From: Lactobacillus sp.
Lineage (GTDB): Bacteria > Bacillota > Bacilli > Lactobacillales > Lactobacillaceae
Direction of reading: 5' to 3'
Length of the DNA: 64,000 nucleotides
NCBI RefSeq assembly: GCF_051873315.1
Contig: NZ_JBJEES010000161.1
Coordinates: 1,019-65,018 of the forward strand
A model generated the notes under the pieces. The model was given only the letters and a program-made list of their open reading frames with translations, was not told the origin of the DNA and searched no databases. Below, piece by piece: positions 1-64,000 of this stretch. Made by a program: the position numbers and the translations under genes. Position 1 is the stretch's first letter, and the number at the start of each line of letters is the position of its first letter.

Positions 1-139
1 TCCCTGCCACCAGGCGGACCCACGGCTTGCGCTTGGCGGACAAAGGAACGACCTTCTTTTGCCCCCGGCCGGCTGCTGCCTCCACGATATACTCAGTCTT
101 GATTCCGCCCATTGCATCCATTAAGTCAGTGTTTTTCAT
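1..139 (-). CDS. Hypothetical protein, C-terminally truncated by the window edge (possible anti-sigma partner of the upstream sigma factor)
   Basis: ATG at 137-139 on the minus strand, preceded by AGGGGA about 8 nt upstream. It starts 14 nt after the sigma gene stop. Translation reads MKNTDLMDAMGGIKTEYIVEAAAGRGQKK... and stays open to position 1. The function is inferred only from its position after an ECF-type sigma gene. Confidence 0.35.
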   Translation of the reverse strand, partial: MKNTDLMDAMGGIKTEYIVEAAAGRGQKKVVPLSAKRKPWVRLVAG

Positions 140-152
140 AATAGTATCCCCT

Positions 153-716
153 TTAAATAAACTTTTCTTCTTGCAGTTTTTTGCCCAGCTTGCGCCGCAT
201 CCGCATCAAAGCCACCTTAACGGCTGATGTTGTCATCCCGTTAGCCGCGGCAATGTCGCTGATGGCGTCCATGTAAAAATACCGCTGAACAAAAATAATT
301 CTTTTTTCTTTTGGCAGGCCTGCCAGAAAATCATTGATGATCTCCGTCAAAGCGCTGCTCTCAATCCCTTCCAGCTCTGGCTGCTCCTGGACCGCGCCGG
401 ATGACTCTCCAATTTCATCCAGCGAGGCGGTATATTGATCCCCAGCCCGTTTCTGCCGGTTTTGGTCGCGGACCATGTTCAAGGCTCCGTTGCGCGTGAC
501 GCGCCCCAGGTAGGCCAAGAGGCTCTGCGGCCGCTTTGGCGGAATCGTGTTCCAGGCTTTCAGCCATGTATCGTTCAGGCACTCCTCAACGTCCTCCTTA
601 TCCCGCAAGATGTTGCGGGCAATCGTTGAGCAATATGCCCCATATTCACTCTGGACTGAAGTGAGCGCAGCTTCGTCTCTGGCGAAGAACTGCTCGATGA
701 TTTCAGTTTCTCTCAC
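153..716 (-). CDS. RNA polymerase sigma factor, sigma-70 family (ECF-like, 187 aa)
   Basis: Region-2-like DVEECLNDTWLKAWN and a region-4 HTH-like ISDIAAANGMTTSAVKVALMRMRRKL. The size is typical of group 4 sigma factors. Confidence 0.8.
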   Translation of the reverse strand: MRETEIIEQFFARDEAALTSVQSEYGAYCSTIARNILRDKEDVEECLNDTWLKAWNTIPPKRPQSLLAYLGRVTRNGALNMVRDQNRQKRAGDQYTASLDEIGESSGAVQEQPELEGIESSALTEIINDFLAGLPKEKRIIFVQRYFYMDAISDIAAANGMTTSAVKVALMRMRRKLGKKLQEEKFI

Positions 717-840
717 TGTCTTTTTCCGTCCTTTTACTTTTTGTTTTTCGAGGCCCTCATCTCCTCTACCCTAATAGACACCTAAGGGAGCTGAAAGGTT
801 ACACTTTTGCAAAAAGTTTTTTAGAAAAAATTTCCACGCA

Positions 841-869
841 AAAAGGAACCCCTCCGCGGAGTTCCTTTA
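841..869 (-). terminator. Rho-independent terminator of serS
   Basis: Hairpin aaggaac/gttcctt flanked by an A/T run, immediately 3-prime of the serS stop. Confidence 0.55.
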
Positions 870-872
870 TGA

Positions 873-2180
873 CTAGTGCCACTTAACTTCTGGCGTGATC
901 TTGGTCATGCCGTGCATGTATGGGCGCAAAGCTTCTGGTACGGTAACCGTACCGTCTTCGTTTTGGTAGTTTTCCAAAATAGCGGCAACCGTCCGGCCAA
1001 CAGCCAGGCCTGACCCGTTCAAAGTGTGGGTCAATTTAACCTTGCCGTCTTCGTCCCGGTAACGGATTTGTGCCCGGCGGGCCTGGAAGTCAGTACAGTT
1101 GGAGCAGGATGAGATTTCCCGGTAAGTGTCTTGGGCTGGCATCCAGACTTCCAAGTCGTAAGTCTTGGCACTGGTGAAGGATGCATCCCCGGTTGACAAG
1201 GCTACGACCCGGTACGGCAGACCCAGCTTTTGCAGCAGGTGTTCAGCGTTGTGGGTCAGGTTTTCCAGTTCCTTCCAGGATTCTTCCGGCTTAACGACCT
1301 TAACCATTTCCACCTTGCGGAATTCGTGCATCCGGATCAAGCCCCGGGTGTCGCGGCCAGCTGAACCAGCTTCACTTCTGAAGGCTGGTGACAAAGCAGT
1401 CACGTTGATTGGCAAGTTCTTGCCATCGATGATGTCGCCTCTGAAGTAGTTGACCAAAGGAACTTCAGCAGTTGGAATCAAAGTCAGGTTCCGCGGTACT
1501 TCTGGGTCGTCATTTTCAACGATGGTGTAGACGTCTTCAGTAAACTTCGGGAATTGGCCAGTACCTTGCATTGAGTCGTTGTTGACCAAGGATGGGGTGA
1601 TGACTTCAGTGTAGCCTTCGCTGGTGTTTTCATCCAGGAAGAAGTTGTAAACGGCCCGTTCCAAGAGAGCGCCGGCACCCTTGTAGTAAACGAAGCGGGC
1701 TGCGGAAACCTTGCTTGCCGCGTCCCAGTCCAGGATGTTCAAGTCAGTGCCCAGGTCCCAGTGAGCCTTTGGTTCATAGTCAAACTTGGTTGGTTCGCTC
1801 CAGCGGCGGACTTCTTCGTTGTAGCTTTCGTCAGGGCCAATTGGGTCTGAGTCAGCTGGGAAGTTTGGCAAACGAAGCAGGATGTATTCTTGCTTTTCCT
1901 GCAGTTCATCAACTTCTTGGTCCAATTCCTTGATCTTGGCACCGACTTCACGCATGTTGGCGATAGCTTCGCTGGCATCTGCCTTTTCCCGCTTGGCGGC
2001 AGCAATCTTCTTTGAAACTTCGTTTCTTTCTGCCTTCAAGTTTTCAGCTTCTACCATAGCTTGCCGGCGCTTGGCGTCGATAGCTACCAGTTCATCCAAT
2101 TGCTCAGGCTTGATGCCCCGAGTTGCCAACTTTTCCTTGGCCCAGTCAAGATTCTCGCGAATGACCTTAATATCCAGCAT
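873..2180 (-). CDS. serS: Seryl-tRNA synthetase
   Basis: 435 aa. N-terminal coiled-coil tRNA-binding arm ([12 protein letters not shown]...) and a class II core ([36 protein letters not shown]). Confidence 0.97.
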
Positions 2181-2408
2181 ATATAACCTCCGAAAAAATA
2201 AAAAAGCCGGTCCGTCCCAGTCTTGGGACGAATCGGCGCACGGTTCGCGGTACCACCCAGTTTCGGCTCAAAGAGCCGCACTCAGTTGGGCGCTAACGGT
2301 GCCCGGCCGTGCAATGATTAATTGCCCACACTAATGAAATCTGGAAGCGACCGCCGTCCGCTCTCAGCATACGCGGACTCTCTGTCGGCAGTCTAAGGAT
2401 TTCGTGTT
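2181..2408 (-). promoter_or_regulatory. T-box leader (tRNA-Ser-responsive transcription attenuator) of serS
   Basis: The minus-strand RNA contains ACAGAGAGU (Stem I S-turn). UCC-A lies directly before the closing helix GAAAUC/GAUUUC, giving a Ser specifier. The canonical T-box CUGGGUGGUACCGCG is followed by the terminator CGUCCCAAGACUGGGACGGACCGGCUUUUUUAUUUUUU. Confidence 0.85.
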
Positions 2409-2415
2409 TGTCTCT

Positions 2416-2444
2416 ATTCTATGCTATTCGGTCCGTTTTAGCAA
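2416..2444 (-). promoter_or_regulatory. Putative sigma-A promoter for the serS T-box leader
   Basis: Minus strand reads TTGCTA, 17 nt, TAGAAT. It overlaps the 3-prime end of the upstream GNAT gene. Confidence 0.4.
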
Positions 2445-2918
2445 ATAATACTTGGCCGAAAAATCCAAAAAAGGGGGAATTTTCCGGTAATCGACTTCAT
2501 ACATCTGCCGAAAGCCCAGTTTTTGCAATAAATGCTGAGGCCGCAAATTATCCGACCGGCAGCCGGCCCAGATTTCCTTGATCTCCGGATCTTTAAAAGC
2601 TTCCGCCAAAAGACAATTGATGCTTTCAGTCATGTAGCCCTGCCCCTGGAATTTTTTGTCCAAAAGAAAGCCCAGCTCCCGGGACTGGCCATCCCGGGGA
2701 TATAGTTCCAGCAGGCCAATTGCCTGGCCATTTTTTAAGCAAATCATGTAGCTGGCCGGTCGTCTCTGGTAAGCTAAGGCCCCTTCTTCAGCTTCAAGCA
2801 TGTTCCGGTAGTGGGCAAAGCCTGCCGTTTTCTGGTAGTAGGGATCCTGCCCCCAAGACAAAAGCAGGTCAGCATCTTCCGGCCCGACCGGCCGCAAATA
2901 TATCCGCTCGCTCTCCAT
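2424..2918 (-). CDS. GNAT family N-acetyltransferase (RimJ/RimL-like)
   Basis: Start taken at MESERIYLRPVGPEDADLL. Its ATG overlaps the upstream stop as ATGA. GNAT-like core QGQGYMTESINCLLAEAF. The longer ORF-track start at 3020 lies inside the upstream gene. Confidence 0.75.
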   Translation of the reverse strand: MESERIYLRPVGPEDADLLLSWGQDPYYQKTAGFAHYRNMLEAEEGALAYQRRPASYMICLKNGQAIGLLELYPRDGQSRELGFLLDKKFQGQGYMTESINCLLAEAFKDPEIKEIWAGCRSDNLRPQHLLQKLGFRQMYEVDYRKIPPFLDFSAKYYLLKRTE

Positions 2919-3511
2919 CACATCAGCCTCATGATCCAGCGGGCCCCGTAGACCAGGCCCAGGCTGTAAGCCGCGATGGTCCAAGGCTTGCAGAGGACGA
3001 TGATCCAGAAGTAGGTCCAAGGCTTCATTTCCGTCAGACCCGCCAAAAGGCAGAGCAGGTCATCCGGGGCAACCGGGGCCAGGATGCAGATGGCGAAGAA
3101 CCAGTTGAACTTCTTTTGGTTCTTGGTCCACTTGGTATACTTCTCCAGGCTCTCTTCCGACACGATGTGCAGGATGAAGGACTTGCCATAGTAGCGGGCC
3201 AGGAAGAAGTTGATCAAGGAGCCGATGACGATCCCGATATAGTTGTAGATAAAACCAGGTCCAGCGCCGAAGAAGACAACCCCAGCCAAAAGGGAGACCC
3301 CGCCGGGGATAATCGGGATCACGACCTGGATGATCTGAATCAAAACAAAGATAAAGGGACCCAGGATCTTTTTGTCAGCCAAATAGGCGCTCATCTTGGC
3401 CTGGCTGGTAAAAATCCCCAGCTGGTACCAATAGATGCAGAGGCCAATGATCACGATGGTTGAAATAATGGTCAGCCGGTTGATCAGCTTGCGGCTTTGT
3501 TCGTAACTCAT
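2918..3511 (-). CDS. TVP38/TMEM64 (DedA-related) family membrane protein
   Basis: 197 aa polytopic protein. Motifs VIPIIPGGVSLLAGVVFG-like and FFLARYYGK are typical of the family. Confidence 0.75.
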   Translation of the reverse strand: MSYEQSRKLINRLTIISTIVIIGLCIYWYQLGIFTSQAKMSAYLADKKILGPFIFVLIQIIQVVIPIIPGGVSLLAGVVFFGAGPGFIYNYIGIVIGSLINFFLARYYGKSFILHIVSEESLEKYTKWTKNQKKFNWFFAICILAPVAPDDLLCLLAGLTEMKPWTYFWIIVLCKPWTIAAYSLGLVYGARWIMRLM

Positions 3512-3730
3512 GGTCTTTTCCCCCTAAAAACAAATTCCAGGATAATTTTAGCAAAAAGCCTCCCCCCTCCACACTAGTTTGCTTCGGGCTTTAAATAAAC
3601 TTATGTATGCTGCCTTCTTTTCCCTTGCGAAAAAAGACAAAAAGCAAGCAGAAGTTATTGCTTTGAGTATATAATTAAGTTAGGATAAAAAATCAGAATT
3701 CAAATCAGTTCAGAAAGGAAAAATGAGATT

Positions 3731-4534
3731 ATGGTTGTGACTGTTAACAATATCGCTTATGACCTCAAGCACGGCCTAAAGACCGACATCTATTATCCCA
3801 ACGATACCGACTCACAGACAAAAATCCTCATTCTCTGGCACGGCGGCGGCTGGTTTAGGGGAAGCAAAAATGGCGTCAGAGACGTGGCAATCGACCTGGC
3901 CAACGCTGGCTTCATGACCTTCGTGCCCGACTACCGGCTGGCTCCAGCTGACCATTTCCCAGCTGCCCACGAGGATGCCCTTAACTTCGCGGCCTGGCTT
4001 TTGGCTTCAAACTACACCGATGAGGGCGATGAAAACAACATCGTCCAGATCGGCGCCAGCTCCGGCGGCACCCTGGCCTTGAAAGTCGCCGGCATGTACG
4101 GCTTCCCGACGGTCACCTGGTCAGCCCCTGTCGACTTCAGCAGCTGGCTGGCCGACCACCAAGAGGTCAAGCCTTCAGTCAATGGCAAGGAAGAACTGGG
4201 CTTGACCACCCAGCAGGCCATCAATGAAGCCTTTTACAAGTACTTTGTCTTGACCTACGCCGGCAGCGAGGACTCTGACCTTTTGGCCGACCTGGATGCC
4301 CAAAGCTACGACTATACCAAGTTGAGCCGCCTGCTCATGATGAACTCAGCGGCTGAACTGACCGACCTGGCCGGCGTTACTGAATTTGCCGGCCGCCTGG
4401 CTGGCCGCGGCCACCAGGTTGACCTGGAAATTATCCCCGGTCATGGCCACGCCATGGACTACGGCCGGGATTATCTCAGGGAAAGCATAACTTATCTCAA
4501 CTATGCCCTCAGTCTGAAAACAGGAAGCGATTAA
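3731..4534 (+). CDS. Alpha/beta hydrolase (esterase/lipase, HGGG type)
   Basis: Oxyanion-hole motif LWHGGGW, nucleophile elbow GASSGG, C-terminal GHGHAMD. Confidence 0.7.
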   Translation: MVVTVNNIAYDLKHGLKTDIYYPNDTDSQTKILILWHGGGWFRGSKNGVRDVAIDLANAGFMTFVPDYRLAPADHFPAAHEDALNFAAWLLASNYTDEGDENNIVQIGASSGGTLALKVAGMYGFPTVTWSAPVDFSSWLADHQEVKPSVNGKEELGLTTQQAINEAFYKYFVLTYAGSEDSDLLADLDAQSYDYTKLSRLLMMNSAAELTDLAGVTEFAGRLAGRGHQVDLEIIPGHGHAMDYGRDYLRESITYLNYALSLKTGSD

Positions 4535-4536
4535 CC

Positions 4537-5397
4537 ATGATAAACATTGAAAAATTCATCAAAATCCGCAAGTCGCTCAAGCTGTCGCAAAATGAGCTCT
4601 GCAATGGGATCTGCACCCAGTCAACCTTGAGCAAGTTCGAAAACAACGGGCAGATTCCTTCTTTCAAGATCCTCAAGCAGCTCTGCGAGCGGATGAACAT
4701 CTCCTTATCTGACATCATGCTGACCAGCACGGAAAGCGAAATTGCCCAGAAGCTTTTTTCCGCGGACTTCTGCTTCATCACTTATGACTATGACCAGGTC
4801 CGCAAGATCCTCAAGCAGGTCAATGAGAAAAAGATCCGCGACAAGCAAGACCTTCTCCACTACAACTACCTTTGCGGGCAGCTGGCTCTGGACGGGGACC
4901 ACAACGAAGTCTCGGCCCTTTTCTACTTCAACAATATCCTGACAACCGACAACCTTAAGGCCGGCAACATCTACCGCCTCCTGGCCCTTAAAGGCTGCAG
5001 CCAGGTTTATGCCAGCCAGGACATGGGCAAGGCCTCTCATTACTTTGACCAGATCCTGGACCAGATCAAGAAAGTCGAAATCAAAGACAGCTTGAGAGAA
5101 CTCCAGGTCATGTCCATTTTGACGGCGGCCGGCGAATTCTACGGGCAAAGCGGACAGTACAAACATGCTGACGACCTGCTCAACTATGCCTACGAGCTGG
5201 CTTCCGAACATCATGTGGTCTACTTTTTGGCCCGGGTCCTTTACCAGCTGGCCTTAGACGACCTGGCCCAAAAGCGGTCCATGAATACGGCCCTGGAGCA
5301 CCTGCACGACGCCCTGGCATTCGCCCGCTTGAACAAAAACGAGGTTATCCTCAAAGAAGGCGGCAAGCTCCTCAAAGAACTCGAAGAGAAAGCATAA
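4537..5397 (+). CDS. Rgg/GadR/MutR-like (XRE HTH + helical repeat) transcriptional regulator
   Basis: N-terminal HTH IRKSLKLSQNELCNGICTQSTLSKFENNGQIPSFKILKQLCERMNISLSDI, followed by about 220 aa of TPR-like helices. It starts 2 nt after the esterase stop. Confidence 0.7.
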   Translation: MINIEKFIKIRKSLKLSQNELCNGICTQSTLSKFENNGQIPSFKILKQLCERMNISLSDIMLTSTESEIAQKLFSADFCFITYDYDQVRKILKQVNEKKIRDKQDLLHYNYLCGQLALDGDHNEVSALFYFNNILTTDNLKAGNIYRLLALKGCSQVYASQDMGKASHYFDQILDQIKKVEIKDSLRELQVMSILTAAGEFYGQSGQYKHADDLLNYAYELASEHHVVYFLARVLYQLALDDLAQKRSMNTALEHLHDALAFARLNKNEVILKEGGKLLKELEEKA

Positions 5398-5433
5398 GAA
5401 AACGGTCAATCGCGAGATTGACCGTTTATTTTT
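5398..5433. terminator. Bidirectional rho-independent terminator
   Basis: aaacggtcaatc-gcga-gattgaccgttt with flanking A and T runs, between convergent genes. Confidence 0.6.
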
Positions 5434-5436
5434 GCC

Positions 5437-5934
5437 TTAAATGGTGCCATAGCCAGTCAGCGGCCGGCATGGGCAGTTGTTAAAGTCGTAAGTCTTCAAG
5501 AGTTCCAGTTCCTGGTCGCCCTTGATAAAAGCCGTTGCCCCTTCAGACAGCATCAGGTTCATGATCGGCTTCTTTTCCGGGTGGTTAGTGAAAGGTACGA
5601 TGATGACCGGCTTGTTCTGCGCCCGCAAAAAGCCGATTTCAAAGGCGCAGCCATCATCCAGTTCATCCATGTCGTAAAGGAAGAGGCCGCAATTTGCCAT
5701 GGACAGGCCGTTGATGTCGTTTTGGAAGGTCTGCTGCTTCCAAAAGAGACTCCGTTCATCCCCAAAGCCGACATTCGGGTCTTCCGCCGGGTCGGTTACC
5801 TGCTGGTCAAAGGGAAAATGAACGTGCTCGACCGTCGGGTTGGCCGCCAAGTATTCGCGGACCTGCTTGGCCCGGGCTTGATGGTGGTCGCGGTGAAAAG
5901 ATGAACCTAAATAAATACGTGCAGTTGCCGTCAT
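5437..5934 (-). CDS. ndt: Nucleoside 2-deoxyribosyltransferase family protein
   Basis: Read by eye, it is colinear with the L. leichmannii NTD as I recall it: IYLGSSF..., NDINGL, and AFEIGF with the catalytic Glu position retained. KPIMNLM is also present. Confidence 0.65.
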   Translation of the reverse strand: MTATARIYLGSSFHRDHHQARAKQVREYLAANPTVEHVHFPFDQQVTDPAEDPNVGFGDERSLFWKQQTFQNDINGLSMANCGLFLYDMDELDDGCAFEIGFLRAQNKPVIIVPFTNHPEKKPIMNLMLSEGATAFIKGDQELELLKTYDFNNCPCRPLTGYGTI

Positions 5935-5942
5935 GAATCCTC

Positions 5943-6614
5943 CTAGTGGACGCTTAAATAATCTAACATGGTGTAAATGGCGCGCTTATTGGCGCTTGGC
6001 AAAGGCTGGGCCAGAATCTCGGCTGGAGTCTGGTGTAAGTCATTGCCGCTTTCGGCGTAGGCGCCGTCATTGATGACGATTTCGCGGACGTTGTCAGCCA
6101 AGGGCTCTAAGTGAAACTGCAGGCCGATCACGTTGCCATTGACCAAAAAGCCCTGGTTGGCCAAGAGGTCGCTGGAATAGAGCAAGTGGCTGCCAGCTGG
6201 CATTTCAAACATGTCCTGGTGCCAGTGCAGGGCCAGGAGCTTGTCTGGCAAGTCACCGATCGCATCACTTTGCTTGTAGACCGGAGCCCAGCCGACTTCC
6301 TTGTGGGCAGCCGGGTGCACGCTGCTGCCTAAGCAGATGGCAATTTGCTGGGCACCCAGGCAAATGCCGAGAATTGGCAGGTGCTGCTTGAGGCAGTCCT
6401 TGATCAATTGCCGTTCTTCTTTAAGCCAAGGCAAGTCGTCGCCCGGGCTCATCGGCCCGCCCAAAACGACCAGCATGTCGGTTTCATCAGCTTTCGGAAA
6501 AATGCCGAAAGTTTCCGGATGATATACATAGACTTTGTTGCCCCGGTCTTCGGCCCAGGCCTTGATGGCCCCCGGCCCCTCATTCGGGGTGTGCTGCAAA
6601 ACGTTGATCCGCAT
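5943..6614 (-). CDS. Class I glutamine amidotransferase-like protein
   Basis: Nucleophile elbow ILGICLGAQQI and a downstream HWHQD / FHLE histidine/glutamate region. Confidence 0.75.
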   Translation of the reverse strand: MRINVLQHTPNEGPGAIKAWAEDRGNKVYVYHPETFGIFPKADETDMLVVLGGPMSPGDDLPWLKEERQLIKDCLKQHLPILGICLGAQQIAICLGSSVHPAAHKEVGWAPVYKQSDAIGDLPDKLLALHWHQDMFEMPAGSHLLYSSDLLANQGFLVNGNVIGLQFHLEPLADNVREIVINDGAYAESGNDLHQTPAEILAQPLPSANKRAIYTMLDYLSVH

Positions 6615-6856
6615 AATCTCGTCCTTTCAATTTTTAAATATTTTACCATGCTGGCAGGATTTTTTCATTAAAGGAGAGATTTTTACCAAAAAATTGAAAA
6701 AATTGCCGTTAAAATATTCCTTCAGATAATAAAATTATTTCAGCCTTTAGCTATACCAAATATCAGAAAGCGGTTTATACTAGAGAGAGGGATATTTGTG
6801 AATCTTACACTAGATTGGCGCTAAAGGCCGGTCTGATCAACTTTTAATTCGAAAGG

Positions 6857-8257
6857 ATGAAGAAAACAGCTATGGCAAAATACGAATCAGTGAACCCATA
6901 TACCAATGAAGTCTTCGCGAGCTACGAGAACCCGACTGACCAGCAGATTGAAGAATCTCTGGCCTTAGCCCACGCCCTCTACAAGAAGTGGCGGCATGAA
7001 GAACCGAGCAGCCGGGCAGCCATTTTGAAGGACATCGCGGCCAAGTTCCAGGAAAAGGAAGAAGAAATGGCCAAGACCATGACCCTGGAAATGGGCAAGA
7101 AGCTCAGCGAGGCCAAGGAAGAAGTTGAGATCTGCATCGGCATCCTCAACTACTACGCCGACCACGGCCCGGAACTTTTAAAGCCGGTCGACCTGCCCAA
7201 CCCATACGGCCGCGCCTACTACTTAAAGCAGGCTACCGGGGTGATCATGGCCTGTGAACCATGGAACTTCCCTCTTTACCAAGTCATCCGGGTCTTTGCC
7301 CCGAACTTCGTGGTCGGCAACCCGATGCTGCTTAAGCACGCCCACAATGTGCCAACTTCTGCTGCCCTGGCCGCCAAGATCGTGAAAGCTGGCGGGGCGC
7401 CGGAAGGCAGCTTGATCAACCTTTACCTCAGCTACAGCCAACTGGACCAGGTCATTGCTGATCCGCGGGTGCAAGGGGTAGCCTTGACCGGGTCTGAAAG
7501 AGGCGGGGTGTCCGTAGCCGAAAACGCCGGCAAGAACTTGAAGAAGTCCACTATGGAACTGGGCGGCAACGATGCCTTCATCGTCTTAAGCGACGCTGAC
7601 CCAGCAGTTTTGAAGGCAGCCTTGAGCGACGCCCGCAGCTACAATAATGGCCAGGTCTGCACCTCATCCAAGCGGATGATCGTTTTGGCCGACCGCTATG
7701 AAGAAGTTTTGGCAGACATGAAGGAAATCTACTCTGGCCTTAAGTGGGGCGATCCGCTGGAAGACTCCACTACCCTGCCGCCGATGAACTCCCAAGCCGC
7801 AAAAGAGAAGCTGGCCAAGCAGGTTGAAGCGGCAATTGCCGGCGGAGCCAAGGTTTACTACGAGTACCCGGAAATTGACGCCCCAGGTGCCTTCAGCCGG
7901 CCAATTATTTTGACGGACATGACTAAGGACAACCCAATGTTTGACCAGGAAATGTTCGGGCCAGTCTGCGTGGTTTACAAGGTTAAAGACGAGGCTGAAG
8001 CCATTGCCTTAGCCAACGACTCCAGCTATGGGCTGGGTTCTTCCGTCATCTCCAGTGATATCAAGCATGCTGAAGAAGTAGCCAGCCAGATTGAAACCGG
8101 GATGACAGTCATCAACGGCCGCTGGATCACTGACGGCAGCCTGCCATTCGGCGGGGTCAAGAAGTCAGGTTACGGCCGCGAGCTCAGTCCTTTGGGCCTG
8201 GACGCCTTCGTCAACGAGCACCTGGTGATCGACTTTACTGACCAAAACAAGCAGTAA
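6857..8257 (+). CDS. NAD(P)-dependent aldehyde dehydrogenase (succinate-semialdehyde dehydrogenase-like)
   Basis: 466 aa. ELGGNDAF (catalytic Glu), [11 protein letters not shown] (catalytic Cys) and the C-terminal [13 protein letters not shown] motif. Confidence 0.85.
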
Positions 8258-8420
8258 ACAGATCTAACTCAATCTCTTTCAATTACACTTACTTTTACTT
8301 TTTTCTTTTAATCTTTATTACATTACCTACTTTCTTTTTAGTGTTTCTTTTGTACTAATTCAAATTTTCTACTCTTTAGTTTTTGTTTTTTCACGAATCT
8401 CCAAGTAGAAAAATAGCAAG

Positions 8421-8457
8421 AAAAGGCCGCTGGTCACTCAGACCAGCAGCCTTTTTT
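8421..8457. terminator. Bidirectional rho-independent terminator
   Basis: aaaaggccgctggtc-actca-gaccagcagcctttttt, between convergent genes. Confidence 0.6.
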
Positions 8458-8470
8458 CTGCTAACAAAAA

Positions 8471-9553
8471 CTATTCTTCGTTATTTTGATCTGCCTTAAC
8501 CATTGGCTGGAACATGTTGATGCCGGCCAAAACCGTGGTCAAGCAAGAGACCAGGATCAAGAGGTAGCCGGAAATGCCGATAGCCACGGCATAGCTCTTC
8601 AAGCTGGAAACAGCCTGGCTTAAGTAGCTGGTCGCGCTAGTCGTCTGGGCCAATTGGTAAAAGAGGTAGATCAAGACCAGGCTTTCGACCAAGGACAAGG
8701 CAAAAGCCCGGACCCGGGAGACCCTGGTATTCTGGCTGACGGCCAGCATGATGAAGACCGGCAAGAGCAGGAAAACCGCCAGGAAGAGGTAAAGAATCAA
8801 GGCGGGAACGATCTTGCCCGCCGTGATCTGCCTGTTGGCGACTTCAAAGAAGACGCTGGCCACGGTCAGCTTGCTGCTGGAGGTTACGAAGCCTGTCCCC
8901 AGGAAAAGGAGGACCAAGGTGATCAAGCTGGTCAAGAGAATGGAGAGCTGGATGACACCAAAATTCCGCGGCTTCTTGGTCTTCTTCTTCACCTTTTCCA
9001 CTTTGGCTTCAAATTTCGGGTGGGACTCGGTAAACTCTTCATTCTTCTCCTCAATTTCGTTTTCCTTGTCGTCAAAGGCATTGAAGACCTTGGAGCCCCA
9101 ATTTCGGATATACTCAGTCAAGTTCCGGTCAGCCGTGTATTCGCCCTGGGAGTCCCGGTGGCCAGTCCAGATAAGCAGAGCCATGGAGACAGCAAAAGCC
9201 GTCCAGCCCAGGGTCCGGGAGAAACTCATGATGATCAAGAGGCCCACGCCGACCAGGAAGGCGATTGTGGTGTTGTCTCTCAGCCACTGGATCATTTTTT
9301 CCACGGTTGGGTTGCCGGTAAAGGCATTCTGCTCCTGCTTTTGCCGGTAGGCGGACCGGCTGAGCTTGCCGGATGGATCTTTTTCCAAAGTCCGGTCAGC
9401 TTCTTCCCTGTTTATTTCAGTTCTTTCCACATTTTCGGCCGCGGCTTCTTCAGTAAAGTAGTCGCGGCGGTATTTCTCCACATTGAATCCACAGTTCGGA
9501 CAGGTCTTTTCCTGGCCAGTCAGGGTCTGTCCACAGTTGGGACATTTTTTCAT
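8471..9553 (-). CDS. Zinc-ribbon domain membrane protein of unknown function
   Basis: N-terminal CPNCG...CPNCG zinc ribbon, a charged linker, then two blocks of TM helices separated by an acidic/Lys-rich loop. Confidence 0.6.
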   Translation of the reverse strand: MKKCPNCGQTLTGQEKTCPNCGFNVEKYRRDYFTEEAAAENVERTEINREEADRTLEKDPSGKLSRSAYRQKQEQNAFTGNPTVEKMIQWLRDNTTIAFLVGVGLLIIMSFSRTLGWTAFAVSMALLIWTGHRDSQGEYTADRNLTEYIRNWGSKVFNAFDDKENEIEEKNEEFTESHPKFEAKVEKVKKKTKKPRNFGVIQLSILLTSLITLVLLFLGTGFVTSSSKLTVASVFFEVANRQITAGKIVPALILYLFLAVFLLLPVFIMLAVSQNTRVSRVRAFALSLVESLVLIYLFYQLAQTTSATSYLSQAVSSLKSYAVAIGISGYLLILVSCLTTVLAGINMFQPMVKADQNNEE

Positions 9554-9611
9554 AGTAATCGTCCTTTGCTAGTGTTTCTTTTTCCACATTATAGCATTTT
9601 CCTAGCACAGG

Positions 9612-9644
9612 CAAAAAAGAACCCGCCAAAGATGACGGGTTCTT
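9612..9644 (-). terminator. Rho-independent terminator of the tetR-mmpL operon
   Basis: aagaacccg...cgggttctt hairpin with a T run on the minus strand. Confidence 0.6.
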
Positions 9645-9665
9645 AATGCATTATTTAGCTTTCAT

Positions 9666-12600
9666 TTAAGACTTCTTGCCAAAGCTGAGGCCCTTCTTGC
9701 GGCCTGCCCACTTAGGCCATGGGAAGCCTTCGTAGGTCAGCTTGGTTGCAGCTGACAGGTTGATCGGCATCAAGAAGACCAAGATAGCCAGACCGATGTC
9801 GACCCCGATGGCCACTTCGATCAAGGTTGGTACGCCTGATGGAATCAAGGCTGCAAAGGTACCACCCAGTATGATAGCGGCTGAGATGACAACCGTCCCG
9901 ATAACCGTACATGCCTCCAAGATTCTTGCACTAGGCAAGGCGTGTGGATCGCTGTCGCGGTAACGCATCATGACAAAGATGCTGTAGTCGACTCCGAGGG
10001 CAATCACCATGATGAAGGTGAAGAACGGAACGTTCCAAGCCATGGCGCTCCGGCCCATCACTCCGGTGACAATCCAACGGGTGATTGACAGAGAACTGAT
10101 GTAGGCCAAAAGCAGAGTCCCCAGGATGTAGATCGGCTGAAGCAGACTCCGGGTGACGAAGATCAAGGCAATGCCGATACCGATCAGCATGATAGCCATA
10201 GTTCTGGTAAAGTCACCGCTGGCCGTGTTCTTGGTGTCTTCAATGGTTGAGCTTTGCCCGCCCATTTCGACATCAGCCTTGCCCAGGTCGGTCCCCTTCA
10301 GGGACTTGCGGGCCATAGCGCTCAAAGCTTGTGAGTGCTCTGCGGCACTTTCAGAACTTGGGTTGCTGTCCAGGATGATGATGATCATGGCACTCTTCTT
10401 GTCCGGGCTGAGGAAGACCTTGAGGGACTTCTGCAGGTCGGCGTTGTGCTTTAAGACGTAGCTTGGCACGTAGAAGGTGTCGGAAGCCTTGGACTTGCGC
10501 AGGCCGTTCAAGTATGAGCCGGCGGAAACCAGACCATTGTTGACGGCAGTCAAGCCGCTGGTGATGGCTGGCGTCTTGGTAGCGAGCTTGCTTGCGCCGC
10601 TGGAGAGTTGGCTGGTACCGGACTGCAGCTTGTCAGCACCTTCAGCCAGTTGGCTGGAGCCGTTGACGCCTTGAGCCAGACCGTTTTGCAGTTGGCCAGC
10701 ACCGGATTTAAGTGAGCTTGCACCGCTGGTCAAACGGCTCGCGCCGTTAGCCAGTTGAGCCGCGCCGCTGACGCCGCTGGCCAAACCGTTAGCCAGTTGG
10801 CCGGCACCGGAATTGACCTGGCCAGCGCCGGAGTTGACTTGGCTTGCACCATTTGCAACAGAGGATGCACCAGAGTTGACTTGGTTAGCCCCGCTGACCA
10901 AAGTGCCAGTGCCGGAGTAAAGGCTTGCGGCACCAGTGTTCAGCTTGCCGGCACCAGTGTAAAGGCTGGAAGCGCCGGAGTTAACTTGTCCGGCACCGGT
11001 GTACAGACTTGAAGCACCGGTGTTGACTTGGCTGATCCCGTTGTAAAGGGATGCGGCACCACTGTTTAACTTAGTAGCGCCTTGTGACAAAGCCAAGGCC
11101 CCTGCCATACCCTTGCTCAAACCGCTGTAAATTGAGTTTGAACCAGTGTAAAGCTTGTGGGCACCAGTTGCAAGGGCATCAACTGCTGACTGCATCTGGC
11201 TGATCTTGCTTAAACCAGACTTAAGGCTGCTAATCCCGCTGGCTGCTTGGGTGCTCAAAGTGCTTGAGCCAGAAGCAAGCTGAGAAACAGCCGCTTGCAG
11301 TTGCTGAACTTCAGCGCTCAAGTCGGCCGTTGAAGCAGTAGAACTGCTGCTACTCAAACTGCCGGCGGCTGATTGAATGCTAGATGAAGCACTCTTCATG
11401 TTGGTTGCAGCAGAACCAGCAGTAGTCAAGCCGCTGCTTGCAGTACCCAACCCGCTCTTAGTAGAACTAAGCCCAGAAGACAGGGACTGGAGTTCCTTTT
11501 GCAGTTCTGCCTTCAAAGTTGGGTCTGAAACTTTGCTGATTGAGCTTGCCAGGCTGCCAGCAGCTGAGCTGGCAGTTCCCAGACCATTACCGGCAGTGGT
11601 CAAACCGCTCTTGGCGTTGGTTAAACCAGATTCAAGTGATGAAACTTGCCCTTGCAGGCTTTGCAGGCCGCTGACCAGGCTAGAGATCTTTGAAGTGTCG
11701 ATGTTTGGCACGCTGATTTGGCTGACCTTGCTGTTCAAGCTTTGCAAGCCGTTGTTCAGGTCGGTCAAACCAGATGACAATTGGTCAAGCTGGTCAGCGT
11801 TCAAGGAGCTGGCATTCTCTGACAGCTGGCTCTTCAACTGGTCAAGACCGGCAACCAAAGTGTTCATATTGGCCGTCAAGTCCTTGGCGCCATTGGTCAA
11901 GGTTTGAGTGCCAGTGTAAAGACTGTTTGCACCAGTCACAAGAGAGCTGGTGCCGTTCTTCAAGCTAGTGCTGCCAGTCAAAAGCTGGGCAGTACCGTTC
12001 TTCAAAGTACCAGCGCCAGTGTAAAGACTGGCAGTACCGTTCTTCAAAGTACCTACACCAGTGTAAAGGCTGGCGGTACCGTTCTTCAAAGTGCCGGCAC
12101 CGTTTCTCAAGGTTTGAGCACCAGTTGCCAGAGAACCGGTCCCGTTAGCCAGAGTCTTTGACCCACTGGCCAGGGAGCTGGTCCCGCTCTTCAGCTTCTG
12201 AGTACCAGCAGACAGGGTGTTGGCACCGCTAGACAACTTTCTAGTGCCGGAGTAAAGGGCATCTGCCCCAACTGACAGGGTCTTGGTCCCGTTAAAGAGG
12301 GTACCTGCCCCATCGTAGAGGGCGATTGAACCGTTGTAAAGCTTAACCGTCCCCGTGTACAGGTCCTTAGCCCCGTCACTCAAAGTGCCGGTGCCTTCGT
12401 CGAGCTGGTCGGCCCCGTTAGCCAGTTTCTTGGCCCCGCTGGTGACCTGCTCGCTGCCCTTAGTCAATTTGCCGACACCCTTTTCCAATTTGGCGGTCCC
12501 GTCGGTAACTGACTTCAGCTGCTTCTTAACGTAGAGCAGCTTAATCTTTTCGTTGTATGGCTCAGTCGCGGACATAACCTTGTCCACGCCTTCAGAATTG

Positions 12601-13937
12601 CGCAATTTCCGCGTCAATTCGTCGATCAGCTTCAAGTCCTTCTCATTGTCGAGCTTGTGGTCACTCTTGATGTAAAGGTATGACGGCATAGCCATCCCCT
12701 TAGAGAAGTGCTTTTGCACCAGGTTCAGCCCCTGCTTAGAAGGAACTGAATCTGAAATTTCCGCCGTGTCGTCGTAGTTCAAAACGTTGGAGTAAGTAAC
12801 GAAGAACGGAGCAACGACAACTGCTACTGCTGCCAAGAAGACAACTGGCCGCTTCAAAGTAGCACTGGAAATCCCGTGCCACATCTTGCTTGGGTTTTCC
12901 CCGGCAAATTCCTTGCTTGGCCAGAACATCTTCTTGCCCAAAGTGGCCATGAAGAATGGGTTCAAAGTCAGCAAAACAACCAGCAGAACCAGAACGCCGA
13001 CGGCAACGCCGGAAGCGGACCGGTAAACGGAGAAGTTAGCTAAGCCCAAAGCGGAGAAACCAATCAGGATTGAGGAGCCGGAGTAAAGAATAGTCCGGCC
13101 GGCCTTCTTGATCGAGTCCTTCGTGGCCTCAGCCACCCCCAGGCCATTGCCCAGGTCCTCCTTAAAGTGGTTGTATAGCAGGATGTTGTAGTCGGTCCCG
13201 ATCCCGAACAAGACGATCACCATGAAGACTTGGGTGAAGTTGGAGAACGGGAAGTTGATTTGGTTGACCAGGTTGGTCACGATTGAGAAGGAAACCAGGA
13301 AGGAAATCCCAACCGTCAAAAGTGACACAAGCGGGACAACCGGTGACCGGAAGACGATGATCAACACGATGAAGATGAAGACCACCGTGATCAGTTCCGT
13401 CTTCTTGATCCCTTCTTGGATCGAGCTGGTAAAGTCATTGTTGAGGACGTCTGCCCCAGTAACGTAGGTTCTTACCCCACTGGTCTTGACGGCCTTGTTG
13501 ATCTCGTCGTAAACCTGGGAGATGGTCCCATGGCTCTTGGAGATGTTCATCTGCATTACCCAAGTCGTTCCGTCTTTAGACTTGAGCAGCTTCTTGGTCG
13601 CGATGTTATCCTGCGGCGCCAAGTAATCCTTGATGCCGTATTTCTTCTTGTTGCTGGTCAAGCGGTCGATCGAGGCTTCAATGTTGCCTTGGTCGGTCTC
13701 GGTCAGCTTACCGGATTTCTTGTTGAAAACAACCGCGACTTCGTAAGTATTCTTTTTCTTACTGCCCCATTCATTCTTGATTAGTTTGGCTGCTTCGCTT
13801 TCCACGCTGCTTGGCAAAGAGATCTCGCTGTGAGCTCTTGTCAGTGAGTCAACGTTTGGCAGGGCAACCAAAGAAATCACCAGAATGAGCACCCAGGCGA
13901 TCAAAGCGCCAAGGTGGTTCTTCAGTAACTTCTTCAA
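9666..13937 (-). CDS. MMPL/RND-superfamily membrane protein with a giant YhgE/Pip-type xxxLxxG heptad-repeat ectodomain (1423 aa)
   Basis: MMPL-like TM bundles sit at both ends (FGIGTDYNILL; ALGVDYSIFVMMRY). The central 650 aa or so form two long arms of 7-residue repeats ([NT]G-x-x-x-L-x, e.g. NGTASLY TGAGTLK) around a Ser/Leu-rich middle. Confidence 0.85.
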   Translation of the reverse strand: MKKLLKNHLGALIAWVLILVISLVALPNVDSLTRAHSEISLPSSVESEAAKLIKNEWGSKKKNTYEVAVVFNKKSGKLTETDQGNIEASIDRLTSNKKKYGIKDYLAPQDNIATKKLLKSKDGTTWVMQMNISKSHGTISQVYDEINKAVKTSGVRTYVTGADVLNNDFTSSIQEGIKKTELITVVFIFIVLIIVFRSPVVPLVSLLTVGISFLVSFSIVTNLVNQINFPFSNFTQVFMVIVLFGIGTDYNILLYNHFKEDLGNGLGVAEATKDSIKKAGRTILYSGSSILIGFSALGLANFSVYRSASGVAVGVLVLLVVLLTLNPFFMATLGKKMFWPSKEFAGENPSKMWHGISSATLKRPVVFLAAVAVVVAPFFVTYSNVLNYDDTAEISDSVPSKQGLNLVQKHFSKGMAMPSYLYIKSDHKLDNEKDLKLIDELTRKLRNSEGVDKVMSATEPYNEKIKLLYVKKQLKSVTDGTAKLEKGVGKLTKGSEQVTSGAKKLANGADQLDEGTGTLSDGAKDLYTGTVKLYNGSIALYDGAGTLFNGTKTLSVGADALYSGTRKLSSGANTLSAGTQKLKSGTSSLASGSKTLANGTGSLATGAQTLRNGAGTLKNGTASLYTGVGTLKNGTASLYTGAGTLKNGTAQLLTGSTSLKNGTSSLVTGANSLYTGTQTLTNGAKDLTANMNTLVAGLDQLKSQLSENASSLNADQLDQLSSGLTDLNNGLQSLNSKVSQISVPNIDTSKISSLVSGLQSLQGQVSSLESGLTNAKSGLTTAGNGLGTASSAAGSLASSISKVSDPTLKAELQKELQSLSSGLSSTKSGLGTASSGLTTAGSAATNMKSASSSIQSAAGSLSSSSSTASTADLSAEVQQLQAAVSQLASGSSTLSTQAASGISSLKSGLSKISQMQSAVDALATGAHKLYTGSNSIYSGLSKGMAGALALSQGATKLNSGAASLYNGISQVNTGASSLYTGAGQVNSGASSLYTGAGKLNTGAASLYSGTGTLVSGANQVNSGASSVANGASQVNSGAGQVNSGAGQLANGLASGVSGAAQLANGASRLTSGASSLKSGAGQLQNGLAQGVNGSSQLAEGADKLQSGTSQLSSGASKLATKTPAITSGLTAVNNGLVSAGSYLNGLRKSKASDTFYVPSYVLKHNADLQKSLKVFLSPDKKSAMIIIILDSNPSSESAAEHSQALSAMARKSLKGTDLGKADVEMGGQSSTIEDTKNTASGDFTRTMAIMLIGIGIALIFVTRSLLQPIYILGTLLLAYISSLSITRWIVTGVMGRSAMAWNVPFFTFIMVIALGVDYSIFVMMRYRDSDPHALPSARILEACTVIGTVVISAAIILGGTFAALIPSGVPTLIEVAIGVDIGLAILVFLMPINLSAATKLTYEGFPWPKWAGRKKGLSFGKKS
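11988..12113. repeat. Three tandem 42-bp direct repeats inside the MMPL/Pip heptad region
   Basis: ggcagtaccgttcttcaaagtaccagcgccagtgtaaagact is followed by two near-identical copies. Each unit encodes 14 aa, which is two heptads. Confidence 0.8.
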
Positions 13938-13980
13938 CGTCCTTTTTCCTTTCTTTGTCTTTTACAATCAGTCTACTAAG

Positions 13981-14574
13981 CTAGGCATTTGACTGCTGGG
14001 TGCTGGGCGAAACCAGCCGCCAGACCATTTCGTGATAGTTCTCTTCTGCTTCTTGCGGGCTTTCCGGAAAATCCCGGCTTCCCTGGCCCTTGGCAAACCT
14101 GTCTAAAAAGACATAGCCCAGGACCGCGCCAACCAAGGCGTGCTGGGAAACCACGTGTCCCGTGTCCACCTGCAGCTGCTCACCCAAGTCCAGGATCTTG
14201 ACTACTTCCTGCACCAGGTCTGAATCATCTGAAAATTCATCCATATGGTAAAGCAGGGTCGCCAGGGCCTGGTCTTCCAAAAGGCGGTCGCGGACCACGT
14301 CAGCAAACTTAAACAATGCTTCGTGGCCTGACAAACCAACAAGCTGCTTGAGCAGGTCCTGGTAGAGCAGGCGGATCCGGCTGGCCGCGACCAGCGACAG
14401 AAGTTGAGAACGGTTCTTCACGTAATGATAGAGCGACTGGCTGCGAACGCCCAGAGCCTTGGCAAGATTTGGCATGGTCGTCTCGCTTAAGCCCCGGCTT
14501 TCGATCATTTCCGTGGCTTTGGCGATGACCTTGCCTAAGTCCAAAGTCCTTTTTTGAGTCATACTTTCTACCAT
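13981..14574 (-). CDS. TetR/AcrR family transcriptional regulator
   Basis: N-terminal HTH ETTMPNLAKALGVRSQSLYHYVKNRSQLL. It lies directly upstream of the MMPL gene on the same strand. The start could instead be the ATG at 14562. Confidence 0.85.
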   Translation of the reverse strand: MVESMTQKRTLDLGKVIAKATEMIESRGLSETTMPNLAKALGVRSQSLYHYVKNRSQLLSLVAASRIRLLYQDLLKQLVGLSGHEALFKFADVVRDRLLEDQALATLLYHMDEFSDDSDLVQEVVKILDLGEQLQVDTGHVVSQHALVGAVLGYVFLDRFAKGQGSRDFPESPQEAEENYHEMVWRLVSPSTQQSNA

Positions 14575-14618
14575 TTCCTTTCAACTGTAGCAATTATATA
14601 ACTACTAACTGAAGATTT

Positions 14619-14632
14619 CAATCTACAGATTG
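14619..14632. promoter_or_regulatory. Candidate TetR operator palindrome
   Basis: caatct-ac-agattg has perfect 6-bp inverted arms. It lies about 45 nt upstream of the tetR start, in the only promoter region of the tetR-mmpL operon. Confidence 0.3.
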
Positions 14633-14710
14633 TAAATTAATTCTTTTTTTCTGTTGAAAGCGATTCCTAAAAGCGCTATCATATATTCAGATAGGAGATG
14701 AAAACTAAAA

Positions 14711-14956
14711 ATGAAAATCTGGTGGTTCGCAAACTTTTACTGGTTCAGTTTACTGATTTATCTAAATGTTTTCATGTTCAATTTTCATTACGCTGACGGC
14801 AGCAGCATCAATCCTTTCGTGGTGACCTTCCTGCTTCTGGCTATCTGCATTATGATCGGGGAATTCCAATTTGCCTGGTACATGTGGCTGGCCAAGAAAA
14901 CTTATAAACCACGTAAACGCAAGAAAGCACAAAACGACTCTACTGTCTGGCTGTAG
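14711..14956 (+). CDS. Small aromatic-rich two-TM membrane protein, unknown function
   Basis: 81 aa with two hydrophobic helices, a basic tail KKTYKPRKRKKAQ and an upstream GGAG. Confidence 0.4.
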   Translation: MKIWWFANFYWFSLLIYLNVFMFNFHYADGSSINPFVVTFLLLAICIMIGEFQFAWYMWLAKKTYKPRKRKKAQNDSTVWL

Positions 14957-14998
14957 AGTCGTTTTTCATTTCTTCTGTTCTATTTATTCGTTCTATCT

Positions 14999-15913
14999 TT
15001 ACTTTTCCATGACTTTCTTGACAGCTTGTCCTAAAGCAGCAAAGTCATCAGTCTTGCTGGACCAGGCGCTGACCACGTAATTGTGGCCGTTATTGCTGAT
15101 CAAGGCGACCTCTAAATTGCCATCAGCATACTGGTAGACAGTCCCCTTAGCCTTGCTGGCCAGCTTGGTCTTCCCTGTCATAGCAGTCAAAACCTGCTGA
15201 TTGTAGCTGCCGACCAGCTTCCCCTGGTAAATGGAAACCATGATCTTGGCCAGATCACTGGCTGTCGTCTTGCCGACCACGGACTTGGAGAAGGTTCCAG
15301 TCACTTTGGTCTGGCTGGCCCCCAGCTGTTTCAACACCTTATTGACCTGCTTAGTTCCGATCGTCCGCAAAAGCGCGTTAGCCGCGGTCTTGTTGCCCTT
15401 CAGCATCTGCTCGCGCAAGTAGCTTGGCCCGTAGCTGATCCCGACCGCGATCGCCGTACTTGTCCCAGCCTTGTCAGCCTTAGTAACCTTGATAGCCGTG
15501 CTGGCCCCGATCTTGCCGGACTTTTCCTGGGCATAAAGGGCGATCAAGAGATAGAGGTAAAAAATCTTCTGGGAATCCTGGCTGCTCTTGGTGTTGGCCA
15601 CTTCCGCAAAATGGCTGCTCTTGCTTAAGTCATATGCCGCCACCTGGTAGCTGACGTCCTGGCCCATGGCCTTCTTGATTGCCTTGACCAGCTGCTTGTC
15701 GCTGCCCTTGCTGCTCTTGACCTGGTTGTCATATTCAATGGAATTGACATTAGGTTCCTTGTCAGTAGAAGAAACCGTCTTTTTGACGTTGCCGGACTTC
15801 TTTACCTGCACCACCGTAACCTTCCGCATTTCAGCATCCTTGTTGGTACTGGTGTAGACGACAAAAGCCAGCAGGGAGGCGATCAAAGCCCCGACTACAA
15901 TATTGTTCTTCAT
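14999..15913 (-). CDS. Membrane-anchored class A beta-lactamase-fold (serine hydrolase-like) protein, probably non-catalytic
   Basis: N-terminal TM anchor. The C-terminal region is colinear with the Beta-lactamase2 pattern (GNKTAANALLRTIG...VNKVLKQLG). The SxxK and SDN positions are not conserved. Confidence 0.5.
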   Translation of the reverse strand: MKNNIVVGALIASLLAFVVYTSTNKDAEMRKVTVVQVKKSGNVKKTVSSTDKEPNVNSIEYDNQVKSSKGSDKQLVKAIKKAMGQDVSYQVAAYDLSKSSHFAEVANTKSSQDSQKIFYLYLLIALYAQEKSGKIGASTAIKVTKADKAGTSTAIAVGISYGPSYLREQMLKGNKTAANALLRTIGTKQVNKVLKQLGASQTKVTGTFSKSVVGKTTASDLAKIMVSIYQGKLVGSYNQQVLTAMTGKTKLASKAKGTVYQYADGNLEVALISNNGHNYVVSAWSSKTDDFAALGQAVKKVMEK

Positions 15914-15944
15914 GTAACTCCTTAGTATCTCTTAACTTTTTCCT

Positions 15945-16862
15945 TTAAAAAAGATGGTGCTTGCGCATGAGGAAGATCAGCCAGACCATCAAAAGGACGG
16001 TGATCAAGATAATGATCACCCAGTCATAGTTGGCCCCCAAAACCGGCAACTTCACGTTCATCCCGTAAAAACCGGTCAGAATAGTCGGGATGGTCAAAAC
16101 GATGGACCAAACCGTTAGGAACTGCATGGTGTCGTTCAGGTTGTTGTTCATCATGTTATTGGAAGTCGATGACAAAGTCTTGGTCACCTGCCGGGAAATC
16201 TGCACCATTTCTGAAGACTGGCTGGATTCGATCAAGACGTCGTCCAGTCTTTCCTTGGCCGCTTTGGAAAAAGTCAGCCGGGAGTGCTGTAGGCTGTGCA
16301 GCATCATCTGGTCAGTCTGAATCGAGCTGGACAGGTAGACCAGACTCTTTTCAATATTGGACAGTTCCACCAGGTCCTTGTTGTCGATGTCATCGCTCAG
16401 CTTGACGTCCAAGTCGTTGCGCTCAGCATCCAGCTGGGTGATGGCCCGCTGGAAGTACTGGGAAGCATACATCAAAAAAGTTGCCAGCAGCTCCGTCACG
16501 TCTTGGGCGTGGGACAGCCGGCGCAAAACCTGGGGATCGTTGAACTCGTCAAAGACATAGCTGGTCTCGATCGTATGGAAAGAAAAAAGGTTCTTGTCCT
16601 GCAGCAAAAAAGTGATTGGCCGGGAAGTGAAGTGCTTGCTGGTCGTCGTTGGCCAGACTGGCACGTCATAAACCAGCAGGTGGGTGTCGGTATACTGGTC
16701 GTAGTCGTAGTGGGGCCGTTCATGCCGGTCGGAAACGTAGGAAATGATTTCCGGGGTGAAATAAAACTCCGTCTGCAGGCGCCGGCTGTCAGCTTCATTC
16801 AAGCCATTGACGTCGTACCAGTTAAAGTCAGTTTCAATTGGAAAAATTTGTTGCTTAATCAT
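15945..16862 (-). CDS. corA: CorA family magnesium/cobalt transporter
   Basis: GFYGMNV (GMN) motif before two C-terminal TM helices. Start chosen at MIKQQ because AAGGTGGGG lies 6 nt upstream. Confidence 0.85.
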   Translation of the reverse strand: MIKQQIFPIETDFNWYDVNGLNEADSRRLQTEFYFTPEIISYVSDRHERPHYDYDQYTDTHLLVYDVPVWPTTTSKHFTSRPITFLLQDKNLFSFHTIETSYVFDEFNDPQVLRRLSHAQDVTELLATFLMYASQYFQRAITQLDAERNDLDVKLSDDIDNKDLVELSNIEKSLVYLSSSIQTDQMMLHSLQHSRLTFSKAAKERLDDVLIESSQSSEMVQISRQVTKTLSSTSNNMMNNNLNDTMQFLTVWSIVLTIPTILTGFYGMNVKLPVLGANYDWVIIILITVLLMVWLIFLMRKHHLF

Positions 16863-16940
16863 GGCTGTCCCCACCTTCATTTTACTCATTATTCATGTTA
16901 CCATTTTTTTAAAATGAAGTTGTTTAAAGTAGGTAAAATA

Positions 16941-17828
16941 ATGATGCAAATCACAGAAAAATATCTTCCGTTCGGAAATTGGCAAACTTACTGCCGGATC
17001 GTGGGCGAGGCGACTGACCGCGCCCCGCTCCTGCTTCTCCACGGCGGGCCCGGCAGCAGTCACAACTATTTTGAAGTCCTCGACCAAGTTGCTGAAAAAA
17101 GTGGTCGGCAAGTCATCATGTATGACCAATTGGGCTGCGGCAATTCCAGCATCCCCGACGACCAGGCAGAGACGGCCTACACGGCCCAGACCTGGGTCAA
17201 GGAGCTGGAAAATGTCAGAAAGCAGCTGGGCCTTGACGAGATCCACCTCCTAGGGCAAAGCTGGGGCGGGATGCTGGCTTTGATCTACCTGTGCGACTAT
17301 CAGCCTAAAGGGGTCAAAAGCCTGATCCTTTCCTCTACTTTAGCCTCCGCCAAGCTCTGGAGCCAGGAATTGCACCGCTTGATCAAGTACCTGCCAGAAA
17401 ACGAGCAGGCCGCTATCAAGGAAGCTGAAGCAAGTGGCAACTATGACTCCCCGGCCTACCAGGCGGCCAATGCCCACTTCATGGATCAGCACGCCATCAA
17501 GCTTACGCCGGACATGCCGGAGCCAGTTTTGCGCAAAAAAAAGGGCGGCAGCCTGGCCTACTTGACCGGCTGGGGCCCTAATGAATATACGCCGATTGGC
17601 AACCTGCACGGCTATGAGTACACTGACCGCTTAAAGGACCTGCACTTGCCGGTCTTGATTACCAGCGGCACTGACGATCTGTGCACGCCATTGGTGGCTA
17701 AAAGCATGTACGACCACTTGCCGAACGCCCGCTGGGAGCTCTTTGCCGGCTGCGGCCACATGCCTTTTGTCCAGGAAAATGCCAAGTACCAAAAGCTCCT
17801 GTCTGACTGGTTAATCAGCCAGGACTAG
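16941..17828 (+). CDS. pepI: Proline iminopeptidase (S33 family, PepIP)
   Basis: MQITEKYLPFGNWQTYCRIVGEA..., HGGPGSSH and GQSWGG. It closely matches my recollection of L. delbrueckii PepIP. The upstream 215 codons of the ORF-track entry overlap corA antisense and are rejected. Confidence 0.9.
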   Translation: MMQITEKYLPFGNWQTYCRIVGEATDRAPLLLLHGGPGSSHNYFEVLDQVAEKSGRQVIMYDQLGCGNSSIPDDQAETAYTAQTWVKELENVRKQLGLDEIHLLGQSWGGMLALIYLCDYQPKGVKSLILSSTLASAKLWSQELHRLIKYLPENEQAAIKEAEASGNYDSPAYQAANAHFMDQHAIKLTPDMPEPVLRKKKGGSLAYLTGWGPNEYTPIGNLHGYEYTDRLKDLHLPVLITSGTDDLCTPLVAKSMYDHLPNARWELFAGCGHMPFVQENAKYQKLLSDWLISQD

Positions 17829-18346
17829 ACGAGAGGCTTTTTTAACAAAAAATCTGTCTGACGGTCATCGCCAAGAACGAAGACATGCTCGCTGAACCGG
17901 GTCAAACCGCGGCTGGCATAGAAGTTCTTGGCGTTTTCGTTGTGTTCCCAAACGCCCAGCCAGAGGACGGACTTGCCCCATTCTTTTCCTTTTTCTTCCG
18001 CGAACTCAAAGAGCTGCTTGCCCAGGCCCCGGTGCTGGAAGGATTTGCGCAGGTAGATCCGCTCAACTTCCAAGCCATCTGGGTCGACATCTTCGTTTTG
18101 GGCGTCGGCAACGTCCAGCTTTAAGTAGCCGGCAACTTCCCCGTCCACCTTCAAGAAGTAGAAGAAGCTGCCTGGAGTTGCCATTTCTCCCCTAAGCTTT
18201 TCTTCATTATAGTTTTCAGCCAAAAACTTGGCCATGTCTTCGGCGCTGTTGTACTCGCCAAAAGTGTCGGCGAAAGTCTCCCGGCTGATGGCCACCAAGG
18301 CCGGCAGATCTTTTTCAGCGACCTGGTCAATCTTTACTTCCGTCAT
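17825..18346 (-). CDS. GNAT family N-acetyltransferase
   Basis: 173 aa with acetyl-CoA-binding core RKSFQHRGLGKQLFEFA. Confidence 0.8.
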   Translation of the reverse strand: MTEVKIDQVAEKDLPALVAISRETFADTFGEYNSAEDMAKFLAENYNEEKLRGEMATPGSFFYFLKVDGEVAGYLKLDVADAQNEDVDPDGLEVERIYLRKSFQHRGLGKQLFEFAEEKGKEWGKSVLWLGVWEHNENAKNFYASRGLTRFSEHVFVLGDDRQTDFLLKKPLV

Positions 18347-18373
18347 CGCTGCTTCCTTCTCTTTTCTACTTTA

Positions 18374-18961
18374 TTAATTAAGGCCGGTCAAGACCCAGGT
18401 CCTGAGCAGCATCCCTGCTCTTTCCCAGTCTTCTTCCCGGTAGTCGTGGCCGGCGCCCCGCATCTGCAAAAGTTCGCCCTGCTTCATTTGCTTGGCCATC
18501 AATTCCAGGCTAGCCAAAGGAGCTTGGTCGTCTTCGCTGCCGGCAACAATATAGCTGCGGCCCTGGTAGCCCTTGATCTTGTCCCAGTCCTTGATAACTG
18601 GTGACATAAGGAAGATTCCCCGGACTGAGCGGCCGATTTCACTGGCGGCCACCGCGGCAGCATCCCCAGCTTCCCCATAGCCGGCGAAAACGATGTACTC
18701 ACTGGCTACCCGGTCGTCGTTTCTGAGTTCGTCAAAGGCCAGGTGGTAGCCGCTAATGGCGCTGGCTGAATCTTCTGCTTCAAAAGTGAAGGTCAAGATG
18801 CCGGCGTCATTTAAGTAGCGGCTGAGCCAATAGGCCTGGTCCTTATCGCCGATCTTGGCCAAAATTACCAAGGGGGTCAGCCCTTCAATTGGGTTGACTG
18901 CTTCGCCCCAAGTTCCTTTTAACTTGCCCTTGGCGCTGATTAAGGTCATCTCTTTTTCCAT
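18374..18961 (-). CDS. Alpha/beta-hydrolase-fold protein (the nucleophile elbow appears to lack Ser)
   Basis: Strand-helix layout with PLVILA, the elbow FAGYGEAGD, AGSEDD and GAGHDY. Confidence 0.45.
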   Translation of the reverse strand: MEKEMTLISAKGKLKGTWGEAVNPIEGLTPLVILAKIGDKDQAYWLSRYLNDAGILTFTFEAEDSASAISGYHLAFDELRNDDRVASEYIVFAGYGEAGDAAAVAASEIGRSVRGIFLMSPVIKDWDKIKGYQGRSYIVAGSEDDQAPLASLELMAKQMKQGELLQMRGAGHDYREEDWERAGMLLRTWVLTGLN

Positions 18962-19035
18962 AAAAAACTCCTTACGATTTCTTACTTTACATTAAAAACT
19001 TACAACATTTCTATTGTACTATTTTTGGCAAGAAA

Positions 19036-20439
19036 TTAGGGCCGGTACTTGTAAATCGAGTTGTTGAGATTGTCCTTGACCAGCTGGTCGAAGAGCTCTT
19101 TGCCCTTGGCCGTGATTTTATCAGCAATTGCATTATTGGCTTCCGTCAAAAAGTCTACCAGGTCTGCTTGGCTTAACTTTTCAGCTTCTCTGTCAGTTTC
19201 ATCAACATGCTGGATGGCCAGGCTCTGGCAGTCAGCCTGGAAGGCCCGGAGCTTTCTCTGCCAAGTCTGCTGCTTGCCTTCAAGCAAGGCCTGGATGCAC
19301 TTGTAGAGCCAGTAGGCGCTATTGGTCGGGTCAGCCTGGCTAGTCTTGATCTGGTAATTGGCTGGCGTGTCCTTGATATTAGTATAGAAAGGCACCCATG
19401 GCGCTGCGGCATAAAGGCCGAAGCAGAGCCACTGGATGGCCTTGTAGCCTTCTGGCCGGTCGCTTCTGATCTGCATGATGGAGCATTCCTGCGACACCGT
19501 GACGGAAATTGGCCGGTAGGCGTTCTTGACCGGGCTTTCTTCCTTAGTTAAGTAGTCATATTCCGTGTTTTCGTAGTGGCTGCTCAGGTAGAACTGCACG
19601 TCTTCGATGGCAATCTTCTTAGCCGGCACCCGGCAAAATGGCATGTCCAAGTCGTCGATAGATTGATCCACTTCCGGGTTAAAGAGCTTTTGCCCATACC
19701 ACATCCGGGGCGTGTTGTAGCGCAGGTCGTCTTGGTCTCTTGGTGAAAAAATCTCCCGGAAATTGAAGCTGCCAGTCTTCGACGGATTCAAGTGGTGGTC
19801 CTTGACGAACTGGCGGAGGTTAGTGGAATACATGTAGTTGGCCGGGTCGTCAAAGTCGATTTCCCCGATGATCATCATGTTCGGGGCCACGACATAGCTG
19901 TCGTCTGGCACCCGGCGGGCAACCCACTGGTGGCCGGCCCCGGTTTCCATGTACCAGATTTCATTTTCATCGCCAAAAGCAATCCCGTTGCTTTCACTGG
20001 ACCCGTATTGTTCAACCAAGCGGCCCAGGCGCTCAACCCCTTCTCTGGCCGTCTTGATGAAAGGCAGGACCAAATAAAGCATGGAGTCTTCCCCAATCCC
20101 GTTTTTGACAAAAGGATCATGGCCTAAGACCCGGCGGTTGCTGGCTTCGCTTTCCGTTGAGCTCATGGCCACGTTATAGCTGTTGATCCCCTGCTCGTCA
20201 AAACGGCCGTAGTCTTCTACAGCGTCGCGGACAGCGGTGAAGCCGCAGCCTTCCCCCTTTAAAGGAATTTCAACGCCGGTTCCTTTGGAAACAAAAACTT
20301 CATCATAATTTTTAGCTGGATAGTAGACAAAGCGCTTTTCGTTAAAGCCCTGGTCGTAGTCTTCATCTCTGGCCACGATCACTGACCCGTCAAGGCTGGC
20401 CTTCTTGCCCACCAGCATGGTCGTACAATTGTCGCGCAT
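19036..20439 (-). CDS. pepD: Dipeptidase, peptidase family C69 (PepD/PepDA type)
   Basis: 467 aa with the N-terminal nucleophile context MRDNCTTMLVGKKASLDGS typical of C69 dipeptidases. Confidence 0.9.
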   Translation of the reverse strand: MRDNCTTMLVGKKASLDGSVIVARDEDYDQGFNEKRFVYYPAKNYDEVFVSKGTGVEIPLKGEGCGFTAVRDAVEDYGRFDEQGINSYNVAMSSTESEASNRRVLGHDPFVKNGIGEDSMLYLVLPFIKTAREGVERLGRLVEQYGSSESNGIAFGDENEIWYMETGAGHQWVARRVPDDSYVVAPNMMIIGEIDFDDPANYMYSTNLRQFVKDHHLNPSKTGSFNFREIFSPRDQDDLRYNTPRMWYGQKLFNPEVDQSIDDLDMPFCRVPAKKIAIEDVQFYLSSHYENTEYDYLTKEESPVKNAYRPISVTVSQECSIMQIRSDRPEGYKAIQWLCFGLYAAAPWVPFYTNIKDTPANYQIKTSQADPTNSAYWLYKCIQALLEGKQQTWQRKLRAFQADCQSLAIQHVDETDREAEKLSQADLVDFLTEANNAIADKITAKGKELFDQLVKDNLNNSIYKYRP

Positions 20440-20454
20440 TTTTCTTCCTTCTTT

Positions 20455-21297
20455 CTATTCGCTGACCTGCATGCTACGGTCGATTTTAGCCCGGCCGGTT
20501 TCGTAGTCAAACTGGTAGCCTGGCTGCACATTATAGATATAAACGTTGAAATCCAGTGTCCCGTCGGTTGAAACTGCCTGCAGGTTGATCCCCCGGGCCA
20601 TGAGTTCCCTGCCTTTAAAAATTGGCGTTGCCTGGTAGATAACCTTTTTCCCGCTTCTTAAAGCTGACCGGACCTTGCTTTCAAAAATCGTCTGGATCTT
20701 CTGGTTGGAGAAGGCCGACTGGGTAAAGAGGTTCTTGGGGTTGTTCTGGTCACCGGACTGGTTCTTGGGGTTGTAGTTGCCGTCCTGGTCAATGCCAGCG
20801 GAAACTGAGTAGGCAATGAGGTGCCCCCGGTTGTAGATCTGGGTCCCGTTTTGCCGGTTGGAGTGCCAGCCAGTTGGCTGAACGTACTGCCTTACTCTTA
20901 AGGAGTCGTTGGCCACGTTCCGCTTTTCCAAAAAGGCGGTGTTGGAGCTGGAGGTCCGGTTCTGGCTGTCCAGGTTGGAGTAGATGACCCGGTTGACCTT
21001 CCAGGCGCTTTTCACCAAGGTGGAGTGGTTATTGTTAACATAGCGCCAGCCCTTGCCGCCGGACTTAAAAGTCTCATTGGCTAGCTTTTGGTAGTCACTC
21101 TTGGCTAATCCCCCGTAGACGGTTTTAGCCGTTTGGGCAGAAGTTGCCGTACTTGATGAAGTGCTAGTGCTGTTTGAACTGGTCAGGTTTTCCTGGCCGC
21201 CCTTGGTGTAGACGCCCCAAATGATTGCCGCCGCGGCGACTAAAACCGACAGCAGGCTGGTATTTTGGCGCTTCTTGCGCCTGCGTTTTTTTGCCAT
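20455..21297 (-). CDS. Secreted/membrane-anchored DNA/RNA non-specific endonuclease (EndA-like)
   Basis: Basic N-terminus plus TM (MAKKRRRKKRQNTSLLSVLVAAAAIIWG), a Ser/Thr linker and the active-site NRGHLIAYS motif. Confidence 0.8.
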   Translation of the reverse strand: MAKKRRRKKRQNTSLLSVLVAAAAIIWGVYTKGGQENLTSSNSTSTSSSTATSAQTAKTVYGGLAKSDYQKLANETFKSGGKGWRYVNNNHSTLVKSAWKVNRVIYSNLDSQNRTSSSNTAFLEKRNVANDSLRVRQYVQPTGWHSNRQNGTQIYNRGHLIAYSVSAGIDQDGNYNPKNQSGDQNNPKNLFTQSAFSNQKIQTIFESKVRSALRSGKKVIYQATPIFKGRELMARGINLQAVSTDGTLDFNVYIYNVQPGYQFDYETGRAKIDRSMQVSE

Positions 21298-21417
21298 TTC
21301 TTTTCCTCGCTTTTTAGACTAAACCTATTTTAGAGGATTTTTGCCGGAAACCAAAAGATTTAACCTATAATTGATAGAAAAAGAGCAAACAGCAAATATA
21401 AAAGAAAGGAAAAAATC

Positions 21418-22248
21418 ATGGAAGAATTCAACTTAAATGATGGAAACAAGATTCCAAAGATCGGCTTTGGCACATACAAGATCAAAGGCTACCAAGGGGC
21501 CCAGGCCATCAGCCAGGCGATTGAAAATGGCTACCGGCTTCTGGACTCAGCCGCCCGCTATGAAAATGAAGGAGCTCTAGGCAAGGCGATCAGAAACAGC
21601 TCAGTTGCCAGAAGCCAGCTTTTTGTAACCTCAAAACTGCCGGGAGCCCACCACGAATACACAGCCGCGATCAACGAACTGGAAGAGGGCCTCTTAAGAA
21701 GCGGCTTGGACTACTTTGACCTCTACCTAATCCACTGGCCGAATCCTTTGGAAGATCATTATGTAGAAGCCTGGCAGGCCTTGATTGACGCGCAAAAATT
21801 TGGCTTGGTCCGGTCGATCGGGGTGTCGAATTTTGAACCGGGGCATATCGACCGCTTGATCAAGGAAACGGGGGTTACGCCGGCCGTCAACCAGGTGGAG
21901 CTGCATCCCTACTGGTCCAGCCGCGCCGTCCGTGCTTATGACGATGAGCATGGGATCGTTACGGAAGCCTGGAGTCCGCTCATGCGGGCCGGGGAAGTTT
22001 TCCAGGAAGATTTGATTAAAAAGCTGGCCGCCAAGTACGGCAAGAGTCCGGCTCAAGTAATTTTGCGCTGGGAAATCCAACTGGGGGTAGTGCCGATTCC
22101 AAAGGCTTCATCCAGCCAGCACCAGTTGAGCAACCTGGACATTTTTGACTTCAGTTTAACTGAGGAAGAAGTAACAGCCTTGACGGATTTGGACAAGGCA
22201 GATGGCCGCCGGCCCGACCGCGACCCTAACCAGCACCAGGAATTTTAA
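21418..22248 (+). CDS. Aldo/keto reductase (2,5-diketo-D-gluconate reductase-like)
   Basis: GFGTYK, LLDSAARYENE, LYLIHWP and SIGVSNF motifs. Confidence 0.9.
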   Translation: MEEFNLNDGNKIPKIGFGTYKIKGYQGAQAISQAIENGYRLLDSAARYENEGALGKAIRNSSVARSQLFVTSKLPGAHHEYTAAINELEEGLLRSGLDYFDLYLIHWPNPLEDHYVEAWQALIDAQKFGLVRSIGVSNFEPGHIDRLIKETGVTPAVNQVELHPYWSSRAVRAYDDEHGIVTEAWSPLMRAGEVFQEDLIKKLAAKYGKSPAQVILRWEIQLGVVPIPKASSSQHQLSNLDIFDFSLTEEEVTALTDLDKADGRRPDRDPNQHQEF

Positions 22249-22256
22249 GAAGTGGA

Positions 22257-22296
22257 AATAAGCAGTGGCACTGGTCAACTGCTTATTTTGTTTTTC
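22257..22296 (+). terminator. Rho-independent terminator
   Basis: aaataagcagt-ggcactggtca-actgcttattttgttttt. Confidence 0.6.
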
Positions 22297-22639
22297 AACA
22301 TCTGCAAGAATTCGATGCTATCTCACTTTTCCCTGCTTTGATAAGCAAAATTTGTGCTCTGATTTTTAAGATAATTAATTTTCCGCCCTTTCAGACCTTA
22401 TAAAGTAACTCAGCTCTTGCACGATATAGTTATATCGCTAGAAATTCATGACTAAGCGTCTATATGCTTGCTCACATAATCGCCCATCTTGCGCGGGAAC
22501 TTTTTTATAATATCTACGTGCATTTATGACAAACAACTAATCTTCGCTATTTATGTGCTCTTTCTGTAAAGAAATCGTTATCATATGATTGATGAATCGA
22601 TTTATCAAAATTCGTTTACTGAAAAGTGGAGGTCGAATC

Positions 22640-22747
22640 ATGAAGAAGCGCGATAAACCACATATCGTTCACCCATTTACTTTTGTCGGTAATTTTCAAG
22701 GTGACTTCAAGGCAAGTTACATTCATCAGATTACCAGTTGGAAGTGA
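22640..22747 (+). CDS. 35-aa ORF with a strong SD, in frame with the downstream membrane-protein ORF (possibly the severed 5-prime end of one gene)
   Basis: GGAGG lies 7 nt upstream of the ATG. The product is MKKRDKPHIVHPFTFVGNFQGDFKASYIHQITSWK. A TGA at 22745-22747 is followed by two codons and then the ATG at 22754, all in the same frame. Confidence 0.25.
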   Translation: MKKRDKPHIVHPFTFVGNFQGDFKASYIHQITSWK

Positions 22748-22753
22748 TCTACC

Positions 22754-23209
22754 ATGACAAAAACAGAAAAAATTTTTTCAACAATCATTAAAGCAGTCAA
22801 CTGCTTGATCTTCCTAGTCGAAGCAGTTCTAATCTGGCTCATGGGAGCAGAGCAGGTCACATTTCAAACTAATCTGAAAGAGCTTGAGATCGGCTGGTCA
22901 TTCATCTTGATTTCAGTCGCACTCGTATTGGCAGCTGTACTTATTTGGACAAGCAAGTTCTCAATCCTCTTCTGGATCACTGAAATTGTCCTAGTTGCCG
23001 GATTCATTGCCTTGACTTCTTTACGGGTGATGAATACTGGTACAGCTTTTGACATACTCGGACCTGCAGCAATTCTCGCCATCATGCGCTATGGCAAATT
23101 CGCTAAGCCATACGTAGGACCGATTACAGTTGTCATTCTCAACTTAGTTTACATTTATCTTTCAACCATTCCTTACGACTGGTACGTCAATTACTGGTTT
23201 ACGAAGTAA
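22754..23209 (+). CDS. Polytopic membrane protein, unknown function (151 aa)
   Basis: Four to five hydrophobic helices. Only a weak SD (GGAAG) precedes the start. Confidence 0.5.
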   Translation: MTKTEKIFSTIIKAVNCLIFLVEAVLIWLMGAEQVTFQTNLKELEIGWSFILISVALVLAAVLIWTSKFSILFWITEIVLVAGFIALTSLRVMNTGTAFDILGPAAILAIMRYGKFAKPYVGPITVVILNLVYIYLSTIPYDWYVNYWFTK

Positions 23210-23232
23210 AACTCCAATCATCCGACAACAGC

Positions 23233-23268
23233 AAAACTGAGCTCACATCAATATGAGCTCAGTTTTTT
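23233..23268. terminator. Bidirectional rho-independent terminator
   Basis: aaaactgagctca-catcaata-tgagctcagtttttt. Confidence 0.65.
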
Positions 23269-23293
23269 CTATATTCAGCTAAAAATTTTCCTG

Positions 23294-24199
23294 CTACTTC
23301 TCATTCTCTTGTAGCAAGGCAAAAAGGGCGCCATAGAGGTTGGTATCGTTTCTGAACTTGGCCGCCACGATTTCCGGAGGAATTACCTGCTGGCGCAGCA
23401 TTGGGTTGTCATTAAGGATTTCCCCGAACTGCCGGCGGATTTCCTCAATTAGGATTCCCTGGGCGCTGATCCCGCCGCCGATAACAACCTTTTTCCCATT
23501 GATCACGGTCTGCAGGTTCAAAATCATCACCGCTACATCCAAGCAGTATTGGCGGAAGATCTTGCCTGCCTCTTCATTGCCGGACTTGATGGCGGCAAAA
23601 GCCACCAAGCCATCATTGACGTCTTCATTGCCCAGCTCCTGGTTGACCTTTTCCACCATGCCAACGGCTGAACAGGCAAAGCCGGCGTAGGCATCCATGG
23701 TCTTGAGCCCGGCACCTTGGTTCGTGATCATCCAGCTGAGTTCCCCGGCCTGGAAGCTGCTCCCGTGCAAAAGCTTGCCGCTAACGACGATCCCGCCGCC
23801 AACGCCGGTGCCCAGAGTCAACACAGCCCCGGTGTCAACTCCCTTGAGTTCACCTAACCATTGTTCACACAAAGCCGCCGCCTTGCCATCGTTTTCCGCG
23901 CTGACTGGAACCCCGTATCTGGCCCCCAAGGTCTCTTCCAGGTTCAAGCCATCTAAAAAAGGCAAGGCCCCGCCAAAGTGAATGATCTTCTTTTCCGTGT
24001 CGATCTTCCCTGGCGCGCAGACCGCGATCCCGGCAAACTTGCCCTTATACTGGTCGCCGACTTCATACAGAGCCGCCACAAAGTCGTCCAAGTTGTCCGC
24101 GCTTGCCCGCTTGCCTTTTTCCAGCAGCTTTCCTTCGCCATCCATCAAGGCATACTTCACGTTGGTTCCGCCAATGTCAAAAACTAAGTATTGCGTCAT
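23294..24199 (-). CDS. ROK family sugar kinase
   Basis: N-terminal FDIGGTNVKYAL ATP-binding motif, ENDGKAAALCE and LGTGVGGGIV. Confidence 0.85.
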   Translation of the reverse strand: MTQYLVFDIGGTNVKYALMDGEGKLLEKGKRASADNLDDFVAALYEVGDQYKGKFAGIAVCAPGKIDTEKKIIHFGGALPFLDGLNLEETLGARYGVPVSAENDGKAAALCEQWLGELKGVDTGAVLTLGTGVGGGIVVSGKLLHGSSFQAGELSWMITNQGAGLKTMDAYAGFACSAVGMVEKVNQELGNEDVNDGLVAFAAIKSGNEEAGKIFRQYCLDVAVMILNLQTVINGKKVVIGGGISAQGILIEEIRRQFGEILNDNPMLRQQVIPPEIVAAKFRNDTNLYGALFALLQENEK

Positions 24200-24345
24200 T
24201 TTTTACCCTCACCTCTAAAAATGCATCTTTAACTATCATTATAAGCGCTTTCTGTAATCAGCACTATGCCAAAAATTGACCAAAAAAAGGCCAGCCTTGA
24301 GCTGGTCTTAGAGCAATACTTATCAACTATCTAAAAAATGCTTGA

Positions 24346-25089
24346 TTAGTGGTGGGAAGCACCGCTAGTTGCTTCTGGTTCAGCTGGCTTCTCTTCTTCC
24401 TTGGCAGCTTCTGCTTTGGTTGAAGGACCAGTCTTAGCGTCTGGGTCAGAGTTGCGGCGGTAAGTTGCGCCAGTTGAAGCATCTGGGTCAACAACCAGCT
24501 TCTGGCCAGTTGATTCGCAGAAGTACTTCACGAATGGGTAGATGTCTTGTACCCATTCATAGATACCCATGTAGTTGCCTTCTTCGTCTTCCACTCTCTT
24601 GTAGTAGTGCAAAACGAGTTCAGTCAAGTTACCAGTTGGCACTGGCATCCATACTGAGTCATGGCCGCCTTCTTTGGTCCGCAGGGCGTGAACAACCTTC
24701 TTGGCAGTTGGGATAACGTCACGGATGTCTGGGTGAACCGCGCCCATAGTGTCGCCGACTTGAGCTGGCACACGGCCGGCCTTCATCTTGTAGTTAGGGT
24801 CTTGCGGACGGTTGTACCACAGGAACTGGTTGTTGTCGTCCACATAAGTCATTTCCCCAAAAGTGTTCCGCAACATCCAGTTGATTTGGTTAACGGTCAA
24901 AAGACCGGCGTCCAGCTTAACGTAGTCGTCGCCTTCAGCCGCGTTAACCTTGGCAGCTGCCTTGTCCAGCCATTCCGGGTCGTTCTTGTCCAAACCGTCA
25001 ACAGTGTAGCGGCTGTGGCCAGTTGCTTCAAAGTCTTCCTTCAAGTATTCTTCAGGCTTCATGTCCTGCAGCCATTTTGGTTCTGCCAT
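24346..25089 (-). CDS. PAS-like (DUF438-associated PAS_10-type) domain protein with a low-complexity acidic tail
   Basis: The core MTYVDDNNQFLWYNRP...GRVPAQVGDTMGAVHPD...VWMPVP...VLHYYKRVEDEEGNYMGIYEWVQDI follows the pattern I recall for the PAS_10 fold. This is assigned from memory only. Confidence 0.45.
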   Translation of the reverse strand: MAEPKWLQDMKPEEYLKEDFEATGHSRYTVDGLDKNDPEWLDKAAAKVNAAEGDDYVKLDAGLLTVNQINWMLRNTFGEMTYVDDNNQFLWYNRPQDPNYKMKAGRVPAQVGDTMGAVHPDIRDVIPTAKKVVHALRTKEGGHDSVWMPVPTGNLTELVLHYYKRVEDEEGNYMGIYEWVQDIYPFVKYFCESTGQKLVVDPDASTGATYRRNSDPDAKTGPSTKAEAAKEEEKPAEPEATSGASHH

Positions 25090-25283
25090 AATTCAGTCTC
25101 CTTCAGTCTTGCAACAAAAATTTTTCTTTAACTTTTACTTACTTGCTTTACACTCTCAATTGTATCCTGTAAGCACTTACCTTGCAAGAGCAATATATCA
25201 TATTTCTTATATGCACAAAAATAAATATTTCGCTTTTACTAAATCAGAAAGATCTTTAACATATATTTTGCTATATAAAAACA

Positions 25284-25315
25284 AGCAAAATAAAAAGCCA
25301 GCTTAAGCTGGCTTT
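25284..25315 (-). terminator. Rho-independent terminator of the ABC transporter gene
   Basis: aaagccagc-ttaa-gctggcttt overlaps the stop codon. A T run follows on the minus strand. Confidence 0.6.
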
Positions 25316-26898
25316 ACTTTGTCCAAAACTATAATCTGGTCGAACATGGCCTTTTCCACGTCCGAAATCTTGTGGGCGACTTCGATCACCGCTACCTTCG
25401 GGTTGCCCAGCAGGGTCTCATGGATTTCCAAAGACAGGCGGGGGTCCAAAGCACTGGTGGCTTCGTCAGCCAGCAGGATCGGCCGGCCGGACAAGAGGGC
25501 CCGGGCAATTTCCACCCGCTGGATCTGCCCGCCGGAGAGATTGTTGCCGTTCTCCCCAACTGGGTAATCCAGGCCATTTTCCTGGATCAAGTCATCCAGG
25601 CCAGCTTCATGGCAGGCCATGAGCAGCTGTTCTTCATCCACATCCCGGCCCAAAGTCACGTTGAAGCGGAGGGTGTCGTCAAACATGAAAGGCTTCTGGT
25701 TGACGTAGGAGTAGAAGTTGTGGGCCTTGTACCAGTCCCCCGTCACGTCCTCGCTGTTGATCAAGATTTCACCATGGCTTGGCTTGTAGATGCCCAGCAT
25801 GAGGCGCAGAAGGGTAGTCTTGCCCCAGCCGGACGGAGCCATAAGGAGGATCTTTTCTCCCGGCTTGACCTTGATGTTCACGTGTTCAAAAATCTGCCGC
25901 TTGCTGTGCTTGGTCACGTAGGCCACGTCCCGGATCTCCATGCCGTCAAAGTGGTCAACCGGGTAGCTGTCGTCTTTTTGCACGTAGTTGAGGGCCCGCT
26001 GGGTTCTCTGCCACATCGGCACGGTCGACTTGACCTGGTTGAATTCGTTAAACAAGGTAACGACCGGACTGATGAAGTTGATGGCTAAGTCAACCATCAT
26101 GACCAGAGTCCCAACTGCCAAGCGGCCTCGCATCATCATGATCCCGCCGATCGTGCAGGGAATGATGAAGCAGAAAAGTTCAGCTGCTGAATAGATCAAT
26201 TCCAAGGCCCAGGCCTGGGTCAAGGTCATGTTTCGAAGAGCCGTTTCCATGTCCCCAGCAGCTCCCACTGCCCGCTTGACGATATTAGTGCGGACGTTGT
26301 AGAGCCGGGCTGACTGGGCCCCGTTCAAGCTGTCTGACACATACTGGGTGTAGACGGCGTTCTTCTGGGTCCAGATCCGGGACTTCTTGGTGATGATCTT
26401 GCTGGTAATCATCTGCACGCCGGCCGGAGCCAGAGTCGCCACGATAAAGACCAAGGTCATTTCCCAGGAATTGTAAAAAGCAAAAGCCAAAGAACCCACG
26501 AAGGTCAAGCTTTGATAAATGATATCCAGCTGGGCCGTGACCCGGTTGGTTTCAATCTGCTTTAAGTCGTTGGTCATGAAACTCAGCCCGTCTTTAGTGT
26601 CCAGGCTGTTTTGATCGATCAAGTAACGCAAATTGGCTTCTTTTAAAGTCATGTTCACGCTTCTGATAATGTTCATTTTGGTCGTTTCATAGACGAAATT
26701 GCTGGCCATGAACAAAAGCTGGCCCCCGGCCGTTAAGGCGGCGAAGCCGATCAGGCGCTGGTAGTCGCCTTTGCCGGAAGAGGCAATGTTCAGCATGATC
26801 TTGAGCATGTAGGCCACGAACAAAACATTGCAGGCCTTGATGGCAGCCAGGAAGGTGAATAGGGCGACCTGGCCTTTCCGTGCGTATTTGAGACTCAT
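25303..26898 (-). CDS. ABC transporter, fused permease/ATP-binding protein (exporter type)
   Basis: N-terminal six-TM domain, Walker A PSGWGKTT, signature LSGGQIQRV, Walker B ILLADEATSALD. Start moved to MSLKYARKG (GAGAGGGA SD) rather than the ORF-track 27066. Confidence 0.85.
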   Translation of the reverse strand: MSLKYARKGQVALFTFLAAIKACNVLFVAYMLKIMLNIASSGKGDYQRLIGFAALTAGGQLLFMASNFVYETTKMNIIRSVNMTLKEANLRYLIDQNSLDTKDGLSFMTNDLKQIETNRVTAQLDIIYQSLTFVGSLAFAFYNSWEMTLVFIVATLAPAGVQMITSKIITKKSRIWTQKNAVYTQYVSDSLNGAQSARLYNVRTNIVKRAVGAAGDMETALRNMTLTQAWALELIYSAAELFCFIIPCTIGGIMMMRGRLAVGTLVMMVDLAINFISPVVTLFNEFNQVKSTVPMWQRTQRALNYVQKDDSYPVDHFDGMEIRDVAYVTKHSKRQIFEHVNIKVKPGEKILLMAPSGWGKTTLLRLMLGIYKPSHGEILINSEDVTGDWYKAHNFYSYVNQKPFMFDDTLRFNVTLGRDVDEEQLLMACHEAGLDDLIQENGLDYPVGENGNNLSGGQIQRVEIARALLSGRPILLADEATSALDPRLSLEIHETLLGNPKVAVIEVAHKISDVEKAMFDQIIVLDKVKPA

Positions 26899-27068
26899 TG
26901 GATAATCCCTCTCTTTCATAAACATTATAGCAATCTTTCCTGTTTTTGCCGCCAGCATTGATATAATTAAGATAATCCTAAGAAAGTAAAATCTTGCTAA
27001 AGTCTGATTCCTGGCAAATTGCGGTATTTTTTTGAAAAAGACAAAACTAGAAAAGAGAAGACACAAAA

Positions 27069-28136
27069 ATGAAATTAGTTGAACTGCACACCAAAGCCGA
27101 CCAATTATCTGGCAGCTACTATCTGGGCTACCTGGTCTACCAAAGTGCTGACGCGGCCGCCCTCATCAGCCTGGACGACGACGCTAATGCCGGCGGGGTC
27201 TTAGTCATCAACAATCAGGACATCCTGGCCAGCGTCGACGAATCCCCCAGCCTGGCCTACTGCCAGCGCCTTATCGATGAAGGCAAGTCGACCGACCCCT
27301 TCTCCCTCATGCCCCTCAACCAGGAGCTTTTAAAAACGCCATTGACCAGTCTTGGCGCGGCCAGCGAAGACGCCATGGAGAAGGCCCTGGTCGTCAATAT
27401 CACTTTGACCAGCGGGGTCGTCTACACCGGCATTATTGTCCGCACTAGCCCTAAAGAAGTCCAGCTCAAGCAGATCGGCGACGACTATGAACTGGACCCT
27501 CTCCGCTTGATCGTGCCCCTGGCCGACATCTCCAGCCTGGAATTAAACGCCCCTTTAAACAAGCTCTGGAAAAAGTACCAGCCGGTCAAGGACCAGTTTG
27601 CCGGCAAGAATCCCTACGGCCTGGTTGAACTTTACCTGGACTGGCTGGATGACGCCCGCTTTGGCAGCTGCATCTTGGGCCGGGTTATTGACCAAAGTGA
27701 CCAGTATCTCCTTTTTGAAAGCTTGAACGACTACGGGCAACTGGAATCCATCTGCTTGATCAACAGAGAAGACGTGGTGCATGAGACAGTCAATTCCGCC
27801 GCCATCGACTTCTCCAGCTTCCTGGTGGCCTATAACCAGCAAATGGAAATTTTTGACCCAGGCCACTTGAGCAAACTGGCTCAGTCCTTAGACCATGTCC
27901 CGACCGCCCGGGAAGTGATTGAAAAAGCCGGCAAGCAATTGGTCAGCGTTGACGACTACGAATTAGCCGGGGAAAACCTGGGCTACGTAACAGCGGTAGA
28001 TGAAGAAGGCTTCACCATTGAGGATCCGGAAAGCGGGCAGGAAGTCAGCCACCTTTTTGAAAATGTCTGCTCTTTGGATTTAGCCAGCACCGAGCTGGAA
28101 AAAATGCGGGAATTCCTGGCTGCCCAAAACCAGTAG
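27069..28136 (+). CDS. Acidic cytoplasmic protein of unknown function with four internal repeats
   Basis: 355 aa with no TM segment and no signal peptide. The motif G-x-[IVL]-x(6-10)-hydrophobic ... D-[IV]-x-x-[LV] recurs four times (see findings). Confidence 0.55.
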   Translation: MKLVELHTKADQLSGSYYLGYLVYQSADAAALISLDDDANAGGVLVINNQDILASVDESPSLAYCQRLIDEGKSTDPFSLMPLNQELLKTPLTSLGAASEDAMEKALVVNITLTSGVVYTGIIVRTSPKEVQLKQIGDDYELDPLRLIVPLADISSLELNAPLNKLWKKYQPVKDQFAGKNPYGLVELYLDWLDDARFGSCILGRVIDQSDQYLLFESLNDYGQLESICLINREDVVHETVNSAAIDFSSFLVAYNQQMEIFDPGHLSKLAQSLDHVPTAREVIEKAGKQLVSVDDYELAGENLGYVTAVDEEGFTIEDPESGQEVSHLFENVCSLDLASTELEKMREFLAAQNQ

Positions 28137-28205
28137 GCAAATAAGTAATATAATAGATAAAAGCATATACTGAACTAGAGTAGTTATAGTTAGGAGATTT
28201 TTTCA

Positions 28206-29120
28206 ATGAAACAAGGAACGACGATTTTGACTTTGGACAACGGCTACCACCTTTGGACCAACACCCAAGGGACAGGCGACATCCACCTGCTCTGCCTGCA
28301 CGGGGGCCCGGGCGGCAACCACGAATACTGGGAAGACACGGCTGAACAATTAAAGAAGCAGGGCTTGAATGTCCAGGTCCACATGTATGACCAGCTGGGC
28401 TCTTTGTATTCTGACCAGCCAGACTACAGCGACCCGAAGATCGCGGACAAGTACTTGACTTACGAATACTTCCTGGACGAAGTTGAAGAAGTCCGGCAAA
28501 AGCTGGGCATCGACAACTTCTACTTGATCGGGCAAAGCTGGGGCGGCCTTTTGGTCCAGGAATATGCCGTTAAGTACGGTGACCACTTGAAGGGGGCCAT
28601 CATCTCCTCCATGGTTGACGACATTGACGAATACGTGGCCGCGGTCAACCGCCGCCGGCAAGAAGTCCTCCCGCAGACCGAAATCGACTTCATGCACGAA
28701 TGCGAAGCCAAAAACGACTATGCCAACCAGCGCTACCAAGATGACGTGCAGATTTTGAACATCAACTTCGTTGACCGCAAGCAGCCTTCCAAGCTCTACC
28801 ACCTGGGCGATTTGGGCGGCACGGCTGTCTACAACGCCTTCCAGGGCGACAACGAATTCGTCATCACCGGCAAGCTGAAGGACTGGCACTTCAGAAGCCA
28901 GCTGCCAAAGATCAAGGTGCCAACCCTGCTGACTTTTGGCGAAGTGGAAACCATGCCCCTGGAAACGGCCAGAACCATGCAGAAGCTGATTCCTAACTCC
29001 CGCCTGGTGACTACTCCTAATGGCGGTCACCACCACATGGTCGACAACCCGGATGTCTACTACAAGCACCTGGCTGACTTCATCAAGGAAGTTGAAGCTG
29101 GCACTTTCCAAGGCGAATAA
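28206..29120 (+). CDS. S33 family prolyl aminopeptidase paralog (prolinase PepR / PepL type)
   Basis: LHGGPGGNHEYW, nucleophile GQSWGG, C-terminal NGGHHHM. Confidence 0.85.
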   Translation: MKQGTTILTLDNGYHLWTNTQGTGDIHLLCLHGGPGGNHEYWEDTAEQLKKQGLNVQVHMYDQLGSLYSDQPDYSDPKIADKYLTYEYFLDEVEEVRQKLGIDNFYLIGQSWGGLLVQEYAVKYGDHLKGAIISSMVDDIDEYVAAVNRRRQEVLPQTEIDFMHECEAKNDYANQRYQDDVQILNINFVDRKQPSKLYHLGDLGGTAVYNAFQGDNEFVITGKLKDWHFRSQLPKIKVPTLLTFGEVETMPLETARTMQKLIPNSRLVTTPNGGHHHMVDNPDVYYKHLADFIKEVEAGTFQGE

Positions 29121-29132
29121 GCAGCGATTTGT

Positions 29133-29158
29133 AAAGTCCCCTAAGGGGGCTTTTTTTG
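29133..29158 (+). terminator. Rho-independent terminator
   Basis: aaagtcccc-taa-gggggcttttttt. Confidence 0.55.
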
Positions 29159-29278
29159 TAAAAGAAATCTTAACCTTTGGTAAAAGATACAAGTTGGAAA
29201 AGGCTTCTGCCTTTAGCTTTTAGCCATTTTCAAGTAAAATAGGCTAAGACTAATCATAAGCATTTAGGAGGCAAAAAT

Positions 29279-30118
29279 TTGACAATCGGTAAAGAACTAC
29301 AGAAACAGCGCCGTGCCAAGCAGCTCAGCCTGGAAGCCGTTAGTCAAACCCTGCGGGTCGACCAGGCGACTCTGCAAAAGATTGAAGCCGATGATTTTCA
29401 AGGCTTAAACCCAGTCCTGGTCAGAAGCTGCATCCGGCAATACGCCAGCCTGCTGGGCCTGGACGGGGCAAAGCTCTTAGACCAGTTCACTGAACCTGCC
29501 GTTGCCGGCAAGGACATCCCTGCTGCTAGCGCCCAAGCCGCTAAACCGGCTAGCCCAGTTAAAGAAAAGGTCACTGAAGTCCGGGCCACTAACCCGGCTC
29601 CGGTTAAAGAGGCCAGCCCAGCTGGCAAGGCCAAGGAAATTTTGGACAAGAGCAAGGTGCCGCATGGCTTCAAGGCAATTTTTAAATTCTTTGACGCCAT
29701 CAACTTAGACAAGCTCTTGAAGATCGGGATCTGGGTCATCTTGGGCCTGGCCGTGGTCGGGTCCGTAGCCGGCGGCTTCGGTGCCCTGGCTTCTAAAGCC
29801 ACCAGCACTACCCGCTCATCCAGCTCTTCCAGTTCCTCGTCATCATCTTCTTCATCATCTAAGCCGGAGCAAGATAATTCCGCTAAGCCTGATGAAAACA
29901 AGCCGAGCCAGGATGACCGGCAGAGCCAACCGAGCCAAAGCCAAAGTGAAGAGAAGCAGGCAAGTTCTTCCAGCCAAGAGCAGAGCCAGGCCAGCTCTTC
30001 AAGTTCTGCCAGTTCCTCTAGTTCCGCGGCCAGCTCCTCTAGCCAAGAGCAGAGCAGCCAGGCAGCTTCCTCTAGCAGCCAGTCAAGCACTGACACGACG
30101 ACTGATACAAACGAATAA
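29279..30118 (+). CDS. RodZ-like HTH membrane protein with a Ser/Gln/Glu-rich extracellular tail
   Basis: TTG start with AGGAGG 8 nt upstream. N-terminal HTH (LSLEAVSQTLRVDQATLQKIE), one TM (IGIWVILGLAVVGSVAGGFGAL), then about 100 aa of low complexity including a run of 14 Ser. Confidence 0.6.
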   Translation: MTIGKELQKQRRAKQLSLEAVSQTLRVDQATLQKIEADDFQGLNPVLVRSCIRQYASLLGLDGAKLLDQFTEPAVAGKDIPAASAQAAKPASPVKEKVTEVRATNPAPVKEASPAGKAKEILDKSKVPHGFKAIFKFFDAINLDKLLKIGIWVILGLAVVGSVAGGFGALASKATSTTRSSSSSSSSSSSSSSSKPEQDNSAKPDENKPSQDDRQSQPSQSQSEEKQASSSSQEQSQASSSSSASSSSSAASSSSQEQSSQAASSSSQSSTDTTTDTNE

Positions 30119-30157
30119 AGTGCATGCAAAAAGCGCCCGAGCAATCGAGCGCTTTTC
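30113..30157 (+). repeat. 45-bp terminator-containing repeat element, copy A
   Basis: gaataaagtgcatgcaaaaagcgcccga-gcaa-tcgagcgcttttc. Its reverse complement matches 32375-32419 at 42 of 45 positions. Confidence 0.85.
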
Positions 30158-30177
30158 GTTTACTGTTATTTTTGACC

Positions 30178-30735
30178 TTAAGCCCGGCCCTTGTAAGTCC
30201 CTTCCAGGGTGTTGATGACCAGTTCGTCGCCTTCGTTGATGAAGTCTGGCACAGTGACAACCAGGCCAGTTTCCATCGTAGCTGGCTTGCCGCCGGAAGC
30301 AGCGGTTGCCCCCTTGATGCCTGGCTGGGTTTCGACAACCTTCATGTTGACAGTTGATGGCAATTGTACTGCCAAAAGTTCCCCGTCTTCAGTGAATTCC
30401 AGGATGACTTCGATGTTTGGCATCAAGTATTTGACGTCGTCACCCAGTTGGTCGCCGGAAATAGCGTATTGTTCGTAGGTTTCCGTGTCCATGAAGTTGT
30501 AGCCGTCGCCTTCAGCGTACAGGTATTGGGCGTTCTTCTTGACGACTTCGACCAGCTCGATCTTTTCACTTGGCCGCATGGTCTTGTGGATCACGCTGCC
30601 GGCCCGGACGTCACGCAGGTCCATCTGCATAACGGTGTTGCCCTTGCCTGGCTTGTGGTGGTTGGCCGCCATAACCAGCATCAGCTTGCCGCCATCGTCA
30701 AAAATCATGCCTTTTTTCAATTCGATTGCTTGCAT
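30178..30735 (-). CDS. efp: Elongation factor P
   Basis: 185 aa with HHKPGKGNTVMQMDLRDVRAG and the overall EF-P pattern. Confidence 0.97.
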   Translation of the reverse strand: MQAIELKKGMIFDDGGKLMLVMAANHHKPGKGNTVMQMDLRDVRAGSVIHKTMRPSEKIELVEVVKKNAQYLYAEGDGYNFMDTETYEQYAISGDQLGDDVKYLMPNIEVILEFTEDGELLAVQLPSTVNMKVVETQPGIKGATAASGGKPATMETGLVVTVPDFINEGDELVINTLEGTYKGRA

Positions 30736-30788
30736 AAAAAAATCTCCCTAATAAATTTTTTATCACCGTTCTCCATTATACCATTGAC

Positions 30789-31703
30789 TTAAAAGCCGCG
30801 AAGGTAAATTTTGTCAATCAAGTGCCCCTCAACCTTATGCAGGATCAAGTTGGCCCGCTCCTTGGTCGGGGCGATGTACTGGCGGAGGTTGACCAGGTTG
30901 ACCATCTGCCAGGTTTCTTCCGCCAGGCGCAGGGCCTCGTCTTCCGGGCCATTAGCCAGCTTGTAGTAGAAGTTGCTTGGGTCGTTCTTCTTCATTTTCA
31001 TGATCTTCTTGAAGCGCTGCATATACCACTTTTCAATCAAGTCTTCTTCAGCATCGATATAAATTGAAAAGTCGAAAAAGTCGCTGGTCACCAGCTGCCC
31101 GCTTTCCGGCAGCTGCAGGGTGTTGATCCCTTCAATGATCAAGATATCGGGCTTTTCCACATGGCCGTAGCGGCCTGGGACGATGTCGCTTAATTCCTGG
31201 GAATACAGGGGATAAACGACGTCATTTTTCCCGCTGACCACGTCCTGAAGGAAGTCTCTGAGCATCTGCATGTTGTAGCTTTCCGGGAAACCCTTCCTGG
31301 GCATCAGCTTCCGCTTCTCCAGCTCCTGGTTAGGGTAGATGAAACCGTCAGTGGTCATCATCTGGGTCTTTAAGTCCGGGTAATACCGGGTTAAAAGCAG
31401 CTGCAAAAGGCGGGCAGTCGTGGACTTGCCCACGGCAACTGAGCCGGAAATGCCGATGATAAAAGGCAGATTTTTTCCTGGCAGGCGTAAAAAGGCCGCC
31501 TTCTTGGCCGCCGTCTCCCGCTTGGCCTGGTAGGCCAGGTGGATGTAGTTCAGCAGGGTCTGGTAGATTTCATCGACGTCCTTGACGTCCAGCTGGTCGC
31601 CCAAAGACTTGACCTTGGCCAGCTCTTCATTGGTCACCGCCAGCTCGGTCTGGGGGGTTAAAGCTGCCCAGGCCTGCCGGCTGAATTCGGTATAGTTTCG
31701 CAT
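30789..31703 (-). CDS. coaA: Type I pantothenate kinase
   Basis: P-loop GISGSVAVGKSTTARLLQ and the length and pattern of CoaA. Confidence 0.92.
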   Translation of the reverse strand: MRNYTEFSRQAWAALTPQTELAVTNEELAKVKSLGDQLDVKDVDEIYQTLLNYIHLAYQAKRETAAKKAAFLRLPGKNLPFIIGISGSVAVGKSTTARLLQLLLTRYYPDLKTQMMTTDGFIYPNQELEKRKLMPRKGFPESYNMQMLRDFLQDVVSGKNDVVYPLYSQELSDIVPGRYGHVEKPDILIIEGINTLQLPESGQLVTSDFFDFSIYIDAEEDLIEKWYMQRFKKIMKMKKNDPSNFYYKLANGPEDEALRLAEETWQMVNLVNLRQYIAPTKERANLILHKVEGHLIDKIYLRGF

Positions 31704-31804
31704 CTTTTTACTTGTCCTTTTCTCATTCTTTATCTATTATAGTAGAAAAAGCAGGAGAAACTGGCAAATGCCAGCTTCATTTTTCGAAGAAATGGGTGAA
31801 ACAG

Positions 31805-32374
31805 ATGAAGAAAGTCGTGCTTTTTGGCGATTCAATTTTTAACGCGTATGACGGGCAAAAGGATACCGACCGTTTGACCAAGGCCTTGGCCAAGCGGCTG
31901 GGAGACGCTTACGAGGTTGTGAACATCTCGGTCAGCGGTGCATGCGCCCAGGACGTCCTGCCCAGAGTCGGCAGTCTGCCTGCCTGCGACATTTTGGTCG
32001 TAGAGTACGGGACCAACGATGCCGCCAGCTGGGGCTGCAGTGCCTATGACTACCAGGAAGGGCTGGAAAGCTTGATCAAGCAGGCTCAGAAGGTGACTGA
32101 GGCCAGCGATACCCTGGTTCTGGCTCCGTCCATGCCGGACTTGACAAATCCGGAAATAGCCGCGGCCTACGACTTGGAAAAGCTGGACGAGTACGTCGAC
32201 ATCGCGCAAAGAGACGCCGGCAAGACCAACTCCTTCTTCTTTGACTTGACCCACAAGATGGAAAAGCTGAAGGACCTGCCTTCCTTCATGATTGCAGACG
32301 GCCTCCACTACAGCGAAAAAGGTATCTCCTGGCTGGCCGATGTCCTGGCTGACCAGATTAACAAGATGGCATAG
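31805..32374 (+). CDS. SGNH/GDSL family hydrolase
   Basis: Start at MKKVVLFGDSIFNAY (GDS block I), GTND block and DGLHYS block V. The 31 upstream ORF-track codons are rejected. Confidence 0.75.
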   Translation: MKKVVLFGDSIFNAYDGQKDTDRLTKALAKRLGDAYEVVNISVSGACAQDVLPRVGSLPACDILVVEYGTNDAASWGCSAYDYQEGLESLIKQAQKVTEASDTLVLAPSMPDLTNPEIAAAYDLEKLDEYVDIAQRDAGKTNSFFFDLTHKMEKLKDLPSFMIADGLHYSEKGISWLADVLADQINKMA

Positions 32375-32419
32375 GAAAAGCGCTCGAGTAATCGGGCGCT
32401 TTTTGCATGCACTTTATTC
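32375..32419 (-). repeat. 45-bp terminator-containing repeat element, copy B (inverted relative to copy A)
   Basis: gaaaagcgctcga-gtaa-tcgggcgctttttgcatgcactttattc. All 3 mismatches to the reverse complement of copy A fall in or next to the tetraloop. Confidence 0.85.
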
Positions 32420-32428
32420 TATTTCGCT

Positions 32429-33259
32429 CTATTCAACCTTGCCCAAGTAATCCGACTTTTGGCCAAACCACTTTTGGTTGATCTTGGTCAAAGTCCCGTC
32501 GGCCTGTAAGTCAGCCAAGGCCTGGTTGATCTTCTTCTTCAAGGTCTTGTCGCCCTTCCGCATCCCTACAGCAAACAAATCTTCTGGCACCTCTTTGTTC
32601 AAGATTACCTGGTAAGACTTTGAGTCTGCCTCATGCTGAATGTAGTATTCCGCGTAGGTTTCATCCAGCAGGATCCCCTTGATTCTGCCGGCGTTGAGGT
32701 CCAGGAAAGCCGACGGAATGGTGTCATAGAGGACCTTGCTCTTTGGTTTTAAAACCTTTTGGCTGCCATCCAGCCAGATCTGGGCGGTTGACCCGCTCTG
32801 AGCGCCGATCGCCTGCCCCTTCATCTGGGCAAAAGACTTGATCCCGCTGGACTTCTTCACGACCAAAACCTGCCGGTTTCTGAGGTAGCTGCGGCTGAAG
32901 GCGACTTTTTTCTTCCGCTGGCTGGTCACGCTGTAGCCGTTCCAGAGGACATCAATCGTCCCGTTCCTCAGCTCCGTTTCCTTCATGGACCAGTCGATAG
33001 TCTGAAAGTCCGCCTTAAGGCCCAGCTTCTTGCACACGGCCTTGGCCAGGTCAACGTCGTAGCCGACCAGCTGCCCGTCTTTTTGCCGGAAGTCCATGGG
33101 CACAAAGGTGTCGTCCAAGCCGATCACCAGGCTGCCCCGCTTTTTAATCTTGGCCCAGGTGTCTTTTTGGTTGGCTTCTTTAGTTAAATTGCTGCAGGCG
33201 CTTGTCAAAAAGCAAGACAAGACCAGGCCCAGCAGCAGGATTTTCTTAAACCACTTCAT
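32429..33259 (-). CDS. Polar amino-acid ABC transporter substrate-binding lipoprotein
   Basis: Start at MKWFKKILLLGLVLSCFLTSAC (lipobox). SBP family 3 pattern GLDDTFVPMDF...VGYDVDLAKA. Confidence 0.85.
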   Translation of the reverse strand: MKWFKKILLLGLVLSCFLTSACSNLTKEANQKDTWAKIKKRGSLVIGLDDTFVPMDFRQKDGQLVGYDVDLAKAVCKKLGLKADFQTIDWSMKETELRNGTIDVLWNGYSVTSQRKKKVAFSRSYLRNRQVLVVKKSSGIKSFAQMKGQAIGAQSGSTAQIWLDGSQKVLKPKSKVLYDTIPSAFLDLNAGRIKGILLDETYAEYYIQHEADSKSYQVILNKEVPEDLFAVGMRKGDKTLKKKINQALADLQADGTLTKINQKWFGQKSDYLGKVE

Positions 33260-33269
33260 CTGCCCCTCA

Positions 33270-33902
33270 CTACCCTTCCAGCGGCTTAACTTCCAGGACT
33301 TGGTCGGCCACCTTTTTGGCAAAGTCCATGTCGTGGGTGATGATCAATTGGGTCAAGCCCGATTCCTTCAAGCTCAAGATGAGGTCAGCCACCTGGTCAC
33401 GCAAGGCCGGGTCCAGGGCACTGGTCGGTTCATCGTAGCAGAGCATCTTCGGCTGCATGGCCAAAGCCCGGGCGATGGCTACCCGCTGCTTTTGCCCGCC
33501 GGAAAGCTGGTAAGGGTAAAGGCCGCCCTTGTCAGCCATCTGCAGCTTCTCCAAAAGCTCCCTGGCCTTAGTTTCCGCTGTCGCCTTGTCTTCTTTTAAA
33601 GCCAACTGGGGAGCCAAAGTAATGTTTTCCAAAACTGACATGTTGGGAAAAAGGTTGAAGTCCTGGAAGACCACGCCCACGGCGCCTCGCTCTTCTCCGC
33701 TGAGGTCATACTTTTCCCCGTCCAGGCTCATGGTGCCCGCGTCAGCTGTTTCAAGACCCGCCACGATTCTGAGAAGCGTTGTCTTCCCGGCCCCGGAAGG
33801 ACCAACCACCGTGAGGATTTCCCCGTCCTTAAGGCTGAAGTTCATATTTTTTAAAATCTGCCGGTTGCCAAAAGACTTGGCTAAATTTTTTACTTCAAGC
33901 AT
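33270..33902 (-). CDS. Polar amino-acid ABC transporter ATP-binding protein (GlnQ type)
   Basis: Walker A GPSGAGKTT, signature LSGGQKQRVAIARAL, Walker B MLCYDEPTSALD. Confidence 0.92.
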   Translation of the reverse strand: MLEVKNLAKSFGNRQILKNMNFSLKDGEILTVVGPSGAGKTTLLRIVAGLETADAGTMSLDGEKYDLSGEERGAVGVVFQDFNLFPNMSVLENITLAPQLALKEDKATAETKARELLEKLQMADKGGLYPYQLSGGQKQRVAIARALAMQPKMLCYDEPTSALDPALRDQVADLILSLKESGLTQLIITHDMDFAKKVADQVLEVKPLEG

Positions 33903-33914
33903 CGTTCAGTCCTC

Positions 33915-34556
33915 CTATCTGTAGTATGAGTAGTGCTTTTCCAGCTGCCGCAAAAGCAAAGTGCACAGGCCAATCAAAAGCAGGTAGATCAAGGCCACCA
34001 GCACCAGCGGAAGTAAAGTCACGTCACGGGCCGTAGCCAGGTTGCCAGCTCTGAGCAGGTCGCCCAAACCGATCACATAGACCAGGGAGGAGTCCTTGAC
34101 CAGGTTGATTACTTCGTTGCCGATTGAGGGCAGGACGATTTTTATTACCTGGGGAATAACGATTTTTCTAAGGGTCTGCCCGTAGGTCAATTGCAGGACC
34201 TTGGCTGCTTCAAACTGCCCCCGGTCGATGGCCTGGTTGCCGCCCCGGAAGATTTCAGCGAAGTAGGCCGTGTAGTTCAAGACGAAGGCAAACAAGGCCG
34301 CCGCGTACCGCGGGAAGGTCAAGCCGACGATCGGCAGGCCGTAGAAGACGAAGATCAGCTGCAGCAAAAGCGGCGTCCCCCGCATCAGCCAAACGTAGAA
34401 GTTAAGCAGCCACTTCAAGGGAGCAAAGCGGCTGCTTAAGCCGAAGGAGACCAGGATCCCCAAAGGCAGGGAGAAGATCAATGTTTCAAAAAAGATTTGC
34501 AAGGTCATCCCCGCCCCGCTGAAAAGGGAGGGAAGTATTTCCATAACGTATTTCAT
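33915..34556 (-). CDS. Polar amino-acid ABC transporter permease (His/Glu/Gln/Arg/opine family)
   Basis: 213 aa with the EAA-like loop EAAKVLQLTYGQTLRKIVIPQ. Confidence 0.9.
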   Translation of the reverse strand: MKYVMEILPSLFSGAGMTLQIFFETLIFSLPLGILVSFGLSSRFAPLKWLLNFYVWLMRGTPLLLQLIFVFYGLPIVGLTFPRYAAALFAFVLNYTAYFAEIFRGGNQAIDRGQFEAAKVLQLTYGQTLRKIVIPQVIKIVLPSIGNEVINLVKDSSLVYVIGLGDLLRAGNLATARDVTLLPLVLVALIYLLLIGLCTLLLRQLEKHYSYYR

Positions 34557-34876
34557 TCGTTTTACCCGCTTCCTAGAAAAAAGAAAATAAAAAAGTCCTC
34601 CCGGCCCCGAAGGGCCAAGAGGACGCGTCAGCGTGATTCCACCTCGTGTTCACCGGTCCCTCGCGGCAACCGGCCTCACCAGCTTGAAGAAGCCTTCAAG
34701 CTGCAGCGGTAACGGGCTGACCCGGGAGGAGCTACTAAGCCTTCACCCCTCCTGCTCACAGACGTGTGTTCAGCTAGCCCTCGCTCCCCTTTCCACCGGC
34801 GGGAAGTCTCTATCTGTCCAGGCAGGCCTACTTCTTCTGTTCATCGCGTGAAATATAACCGACTCTTGGTCTGTTT
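34557..34876 (-). promoter_or_regulatory. T-box leader controlling the amino-acid ABC transporter operon
   Basis: The minus-strand RNA has GCGAUGA (K-turn), the helix ACAGA/UCUGU closing a specifier loop GAACACACG, and a distal GGUGGAAA. The T-box-like AGGUGGAAUCACG is followed by the terminator CCUCUUGGCCCUUCGGGGCCGGGAGGACUUUUUUAUUUU. Confidence 0.8.
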
Positions 34877-34882
34877 TTAGTA

Positions 34883-34911
34883 ATATTAAACTAATATTAA
34901 AAATTCGTCAA
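34883..34911 (-). promoter_or_regulatory. Putative sigma-A promoter for the T-box/ABC operon
   Basis: Minus strand reads TTGACG, 17 nt, TAATAT. Confidence 0.45.
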
Positions 34912-34920
34912 GCTTTTGCT

Positions 34921-37200
34921 CTATTTTTCTGCAAAAGTTGCTTCGTCACTTGGCAAAAGCGGACTCTTTTCACCAGCGTAGACCAGGTCCAGCTTGTACA
35001 TGGCCCGGGAAGCGATCGTGTAGACCAGCTGGGTCTCGTCTTCTTCATGGTAGGTCTCTTTAGAGGCATCCCACATGATTACGGCGTCAAATTCCAGCCC
35101 CTTGGCCAGGTAGGACGGCAAGACCAGGTTGCCTTCCACCAGGCGCTGGTTGGCGCTGGAGATAAGGTGAACCCCATCCAGCTGGTCAGCCAGCTTTTTG
35201 GCAGCCTCCAGGTCCTTAGTGATGATGGCGGTCGTCAGCTTCTGGGCATCGTTTTCCGCCAAAGCCTCTTTCAAGGCCGCCAAAGCTTCTGCTTCATCAC
35301 TTCTGCCCCAAACTTGCGGCAGCGGTCCTTGCCGGTTGAAGCTTTCGATTTTTTCACCATGGCGGAGGATCTGCTTGGTGTAGTCAGTCAGCTGCTTGGT
35401 TGACCGGTAGGACTTGGTCAACTGGACCACCTTGGTCTTTTCCGGGTCAAAGAGGCCGGAGATCTGCTTTAAGAGGCTGCTGGACTCGTCTTTAGTAAAA
35501 ATCGCCTGGTTCAAGTCGCCCAGCATGGTGAACTTGGCCCGGGGGAAGTTGTAACGGAGATATGCCAGCTGGAAGGCTGAGTAGTCCTGGATTTCGTCGA
35601 TGAAGCAGTAGCGCATTTCCAGGTTGGTCTGGCGGGCAATGATCTGGTCATACAGATAGAGGTAAGCAGAAGCATCCCGGAGGTCAATTTCTTGGTCTTT
35701 GAACTTAGCCTTGACCTCTTCAACGTGGGCCAGCCATTCTTCTTCGCTGATCCCATACTTGGCCAGGTCCGTCATCTTCGGTACGGCCCGCAGAAAGGCC
35801 AGGTACTGGCCCCGCAGGTTCAAGAAGCCGTTGTGGTTGATCCGGCGGGCAACTTTGGCCAGATGCTGGATGACGATCTTTTTGCCCAGGAAGGCCCGTT
35901 CAGCCTTTTCTGAAGGGAATTCCTGGTCCGGCCGGTCGTACATGTCCAACATCTGCTCGTGGCTGAGCCCTTCGATTTCCCGGCTGACCCAGACCTTGCG
36001 GGCTTCACTGGCGACCCGCTTGTTCAAGCGGCGGATCAGTTCCTCGCGGGTAGCGTCAATCCGGTTGCCCAGCTTGTAGTTTTCATTGAAGGAGTAGTAG
36101 AGCTCCTTGATTTCTTCCTTGCTGAAAAATGGCTTCTTTTTGGTCCGGAAATAAATATTGCGGAAGATCATGCCAGACTGGTTGAGGTGCTGGCCATAGC
36201 GGGTGGCCAGCTTGTAGAAGGCCAGCGAGTCCTTGAAGCGGCCGATGGCCGTGTCAGCCTGCCGGTCTTCGAACTGGTCAAAGAGGTTCTGCACCTTCAT
36301 CTTCGGCAAGCGGCGGGCGATAAACTGCCAGTAAGTCATCTGGACCATGTTCTGCTCGCCCATTTCCGGCAGGACGTTTTCGATGTAGTCGTTAAAGAGC
36401 TGGTTGGGACTGAACATGATCACGTTCCCGCTCTTGAGGTTGCCCCGGTAGCGGTACAAAAGGAAAGCGATCCGCTGCAGGATGGCGCTGGTCTTACCCG
36501 ACCCCGCTGCCCCTTGGACAAAGAGGAGGTCGCTGGTGGTGTCGCGGATGATCTTGTTTTGCTCCTTTTGGATGGTCTTGACGATGGACTTCATCTGGAT
36601 GGAGGACTTTTCTGACAAAACTTCCATCAGCATCTGGTCGCCGATAGTTTCGTCAGTGTCGAACATATTGATGATGGTCCCGTCTTCGATCATGAACTGG
36701 CGCTTTTTGCTCATGTCGACTTCAACCGGGCCCTCCGGTGAGTAGTAGGTTACCTTGCCGATCTTGCCATCGTAGTAGATTGAGGAGATCGGGGCCCGCC
36801 AGTCGTAGATCAAGAGCTCATTGTTCTCGTCCATGAAGGAGGCCAGGCCGATGTAGATGCTTTCCGGCTCTTCGCCAGCCTCTTCAAAGTCGACCCGGGC
36901 AAAGTATGGATGGACATGCAGCCGCTTTAAAGTAGCCAGTTCGCGGGCGTTGACCTGCCAGGCATTGTCGCGTTCTTTGAGCATTTGCTGCTGCTGCTGA
37001 ATCGACAGGGCCGTGTCCATTGAGGTTGAGTAGTCGTCAAAGTCCAGGCGAATATCATCATAGAAGTGGGCGCTGATGTTGCGGGCTTCAGCCTTGTCTT
37101 TGCTGATAGCCTTTTGCAGCTGGTCCCCTTTTTGATCAATTTTTTGCAGGACCTGGTCCAGGTGGGCTTGTTCTGCTTTGCGGTCTAAGTTTTCTGCCAT
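34921..37200 (-). CDS. helD: UvrD-like helicase IV / RNA polymerase recycling ATPase HelD
   Basis: 759 aa. N-terminal coiled-coil arm, Walker A VQGAAGSGKTSAILQRIAFLLY, FIDEIQDYS, and the C-terminal UvrD_C-like EFDAVIMWD. Confidence 0.85.
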   Translation of the reverse strand: MAENLDRKAEQAHLDQVLQKIDQKGDQLQKAISKDKAEARNISAHFYDDIRLDFDDYSTSMDTALSIQQQQQMLKERDNAWQVNARELATLKRLHVHPYFARVDFEEAGEEPESIYIGLASFMDENNELLIYDWRAPISSIYYDGKIGKVTYYSPEGPVEVDMSKKRQFMIEDGTIINMFDTDETIGDQMLMEVLSEKSSIQMKSIVKTIQKEQNKIIRDTTSDLLFVQGAAGSGKTSAILQRIAFLLYRYRGNLKSGNVIMFSPNQLFNDYIENVLPEMGEQNMVQMTYWQFIARRLPKMKVQNLFDQFEDRQADTAIGRFKDSLAFYKLATRYGQHLNQSGMIFRNIYFRTKKKPFFSKEEIKELYYSFNENYKLGNRIDATREELIRRLNKRVASEARKVWVSREIEGLSHEQMLDMYDRPDQEFPSEKAERAFLGKKIVIQHLAKVARRINHNGFLNLRGQYLAFLRAVPKMTDLAKYGISEEEWLAHVEEVKAKFKDQEIDLRDASAYLYLYDQIIARQTNLEMRYCFIDEIQDYSAFQLAYLRYNFPRAKFTMLGDLNQAIFTKDESSSLLKQISGLFDPEKTKVVQLTKSYRSTKQLTDYTKQILRHGEKIESFNRQGPLPQVWGRSDEAEALAALKEALAENDAQKLTTAIITKDLEAAKKLADQLDGVHLISSANQRLVEGNLVLPSYLAKGLEFDAVIMWDASKETYHEEDETQLVYTIASRAMYKLDLVYAGEKSPLLPSDEATFAEK

Positions 37201-37399
37201 GTAATAAACACCTTATAACCTTTTCTAAAAAATAACTCCAACAGCTTTTCTTTGCAAAAACTTGCCTAATATTCTAACATTTTTCAGCTTAAAACTAAAG
37301 TCAGAGCTCCTTAGGAAAAGCTTAAGCAGTTTCAGCAGCCTTTTTGCTAGGAAAAAGAGCCGGCAAATCTTATAATAATTAGCGCAAAGGAGAAAATTG

Positions 37400-38062
37400 A
37401 TGCGACGCTTTTTTAATTTCATCAAGAACCTGCTCATCTTAGCAATCATGGCCGGAGCTATTGTCAACTATCATGAGCAAATACAGAATTTCCTGCTGGA
37501 AGCGGCGGGCGCGGCCAACACTTATCTGGAGCAGAAGGGCTTAAAGAGCAAGACTCTGGACTTAAGCGGTGGCATCGTCACTGAAAGCAATAAGAAGGTC
37601 ACCAAGAACACGACCGGCTACCGCTGGCCAAAGGCGACGGCCAAGGTCTACATTGGGGTCAAGCAAGCCGACCTCTACAACGCCACGGTCAATGCCATGG
37701 CGGCCTGGAACCAGACGGGAGCTTTTACCTTTAAGCAGACTAAGAACAAGAAGAACGCCCAGATCGTGGTCGTGGCCAACTCCAAGAGTAACGGGGCAGC
37801 GGGCCTAACCACTTACAAGTACCTCAGCCATACCAACCGGCTCTACTCAGCCCAGGTGGCTCTGAACACTTACTATCTGGAAAACGATTATTACAACTAC
37901 ACGCAAGCCAGAATCGTCAACACGGTTGAGCACGAACTAGGCCATGCGATCGGCTTAGACCACCGGACCGGGGTTACCGTCATGTACCCGACCGGGTCCA
38001 TCTACACGATCCAGCCAAAGGACGTCAAGTTGGTTAAGAAGATTTACAAGAGCAAGTCATAA
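37400..38062 (+). CDS. Matrixin-like (M10) zinc metalloprotease, membrane-anchored/secreted
   Basis: N-terminal TM followed by HELGHAIGLDH and a Met-turn VMYP. The ATG at 37400 has AAGGAG 7 nt upstream. Confidence 0.75.
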   Translation: MRRFFNFIKNLLILAIMAGAIVNYHEQIQNFLLEAAGAANTYLEQKGLKSKTLDLSGGIVTESNKKVTKNTTGYRWPKATAKVYIGVKQADLYNATVNAMAAWNQTGAFTFKQTKNKKNAQIVVVANSKSNGAAGLTTYKYLSHTNRLYSAQVALNTYYLENDYYNYTQARIVNTVEHELGHAIGLDHRTGVTVMYPTGSIYTIQPKDVKLVKKIYKSKS

Positions 38063-38077
38063 GGCAAGTTAGAAAAA

Positions 38078-38731
38078 ATGAAACGGATTTATCTGGTTAG
38101 ACACGGGAAGACTTTTATCAACAAGTACAACAAGATGCAGGGTTGGTGCGATACCCCCTTGACTGACGAAGGCCGTAAAGGCGCTGAAAAGGCTGCTGAA
38201 GCCTTGCAGGATCTGCCACTGGACATCGCCTTGTCCAGCAACACTTTGCGGGCCAGCGAGACCTGCGAGATCATCATGGAGAAGAACTGCAACAGGGACC
38301 TGCTCCAGCACCTGGCCTACCCTTACTTCAGAGAGCACTTTTACGGCTACTTTGAGGGGATGGACAATGACGTGGCCTGGCGGATGGTCGGCGCGGCCCA
38401 CGGCTTTTCTAACGCTTCGGATTTAGCTGAAAACGCGACTTGCGACCAGATCGCCGACTGGACCAAGGAAGCTGATCCCTACCACGATGCTGAAGACAGC
38501 AAGGAATTTTGGGCCCGCTGGCAGAAAGGCTTCGACTTGATCCAGCAATTGGACGGGGCGGAAAATATTCTGCTGGTCAGCCATGGTTTTGCCATCAAGA
38601 CCCTGGCCCAGAGATTTGCGGTGGACGGAATCGACACGACTGTTCACCCGAGAAACTCATCGATTTCAACTTTAGTGATGGACGATGCTGGCAATTTAAA
38701 GATGACCAGCTACAACAAATTGCAGCTGTAA
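38078..38731 (+). CDS. Histidine phosphatase (phosphoglycerate mutase) family protein
   Basis: LVRHGKT catalytic motif and the downstream SHG. Confidence 0.85.
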   Translation: MKRIYLVRHGKTFINKYNKMQGWCDTPLTDEGRKGAEKAAEALQDLPLDIALSSNTLRASETCEIIMEKNCNRDLLQHLAYPYFREHFYGYFEGMDNDVAWRMVGAAHGFSNASDLAENATCDQIADWTKEADPYHDAEDSKEFWARWQKGFDLIQQLDGAENILLVSHGFAIKTLAQRFAVDGIDTTVHPRNSSISTLVMDDAGNLKMTSYNKLQL

Positions 38732-38760
38732 TTTTTACCAGATTTTTACAGGCAAAAGGC

Positions 38761-38788
38761 TTGCAAGTTGGCATAGAGCTACTATAAT
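38761..38788 (+). promoter_or_regulatory. Putative sigma-A promoter
   Basis: TTGCAA, 16 nt, TATAAT, upstream of the cytoplasmic GDPD gene. Confidence 0.45.
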
Positions 38789-38846
38789 ATGAGCCGGCAA
38801 GAGAAAAAGCAAGATTCCAGTTTAAGGATGGAGCGCAATTAAATAT

Positions 38847-39539
38847 ATGAGAACGAAGATTTTTGGTCACCGCGGTTATCCAGCCAAGTTCCCGGAGAAT
38901 TCCCTGGAGGGCTTTGACTACTGCATGCATCACGGAGCTGAGGGGATCGAATTCGATGTCCACTTAACCAAGGACGGGGTGCCGGTGATCATGCATGATG
39001 AGAACATCAAGCGGACCACCAATGGCAAGGGTCTGATCAAGGATTTCACCTTGGCGGAATTGGACCAGTTCCACCTGGCCAATGGCGAGCGGATCCCCCG
39101 TTTGAAGGACCTCTTCCAGCTGACTGAAGAATCTGGCTATGCGGGCCAGCTGAATCTGGAGATGAAGACCAATAAGTTCGATTATCCAGGCTTGCCGGAG
39201 AAGATTTTTGCCCTGGCGGACCAGTTCAAGTTCAAGCAGGAGATCATCTACTCCTCCTTCAATTTGCAGACGCTGATCCACGCGCAGAAGATCCGGCCGG
39301 AGGGAAACTACAATTTCCTGACGGACAAGCGGATTAAGGATCCGGCAGCTTTTGTCAAGGAACATGGCTTTAAGGGGATTCACCCGAAGCGTTTGCTCGA
39401 CACGGACACGCCGGAGCGGATCTGGACGGTAGACAGTCCCCTGCGGGCCAAGAAGATCATTGAGTACGGTGCGGCCGGCTTTTTTACCAACAAGTTCGAA
39501 GATATGATGGACCTGCGCAAGCGGGTAGCCAACTACTAA
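38847..39539 (+). CDS. Glycerophosphodiester phosphodiesterase (cytoplasmic)
   Basis: HRGYPAKFPENS, EFDVHLTKDGVPVIMHDENIKRTTNG. Confidence 0.88.
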   Translation: MRTKIFGHRGYPAKFPENSLEGFDYCMHHGAEGIEFDVHLTKDGVPVIMHDENIKRTTNGKGLIKDFTLAELDQFHLANGERIPRLKDLFQLTEESGYAGQLNLEMKTNKFDYPGLPEKIFALADQFKFKQEIIYSSFNLQTLIHAQKIRPEGNYNFLTDKRIKDPAAFVKEHGFKGIHPKRLLDTDTPERIWTVDSPLRAKKIIEYGAAGFFTNKFEDMMDLRKRVANY

Positions 39540-39691
39540 CGCGAATATATGAAGAGAGTTGCCTTAACGGGCAGCTCTTTTTTGCGTGGTATATCATAAG
39601 TTAATCGCTATATCAAGTATTGTATCCGGTTCCAGTGAGTGCTAAAATCGACTTGTCCAATATGTGTTAATGAATTAAGGAATGTGTGATT

Positions 39692-42031
39692 ATGAAGAAA
39701 ATTTCGAAAAATGTTCTGCTTGTATCATCAGTCGGTTTAGCTGGGTCTGCATTCGCGGTTACTAATACCCATCCGGTATTTGCGGCAAGCAGTACTAGCA
39801 AGAAAACTACTGTTTCCAGTGACCAAGCCAAGGTTAAAAGCGCGCAAAAGAGCGTTGACCAAACCCAAAGTAAATTAACCCAGGCACAAAACGATTTAGA
39901 TACTGTCAACAAAGATATGCCTCAAAAAGAGACTGAATTGGCAGATGCTAAGAAGACGACTGAAGCCGCTGATAGTAAAGTGGCGGCTGCGAATAAGAGC
40001 AACGATGCTGCACAGTCCGTTCTCAAGCAAGCTCAGTCAGCCACTGATTCCGCAAATAGCGACTACCAAAATGCCACCAAGGACAGCACAAACAAGCAAA
40101 AGGATTTGACTGACTCACAAAATAAAGTAACTGATCTCCAAAAGCAACTCACTGATGGCGAAAAGAACAATAACAACATCAACCAAAAAGTTACTGACAA
40201 GAACAAAAAGATTAGCGACAACCAGAAAACTTTGTCTAGCTTACAACAAGAAAAGAGTAAATCTGACGCTAAGCTTTCATCAGTGCAAAACGATCTTACT
40301 GAAAAGAAACAAAAGGCTGATATCGCCTCACAAACCTTGCAAACAGCCAAAAAGGATTTGGGTTCAGCAACTAGCACCAACGAAAGCTTGACCCTGCCAC
40401 AAAGCTACATTGACTATGTAACTGGCAAGTCAACTGATTGGGATACTGCCAAAAAAGACCTGCAAGATGCAGTAAGCAGCCACACTTATCCATTTACTGA
40501 TGGTGATGAAAACGATACTGTTTACGACGATCCTGCTGCCTTATCCGAAACTGATCAAAAGCGTTTGGACTTCTACGTGAAGAGCTTGATCGATTCCGTC
40601 AAGTCTCAAGTTGGATCAACCAGCAAGCTGACCATTACTGACGGTTCACTTGAATTCGCCAAGCGTTACACGCAAGAGTACCAAAACAGCAACTATGTCT
40701 TCAGAAAGTACAATGCAATCAAGTCCGCTTCAAGCATCATGGGACTTGATGAGTATTCCGTTACTGGATATGACATTGCCGCCAACAGACAAGTTACCGG
40801 TCGGTCCATTTCGATTATCAATGGGTACATATATAACTCATATGAATTTGGGACAACAAAGATGAGTGAAATTGCCAAGGCGGCTTTTGACTTGGTAACA
40901 CAAGAGCTGGCTAATCCAACTGATTACAACAATATCATCAACAACAATGGTTACTTCTCAGTTGCTGTAACTACCCAAGATGACAAGTTCTACGTCTGCC
41001 TTTTGACGATCAACCCGACTAACGTCCCAAGTAGTTTTAACACCAAGGAAGTTGTCAAGCCGAGTCAAGATGAACTTTCGTCTGCTGCTCAAAAAGCTCA
41101 AGCTGATTCGGATCAAGCAAACAAAGATGTAGAAAGCGCACAAAGCACTTTTGATCAAACCCAAGCTGAAAATCAAAAGATTAGCCAACAAATCAGCGAT
41201 TTGCAAAAGAAGATCAGTGACAGTCAAGGCGATGTAGCGTCCTTGAAGAAACAGCTTACTGACACGGATAAAATTCAATCTCAAATCAAGGAGACCAAGG
41301 ATTCCTTGCCAGCAAAGCAGGCTGCTCTGCAAGCTACGAATGAGAAGGTTAAAGCCACCCAAAGTAAACTTAATGACTGCAAGACTGCTTTAGCAGCCGC
41401 TCAGAAAGAAGCGGCAAATGCTCAAAGCAACTTGGACAAGGTAAAGGCTGACGCAAACAACGCACAACAAAAGCTCCAAACTGCTCAAAATGCCTACGAT
41501 GAAGCAAAGCAGAAGCAAGAAAAACTGACTGCATCTGTTGCATCCCTCACCAAGAAGCTGGCCTACGAAAAGAAGCAACTGGCACACGCTAAGGCGGTCT
41601 TAGCCCTTGCCCAAAGCAAGAAATCTTCTACTAAGAAAACTCCAAAGAAGGCCACTAAGAAGTTGACCAAGAAGACTATTAAGAAGTCCTCAAAGAAAGC
41701 AAAGGCCACCAAGAAGAAGGTTACCAAGAAGGTAAAGAAGGCTAAGAAAGTTGTTGTCGCAAGCAGCAAGTTCACCAGCTTAAAAGGCAGCAAGAAGGCC
41801 TTTGTCGGCAGCTGGAAGAAGGCTAAGTCCGTTTCCGGCTACCAGGTTCGCTACAGCACGGCTTCCTCAATGAAGAAAGCCAAGACTAAGAGCACCAAGG
41901 CAACCAAGCTTAAGGTTTCCGGTTTGAAGAGCAAGAAGAAGTACTATGTACAACTTCGCTCCTACCGCAAGCTCTCTGGCAAGACTTACTACTCTGCCTG
42001 GACAAAGGCCAAGACTGTCAAGACCCGTTAA
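39692..42031 (+). CDS. Secreted coiled-coil surface protein, SEC10/PgrA surface-exclusion-like, with a Lys-rich segment and a C-terminal Fn3-like domain
   Basis: Signal peptide (MKKISKNVLLVSSVGLAGSAFAV), Q/K/D-rich coiled coils on both sides of a globular core (LTLPQSYIDY...FYVCLLTINP), a KKxTKK-type basic stretch, then GYQVRYSTASSMKKAKTKS...YYVQLRSYRKLSGKTYYSAW. The SEC10/PgrA assignment is from memory. Confidence 0.55.
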   Translation: MKKISKNVLLVSSVGLAGSAFAVTNTHPVFAASSTSKKTTVSSDQAKVKSAQKSVDQTQSKLTQAQNDLDTVNKDMPQKETELADAKKTTEAADSKVAAANKSNDAAQSVLKQAQSATDSANSDYQNATKDSTNKQKDLTDSQNKVTDLQKQLTDGEKNNNNINQKVTDKNKKISDNQKTLSSLQQEKSKSDAKLSSVQNDLTEKKQKADIASQTLQTAKKDLGSATSTNESLTLPQSYIDYVTGKSTDWDTAKKDLQDAVSSHTYPFTDGDENDTVYDDPAALSETDQKRLDFYVKSLIDSVKSQVGSTSKLTITDGSLEFAKRYTQEYQNSNYVFRKYNAIKSASSIMGLDEYSVTGYDIAANRQVTGRSISIINGYIYNSYEFGTTKMSEIAKAAFDLVTQELANPTDYNNIINNNGYFSVAVTTQDDKFYVCLLTINPTNVPSSFNTKEVVKPSQDELSSAAQKAQADSDQANKDVESAQSTFDQTQAENQKISQQISDLQKKISDSQGDVASLKKQLTDTDKIQSQIKETKDSLPAKQAALQATNEKVKATQSKLNDCKTALAAAQKEAANAQSNLDKVKADANNAQQKLQTAQNAYDEAKQKQEKLTASVASLTKKLAYEKKQLAHAKAVLALAQSKKSSTKKTPKKATKKLTKKTIKKSSKKAKATKKKVTKKVKKAKKVVVASSKFTSLKGSKKAFVGSWKKAKSVSGYQVRYSTASSMKKAKTKSTKATKLKVSGLKSKKKYYVQLRSYRKLSGKTYYSAWTKAKTVKTR

Positions 42032-42055
42032 TCTAAAAATCAAACCTAATTCCAA

Positions 42056-42100
42056 ACAAAAACAGCTATCTCACGCTTCTACATGAGACAGCTGTTTTTT
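42056..42100. terminator. Bidirectional rho-independent terminator
   Basis: aaaaacagctatctca-cgcttctaca-tgagacagctgtttttt, between convergent genes. Confidence 0.65.
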
Positions 42101-44096
42101 AGTTCTCAACAACGGCGCTCATCGATGATACTAATTCCGCGTCGTTTAAGGTAACCTTGTCCGCACCATTTTTAATCATATCAGTAACGGCATCATCATT
42201 CTTGTAAACCGTCCAGATCCCATAGTCCACGCCATACTTGCGGGCCGCGAGAATATCATCCAGCGTCGTCGTATCCTTATTGCGGTCAGCACCAGCCTTT
42301 AAGTGGGACAGGAAAACGTAGTCATTGTCCGTCAAGTGACGGTTGTAAATCCCCATCATGGCAATTTCTTCACCGCCCGGAATCACGTTTCTGACTTCTT
42401 CCAGTTCACCAATATTAAAGGAAATCAAGGTCGTCTGCTTCTGCATCCCTGCCTCGTTAATTTCCTTAACTACCTCTTTCAAGGCCTCCATATTGTTGAT
42501 GTTCTTCAGCTCCAAAAAAGCTTCCTTGCCATACTTCTTGCAGATATCTAAGTACTGGCGCAAAGTTGGCAGATGCAGGTCATCATAAATCTGGTCCTTG
42601 TCGATTCCATCCAGCACACCCTTGATCTTGTAGTTTTCCACTTGGTCAAAAGGTATATCGTTGATCTTTTTGCCATAGTTTGGATCATTCTGACTGATAT
42701 CAGTTGTCCGCGCCAAAGTGTTATCGTGCAAAATGACCAGCTTGTTATCTGAAGTATTGGCCACATCGGTTTCAATCCCCCAGATGCCGGCTTCCTCGCC
42801 AGCTTTTTCAAAAGCCAGGGTAGTATTTTCCGGATACTTGGTGCTGTAGCCGCGGTGAGCGATAAACCTGACCGGCGCTTTAGCCGCGCCAGCAGTACTT
42901 TGCGTCTTCACATCAGCATTTTCCAGCCGGACCAGCTTGGCAATATCCCCAATTTCGCTTTCCGAAATCTCTGCCTGGTTGCTCTTTCTCACCATGATCA
43001 AGTACTTGTAGCCCGGATCCAGGATAATTCCCTGCTTTGACCAGTTGGCCTGCACGCCAACATAACTCGGCTTTTCATCATCGGTGTACTTGAGCGCCTT
43101 GATCTGGTAGTCAAAGTAATTGTCCAAAGCCAGGTACTTGCTCTGGTTCGCCTTAACATAGTCAACAGTCGTCAGTTCCTTTTTGCTTGGGTAAAAATTC
43201 CCCGCACTATCAACACCCCAGAGGCCCAGGTCCCTTTCTGGATTCGCGCTTACCGGCAGCTTGCGGTATTGGGCGTACAAGGTGACGTCTTTTAAAGCGT
43301 AACTATCGCCTAGATCATACTTTTCACCGCTGCCGTCAGCTTGCGTGTTAAAGGAGTCGAGGACGTAGCCGGGCTTACTGAAGCCTGTCTCTGGCAAGGT
43401 TGCCTTATCGCCTTCCTGCTCATGGAGAGTGATATTTTGCCCAAATCCCTGACCCGCGTCGATCTGAATCGTGTAGTTTTCCAGCTTGCGGTACTGGGCG
43501 TACAAGGTCGTATTCTTCTTAAAAGTGTAGGCCTTGCCCAGCCGGTATTTCTTCCCCTCTCCGTTTGCGGCAACGGTGTAATTTAAGAACTTATAGTCCT
43601 TTCTCTCGAAACTGGTCTTAGGCAGGGTTACCTTCTTGCCAAAGGAAAAAGTCAACACTTGCCGGCGGCCAGACCCGTCATTTGCTGCCAAAGTCAGTGT
43701 TCTTTTTGGAGAAGTCACCATAACCAGACAGGTGTAGCGCTTTTTGCCGTTTTTCGCGGTAATCTTGGCTGTCCCTGCCTTAATTGCCTTGACTCTGCCC
43801 TTGGAAGAAGCTGTGGCTACCTTCTTGTTGGAACTTTTCCAAGTTGTTTTCTTCTTGCTGTTCTTCAGATACAGGCGGGCAGTCTTTCCCTGCAGCAAGC
43901 TCAGCTTTTTCTTATTCAAAGAGACCTTTGCCTTTTTTGCTTTCTTGGCCTTCTTGCTCCTTTTCGCCTTCTTAACTTGCCGCGTGGCTTGCACCGGCTG
44001 CAGCGGTTCAAGTCCTTGCCCCAGTCCCAAAGCCAGCAAAATCGCTGAGGCCAGCAACAACTTTTTTCTATCTTTCCGTTTCTTCAAAAAATTCAC
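42099..44096 (-). CDS. Exported multidomain glycerophosphodiester phosphodiesterase (Lys-rich segment + Big_2-like + two Listeria-Bacteroides-type repeats + GDPD)
   Basis: Signal/TM segment and a KKAKRSKKAKKAKKAK stretch. Ig-like LSLLQGKTARLYLKN...KITAKNGKKRYTCLVMV. Two copies of ...GY.F/L..NT..DGSG.KY.LG..Y....D/NTTLYAQYRKL. C-terminal FIAHRGYSTKYPENT...ETDV...LVILHDNTLARTT. Confidence 0.8.
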   Translation of the reverse strand: MNFLKKRKDRKKLLLASAILLALGLGQGLEPLQPVQATRQVKKAKRSKKAKKAKKAKVSLNKKKLSLLQGKTARLYLKNSKKKTTWKSSNKKVATASSKGRVKAIKAGTAKITAKNGKKRYTCLVMVTSPKRTLTLAANDGSGRRQVLTFSFGKKVTLPKTSFERKDYKFLNYTVAANGEGKKYRLGKAYTFKKNTTLYAQYRKLENYTIQIDAGQGFGQNITLHEQEGDKATLPETGFSKPGYVLDSFNTQADGSGEKYDLGDSYALKDVTLYAQYRKLPVSANPERDLGLWGVDSAGNFYPSKKELTTVDYVKANQSKYLALDNYFDYQIKALKYTDDEKPSYVGVQANWSKQGIILDPGYKYLIMVRKSNQAEISESEIGDIAKLVRLENADVKTQSTAGAAKAPVRFIAHRGYSTKYPENTTLAFEKAGEEAGIWGIETDVANTSDNKLVILHDNTLARTTDISQNDPNYGKKINDIPFDQVENYKIKGVLDGIDKDQIYDDLHLPTLRQYLDICKKYGKEAFLELKNINNMEALKEVVKEINEAGMQKQTTLISFNIGELEEVRNVIPGGEEIAMMGIYNRHLTDNDYVFLSHLKAGADRNKDTTTLDDILAARKYGVDYGIWTVYKNDDAVTDMIKNGADKVTLNDAELVSSMSAVVEN

Positions 44097-44149
44097 TCCA
44101 TTTTCTTTTCCTGTTTATTAGATCAACACTTCTATTCTAGCGTATTTTG

Positions 44150-44196
44150 CCTAAATAAAACAAAACCAATGAACAAATCGCCTTTTGTCCATTGGT
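44150..44196 (-). terminator. Rho-independent terminator of the VanZ-OLD operon
   Basis: accaatgaaca...tgtccattggt hairpin, followed on the minus strand by ttttgttttattt. Confidence 0.5.
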
Positions 44197-44232
44197 AAAA
44201 TTTAATCTTGATTTATGTATAGTTGCTTTATG

Positions 44233-45753
44233 CTATATTTCATCGATAAAGCGGTCAATCTGCAGGAAGTATTCCACCAATTCCCGGTGCTTTTGCCCGT
44301 CTTTTTCATAGTAGTCCTGCAGATCAGCCAAATCCATCTGCTCCATCAGCTTGGAAGCAGTCTTATCCTTGCTCCAGCTCTGATGGCGCTGTTGCATCAG
44401 GTCATACATGTGCTGCTTAACGTCCTCGTAGGGCTCAAAGATATGAGTCTTCTTGCCTTCTTTAAAAACCAGATAGTTCTCAATCTCCCGCTTAAAAGTA
44501 GCATGGATATGGTCCTGCATCCCCGGGTATTTTGCCCTAATCCGGTGCAAGTGATGCTGGCTCTGCTTGGCTTCTGGCGTCCCTTTATCTGAATCAATCA
44601 AGATGAACCAGGGCTCATTTAGCTTAGAAAAAAGGTCAAAGTTCAGCCAGGCTAATAGACTTCCGCATCCCCCAACCGGCAAGATGAAGAGCCCTTTTTC
44701 AGCAAAAGTCGCCTCTACCATTCCAGCTTCATACATCCACTGGTTGATCTTGGTCACGAAACGAACGTCTTCCTGTCCTTCCACCAAGAGAACGCAGCGG
44801 GACTTGACTGCCCGCTGGTCTGCCGCCAGGCCCAAGCTGCTTGACGCTTCCGCCAAAATCTGGTTGTCACTTAAAAGCTGCTGCTGGCCGGCAACCTTCT
44901 TAATAATCTTAGTCCCTTCCAAAGGCAGAAGACCCATTAAGTGCGGCGTGCGCGGGATCAAAATAACCTGCTTGTTCTTGGCAACCAGCTTCAACAAAGC
45001 TTGAGCGAGCAAGGTCTCATCATCTTCTGACAAATCATTTGCTTCAAAGGCATAGACCACGTTGTCAATATTTGCGTTTTCGCTTTGGGCCAAAAGAAAA
45101 GACAGTATAATCCGGCTGACCTTGGCGGTCCCGCTTACCCCAACTTTTTCCTGCTGCTTGATCAATTCAGCCAAGTCTGGATCTTGAAAGACAAATTGGG
45201 GAGCCGGCTCGCCTAAGTCCCGGTAATTGGCCAAAAGCTGGGAAAGATTGCGGCCCAAACGTTCATCCAAGTAGTCCTGGATCTCCTTGATTTCGGCCGC
45301 CTTGTCGCGGATGGCGCTGCGGACCACAAAATTCAAAGGACTGGATGCCTTTGATTCTTCATCAAAAAAGACATACATCGGCATGCGGGCTAAAAGCTGC
45401 CGGTAATGTCCCCTGTTCTGGTCAGTGACAGCCGTAAATTCTCCTCCGCCTTCCGCGAAGCTATCACTTTCTTCAAGATATTGCTTGAGGTCAAAGGACT
45501 TTCTGATGGCAAAATCATCAAAGTAGCAAGTAATCGCAATTTGCCAGTCCCCAGCCTTGAGGGCTTTCTCATTAAGGTCCTGCAGTTTCAAAGGGCGCTT
45601 AGCCAAGGGACCGTTGAAAAAGATGTCCAAGGCCCGCAGAATGGTCTTCTTGCCAACTTCCCCTTCGCCCAAGAGACTGGTCAAGGGGGCAAATTTCAAC
45701 TTAAAATTGCGATAACCGCGAAAGTTATGCAGCTCAACCGCGCGCAGCAACAT
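44233..45753 (-). CDS. OLD-family-like protein: N-terminal ABC/SMC-type ATPase domain with divergent motifs plus a C-terminal TOPRIM domain
   Basis: N-terminus LRAVELHNFRGYRNFKLKF...LLGEGEVGKKTILRAL is the RecF/OLD-type start, with Walker A reading GK-K rather than GK-S/T. Signature-like VSGTAKVSRIILSFLLAQ. TOPRIM CVLLVEGQEDVRFV (Glu) and WFILIDSDKG (DxD). Confidence 0.65.
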   Translation of the reverse strand: MLLRAVELHNFRGYRNFKLKFAPLTSLLGEGEVGKKTILRALDIFFNGPLAKRPLKLQDLNEKALKAGDWQIAITCYFDDFAIRKSFDLKQYLEESDSFAEGGGEFTAVTDQNRGHYRQLLARMPMYVFFDEESKASSPLNFVVRSAIRDKAAEIKEIQDYLDERLGRNLSQLLANYRDLGEPAPQFVFQDPDLAELIKQQEKVGVSGTAKVSRIILSFLLAQSENANIDNVVYAFEANDLSEDDETLLAQALLKLVAKNKQVILIPRTPHLMGLLPLEGTKIIKKVAGQQQLLSDNQILAEASSSLGLAADQRAVKSRCVLLVEGQEDVRFVTKINQWMYEAGMVEATFAEKGLFILPVGGCGSLLAWLNFDLFSKLNEPWFILIDSDKGTPEAKQSQHHLHRIRAKYPGMQDHIHATFKREIENYLVFKEGKKTHIFEPYEDVKQHMYDLMQQRHQSWSKDKTASKLMEQMDLADLQDYYEKDGQKHRELVEYFLQIDRFIDEI

Positions 45754-45763
45754 GGTTTGCTCC

Positions 45764-46471
45764 TTAATCGGCTTGGTCGCCGTGTCTTTGCCGGTAGTCC
45801 TTCCGGCTCATCTTAACCTTCGGTACCTTTTCAGTTGGGTTGGCCAGTTGCCGGCTGACCCGGTCCAGGCGGGCAGCTTCCGCCTCCCCTTTAGCTTCAG
45901 CTTCCGCGTGTTCCCGGGCTTTGCGGAGTTTTCTTGCCTGGATGTCCCGCATCCACAAGGTTGGCATGATCGATACGGCTCCTAAGAAGGCACCGGTAGT
46001 GTTGGCGATCATGTCATTGACATCATACGTCCCCAGCCCGGTCAACCGCTGGAAATGTTCAATAAACCAGGACAGGCAGAAAGCCATAAAAGTGGTGATC
46101 ATAATGCTGTGCAGCCACTTGGACCAGGATGGAATAATATAGCCCAAGGGCACAAAAAGCAGCACATTCATCAAAAAGCCATAGCGGCCGCCATAGTTTG
46201 AGCTGGCAAAAACTTTTTTCAGCCCCCACTTCCAAAAGGCCGGGTCTTCCAAGACCTCAGAGCTAGCGGCCATTTTCACCGGGTGCTGCCAGTAGTAGAC
46301 GGCAGCCGTCAGCATTCTTGAGGCAAACACATAGTAAATTAATGCACAGCCATAGACAATCGTCACTACCAACCGCAAAAATGAGTTGCCCGTGCGGATG
46401 GCCCAATAGCCGGCAACCACACAGGCAGCAATGACCACAAAGCGGATCAGCAAAGCCAGTTCATGATACAT
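45764..46471 (-). CDS. VanZ-like family membrane protein with a charged cytoplasmic tail
   Basis: NVLLFVPLGY and DVNDMIANTTGAFLGA motifs, four to five TM helices, and a C-terminal REHAEAEAKGEAEAARL tail. Confidence 0.75.
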   Translation of the reverse strand: MYHELALLIRFVVIAACVVAGYWAIRTGNSFLRLVVTIVYGCALIYYVFASRMLTAAVYYWQHPVKMAASSEVLEDPAFWKWGLKKVFASSNYGGRYGFLMNVLLFVPLGYIIPSWSKWLHSIMITTFMAFCLSWFIEHFQRLTGLGTYDVNDMIANTTGAFLGAVSIMPTLWMRDIQARKLRKAREHAEAEAKGEAEAARLDRVSRQLANPTEKVPKVKMSRKDYRQRHGDQAD

Positions 46472-46675
46472 TCTTTTTCACTTCCCCTTACGAATTCCTT
46501 TTTACATATTTTATAACAATCAATTAGCTACCACAAAATTTAATAGTCCGCATATTGAAATAAAGATATTTTTTCTTCTCCATTCAGTCTTCAATTGTTT
46601 TATAATATTTTTAGTAAATGCTGTTAACTAATATATTATTGAATTTGAACGTTTTTCAATGGAAAGGAAAAAGTT

Positions 46676-48322
46676 ATGAACAGAATGCACTTCTCCTCCG
46701 GGAAGAAACTGCTGGCTGCTGGGGCTTTAGCTCTGGCTTTAACAGCCGGCGCTGCCCAGACAAGCCAATTCAAGGCTTTGCTACCGGGTAATGGCGAAGC
46801 CAAGGCTTTTTACGTGCCTACTGACGCTGAATGCCGGTACGTTATCAAGAGCCAGGCAGATATTGACAAGTTCTTTAGTCAGAATATCTTCGTCAGAGAC
46901 TCCCTGCTTGAATTCAAGTTTGAAAACTCCACTCCGATTAAGTTTCCAAAAGACGATGACTTGAAATTGATGCGAGGAGTCAAGTTTGACTTCACCGGCA
47001 AATCAACCGGCAACATTGACTTCAACGGGACCAAAATGATGATCAACCGCCGTTACGGCACCAAGAAAAAGATTGACTGGAATGCCGACTGGCCAGAAAC
47101 TGTCAGAACCAGCTGGACGGTTGAAGGTGACCACAAAGGTCAAGTCATCTCCAACTTAAACGTTTATGGTTCTATTGAAGGATCTGTCAACTCGAAAGGT
47201 GTCGTAACTTCTGACTACAATGGCGGTCTACAAGTTTCCATGCTCCACACCAAGAACGTAACCTTCAAGAATATGAACTTCCACCAAGTTCATTACTACA
47301 ACCGGCATGTCTTTGACGTCATGGGCTGCACCAATATTACTTGGGATGGTTGCCGCTTCTACGGCTACGCTGGTTCTGGCTTCAACCAGGCTGGCTGGAA
47401 TGCTATTTATTCCAAGAACAAAGATCCTCATGGCGTCTACTCAGAAGCTATTGAGCTTGGCGTTGCCACTAAGGCAGACGCTGGTGGTGACCCAAACGTT
47501 AATGAATCTATTTTTGGTAAAAATATGTACGACGGGGCTGGTACTCAAAATGTCACGATCAAAAACTGCTATTTCGGGCCTGAAAAGAATGGCTTGACTG
47601 GTGGTGCCATGATCAATGGCTTAGACAAACGAGCTACCTTCCCTTATGGATCATCTGTTGGTAACCACAGTATCGATGATGTAAGCAAGAAGTCACACTA
47701 CAAGAATCTGAACGTTACTAGTACTACTTTTGAAAACACTGCAGTAGCCACCAACACGACACCGACTTACTACAAGCACATGGCGCCTGTTCACTACCGC
47801 TACTCACCACTTGATACTCCTGCCCAGGTCAACTCCTTGACAGCAAGCAACAATACCTATATCAACGTTCTTGACCGCGGAGACAGTGGTATTCCAGATA
47901 CTTTAAGCGGACAAAATCGGCCGGTCTACAAATTAGATCTGGGTCTGCATAAGGCATGGTTCCGGAATGCGCCTGTTTACCTTGCGACAGTTTCAAATAA
48001 CTTCGCAAAGTTGAACTCACATGGCAGCAAGTACACCAAAGTTGTTTTGGCAAGTTCAGTTAAAAAGACCGCTCCTAAGAAGACTACTAAGAAGAAGGCC
48101 GCAACGAAGACTACTGCTAAGAAGTCAACTAAGAAAACTAGCAAGAAGAAAGTAGCTAAGAAGAAAGTAGCTAAGAAGACTACTGCCAAGAAAGCAACTA
48201 AGAAGGCTGCTAAGAAGACAACCAAGAAGGCTACTGCTAAGAAGACAACTAAGAAAAAGACTGCTAAAAAGTCAAGCAAGAAGAGCAAGAAGAGCACTAA
48301 GAAGACTTCCAAGAAGAAGTAA
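46676..48322 (+). CDS. Secreted protein with a probable right-handed beta-helix (polysaccharide lyase/hydrolase-like) region and a C-terminal poly-Lys/Thr/Ala tail of about 90 aa
   Basis: Signal peptide MNRMHFSSGKKLLAAGALALALTAGAAQ. Recurrent N-[VI]-T-[FIW]-x-N/G-C rungs (NVTFKNMNFH, TNITWDGCRFYG, NVTIKNCYFG, LNVTSTTFEN). Tail KKTAPKKTTKKKAATKTTAKK...KKTSKKK. The fold call is an inference. Confidence 0.5.
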   Translation: MNRMHFSSGKKLLAAGALALALTAGAAQTSQFKALLPGNGEAKAFYVPTDAECRYVIKSQADIDKFFSQNIFVRDSLLEFKFENSTPIKFPKDDDLKLMRGVKFDFTGKSTGNIDFNGTKMMINRRYGTKKKIDWNADWPETVRTSWTVEGDHKGQVISNLNVYGSIEGSVNSKGVVTSDYNGGLQVSMLHTKNVTFKNMNFHQVHYYNRHVFDVMGCTNITWDGCRFYGYAGSGFNQAGWNAIYSKNKDPHGVYSEAIELGVATKADAGGDPNVNESIFGKNMYDGAGTQNVTIKNCYFGPEKNGLTGGAMINGLDKRATFPYGSSVGNHSIDDVSKKSHYKNLNVTSTTFENTAVATNTTPTYYKHMAPVHYRYSPLDTPAQVNSLTASNNTYINVLDRGDSGIPDTLSGQNRPVYKLDLGLHKAWFRNAPVYLATVSNNFAKLNSHGSKYTKVVLASSVKKTAPKKTTKKKAATKTTAKKSTKKTSKKKVAKKKVAKKTTAKKATKKAAKKTTKKATAKKTTKKKTAKKSSKKSKKSTKKTSKKK

Positions 48323-48462
48323 TTCTTCACTCTAACTCTCAAAGTCCGTCAGCAAGGCTGGCGGGCCTTTTCTTTGCTCTGCATCCCAGTACAATTTGTG
48401 TTATCATTTTCTACGGTATTTTTGAAAAATCGTTATTATCAGCAACAGAAAGAAAAACAAAC

Positions 48463-48891
48463 ATGGACAAAGAAAAATTCAACGAATTATGGGACAAGTA
48501 CAAGGACATCATCCCCTACGTCTTCTGGGGCGTCATGACCACCCTGGTCAACATCTTCTCCTACTGGCTTTGCAACAGCATTTTCAAGTGGGATATCATG
48601 CCGGCAACGATCATGGCCCAGTTCCTGTCGATCGTTTTTGCCTACTTGACCAACCGCAAATGGGTTTTCCACAGCCAGGCTTCCACCTTTAAGGAATACG
48701 CCAGCGAAATCGCCAGCTTCTTCGCGGCCAGAATTGGGACTGCCCTCTTGGACATGGCCATCATGTTCATCTTCGCTGAACAAATGCACTTAAATAGCAT
48801 GATCATCAAAATCCTGGCCAACGTGGTCGTCGTTATTGTCAACTACGTGGCTAGCAAGTTCTGGATCTTCAAATCCAAAGACTCAGAATAA
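48463..48891 (+). CDS. GtrA family membrane protein (lipid-linked sugar translocation-associated)
   Basis: 142 aa with four TM helices and YLTNRKWVFHS / NYVASKFWIFK motifs. Confidence 0.85.
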   Translation: MDKEKFNELWDKYKDIIPYVFWGVMTTLVNIFSYWLCNSIFKWDIMPATIMAQFLSIVFAYLTNRKWVFHSQASTFKEYASEIASFFAARIGTALLDMAIMFIFAEQMHLNSMIIKILANVVVVIVNYVASKFWIFKSKDSE

Positions 48892-48999
48892 CTCATTTGG
48901 ATTAATTGCTAAGAAATGGTAATTATTCCGGCTAAAAGTTTCAACTAGTGCATTTTCGTGTTAATCTTGTAGGCAGTTTAACAGAGAGGAAGGGTGAAA

Positions 49000-49449
49000 A
49001 TGCGGAAAAGAAATATGATTTTAGCCTTTTTGGGATGTCTGGGGTCAATCCTCTTGATCAGCGGCTTGACTTTCCAGAATTCCGGCCAGTCAGCCCAGCT
49101 GACCTTGAAGTTTGTCAACTTGTTTGAGAAGGTCCATTTTCACTTAACCGGTACTATGGTGGCTGAGTATCCGATCTACCACATGATGCGGAAGCTGGCC
49201 CACACGGCTGAGTACTTCCTGCTCGGCGCCAGTGCCTGCTACTTCTTCAGCCGCTGGCAAAAGCGCTATGCCTGGTCAGCCCTGGCCCTGTCAGCCGCCT
49301 GGTCTCTCTTTGACCAGACCAGCAAGCTGCTGGTTCCCGGCCGGGAATTCGACCCAACCGACTTTCCTTTCGACATCGCCGGCTACCTGCTCGGGATCGG
49401 CTTGATCCTCTTGCTCCAGCGGCCATGGGCCAAGCGGGCCGTCAACTAA
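49000..49449 (+). CDS. VanZ-like family membrane protein
   Basis: MRKLAHTAEYFLLG and DPTDFPFDIAGYLLGIG motifs. The ATG at 49000 follows GAGGAAGGG. A GTG at 48994 is an alternative start. Confidence 0.7.
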   Translation: MRKRNMILAFLGCLGSILLISGLTFQNSGQSAQLTLKFVNLFEKVHFHLTGTMVAEYPIYHMMRKLAHTAEYFLLGASACYFFSRWQKRYAWSALALSAAWSLFDQTSKLLVPGREFDPTDFPFDIAGYLLGIGLILLLQRPWAKRAVN

Positions 49450-49476
49450 GGCGCTAATACAATTTGCTAATTACTA

Positions 49477-49506
49477 AAAAGAGTGCTTTCGCGGCACTCT
49501 TTTTTC
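49477..49506 (+). terminator. Rho-independent terminator
   Basis: aaaaagagtgc-tttcgc-ggcactctttttt. Confidence 0.6.
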
Positions 49507-49710
49507 ATCTTCAACAATTCCTTGATTCATCATTACTAAATTCGAATTATCATAAACGGCTAAAAATCGTATAATATGTATTGTTTAACATTTACAGTCA
49601 GAAGAAAGGAAAAATTACTAACCCCTCCGCATCCAAAAGATCATACTTTCCTCTCGTCAACAGGCGATACTTTCACAAGAGAATGCGGCGGAGCATTAAA
49701 GGAAAGCTTA

Positions 49711-50757
49711 ATGAAAAAGAACAAATTTACAATTAGCTGGGGAGACTTCAGCCACTACCGAAGCAATATGTTTGGCCTTTCGATCATTGGCATCATGGTC
49801 TTCCACTACTTCGAGCATATTCGCAGCGCCCACCTGCTCATGGCATCAGAGCAGTTCTGGGACTATTATATCGGATCAACCGGAGTGGACTTCTTCCTCT
49901 TTTTGTCAGGAATGGGACTTTTCTATTCCTTGACTAAAAATGACGATATTCGCCAGTTCTACAAGAAAAGGCTGGTCAGAATCCTGCCAGCCTACCTGCT
50001 TGTTTCAGTGCCATTTTTCGTCTGGCGGGACTTTATCCACTTGCATACAGGCGTTTTAACCTTTACCAGAGACCTGCTTTTCCTCAATTTTATTGATCAT
50101 GGTGACACAACTTACTGGTTCATCTTCTTTATAATCGTGATGTACCTGCTTTTTCCCCTCTTGTTCAAATTCTTGGATACCGCGAGCCAGGGAAAAAGAT
50201 TTCTCCGCCTCTTGGCCGTGTTAACCATCTATGCCCTATTTTCCTGGGGGCTTTTCACCTTGAATCACGTAGTCTTTGACAACGTGGACATTGCCTTGTC
50301 CAGAGTGCCGATTTTTGTTCTGGGCTGCTACTTCGCGCCCCGAATTAAGAAAAATGACCGCTTTACCATCTGGCAGATTATCCTCTTTGTGCTCGCGACA
50401 GCACTATTGATGTACTGCAAGTACAATATCCACTTTGGCATCTGGCTGCCCCTTCCTTACTACATCCGCTTGACTAACAGTCTTTGGGCCTTTCCACTGA
50501 TGATCATTAGTCTTTATCTCTGCAAGCTGATCAGCCTCACCAATTTCCTACAAGGCTTTGTTAAAATTTCCGGAGCCTTGTCACTTGAACTATACCTGGG
50601 CCACGTTTCGGCGCGGATTTTTCTCACTGCCCACCACATGTCCTTGTACATTCTTTGGCAATACCTGGTCATGATCGTCCTCTCCTACCTGGGCAGTTTC
50701 CTCTTGAAATGGCTGGAAAACAAGATCCAAGGCCGGCTCTTGCCGCCATCGCGTTAA
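49711..50757 (+). CDS. Acyltransferase family 3 membrane protein (O-acetyltransferase-like)
   Basis: Start at MKKNKF after AAAGGAAAG. About ten TM helices with MVFHYFEH early in the sequence. The 45 upstream ORF-track codons are rejected. Confidence 0.75.
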   Translation: MKKNKFTISWGDFSHYRSNMFGLSIIGIMVFHYFEHIRSAHLLMASEQFWDYYIGSTGVDFFLFLSGMGLFYSLTKNDDIRQFYKKRLVRILPAYLLVSVPFFVWRDFIHLHTGVLTFTRDLLFLNFIDHGDTTYWFIFFIIVMYLLFPLLFKFLDTASQGKRFLRLLAVLTIYALFSWGLFTLNHVVFDNVDIALSRVPIFVLGCYFAPRIKKNDRFTIWQIILFVLATALLMYCKYNIHFGIWLPLPYYIRLTNSLWAFPLMIISLYLCKLISLTNFLQGFVKISGALSLELYLGHVSARIFLTAHHMSLYILWQYLVMIVLSYLGSFLLKWLENKIQGRLLPPSR

Positions 50758-50802
50758 AAATAGAAAGATATAGCATCAAAAGAATAGAAAGGTATTTCTA
50801 AA

Positions 50803-52506
50803 TTGGATATAAAAAATAATCTCCACACTAACAGCGAGAGCAACCCGCGTAAATTGAATTTGATTTACCTGGGCCTTTTGCTCTTCGTTACTTTACTGAC
50901 CACCCTTTACCTGGCCAGCACGAAGGCGATCTTTGCCTTCTCAGACTGGACCTTCCACGCCGCGCGGGTAGAAGAAATCTACCTAAATCTCAAATCTGGC
51001 TCCTTCTTTACTTTTATCGCGGCCAGAACTTTCCACAACACCGGAGCTGCTTCTTTCCTCTTTTACCCATATATTTTCTTTTATCCATGGGCCTTCCTGC
51101 GTTTTGTTCTCTCTCCGGTCAACGCCTTTTACGCTTGGTATGCCCTGGTAACCTTTGCCACGGCCGCAATCAGTTACTTCTCCATGAAGACATATTCCCA
51201 AAAGTCCCTGGCCAGCTTCATCTTCTCCCTGGTCTATACTTTCGCCCCTTACCGGCTCTACTTGGGCGGAGCAGTCTTTGGCGAATACCTGGCTGTAACC
51301 TTCCTGCCCCTGCTTTTTCTTGGCATCTATGAAGTCCTGTGGGGCAATAAGAATAAATGGTACCTCTTGGCCATTGGCGGGGCGCTGATTGCTTATGCCC
51401 ACATCCTCTCAGTTTTTTTGAGTCTGGAATTTGCCGTGATCCTCTTCATCATCAAGCTGATTACAAGCCGCGGCATCAGCGAAGATCGGCTTAAGTCCCT
51501 GTTTTTGGCTGCCAGCGTCTGCATCTTTCTGGTTTTACCAGTGATCGTTCCATTTTTCACTGACTTTATCGGTCAAGGGCTCTCCAGCGCTAAGCCAGGC
51601 ATCAACTATACCATAGGGCCACGCTACCTACTTCTCAACTCCTTCTCAGCCCAAAAGGGCTGGAAGCTGAGCTTCATGCTGATGCTAACAATTTTTACTG
51701 CCTGGGCCTTTATTAAAAGCCGAAGGAACTGGATCATCTATGCTTTGGGCCTCTTTGCCTGCTTCTTAACTACCCGCTACTTCCCTTGGAAGCTCACTGC
51801 TGGCTCGCCTTTTGAAATGGTCCAGCTGACTGCCCGCTATCTTTCTTACGCTTCACTTTTCTTAACCATCCTTTTTGCCTTGGGTAGTAACGACGTACTT
51901 GAAGAACATGTGGCCGACCGAAAAAAGCTTGCCCTCTGCTGCAGCCTGGCCGTCTTCATGGCTCTCTTCTCCCTCAGCTCCCTTTCAGTTTACCGGGATA
52001 CCTTGAAGCGTGTTAAAGACATGCCGAAAACCAGTGCTAACAGCACCCAGCCGGCACCATTCAATCGCTTGCGTGACTATAACTATTACAACCAGTTCAA
52101 TTACAAGATTCTTTTCGGAGCCTTTGACTACATGCCAAAGAGCTCACTGACCAGCGTTCAGAAGCAAAATTCCCTCTTGATACACCAAGCCTACCTTAAT
52201 GGCAAGACTTTAACCTTGAGTCCTTCAATCAAAGCCAATCAAATTACTTACCAAGTCAAGAGTGAAAAAGCAGCTGATATTGACTTGCCAGTAATTGCCT
52301 ACAAGCACACCACTGTCAGCGTTAACAAGCAAAGCCGGCCATTCCACCGCGGAAATCGAGGAACTGTGGTTGTACAGATCAACCGCGGGCAAAACATTGT
52401 CGCGGTTAGTTACAAGGCTAGTCCTGTCCTCTACTTAAGTATCGTCATCAGCATCATCAGCTGGCTCGCCTTACTTATCTACCTATTCAAGTTCAAGACA
52501 AAATAA
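50803..52506 (+). CDS. Large polytopic membrane protein, GT-C-like (YfhO/ArnT-style) candidate glycosyltransferase
   Basis: TTG start. About 12 N-terminal TM helices, a soluble region of about 150 aa and a terminal TM anchor. Assigned by architecture and GtrA neighbourhood only. Confidence 0.4.
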   Translation: MDIKNNLHTNSESNPRKLNLIYLGLLLFVTLLTTLYLASTKAIFAFSDWTFHAARVEEIYLNLKSGSFFTFIAARTFHNTGAASFLFYPYIFFYPWAFLRFVLSPVNAFYAWYALVTFATAAISYFSMKTYSQKSLASFIFSLVYTFAPYRLYLGGAVFGEYLAVTFLPLLFLGIYEVLWGNKNKWYLLAIGGALIAYAHILSVFLSLEFAVILFIIKLITSRGISEDRLKSLFLAASVCIFLVLPVIVPFFTDFIGQGLSSAKPGINYTIGPRYLLLNSFSAQKGWKLSFMLMLTIFTAWAFIKSRRNWIIYALGLFACFLTTRYFPWKLTAGSPFEMVQLTARYLSYASLFLTILFALGSNDVLEEHVADRKKLALCCSLAVFMALFSLSSLSVYRDTLKRVKDMPKTSANSTQPAPFNRLRDYNYYNQFNYKILFGAFDYMPKSSLTSVQKQNSLLIHQAYLNGKTLTLSPSIKANQITYQVKSEKAADIDLPVIAYKHTTVSVNKQSRPFHRGNRGTVVVQINRGQNIVAVSYKASPVLYLSIVISIISWLALLIYLFKFKTK

Positions 52507-52524
52507 ATACAATAGCAAAGCATT

Positions 52525-52560
52525 GAAAAAAGAGTACGCGAGAAATCACGTACTCTTTTT
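52525..52560. terminator. Bidirectional rho-independent terminator
   Basis: aaaaaagagtacg-cgagaaatca-cgtactcttttt. Confidence 0.65.
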
Positions 52561-52572
52561 GAATATAGCCGA

Positions 52573-53829
52573 TTAGTTCATCATGATCGTACCGTTGTTT
52601 GAACCGCCAGTTGATTCTCTAGTAACAGTCGAAACCGGAACCCAGGCGATAGCGCCATAGTCGTAGGCATTTCTGTGACTAGAGCCGCTGCCAGCGCTAT
52701 AGTAGCATGGGTCATAAACTAGGAAGCGGCCGTTCTTGTAACCAGCGATAACCTTAGCGTGGTGCTTGCTGCGGAAGTAAGTTTCATAGCTTGAAAAACC
52801 GTAATAAATCACTGGGTGCCCGCTCTTTACGACAGACTCGATCTTTGCCATGCTGCTACCAGTAATGTTGGTAAAACCGCCGTCAAACTTCTTCATGTAG
52901 TTGGTTAAGCTTGATGCTGACAGCAAACCGTGGAAGTTGGCAGTTGAGTAAACGCCGCCGTATTGCGGCAGATTGTTATAGGCGTATCTCATGTTGAAAG
53001 ACCGGTTCTTGATGCTCAAGAGAGTTGCTGAAGACGCGACCGCGCAACCTTCTGGCGCGTAGATTGGCGTAAACTGGCTGTGCCAAGTTGGGGCGTGTAG
53101 GACACCGCTTGACAAAGCGTAGTAGTCTCTGCCGCCGACAAAGGCAAACTTTTTGATGAACATAGCGCCGGTTTTCTTGTCAAAGTAGTAGCCCTTGCCC
53201 TTGATCTTTTGGTAGCCCGTCTTTCTTTGCCCGTTTGAAGCGTAGTACTTCTTAGATTTGCCAACGGTTTGCAGGCCTGTAGTCATACAAGCGTTCTTCT
53301 TGCTGAAGTAGTAACACTTGCCATTGACCTTTTGTTCACCGTATTGCAACTGGCCGTTCGTCGCGTAATAAACCTTATACTTCTTGGTAGTCTTTTTCTT
53401 GTACTTCGTCTTGATCAGCTTGCCGCGCTTCTTGACCCACTTGTAGGCTGTCTTGTAAGACTTCTTAGAAACGGTTTGAAAACCAGTCTTCATCGCGCCA
53501 GACTTGTCAGCGAACCAATACCAATGACCGTCGATCTTCTTCTTGCCGTAAACCATGTGACCACTAGCATCATAATAAACGGTCTTCTTTTGCTCAGCAA
53601 TCGTCTGGAAACCGGTCTTCATCGCACCGGTTTCATCATCGAACAGGTACCAGTTGCCATCAACCTTCTTTTGCCCATGGACCAAATTTCCACTAGCATC
53701 ATAGTAGACTGTTACACCGTTTTCCGTAACAAAACCGCTCTTTTCCACCGCTTGAGCTTTGGTGGCCGCAAAGGCGGTCAAGCTGCCGGTAAGCAGAAGA
53801 GCAGTCAATAAGCTATAACCTTTTTTCAC
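52573..53829 (-). CDS. Secreted cell-wall-binding-repeat protein with a C-terminal C39-like/papain-fold cysteine peptidase domain
   Basis: GTG start after AAGGAAA. Signal peptide KKGYSLLTALLLTGSLTAFAATKAQA. Five or more repeats of the GxWYxFDxxTGAMKTGFQ type. C-terminal PEGCAVASSATLL (Cys) and HHAKVIAGY (His). Confidence 0.65.
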   Translation of the reverse strand: MKKGYSLLTALLLTGSLTAFAATKAQAVEKSGFVTENGVTVYYDASGNLVHGQKKVDGNWYLFDDETGAMKTGFQTIAEQKKTVYYDASGHMVYGKKKIDGHWYWFADKSGAMKTGFQTVSKKSYKTAYKWVKKRGKLIKTKYKKKTTKKYKVYYATNGQLQYGEQKVNGKCYYFSKKNACMTTGLQTVGKSKKYYASNGQRKTGYQKIKGKGYYFDKKTGAMFIKKFAFVGGRDYYALSSGVLHAPTWHSQFTPIYAPEGCAVASSATLLSIKNRSFNMRYAYNNLPQYGGVYSTANFHGLLSASSLTNYMKKFDGGFTNITGSSMAKIESVVKSGHPVIYYGFSSYETYFRSKHHAKVIAGYKNGRFLVYDPCYYSAGSGSSHRNAYDYGAIAWVPVSTVTRESTGGSNNGTIMMN

Positions 53830-53917
53830 TTTTCCATTTCCTTGTTGCAAACAATAGACAAAAACTATAACGACACGGTTAAACAAACAGTGAATATTTA
53901 CATTACGGCAAAACTTG

Positions 53918-55054
53918 CTATTTTACTTGTCTTATTCTAAGCCAAACCGGCAACTTACTCCCCAGCTTCTCCAGGCTCCAGTAAAACATATCCAAGAGCA
54001 GGCTGGCCAAGACTGTTATGGCCAGCAAAGTCAGATAAGCTACTAGAGGATTCCTTGACCAAAAAACCGCAACCACAAATGGGTAGAAGTAATAGCAAAA
54101 GAAAGTGTGAGTCAGCCACATATTTGTGCTCAAATGGCCGAAATACTCAAAAATCTTCCGCGGCCACTTCGCCAGATCCAGTAGCAAAAGGCAACCTGCC
54201 ATAAAGACCGGAGTGATAATCAGCATCATATCGCTGACATTGCCGAATACCTTTTCTTGAAAATAAAAGGCTGAAACTATCAGCAAAATTCCGATCACTG
54301 TCCGCCAAATGGTCGTATAGCCGCTAAAGAGACGGCGAAGATTGCTGAAGACATCATATTTGCCAAAAACGATCCCAAACAAGTAAGTGCAGATAAATGC
54401 ATTAGGCATAAAGAGTTGGGTCCACAGGTAGCTGGAATCCAGGCTGTTGAACGGTGACAGCTTGGTCAAAGCTGGCAGGAACCTAACCGTAAAGACGGAC
54501 AGCAGCAAGACCAGGCCTGTTTCCACATAGACATTGTTGACCTTTTCTGTCAAATAATAGTAGACGCTGCCTAGCACAATTGCCGCTACGAAGACACGGA
54601 CAAACCACCATTCACCGTTATAAGTCGAAGCGTAGCCGGTCAAATTCTGAATGAATTTTCCAAAAGAGAAATCAGCAAAGCGATTCCACATAAAAGCCCG
54701 CGAATACCGCGGCTGCTGGCTGAAAAACAAGAAGCCCAGTGGGACAAACAAGAAAAATACGCGCCAGTAAACCCGGTACAAGTTCCAGATTTTCCTCAGC
54801 AAATGAAACTTATGCGCCTCAATCTGTTTAGCAAGGCCCAATCCGCCCAAGAACATAAAGATATACACGCAGATTTTGCCGAAACTGCCGACCATCTGCA
54901 AATGCTTTAAAGCCTCAGCCGGCAAAGCAAATTTATATTTGCTTGGAATCCGGTCGGGGAAAGCCATACTGTGGTGCAACAGCATCAGCAAAATTGCGAT
55001 ACCCTTCATCGCCTTGGTGTCTTGGCGCGAGAATTGCCATTTATTTATATTCAA
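53918..55054 (-). CDS. Acyltransferase family 3 membrane protein
   Basis: RQDTKAMKGIAILLMLLHH N-terminal motif and about ten TM helices. Confidence 0.75.
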   Translation of the reverse strand: MNINKWQFSRQDTKAMKGIAILLMLLHHSMAFPDRIPSKYKFALPAEALKHLQMVGSFGKICVYIFMFLGGLGLAKQIEAHKFHLLRKIWNLYRVYWRVFFLFVPLGFLFFSQQPRYSRAFMWNRFADFSFGKFIQNLTGYASTYNGEWWFVRVFVAAIVLGSVYYYLTEKVNNVYVETGLVLLLSVFTVRFLPALTKLSPFNSLDSSYLWTQLFMPNAFICTYLFGIVFGKYDVFSNLRRLFSGYTTIWRTVIGILLIVSAFYFQEKVFGNVSDMMLIITPVFMAGCLLLLDLAKWPRKIFEYFGHLSTNMWLTHTFFCYYFYPFVVAVFWSRNPLVAYLTLLAITVLASLLLDMFYWSLEKLGSKLPVWLRIRQVK

Positions 55055-55142
55055 AATAGTTACCCTTTATCATTTTATCTAAGCATATGCAAAACTGTCA
55101 ATCACTTTATATCAAAATATCAAATTACGTAAAAACAACTTC

Positions 55143-56183
55143 TTAAGCCTTGAGGCCGGCAATTGTACGCTGAGCCCCTTCTTCTAAAGAAAATTTAGCC
55201 TGCCAGCCCAGGGCTTCCAGCTTTTCAGCATCTAAAGAAGAATTAGTCATCAAGTTGTAGCCTTTTTTCTCCACGTCTGTCGGGTTCTCAAAAACAACAT
55301 GAGTCCCAGCTGCCTTGGCCAGAGCTTCGGCCAACTGGCGGACAGTAACAACGGAATTCCGGTTGGAAATGTTGTAGGCATTGGCGTTCTTGCCATCAAG
55401 CAAGATGGTCAAAAGCGCTGACGCGCAGTCTAACGTATAGCAGTATGACCGCAGCTGCTGACCCGCGCTTTTCATGACGATGTCTTCGTGATTGACCGCG
55501 TTACGAGTAAATTGGGCTGAGGCCCGGCTATCAGACTTGGTAATGGTTGGTCCGTAAATATGACCGGGGCGGGCGATTACCGTTTCCAAGCCATACTCTT
55601 GGCTAAAGGAGGCGCACAGAGTTTCTGCCGCCCGTTTAGCACTTGGGTAGCAAGCACGTGAGTTTAAAATGTCCAAAAAGCCATAGTCTTCTTCTTTGAA
55701 AGGATCATTATTGTCTTTGTTCCCGTAAACTTCACTGGAAGACAAGTACAAGAGGCGCTTGGCCCCGTACTCTTTGCCCATCTTTAGCAGAGAATAGAGG
55801 CCACTGAAGTTGGCCAGCATCGTTTCAACCGGCTGGCTGACATAATAAGAAGGATTGGCATTGCTTGCCCCATGGATGATATAGTCAACTTTTACATTCA
55901 GATCTACTTCTTTGGTAGCATCGTACTGGAAAAAGATATAGTCTTTTCCTTCTCCAAACCCGGCAAAACGGGTTGCCATCCGTTCACGGCTGCGGCCGGC
56001 CAGGACCAGACTAATTCCGGCATCTCTGTTTTTGTTCAACCAAAGCAAGACGTCAACCAGGGCTGAACAGATCATCCCTGTTGCTCCGGTAATAAATAAT
56101 TTCTTACCAAAAAGCAGTTCCAGATTCGGAACTGCCTTTTGCACGTGGTCTACGTCATCCCAATATTGTTCAGTGTACTTCAT
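55143..56183 (-). CDS. NAD-dependent epimerase/dehydratase family SDR (candidate ribulose-5-P reductase of a split Bcs1-type CDP-ribitol synthase)
   Basis: Start at MKYTEQ (GAGG SD). Rossmann motif ITGATGMICSAL and catalytic YPSAK. Confidence 0.8.
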   Translation of the reverse strand: MKYTEQYWDDVDHVQKAVPNLELLFGKKLFITGATGMICSALVDVLLWLNKNRDAGISLVLAGRSRERMATRFAGFGEGKDYIFFQYDATKEVDLNVKVDYIIHGASNANPSYYVSQPVETMLANFSGLYSLLKMGKEYGAKRLLYLSSSEVYGNKDNNDPFKEEDYGFLDILNSRACYPSAKRAAETLCASFSQEYGLETVIARPGHIYGPTITKSDSRASAQFTRNAVNHEDIVMKSAGQQLRSYCYTLDCASALLTILLDGKNANAYNISNRNSVVTVRQLAEALAKAAGTHVVFENPTDVEKKGYNLMTNSSLDAEKLEALGWQAKFSLEEGAQRTIAGLKA

Positions 56184-56193
56184 CGTTACCTCG

Positions 56194-56907
56194 TTACTTG
56201 AGCCACTCGTCTTTCTTAGTGGAAAGCAGGGCTTCAAAAATCATCAAGTCGTCAACCGTCGTAATTTTTAAGTTGGTTTCCGACCCTTTAGAGAAATAAA
56301 CTCTTTCTCCCAAAGCCTGCATCAAGGTGCAAGTTGCGGCCGTGTTGGTAATACCGCGCTTGCCGGCTTCTTCATGCGCCCAGAGCAGCTTGCCCAAGGT
56401 GTAGACGTGCGGCGTCTGCGTTCTGTAAAGCTGCTCACGCGGAATTGAATCAGTTGAAGATACGCCACCGTCACCGCTGCGGAAAACTGCTTCTACACAC
56501 GGAATAGCGGTAATCGCACTGCCGTGTTCCTTAAAGGTAGCCAGGCTGTCAGAGATGATTTCCTGGGAAACATTGCAACGGTTTCCGTCATGGATTAAGA
56601 CAACTTCATCATCTCCTAATTCCTTGGACAGGACTTCCAAGCCATTGTGAATTGATTCTTGGCCGGTTGCCCCACCTGGCACGACCCACTTGAGCTTGCT
56701 GATGTTAAACTGCTTGGCATAAACTTTCAAAACATCCATCCAGGCGGGCAGGGTAACCACCATGATTGCATCAACCAAGGGATGCTTTTGGAAAGCTTCC
56801 ATCGTGTGAATGATGATCGGCTTGTTGTTCACATGCATGAACTGCTTGGGAATATCCTGCTTCATCCGTGAGCCAACACCGGCTGCCGTCAATAATGCTA
56901 CTACCAT
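56194..56907 (-). CDS. tarI: IspD/TarI family cytidylyltransferase (candidate ribitol-5-phosphate cytidylyltransferase)
   Basis: Start at MVVALLTAAGVGSRM (GAAGGAG SD). The rest matches the IspD family pattern. It ends 11 nt before the SDR start. Confidence 0.8.
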   Translation of the reverse strand: MVVALLTAAGVGSRMKQDIPKQFMHVNNKPIIIHTMEAFQKHPLVDAIMVVTLPAWMDVLKVYAKQFNISKLKWVVPGGATGQESIHNGLEVLSKELGDDEVVLIHDGNRCNVSQEIISDSLATFKEHGSAITAIPCVEAVFRSGDGGVSSTDSIPREQLYRTQTPHVYTLGKLLWAHEEAGKRGITNTAATCTLMQALGERVYFSKGSETNLKITTVDDLMIFEALLSTKKDEWLK

Positions 56908-57198
56908 TTTTACTCCTTCAGCCATTTTCTGGCTTTGCTGTTAAGCCATCAATGCAACTTCTTATTCAAAATTCTCCGGCAAAAACTCGCCATCACTTTC
57001 ATTTTAACAGATCTATCCAACATTTGAACCGCATTAACAATCTGCTTATTTAGGTATTTTTGTCTTTTCTTCCTGTCATTTTTTAAATTTCTTTAAAAAG
57101 AAGAATAAAATTATTGTGGTATACTTGGAAGTTAGTATTGTGCAAACCAGCATACTTTTTCAACTAATGCATCTGCATAAGAATGTGAGGAAATCTAG

Positions 57199-57885
57199 GT
57201 GAACAATTTTTACAGTATGGCTGACACCACGCTCACTTTAAAAGAGCTGGCCAAGCTGATCTGGAAGAATCTACTGCTGATTATTATCGGCACGGCCTTG
57301 TTTGGCTGCCTGGCTTATGGAACTGCCAACTATCTGCTTCCAGCCAGATACACTGCCAGCATGAACTTCGTGGCTAAGGGCAAAATCACGCAAGGCGGTT
57401 TTACCAAGCGGCAGGCCAGAAGCCAAAACGAGCAAGCAGCCAACGGCTTTCAAAATATTGCCATCAGCCCTGGCGTCATCGATCATACCACTAATGAAAT
57501 TGACAACGTTTCGCCAACGGCTCTGCGTGAGAATATAACCGTAACATCTACCCCGCGCTCCAACACCTATACCTTGACTGTCACCAGTTCTTCGCCTAAA
57601 AAGGCCAAAAAGACGCTTAAGGTTGTGGCCAAAAATTTCAAGAAAGAATTTAAGCTTGAATACAAGCGGGGTCGCAAGGCCATGCCAACCAAGAAAAAGA
57701 AGCGCAAGTACTTGAAACCGATCCTGCCAACTGTCCTAGTCAAATCCATCAAGTTCAAGGATAAAACCAGCGTCGTGAAGAGCTACCCGAATATCAAGTT
57801 TGCAGTAGCGATCGGCACGGTAACTGGCTTCCTGCTGGCGACTTGGAGATCAATTTACTGGCGCCTGCGCAGAAGTTACCGATAA
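57199..57885 (+). CDS. Wzz/CpsC-like chain-length-determinant family protein
   Basis: N-terminal LKELAKLIWKNLLLIIIGTALFGCLAYGTANYLLPARYTAS and a C-terminal TM. The central part is basic (PKKAKKTLK...KKKKRKYLK). Confidence 0.6.
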   Translation: MNNFYSMADTTLTLKELAKLIWKNLLLIIIGTALFGCLAYGTANYLLPARYTASMNFVAKGKITQGGFTKRQARSQNEQAANGFQNIAISPGVIDHTTNEIDNVSPTALRENITVTSTPRSNTYTLTVTSSSPKKAKKTLKVVAKNFKKEFKLEYKRGRKAMPTKKKKRKYLKPILPTVLVKSIKFKDKTSVVKSYPNIKFAVAIGTVTGFLLATWRSIYWRLRRSYR

Positions 57886-57895
57886 GGAGGTTAGC

Positions 57896-59155
57896 GTGAA
57901 GTCTATCAAATCAGCTGGTGACCGCTTCTTTGCAGTCATGGCTTATATCATCGTCATCCTGTCGGTCATGTCAACGACAGTCATGTGGAACTACTTAAGA
58001 GGAGCTTTCATCCCAATCGGTACCTACCGCTACCTTCTTTTGGGGATCGGGATCCTTTTGGTTTTGGCTACCAATTCTTACAACTTTAAGGACTTGTCCT
58101 TCATTGTCTTGATCGTATGCTACCTGCTAGTCTTCATCTTTTTTTCGCAGGCCAATCCTTTCAAGTACTTTTCCAACCTCTGCCTGCCTTTGACAGCGGC
58201 CCTTTTGATTACCTTTGTCTACTGCCGGCACGATAATGGGCATCTTCTTTGGGACAGCTATGCCAATATCGTCTTGATCGTGGCTGGCGTGTCGCTCTTC
58301 TTTTACTTTTTCGGCAGCATTCTTGGCCTGCGGATTGGGGCCGTTGACACCTTCTATTACTGGGCCAACAACCCCCACTTTACAACTAGCTACTGCTACC
58401 TTTATTTCCACCAGCCCTTACAGGATCAAATGTACCTGGGCCACCACGTGATCAGAAATACGGGGATCTTTACCGAAGCTCCAGGCTACACCCTCTTCCT
58501 TTTAAACGGCTTGATTATCGAGCTCTTCGTCAAAAAGTCCAAGACCTTCTGGCGGATTAGTCTCATCCTGGTCACCCTGCTGACAACCCTGTCCGCAACA
58601 GCAATCCTGCTCGGAGTTTTGGCTGTATTGATTTCCTTTTTGCAATACCTGCAGGCACAGGGTAAGCTCAACTTGAAGATCGTTATCCCAGTCTTCCTGC
58701 TTCTTCTGGTATTAGGAATCATTGTCATCCGGATTAGAAAATCTGGTGGGTCATCTTACTCAGTCAGAGTAGACGATCTGCGCATTGGATTGACTGTTTG
58801 GGGCCAGCATCCGATCCTCGGAGTAGGTTTTGGCAATGAAGGAGCCTTAATCAAGATGTTTGCCTTCCACCGGGCAAACAACGGCCTAAGCATGGGGCTA
58901 ACCACTTTGATGGCTACTGGGGGGCTCTACCTGGCTCTATACTTCCTTGTGCCATTCTTTACCACATTATTTGCTCCAAGCCGCCGCTATCTTCTGCCAA
59001 TCAGTATTTTATTGCTGCTGGAAATCATTATCTCCAATATTTCTACCAACCCGGTCTACTTAATGGCCATGGCTCTTCTCTGGTATGCCACTTTAAACGA
59101 CCTTAGGGAGCGAAAATCTTTTGCCGGGCCGAACTATACTAGCCTCTACTTTTAA
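57896..59155 (+). CDS. O-antigen ligase/polymerase (Wzy-like) family membrane protein
   Basis: GTG start after AAGGAGG. About 11 TM helices with an external loop RKSGGSSYSVRVDDLRIGLTVWGQHPILGVGFGN. Confidence 0.7.
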   Translation: MKSIKSAGDRFFAVMAYIIVILSVMSTTVMWNYLRGAFIPIGTYRYLLLGIGILLVLATNSYNFKDLSFIVLIVCYLLVFIFFSQANPFKYFSNLCLPLTAALLITFVYCRHDNGHLLWDSYANIVLIVAGVSLFFYFFGSILGLRIGAVDTFYYWANNPHFTTSYCYLYFHQPLQDQMYLGHHVIRNTGIFTEAPGYTLFLLNGLIIELFVKKSKTFWRISLILVTLLTTLSATAILLGVLAVLISFLQYLQAQGKLNLKIVIPVFLLLLVLGIIVIRIRKSGGSSYSVRVDDLRIGLTVWGQHPILGVGFGNEGALIKMFAFHRANNGLSMGLTTLMATGGLYLALYFLVPFFTTLFAPSRRYLLPISILLLLEIIISNISTNPVYLMAMALLWYATLNDLRERKSFAGPNYTSLYF

Positions 59156-59181
59156 GGCTGAGAAAAGCATTTTTAGACATT

Positions 59182-59211
59182 AAAAGAGCATTCCCAGCGG
59201 AATGCTCTTTT
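59182..59211. terminator. Bidirectional rho-independent terminator
   Basis: aaaagagcattcc-cagc-ggaatgctctttt. Confidence 0.65.
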
Positions 59212-59222
59212 ACTTTGCCGAT

Positions 59223-59687
59223 TTAATTTTTATCATGGTCTGGATCAGTGTCCAAATCATCATGAGATAACTTGCTTTCTTCAGTTACCTCATTAGCGTC
59301 ATACAGATCATGCTTAATCTTGGAAGAACTAATTTCCGGGGTTCTTGGCAGGTAAACGACGTTGACGCCTTCTTCTTTCAAGAAGTCGAATTTGCCTTTC
59401 CAGTCATCCCCCATGACAAAGGTATCAATGTGGTATTCATGCATGTCGTTACGCTTTTGGTCCCAGTCTTTTTCAGGGATGACCAGGTCAACGTAACGGA
59501 TGGCTTCCAGCAGCTGCTTGCGCTGCTCATATGAGAAGTAGGTCTTCTTGTGCTTGGAGTTCCAGTTAAACTCATCAGTAGACAAGGCAACGATCAAGTA
59601 GTCTCCCTGTGCCTTGGCTCTTCTCAGCAGGTTGATGTGGCCGTAATGCAGCAGGTCAAATGTTCCATAAGTAATTACACGTTTCAT
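59223..59687 (-). CDS. tagD: Glycerol-3-phosphate cytidylyltransferase
   Basis: MKRVITYGTFDLLHYGHINLLRRAK (HxGH) and RTPEISSSKI. Confidence 0.92.
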   Translation of the reverse strand: MKRVITYGTFDLLHYGHINLLRRAKAQGDYLIVALSTDEFNWNSKHKKTYFSYEQRKQLLEAIRYVDLVIPEKDWDQKRNDMHEYHIDTFVMGDDWKGKFDFLKEEGVNVVYLPRTPEISSSKIKHDLYDANEVTEESKLSHDDLDTDPDHDKN

Positions 59688-59703
59688 AATTGCTCCTTGC
59701 CCC

Positions 59704-60615
59704 CTATTTCAGGTATTCCTTGTAAGACTTGTCTGGATCAAAGATGACTGAGCCATGGATAGACCCGCCTCTGACAAAGACATTCCACTTGCCGTACTGT
59801 TTGGTCAGCAAAGGATCGTAATCCTTTGGAATCGGCAGGCTGAGCATCTCAAATGGCACTCTGACTGGATTTGCCACGTACTTGCGCTTCCAGCAGCACT
59901 TTTCCGTTTCCAGCATGACCATCATGACTTCTTGGGTATCTTGGTCGTCATATTTGGTAATTTCCTTGGCAAAGCGGTCGTAATAAATGTTGCGGCCACC
60001 ACTCTTTTTCTTATCAAAAAAGAATTTGGTGTAAAGGAGGGACTTTTTCAAGCCGGACAAATTCTTATTCGGATAGCCGTTGCAGTAGTTGTAGAACTGC
60101 CGGGCCCGGTGCTTGAGCTGGTTGACGTTTTTAACAAAAGCTTGTCGCTCTTCCAGATCGTCTGGCACACTGTCCAATGGAAAGATATCGATGAAAATCC
60201 CCTGGTTAAACTGGTAATGAAAATTCTGTTCAGATTTGAGAATAGCCGTGGTCGAGGAATTACGCAACTGGGCGTGCCCCCTCATGGCACCAGGGTCGGT
60301 CTCTTCTGTTTGGAAGAAGTACGGCTCGGTAAACTCATTCTTAGCCACTTCGCACAAACGGTCAAAATCCTTCCGGTACATCATCAAATCGATGTCATCA
60401 TCCCAAGGAATATAGCCATGATGGCGTACAGCACCCAAGAGAGAACCACCCGACAGGTACCAGGGAATATCGTATTTCTGGCAAACCTGATCCAGTTGGT
60501 CCAAGAGGTCTAATTCCACGGCCCAGATCTTTTTCATTTCCGGGCTGACCGTGTAGTCGTTTCTGACTTCTTCTTTAAAAAAATCGTCTGAGAGCTTGAG
60601 CTTAATATTGTCCAT
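59704..60615 (-). CDS. licD: LicD family phosphotransferase
   Basis: YLSGGSLLGAVRHHGYIPWDDDIDLMM (DxD) and IDIFPLD. Confidence 0.85.
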   Translation of the reverse strand: MDNIKLKLSDDFFKEEVRNDYTVSPEMKKIWAVELDLLDQLDQVCQKYDIPWYLSGGSLLGAVRHHGYIPWDDDIDLMMYRKDFDRLCEVAKNEFTEPYFFQTEETDPGAMRGHAQLRNSSTTAILKSEQNFHYQFNQGIFIDIFPLDSVPDDLEERQAFVKNVNQLKHRARQFYNYCNGYPNKNLSGLKKSLLYTKFFFDKKKSGGRNIYYDRFAKEITKYDDQDTQEVMMVMLETEKCCWKRKYVANPVRVPFEMLSLPIPKDYDPLLTKQYGKWNVFVRGGSIHGSVIFDPDKSYKEYLK

Positions 60616-60635
60616 TGTCTTTTCTAAATTCTCCC

Positions 60636-62069
60636 TTATCCTCTGCTCAAAATCTTCTTAAGCAGGCCAACTGAATCATCCTGCAAGATAAACAAGGTGC
60701 CCAGGTAAGTCCCCGCTCCAAGAATAAACTGAATGCCCAGCTTGATAATGCCAGGATGGCCAAATGGGTTCAAGGTCAGGATGACCAGCATCATTAAAGT
60801 CCCGGCAATCAGCTTCTTCCAAATCACCTTGCCAATATAAGCTAGCTCCAAGTAGCCATTATCATGGTAAAGGTAAAGCAGACTAATTGTCAATTCCGCG
60901 ATGATTGAGGCAAAAGTCGCCCCGGCACTGGCAAAGCGCGGAATCAAAAACAGGTTCAAGACGAAGTTGACAACTGCTCCGATGATAATATAAACCGCGC
61001 TCTGCTTCCGCAGGCCGGCCGGGTTATAGTATTGCGAACCCAGGCAGTTGGAAATTCCAATAATCACGATCTGCGGGCTAAACAGACGAAGCAAGAGCGC
61101 CACCTTATCCCAGCCATGACCGAAGAAAACCGGCACAAATGTATCCGCGATTCCGAGCAGGCCAAAGCCGATCCCCACCCCGATGAAAAGGATGTAGTTT
61201 ATGGATCCTTGGATCCGCTGCTTGATTTCCTTCTCTTTCTTCTTGGCAAATAAGTAGGAAATTCTAGCTCCCAGGACATTGTTAACGGCGGTAAAAGTCA
61301 CTGCCTTGGTCAGGTTGATAATCTTTGTTGCCTGCTCATAGTAGGCGTTCTCCGCATTATTCTGGGTCATGAAGCCAATCAAGGTTTTGTCCATGTAAGT
61401 ATAAATAGAGGTTGCGATAGTCGGAATAAAGTAGATCAGAGTTTCGTGGAAGTGCCGTTTCAAGTTGGCTAGTTTGATTGGAACTTTTACCACGAACTTA
61501 TGCAACTCCAGCCACATGGACATGGTCCCCAGCAGGGTCGTCCCCGTCATGATGAAGACGTAAAGGTTGGTATCCTTAGGGCTCTTGACAAAAAGCAGGA
61601 TCAAGACAACCCCAGCCACCTTGACCAAAGCGTTCTTGGTTACAGTGTACTGAAACTGCTCCAGTCCATCAAAGAACCAGGAGATGTCCAGCATGGTGTT
61701 GAACAGGTTCAAGGTCAAGATAAGAAACATGACCCGGTAGTGGGTCTGAAAAGCCACGTAGCCTCCCCATAAGAGTAGCATGGCCAAGGAGGTGAACACG
61801 CTCAGCAGTTCAATTTCCCAAAAAATCTGGCTTCGCTTCTTGGCATCGTTGCGGCTACGGGCAATTTCCCGCATCCCATACGAAGCTGTCCCCAAGGCCG
61901 CGACCAGGGAGAAGTAGGTCTGGATTGAGGAAGTCCAGCTGTAGGCACCGATCCCATCAGTTCCGATGACTCTGGAAACGTAAGGCGCCGTAATCAGTGG
62001 TGTAATGATTGCCAGAATCTGGTACAGGGTGCTGATAACTATATTCTTTTTAATACTAGGATTCTTCAT
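60636..62069 (-). CDS. wzx: Wzx-type polysaccharide flippase (MOP superfamily)
   Basis: 477 aa with about 14 TM helices. N-terminal ISTLYQILAIITPLITAPYVSRVIGTDGIGAY. Confidence 0.85.
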   Translation of the reverse strand: MKNPSIKKNIVISTLYQILAIITPLITAPYVSRVIGTDGIGAYSWTSSIQTYFSLVAALGTASYGMREIARSRNDAKKRSQIFWEIELLSVFTSLAMLLLWGGYVAFQTHYRVMFLILTLNLFNTMLDISWFFDGLEQFQYTVTKNALVKVAGVVLILLFVKSPKDTNLYVFIMTGTTLLGTMSMWLELHKFVVKVPIKLANLKRHFHETLIYFIPTIATSIYTYMDKTLIGFMTQNNAENAYYEQATKIINLTKAVTFTAVNNVLGARISYLFAKKKEKEIKQRIQGSINYILFIGVGIGFGLLGIADTFVPVFFGHGWDKVALLLRLFSPQIVIIGISNCLGSQYYNPAGLRKQSAVYIIIGAVVNFVLNLFLIPRFASAGATFASIIAELTISLLYLYHDNGYLELAYIGKVIWKKLIAGTLMMLVILTLNPFGHPGIIKLGIQFILGAGTYLGTLFILQDDSVGLLKKILSRG

Positions 62070-62088
62070 TAACGCTTCCGATCTGATA

Positions 62089-63225
62089 CTACTTGCCCAA
62101 ATACATCTGGTAAACCTGCTCAGCAGATTCCTGGTTGTCGTAGCCCAGCTTGGTCAGCTGGTTTGCAAATTGCCGTCGGTCCTGGCCGTTGGCCTGGCTG
62201 GCCACTTGCGCAATCAACTTGGCCCAGGCAGCAGGATCAGCCTGCAGGGATTCCCGGAAAATCAAGCCCTCGAAGTCCATTTCTGAACTGATGACGTCAG
62301 AAATCACGCATGGCAGACCAGTCGTCTGTGCTTCCAGCAAGGTTACTGGCAGTCCTTCATAAAGAGACGGCATGACAAAGGCATCCATGGCAAACAAGTA
62401 GTCTGGAATCTTGTCAGTAGACAAGACTATGGTCACCTTTTCCTCAAGACCCAAATCTTTGATCTTAGTCCGCAGGTCTGTTTCCTTTTCCCCGCTCCCG
62501 ATCAAAAGCAAGTGGGCTTGCGGATTGCTTTTAACCAGTTCATAAAAAATGTCTACCAGGAAAAGCTGATTCTTTTGGTCTGCCAGGCGGCCAATATTGC
62601 CTAACAAGAGCTGATCGGCTGCTAAGCCCAAGTCTTCTCTAGTCGCCTGCCGCTTTTCTTCAGAAAAAACATAACGGTCTCGGCTGATCCCGTTGTGGAT
62701 GATCCGAACTCTGCCTTGGTCTTTAGGATTAAAAAGCCAAGCAGCCGCCTCTTTTGAGCAGGCCGCCAGGTCCGTGGCATAGCGGGCAATCTGCTTGCGC
62801 TCGTAAGTTACGAAACCAGGTAGTTTTTGGATGCCGTGTAAATGCTGCATGGCATTGTGGGAGTGGACGATCACACGCTTAACGCCATTTTCCCGGGCTA
62901 CCTTGGCCATGTCATAGCGACTAGGCAGGTCAGTATCGATATGAACCACGTCATAGTGGTGCTTTTTCAAAAACTGGTCAACCACGGCCACCCGGTTGCG
63001 GTGGCTCTCAAAGGAGTTCTTGCCCGAGTAGCGCAGAGGGTAAACATGAACACCAAAAGCCTCCACGGCTGCTTCTTTTTCAGGGATGCTCTTGTCTGGA
63101 TCGAGCAGGACGTAATCATAGTCCACCCGGTCATGGAGGGTCTTGATCCATTCGTATTCAACCGAGGTCACACCATCATAGTAGAGCATCCCCCTAATCA
63201 AAAGTACCTTCAACTTGTCAGTCAC
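62089..63225 (-). CDS. Glycosyltransferase family 4 (GT-B, GT1 clan)
   Basis: C-terminal MPSLYEGLPVTLLEAQTTGLPCVISD (EX7E region). Confidence 0.88.
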   Translation of the reverse strand: MTDKLKVLLIRGMLYYDGVTSVEYEWIKTLHDRVDYDYVLLDPDKSIPEKEAAVEAFGVHVYPLRYSGKNSFESHRNRVAVVDQFLKKHHYDVVHIDTDLPSRYDMAKVARENGVKRVIVHSHNAMQHLHGIQKLPGFVTYERKQIARYATDLAACSKEAAAWLFNPKDQGRVRIIHNGISRDRYVFSEEKRQATREDLGLAADQLLLGNIGRLADQKNQLFLVDIFYELVKSNPQAHLLLIGSGEKETDLRTKIKDLGLEEKVTIVLSTDKIPDYLFAMDAFVMPSLYEGLPVTLLEAQTTGLPCVISDVISSEMDFEGLIFRESLQADPAAWAKLIAQVASQANGQDRRQFANQLTKLGYDNQESAEQVYQMYLGK

Positions 63226-63252
63226 GCTATCACCTGTTCTTTTACTCGCGTC

Positions 63253-64000
63253 TTACTTATCTAAACTTTTGACCGCCTTCTCCAAAGCAGTCTTAGTAAA
63301 ATAGCCTGCTCTGAGCTTCTTAGCCACATCCCTGGCATTAGCCGCGAAAACTTCGTATTCTTCTTCCGTTACATTTTTTAAAACTTCCGGCAAGTCGCGC
63401 AGGGAATCAATAGTTAAGCCCAAATTCTTGCTCTTGATGAAACTAGCTTCGGCAGCCTGGCTCCAGATGATAACTGGCAGGGCTGAGGCCAGATACAAGG
63501 AGAGCTTGTGGGGATTGTTGTAACGGAGGTAGTTGCCAAAAGGGCCATCACAGGTCTCAATGCTGCTGCCGTCCCAAATCAAGCCAAAGCCGGAATTCAG
63601 CTGCTTCGGAATTTCATCGGCTGGAAAGGCTCCATGGTATTCAACGTTTTTGTAGGCATCCAAAGTGAAATTCAGCCCGTAAAGGTTAAACTTAGCGTCG
63701 ATCTTGCCGATATCGTTCAAATACTGGGTCTTACGGACATCCAAATTGCCGGCCACGGAAACAGCCCGTTCAAACTTGGCATGATTGATCTCGCCGTCTG
63801 GAATCAGATAATCAAAAATCCCCAGCGTAACCAGCTTCTCTGGTGCGATCCCCCGGTCAATGAAGAACTTCTTCATGGAATCATTATGGACGATCAAACA
63901 GTCAGCGTATTTCATCATCTGCTCAAAGTCTTCCGCGAAAAATTTCTTGTAGAAGAATTGTCTCAATTCTTCTACATCATGGACTAGATAAATGAATTTA
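63253..64000 (-). CDS. Putative glycosyltransferase (galactofuranosyltransferase-like by recollection), N-terminus outside the window
   Basis: The frame is open from 63253 to the window edge, with no stop upstream of the ORF-track TTG at 63966. It lies in the polysaccharide cluster. The family assignment is weak. Confidence 0.5.
   Translation of the reverse strand, partial: KFIYLVHDVEELRQFFYKKFFAEDFEQMMKYADCLIVHNDSMKKFFIDRGIAPEKLVTLGIFDYLIPDGEINHAKFERAVSVAGNLDVRKTQYLNDIGKIDAKFNLYGLNFTLDAYKNVEYHGAFPADEIPKQLNSGFGLIWDGSSIETCDGPFGNYLRYNNPHKLSLYLASALPVIIWSQAAEASFIKSKNLGLTIDSLRDLPEVLKNVTEEEYEVFAANARDVAKKLRAGYFTKTALEKAVKSLDK

Follow-up and report, generated by a model that had tools for sequence, protein, structure and literature searches.

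In most descriptions, OLD-family proteins are nucleases that are powered or gated by ATP and encoded on mobile defence elements. In the 64,000-nucleotide stretch of Lactobacillus delbrueckii DNA analyzed here (the window), an OLD-type gene with seemingly eroded ATPase motifs lies directly behind a gene for a VanZ-family membrane protein, and the original prediction was that the two form an undescribed phage-defence module. The locus therefore raises two questions: what has been retained in an OLD protein of this kind, and whether VanZ is its functional partner.

Layout of the VanZ–OLD gene pair

The features of the locus are listed in Table 1. Both genes are on the minus strand and were read as one transcription unit with an intergenic gap of 10 nt. 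At the junction (GAT-TAA-GGAG-CAAACC-ATG), the VanZ stop codon falls within the Shine-Dalgarno sequence of the OLD gene, and the OLD start codon, at 45753, follows 6 nt past AAGGAG. The spacer upstream of VanZ (46472–46675) has a GC content of 24.5%, compared with 49.5% in the window, and contains a promoter-like TTGAAA-18-TATATT site, assigned by its match to the consensus. On the downstream side of OLD, a terminator with 13 pairs, in which the stem arms ACCAATGGACAAA...TTTGTTCATTGGT are followed by a T-run (44196–44165), precedes the gene for a Big_2-GDPD surface protein. The original prediction had described an insulated two-gene unit, with its own AT-rich promoter region, its own terminator, and a stop codon embedded in the next Shine-Dalgarno sequence. 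All of these elements were found, and co-transcription and translational coupling of VanZ and OLD are supported at the level of the sequence.

Table 1. Coordinates of the features of the VanZ–OLD locus, as positions in the window.
Feature	Position	Strand	Basis or remark
VanZ-family ORF	45764..46471	-	235 aa
OLD-family ORF	44233-45753	-	506 aa
OLD residues 1-300, degenerate-motif ABC-ATPase-fold domain (predicted pseudo-ATPase)	44854..45753	-	AAA_15, AF2 model, alignments
OLD residues 301-506, OLD-type TOPRIM nuclease domain and C-terminal helical region	44236..44853	-	PF20469
Altered P-loop GEGEVGKKT, OLD residues 29-37	45643..45669	-	Alignments
E325-G-Q-E-D329, metal A Glu and metal B Asp	44767..44781	-	Equivalent to Ts OLD E377, D381
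D387-S-D389, DxD metal A ligands	44587..44595	-	Equivalent to Ts OLD D431, D433
OLD Shine-Dalgarno AAGGAG	45760..45765	-	Overlaps VanZ stop TAA (45764-45766); read directly
Promoter-like site TTGAAA-18 nt-TATATT	46630..46659	-	Consensus match, 10/12 positions
Intrinsic terminator	44165..44196	-	13-bp stem, 6-nt loop, tail TTTGTTTTAT

Nuclease site and ABC domain of the OLD protein

The assignment of the 506-aa product to the OLD-type ABC-ATPase/TOPRIM proteins was borne out by significant HMM matches to both parts: Pfam AAA_15 matched residues 1–93 with 53.9 bits (cut-off, 32.1), and OLD-like_TOPRIM (PF20469) matched residues 318–389 with 27.1 bits (cut-off, 23.2). The AF2 model of the protein had a pLDDT of 82.9, with residues 1–130 above 90. 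When this model was used in Foldseek, the top PDB match was Ts OLD of Class 1 (3.7e-19), GajA and retron Eco8 came next, and Rad50 heads were also matched. A search of PDB with the family profile likewise gave Ts OLD (1.4e-27). A profile limited to the clade of the Lactobacillus protein aligned just the N-terminal 45 residues with PDB entries, and the broader profile A3 was therefore used for motif mapping. The motifs were assigned from alignments A1 and A4 and by mapping onto Ts OLD, for which the roles of the metal-ligand residues were taken from a previous study (PMC7049728).

The TOPRIM motifs that had been quoted as keeping the metal-binding Glu and the DxD were located at residues 322–329 (LLVEGQED) and 385–391 (LIDSDKG). 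In the 13-sequence alignment A1, E325, D329, G361, G362, D387, D389, K421, and E425 were invariant. In the 57 sequences of A3, E325, D329, K421, and E425 were again invariant, and G361, G362, D387, and D389 were at least 90% conserved. E423 and E425 sit in a conserved KREIENY block and may serve as metal B residues. These results show that the OLD protein has retained a complete two-metal TOPRIM site together with the ABC-ATPase fold.

The eroded ATPase motifs were all present as quoted: the P-loop GEGEVGKKT, the expected Walker B VVYAFEAND at residues 232–240, and LIPRTPH in the H-loop region at residues 265–271. In the P-loop, Lys35 is kept and the Mg-binding Ser/Thr has become Lys36; G29, G34, K35, K36, and T37 are invariant across the clade. 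Of the six ABC motifs, five have been changed or lost. With Lys at the Walker A Ser/Thr position, the signature motif and the putative Q-loop segment deleted in the alignment, and the catalytic Glu (FEAND), the D-loop His (D244), and the H-loop His (R268) all replaced in the L. delbrueckii protein, the motif comparison shows an ABC domain that should be incapable of the canonical ATP-hydrolysing, ATP-sandwich dimer function. The protein also has an N-lobe deletion of approximately 100 aa; this deletion and those of the signature motif and Q-loop segment had been missed in the original prediction.

To place these changes, the clade was compared with the 247 nearest relatives from outside it that reach 450 aa or more. 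Among these, GK[ST] was found in 240, the signature [RK]GxGxx[RK] in 239, and h[DE]EP[ED] in 246, versus none of the six clade representatives compared, which extend down to 47% identity. The closest relative with intact motifs, P0126 (603 aa), is 34% identical. Judged from these alignments, the motif erosion is far beyond chance and is both clade-wide and clade-specific. When the gene was compared with L006, L007, and L008, dN/dS was 0.044–0.047 for residues 1–300 and 0.038–0.060 for residues 301–506. Both halves of the protein are thus under strong purifying selection, and because dN/dS is approximately 0.05 in both, we consider that the pseudo-ATPase is maintained rather than decaying. The clade is in effect a natural experiment, in which ATPase catalysis has been stripped away and the fold, the altered P-loop, and the nuclease site have been strongly selected throughout the history of the lineage. 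It could reveal a non-hydrolytic role for the ABC domain in OLD proteins, such as sensing, scaffolding, or autoinhibition.

Comparison with known OLD systems

Among solved structures, the Class 1 OLD proteins (Ts OLD, PDB 6P74; P2 Old; Vc OLD; E. coli YbjD/OldB) gave the top profile and fold match. The Lactobacillus protein shares with them the conserved metal A and metal B ligands. Neither a helicase nor a reverse transcriptase nor a split AriB is encoded next to it, and its gene is chromosomal and non-mobile, as is that of YbjD. The protein differs from Class 1 in the ABC-domain substitutions and deletions described above, including the missing N-lobe segment, whereas ATP hydrolysis or an ATP requirement has been described for Ts OLD, P2 Old, and Vc OLD. 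A further difference is the co-transcription with a VanZ gene in one lineage; as for standing alone, VanZ is upstream in three species, separated in Lactobacillus porci, and missing in the most distant branch (47% identity).

GajA of the Gabija system (Class 2 OLD) shares the OLD-type ATPase and TOPRIM domains and was the second-best structural and PADLOC match. Its nuclease is gated by nucleotide binding without hydrolysis, which serves as our working model for the Lactobacillus protein. However, GajA keeps canonical Walker motifs, and the PADLOC GajA matches cover only parts of the Lactobacillus sequence. No GajB gene (UvrD/PcrA-like helicase) was found directly downstream of OLD. Gabija was rejected, as the only UvrD-like gene nearby, 7 kb away (34921–37200), is that of the RNA polymerase recycling factor HelD (NCBIfam equivalog, 755 bits; cut-off, 419). 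This gene gave partial GajB matches, with a full-length match to the HelD equivalog and conserved housekeeping synteny.

[quoted passage not shown] That match is probably generic, the AriA model being nearly as long as Pfam AAA_15 (373 vs 374 positions). In contrast to PARIS, the TOPRIM half of the Lactobacillus protein matches OLD-like_TOPRIM rather than DUF4435/AriB: no significant AriB/DUF4435 match was found in the C-terminal halves, the best being E = 0.002 in P0068 only. In addition, the family profile matched AriA in PDB at 1e-7 versus Ts OLD at 1e-27. On these three grounds, a merged PARIS was rejected. A retron (Class 3) was rejected as well, as there was no RT domain among the neighbours and no Rfam match in 41000–49500 at E ≤ 0.1. 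Finally, the archaeal protein Cran1 (OLD clade U11) is similar in being taxonomically restricted, vertically inherited, and apparently outside mobile defence islands, but Cran1 is an essential, potent ATPase, whereas the Lactobacillus OLD is dispensable and has no ATPase motifs.

Inheritance, the VanZ neighbour, and the proposed role of OLD

The OLD locus is syntenic across five lineages, and the identity gradient of OLD (93/87/73/67/47%) parallels those of VanZ and the neighbouring HelD, GDPD, HisPhos, and M10 genes. At 0.49, GC is the same as in the window. No close copies of OLD were found in phage, plasmid, and viral collections, and the neighbours are envelope and housekeeping genes, with no mobile or defence genes among them. 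The OLD gene is thus chromosomally fixed, vertically inherited, and long resident. Recent horizontal acquisition was rejected, with GC content, synteny, and the identity gradient all against it, and so was a phage or plasmid origin of the present copy. The hallmarks of a variable defence island (variable presence, mobile or defence flanks, and atypical composition) were not seen here, and the region is instead a syntenic, non-mobile cell-envelope region with host-like GC. The co-occurrence of VanZ and OLD is limited to L. delbrueckii, L. nasalidis, L. equicursoris, and L. porci, and in GTDB, the species representatives that lie beyond the delbrueckii clade had no OLD match. Records of subsp. 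bulgaricus have OLD fragments only, and in L013 an intact VanZ stands beside a deletion remnant of OLD. The genomic settings of canonical OLD relatives include a DarTG island, Tn7-like cargo, a Rep3 plasmid, and 288 conjugative plasmids, and mobile stand-alone OLDs are the best explanation for the source of the clade. The clade would then be a case, in bacteria, of an OLD gene that has become fixed in the chromosome.

The explanation we favour, with moderate confidence, is that this protein derives from stand-alone (Class 1-type) OLD nucleases and is now chromosomally fixed and ATPase-degenerate; in this view, the ABC domain regulates, the TOPRIM domain cleaves, and VanZ is independent. The ABC domain would have been turned into a non-hydrolytic regulatory or scaffold module. 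It may still bind a phosphate or nucleotide ligand, given that the G-x4-G-K-K-T loop is invariant and Glu237 of Walker B has been retained, and ATP binding rather than hydrolysis would then gate the nuclease, as in GajA. Once this restraint is lifted, the TOPRIM domain would cut nucleic acid, by nicking or degrading DNA or by acting on tRNA, like other OLD proteins; the most likely target would be phage or other invading DNA. VanZ would be a lipid-head-group enzyme belonging to the teichoic-acid/glycopolymer locus around it; in the L. delbrueckii group it would be transcribed from the same promoter as OLD, and OLD would be able to function without it. The nuclease activity, the nucleotide binding, and the anti-phage role are all predictions from sequence. 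In previous studies, GajA did not hydrolyse ATP (PMC10568477), the nuclease activity of Ts OLD was ATP-independent (PMC7049728), and YbjD K35A retained its anti-phage phenotype (PMC13261556). P2 Old and Vc OLD require their ATPase, however, and a domain with dead motifs could therefore point to a wholly different activity. Two other observations also count against this explanation: fixed, syntenic, species-tree-like inheritance is atypical of defence genes and resembles that of the non-defence Cran1, and the tight coupling to VanZ has been retained in three species, with a strongly conserved motif in the VanZ tail.

One alternative is that OLD was domesticated for a host function (DNA repair, or chromosome or RNA processing), as has been proposed for Cran1, and lost its defence role. 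Vertical and syntenic inheritance, host-like GC, strong purifying selection, and the absence of mobile and defence genes nearby are all consistent with domestication, and Cran1 sets a precedent: its OLD clade is taxonomically homogeneous and vertically inherited, and it has a role in the cell cycle. We nevertheless regard it as unlikely: the gene is neither essential nor universal (no match among the GTDB representatives beyond the delbrueckii clade, fragments in subsp. bulgaricus, and a deletion in L013), and Cran1 needs an active ATPase domain, which the Lactobacillus protein does not have.

The VanZ protein matched Pfam VanZ with 55.2 bits (cut-off, 30.1; 1.4e-14). It has about five TM segments and a charged tail of approximately 65 aa (residues 172–235), which is probably cytoplasmic according to the positive-inside rule. 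Its putative active-site residues, N102 (the Asn of H2), E138xxQ141, and D150xxD153xxxN157, were read against published motifs (PMC12419801), and the match of D150-V-N-D153-M-I-A-N157 to the VanZ-1 motif DxDDxxxN is partial (DxND). By these motifs, the protein is a lipocone and a VanZ-1-like family member. It is also VanZ-1-like in its position among glycopolymer/teichoic-acid-type genes (GtrA, acyltransferase, GDPD), with a second VanZ nearby, and the active-site residues and these neighbours predict a context of envelope polymer metabolism. It differs from the VanZ-1 family in the lineage-specific tail and in the translationally coupled nuclease gene that follows. The tail bears the motif GEAEAARLDRVSRQL (alignment A5), which is invariant in L. 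delbrueckii, L. nasalidis, and L. equicursoris and differs in L. porci by 1–2 substitutions at its end, while overall VanZ identity is only 66–94%. Orthologues of this type of VanZ are confined to the delbrueckii clade.

The near-invariance of this motif is one of several points in favour of a true two-component defence module, in which the VanZ tail would anchor, restrain, or activate the nuclease and couple envelope events (phage adsorption or DNA injection) to cleavage, the tether replacing the lost ATP-dependent control. The stop-in-Shine-Dalgarno junction, with VanZ directly upstream of OLD at gaps of 9–18 nt, is kept in L. delbrueckii, L. nasalidis, and L. equicursoris; VanZ and OLD share a phyletic range and have similar cluster sizes. 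Only loss of OLD with VanZ kept has been seen, as expected of a toxin restrained by VanZ, and YbjD is more toxic when ATP binding is perturbed; an OLD protein blind to ATP might thus depend on some other restraint. We consider such a module improbable. In L. porci, tal, cpsB, and a 14-bp hairpin separate the two genes, and the 47%-identical branch, from Logan runs SRR6824189 and SRR14399417 and with the same degenerate ATPase, lacks VanZ and is coupled to AIM24 by a 4-nt overlap. No VanZ neighbour was found for any of the four canonical relatives that were inspected; they stand alone. One vertically descending lineage holds all of the co-occurrence, which thus amounts to a single evolutionary event, and VanZ keeps its lipocone active-site residues among envelope polymer genes. 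That no described system pairs OLD with VanZ agrees with our results, in that PADLOC gave no match for the VanZ protein and the words OLD and Toprim were absent from a broad survey of VanZ neighbourhoods. The pairing itself fared less well: the original prediction had named a lack of co-conservation, and hence incidental adjacency, as speaking against a module, and with the adjacency broken in L. porci, VanZ absent from the 47% branch, and OLD decaying on its own in L013 and subsp. bulgaricus, this is largely what was found. VanZ in front of OLD looks like a neighbour and not a required partner.

A more specific version, which we consider quite improbable, is that OLD is an ATP-blind, intrinsically active TOPRIM nuclease restrained at the membrane by the VanZ tail, with AIM24 as its partner in the sister branch. 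When phages adsorb or inject at teichoic-acid receptors, VanZ would be perturbed and the nuclease set free; if true, this abortive-infection module, tethered to the membrane, would be of a previously undescribed kind. Hardly plausible at all is the reading that the gene is what remains of an old mobile OLD system in decay, its motif loss meaning loss of function: the five of six ABC motifs altered or lost and the pseudogenes in several lineages would fit, but the full-length ORF is kept across species diverged to 47% identity, dN/dS is low even in the "eroded" half, and both the altered GKKT of the P-loop and the TOPRIM catalytic residues are invariant. In our preferred explanation, that of a stand-alone OLD derivative with a regulatory ABC domain, the intact gene is a candidate defence factor, and its presence as an intact gene or a pseudogene in dairy L. 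delbrueckii could bear on phage sensitivity.

The VanZ–OLD unit and the fold of the OLD protein

The junction between the two genes reads GAT-TAA-GGAG-CAAACC-ATG; the AAGGAG Shine-Dalgarno sequence of OLD overlaps the VanZ stop codon, and the OLD start codon follows 6 nt further on. The VanZ protein matched its Pfam family with 55.2 bits (cut-off, 30.1), and AAA_15 (residues 1–93) and OLD-like_TOPRIM (residues 318–389) both exceeded the Pfam thresholds in the OLD protein. The original description of the open reading frames, stop codon/Shine-Dalgarno overlap, terminator, AT-rich spacer and domains was accurate.

Coordinates of the features discussed
Feature	Sequence	Position	Strand	Remarks
VanZ ORF	window	45764-46471	-	235 aa
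OLD ORF	window	44233-45753	-	506 aa
Terminator-like 13-bp stem, then T-run	window	44196-44165	-	downstream of OLD
TTGAAA-18-TATATT site	window	46659-46630	-	in spacer upstream of VanZ (GC 24.5% vs 49.5% in whole window)
Surface protein genes	window	39540-44270		781-aa coiled-coil/fn3; 665-aa Big_2/Listeria-Bacteroides-repeat/GDPD
Secreted protein gene	window	46676-48322		548 aa
GtrA and second short VanZ	window	48463-49449		paired; second VanZ 151 aa
Motif-intact relative P0126	L016	6001-12992		putative defence island with UvrD-like helicase, DarT/NADAR
Motif-intact relative P0068	L018	1-6827		Tn7-like (TnsC/TniQ) cargo beside copper-resistance genes
47% branch OLD locus	L019	2548-4799		also L020, L002
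OLD-deleted locus	L013	7271-8400		Lactobacillaceae bacterium AF64-9pH9TA, delbrueckii-like

An AlphaFold2 model of the OLD protein, built from a 57-sequence alignment, had a mean pLDDT of 82.9. Its top PDB match was the Thermus scotoductus Class 1 OLD nuclease (Ts OLD; 6P74; E = 3.7e-19), followed by GajA and the retron Eco8 OLD; the family profile ranked the PDB in the same order (Ts OLD, 1.4e-27; GajA, ~1e-17; PARIS AriA, 1e-7). When the protein was aligned to Ts OLD, with residue roles as in PMC7049728, the TOPRIM ligands were complete (E325, D329, D387 and D389, corresponding to E377, D381, D431 and D433), and the KREIENY block (K421, E423, E425) was kept across the 57 aligned sequences. 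These results show that the protein has an OLD fold and an intact two-metal TOPRIM site.

With PADLOC, the OLD protein matched the GajA, AriA and Old models only in part, and the VanZ protein had no match. An AriA match alone is not PARIS-specific, because the AriA model (PDLC02979; 373 positions) aligns over its whole length (192–219 bits) to complete, generic OLD ATPase domains of the AAA_15 type, and the proteins concerned had no significant AriB match in their TOPRIM halves. Gabija was rejected, as the UvrD-like gene 7 kb away encodes HelD, not GajB, and neither an RT nor an ncRNA was found at the OLD locus.

Degenerate ATPase motifs, distribution and probable origin

In the same mapping, the Walker A Lys (K34 in Ts OLD, K35 here) and the Walker B acid (E276, E237) are kept. 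The Walker A Ser/Thr (T35) has become K36, the catalytic Glu (E277) A238, the D-loop His (H283) D244, and the H-loop His (H310) R268. Alignments further revealed that the signature loop (RGSGxRR in relatives) and the Q-loop segment (KxDRESS) are deleted, and that the N-lobe is short by ~100 residues. Judged from these alignments, the residues that ATP hydrolysis and the ATP-sandwich dimer require have been lost, and the combination of eroded ATPase motifs with a retained TOPRIM metal site noted originally was confirmed. The window OLD is best read as a derivative of Class 1-type OLD nucleases that has become fixed in the chromosome and whose ATPase is degenerate.

When 1.84 billion cluster representatives were searched exhaustively with HMMER, this type was confined to two 50%-identity clusters; the next match, P0126 (603 aa, 34% identical), has all motifs intact. 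Among outside relatives of ≥450 aa (n = 247), GK[ST] was present in 240, the signature motif in 239 and the Walker B motif in 246, versus 0/6 clade representatives for each. Walker B still reads FEE in L. equicursoris, L. porci and the most divergent clade members (the 47% branch), and the last two also retain the H-loop His; therefore, only L. delbrueckii and L. nasalidis have gone through the last erosion steps.

Close OLD homologues were found only in these four species (the L. delbrueckii 90% cluster holds 580 sequences) and one uncultured Lactobacillus lineage (read-archive assemblies); VanZ orthologues have the same range minus the uncultured lineage. Identity to the window by lineage was 93/87/73/67/47% for OLD and, in parallel, 96/85/72/69% for VanZ; the L. 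equicursoris values for HelD, GDPD, HisPhos and M10 were 86/83/74/67%, and those of the 47% branch were 72/68/75/55%. OLD adjoins these four genes in every lineage, i.e., in one shared chromosomal region, its GC content equals that of the window, and no close copy was found in phage, plasmid or viral collections. Unlike the clade, motif-intact relatives stand alone on mobile DNA, including one Rep3 plasmid and 288 conjugative plasmids; the nearest, P0126 and P0068, lie beside DarT/NADAR and in Tn7-like cargo, respectively. The simplest history is that an ancestral Lactobacillus chromosome captured a mobile stand-alone OLD gene, which was later remodelled.

On a 248-kb contig labelled Faecalicatena absiana YH-C36a (L011; JAEDAG010000003.1), genes of Lactobacillus type lie in synteny with the window, and its OLD protein groups with those of L. 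porci, so the label looks wrong or the assembly contaminated. The 47% branch contig also bears SlpA and helveticin J genes, so its host is an S-layer-type Lactobacillus, for which the GTDB species representatives gave no match.

VanZ as a possible partner of OLD

The original prediction read the pair as a candidate phage-defence module, perhaps tethered by VanZ; this is a rival reading. VanZ and OLD are indeed tightly coupled in three species (gaps, 9–18 nt), and the charged C-terminal tail of VanZ holds the conserved motif GEAEAARLDRVSRQL. However, the two genes co-occur only along a single line of vertical descent, so all instances represent one event. Even there the adjacency is not conserved: the L. 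porci genes are separated by transaldolase, cpsB and a 14-bp hairpin, and in the 47% branch VanZ is missing although the ATPase is degenerate in the same way; OLD there has a divergent DedA gene on its upstream side, and its stop is overlapped by 4 nt by a downstream AIM24-family gene. In the OLD-deleted locus of L013, VanZ is intact (96% identical), and deletions of ~900 bp and ~200 bp have left only remnants of OLD. Several L. delbrueckii subsp. bulgaricus records likewise hold OLD only as fragments (P0294, on 34 contigs, P0298, P0304 and P0306), short ORFs with a premature end at ...HMYDF or an out-of-frame start, a pattern that fits pseudogenisation in this dairy subspecies.

VanZ also retains the polar residues of the VanZ-1 lipocone active site assigned in a 2025 survey (PMC12419801), which ties VanZ-1 to loci for exopolysaccharides and teichoic acids and in which the words OLD and Toprim are absent, and its neighbours are envelope-themed (GtrA, a second VanZ, an acyltransferase, two GDPD proteins and surface proteins). 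The original interpretation is thus supported in part: for the coupling and the OLD/TOPRIM identity, but not for a functional pair. Another rival, domestication of OLD for a host function like that of Cran1, is weakened because the gene is dispensable.

Selection, possible mechanism and surrounding locus

G29, G34, K35, K36 and T37 are invariant across the clade, down to 47% identity, and dN/dS against three relatives was 0.044–0.047 for residues 1–300 and 0.038–0.060 for residues 301–506. Purifying selection acts on both halves of OLD; the altered ABC domain is therefore maintained rather than drifting, and these values contradict simple decay. Between the window and other L. delbrueckii genomes (L006/L007), dS was 0.79–0.87 for OLD, much above that of the adjacent VanZ (0.28–0.35), and DNA identity was 86–89% in the VanZ–OLD block versus 91–95% in the conserved flank (34.9–39.8 kb). 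Both differences point to anciently diverged alleles of OLD or to recombination there.

We infer that the ABC-like domain of this maintained derivative is a non-hydrolytic regulatory module, in which a nucleotide or phosphate ligand may still be bound by E237 and the invariant GKKT loop. Once released, the TOPRIM domain would cleave DNA or tRNA, most plausibly as a defence against invading DNA. A non-hydrolytic mechanism is reasonable because ATP inhibits GajA when bound and is not hydrolysed by it (PMC10568477), DNA cleavage by Ts OLD is independent of ATP (PMC7049728), and YbjD K35A retains its anti-phage phenotype with raised toxicity (PMC13261556).

In L. equicursoris, neither the 781-aa nor the 665-aa surface protein gene lies between OLD and GDPD, and L. 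delbrueckii L006 also lacks the 665-aa gene, pointing to a variable insertion beside a stable VanZ–OLD unit. The GtrA/second VanZ pair is kept in L. nasalidis and L. porci. The 548-aa secreted protein, which had no Pfam match, ends in a Lys/Thr/Ala-rich basic C-terminal tail; similar KKAxKK-rich regions occur in the 781-aa and 665-aa proteins, and all may be cell-wall anchoring tails.
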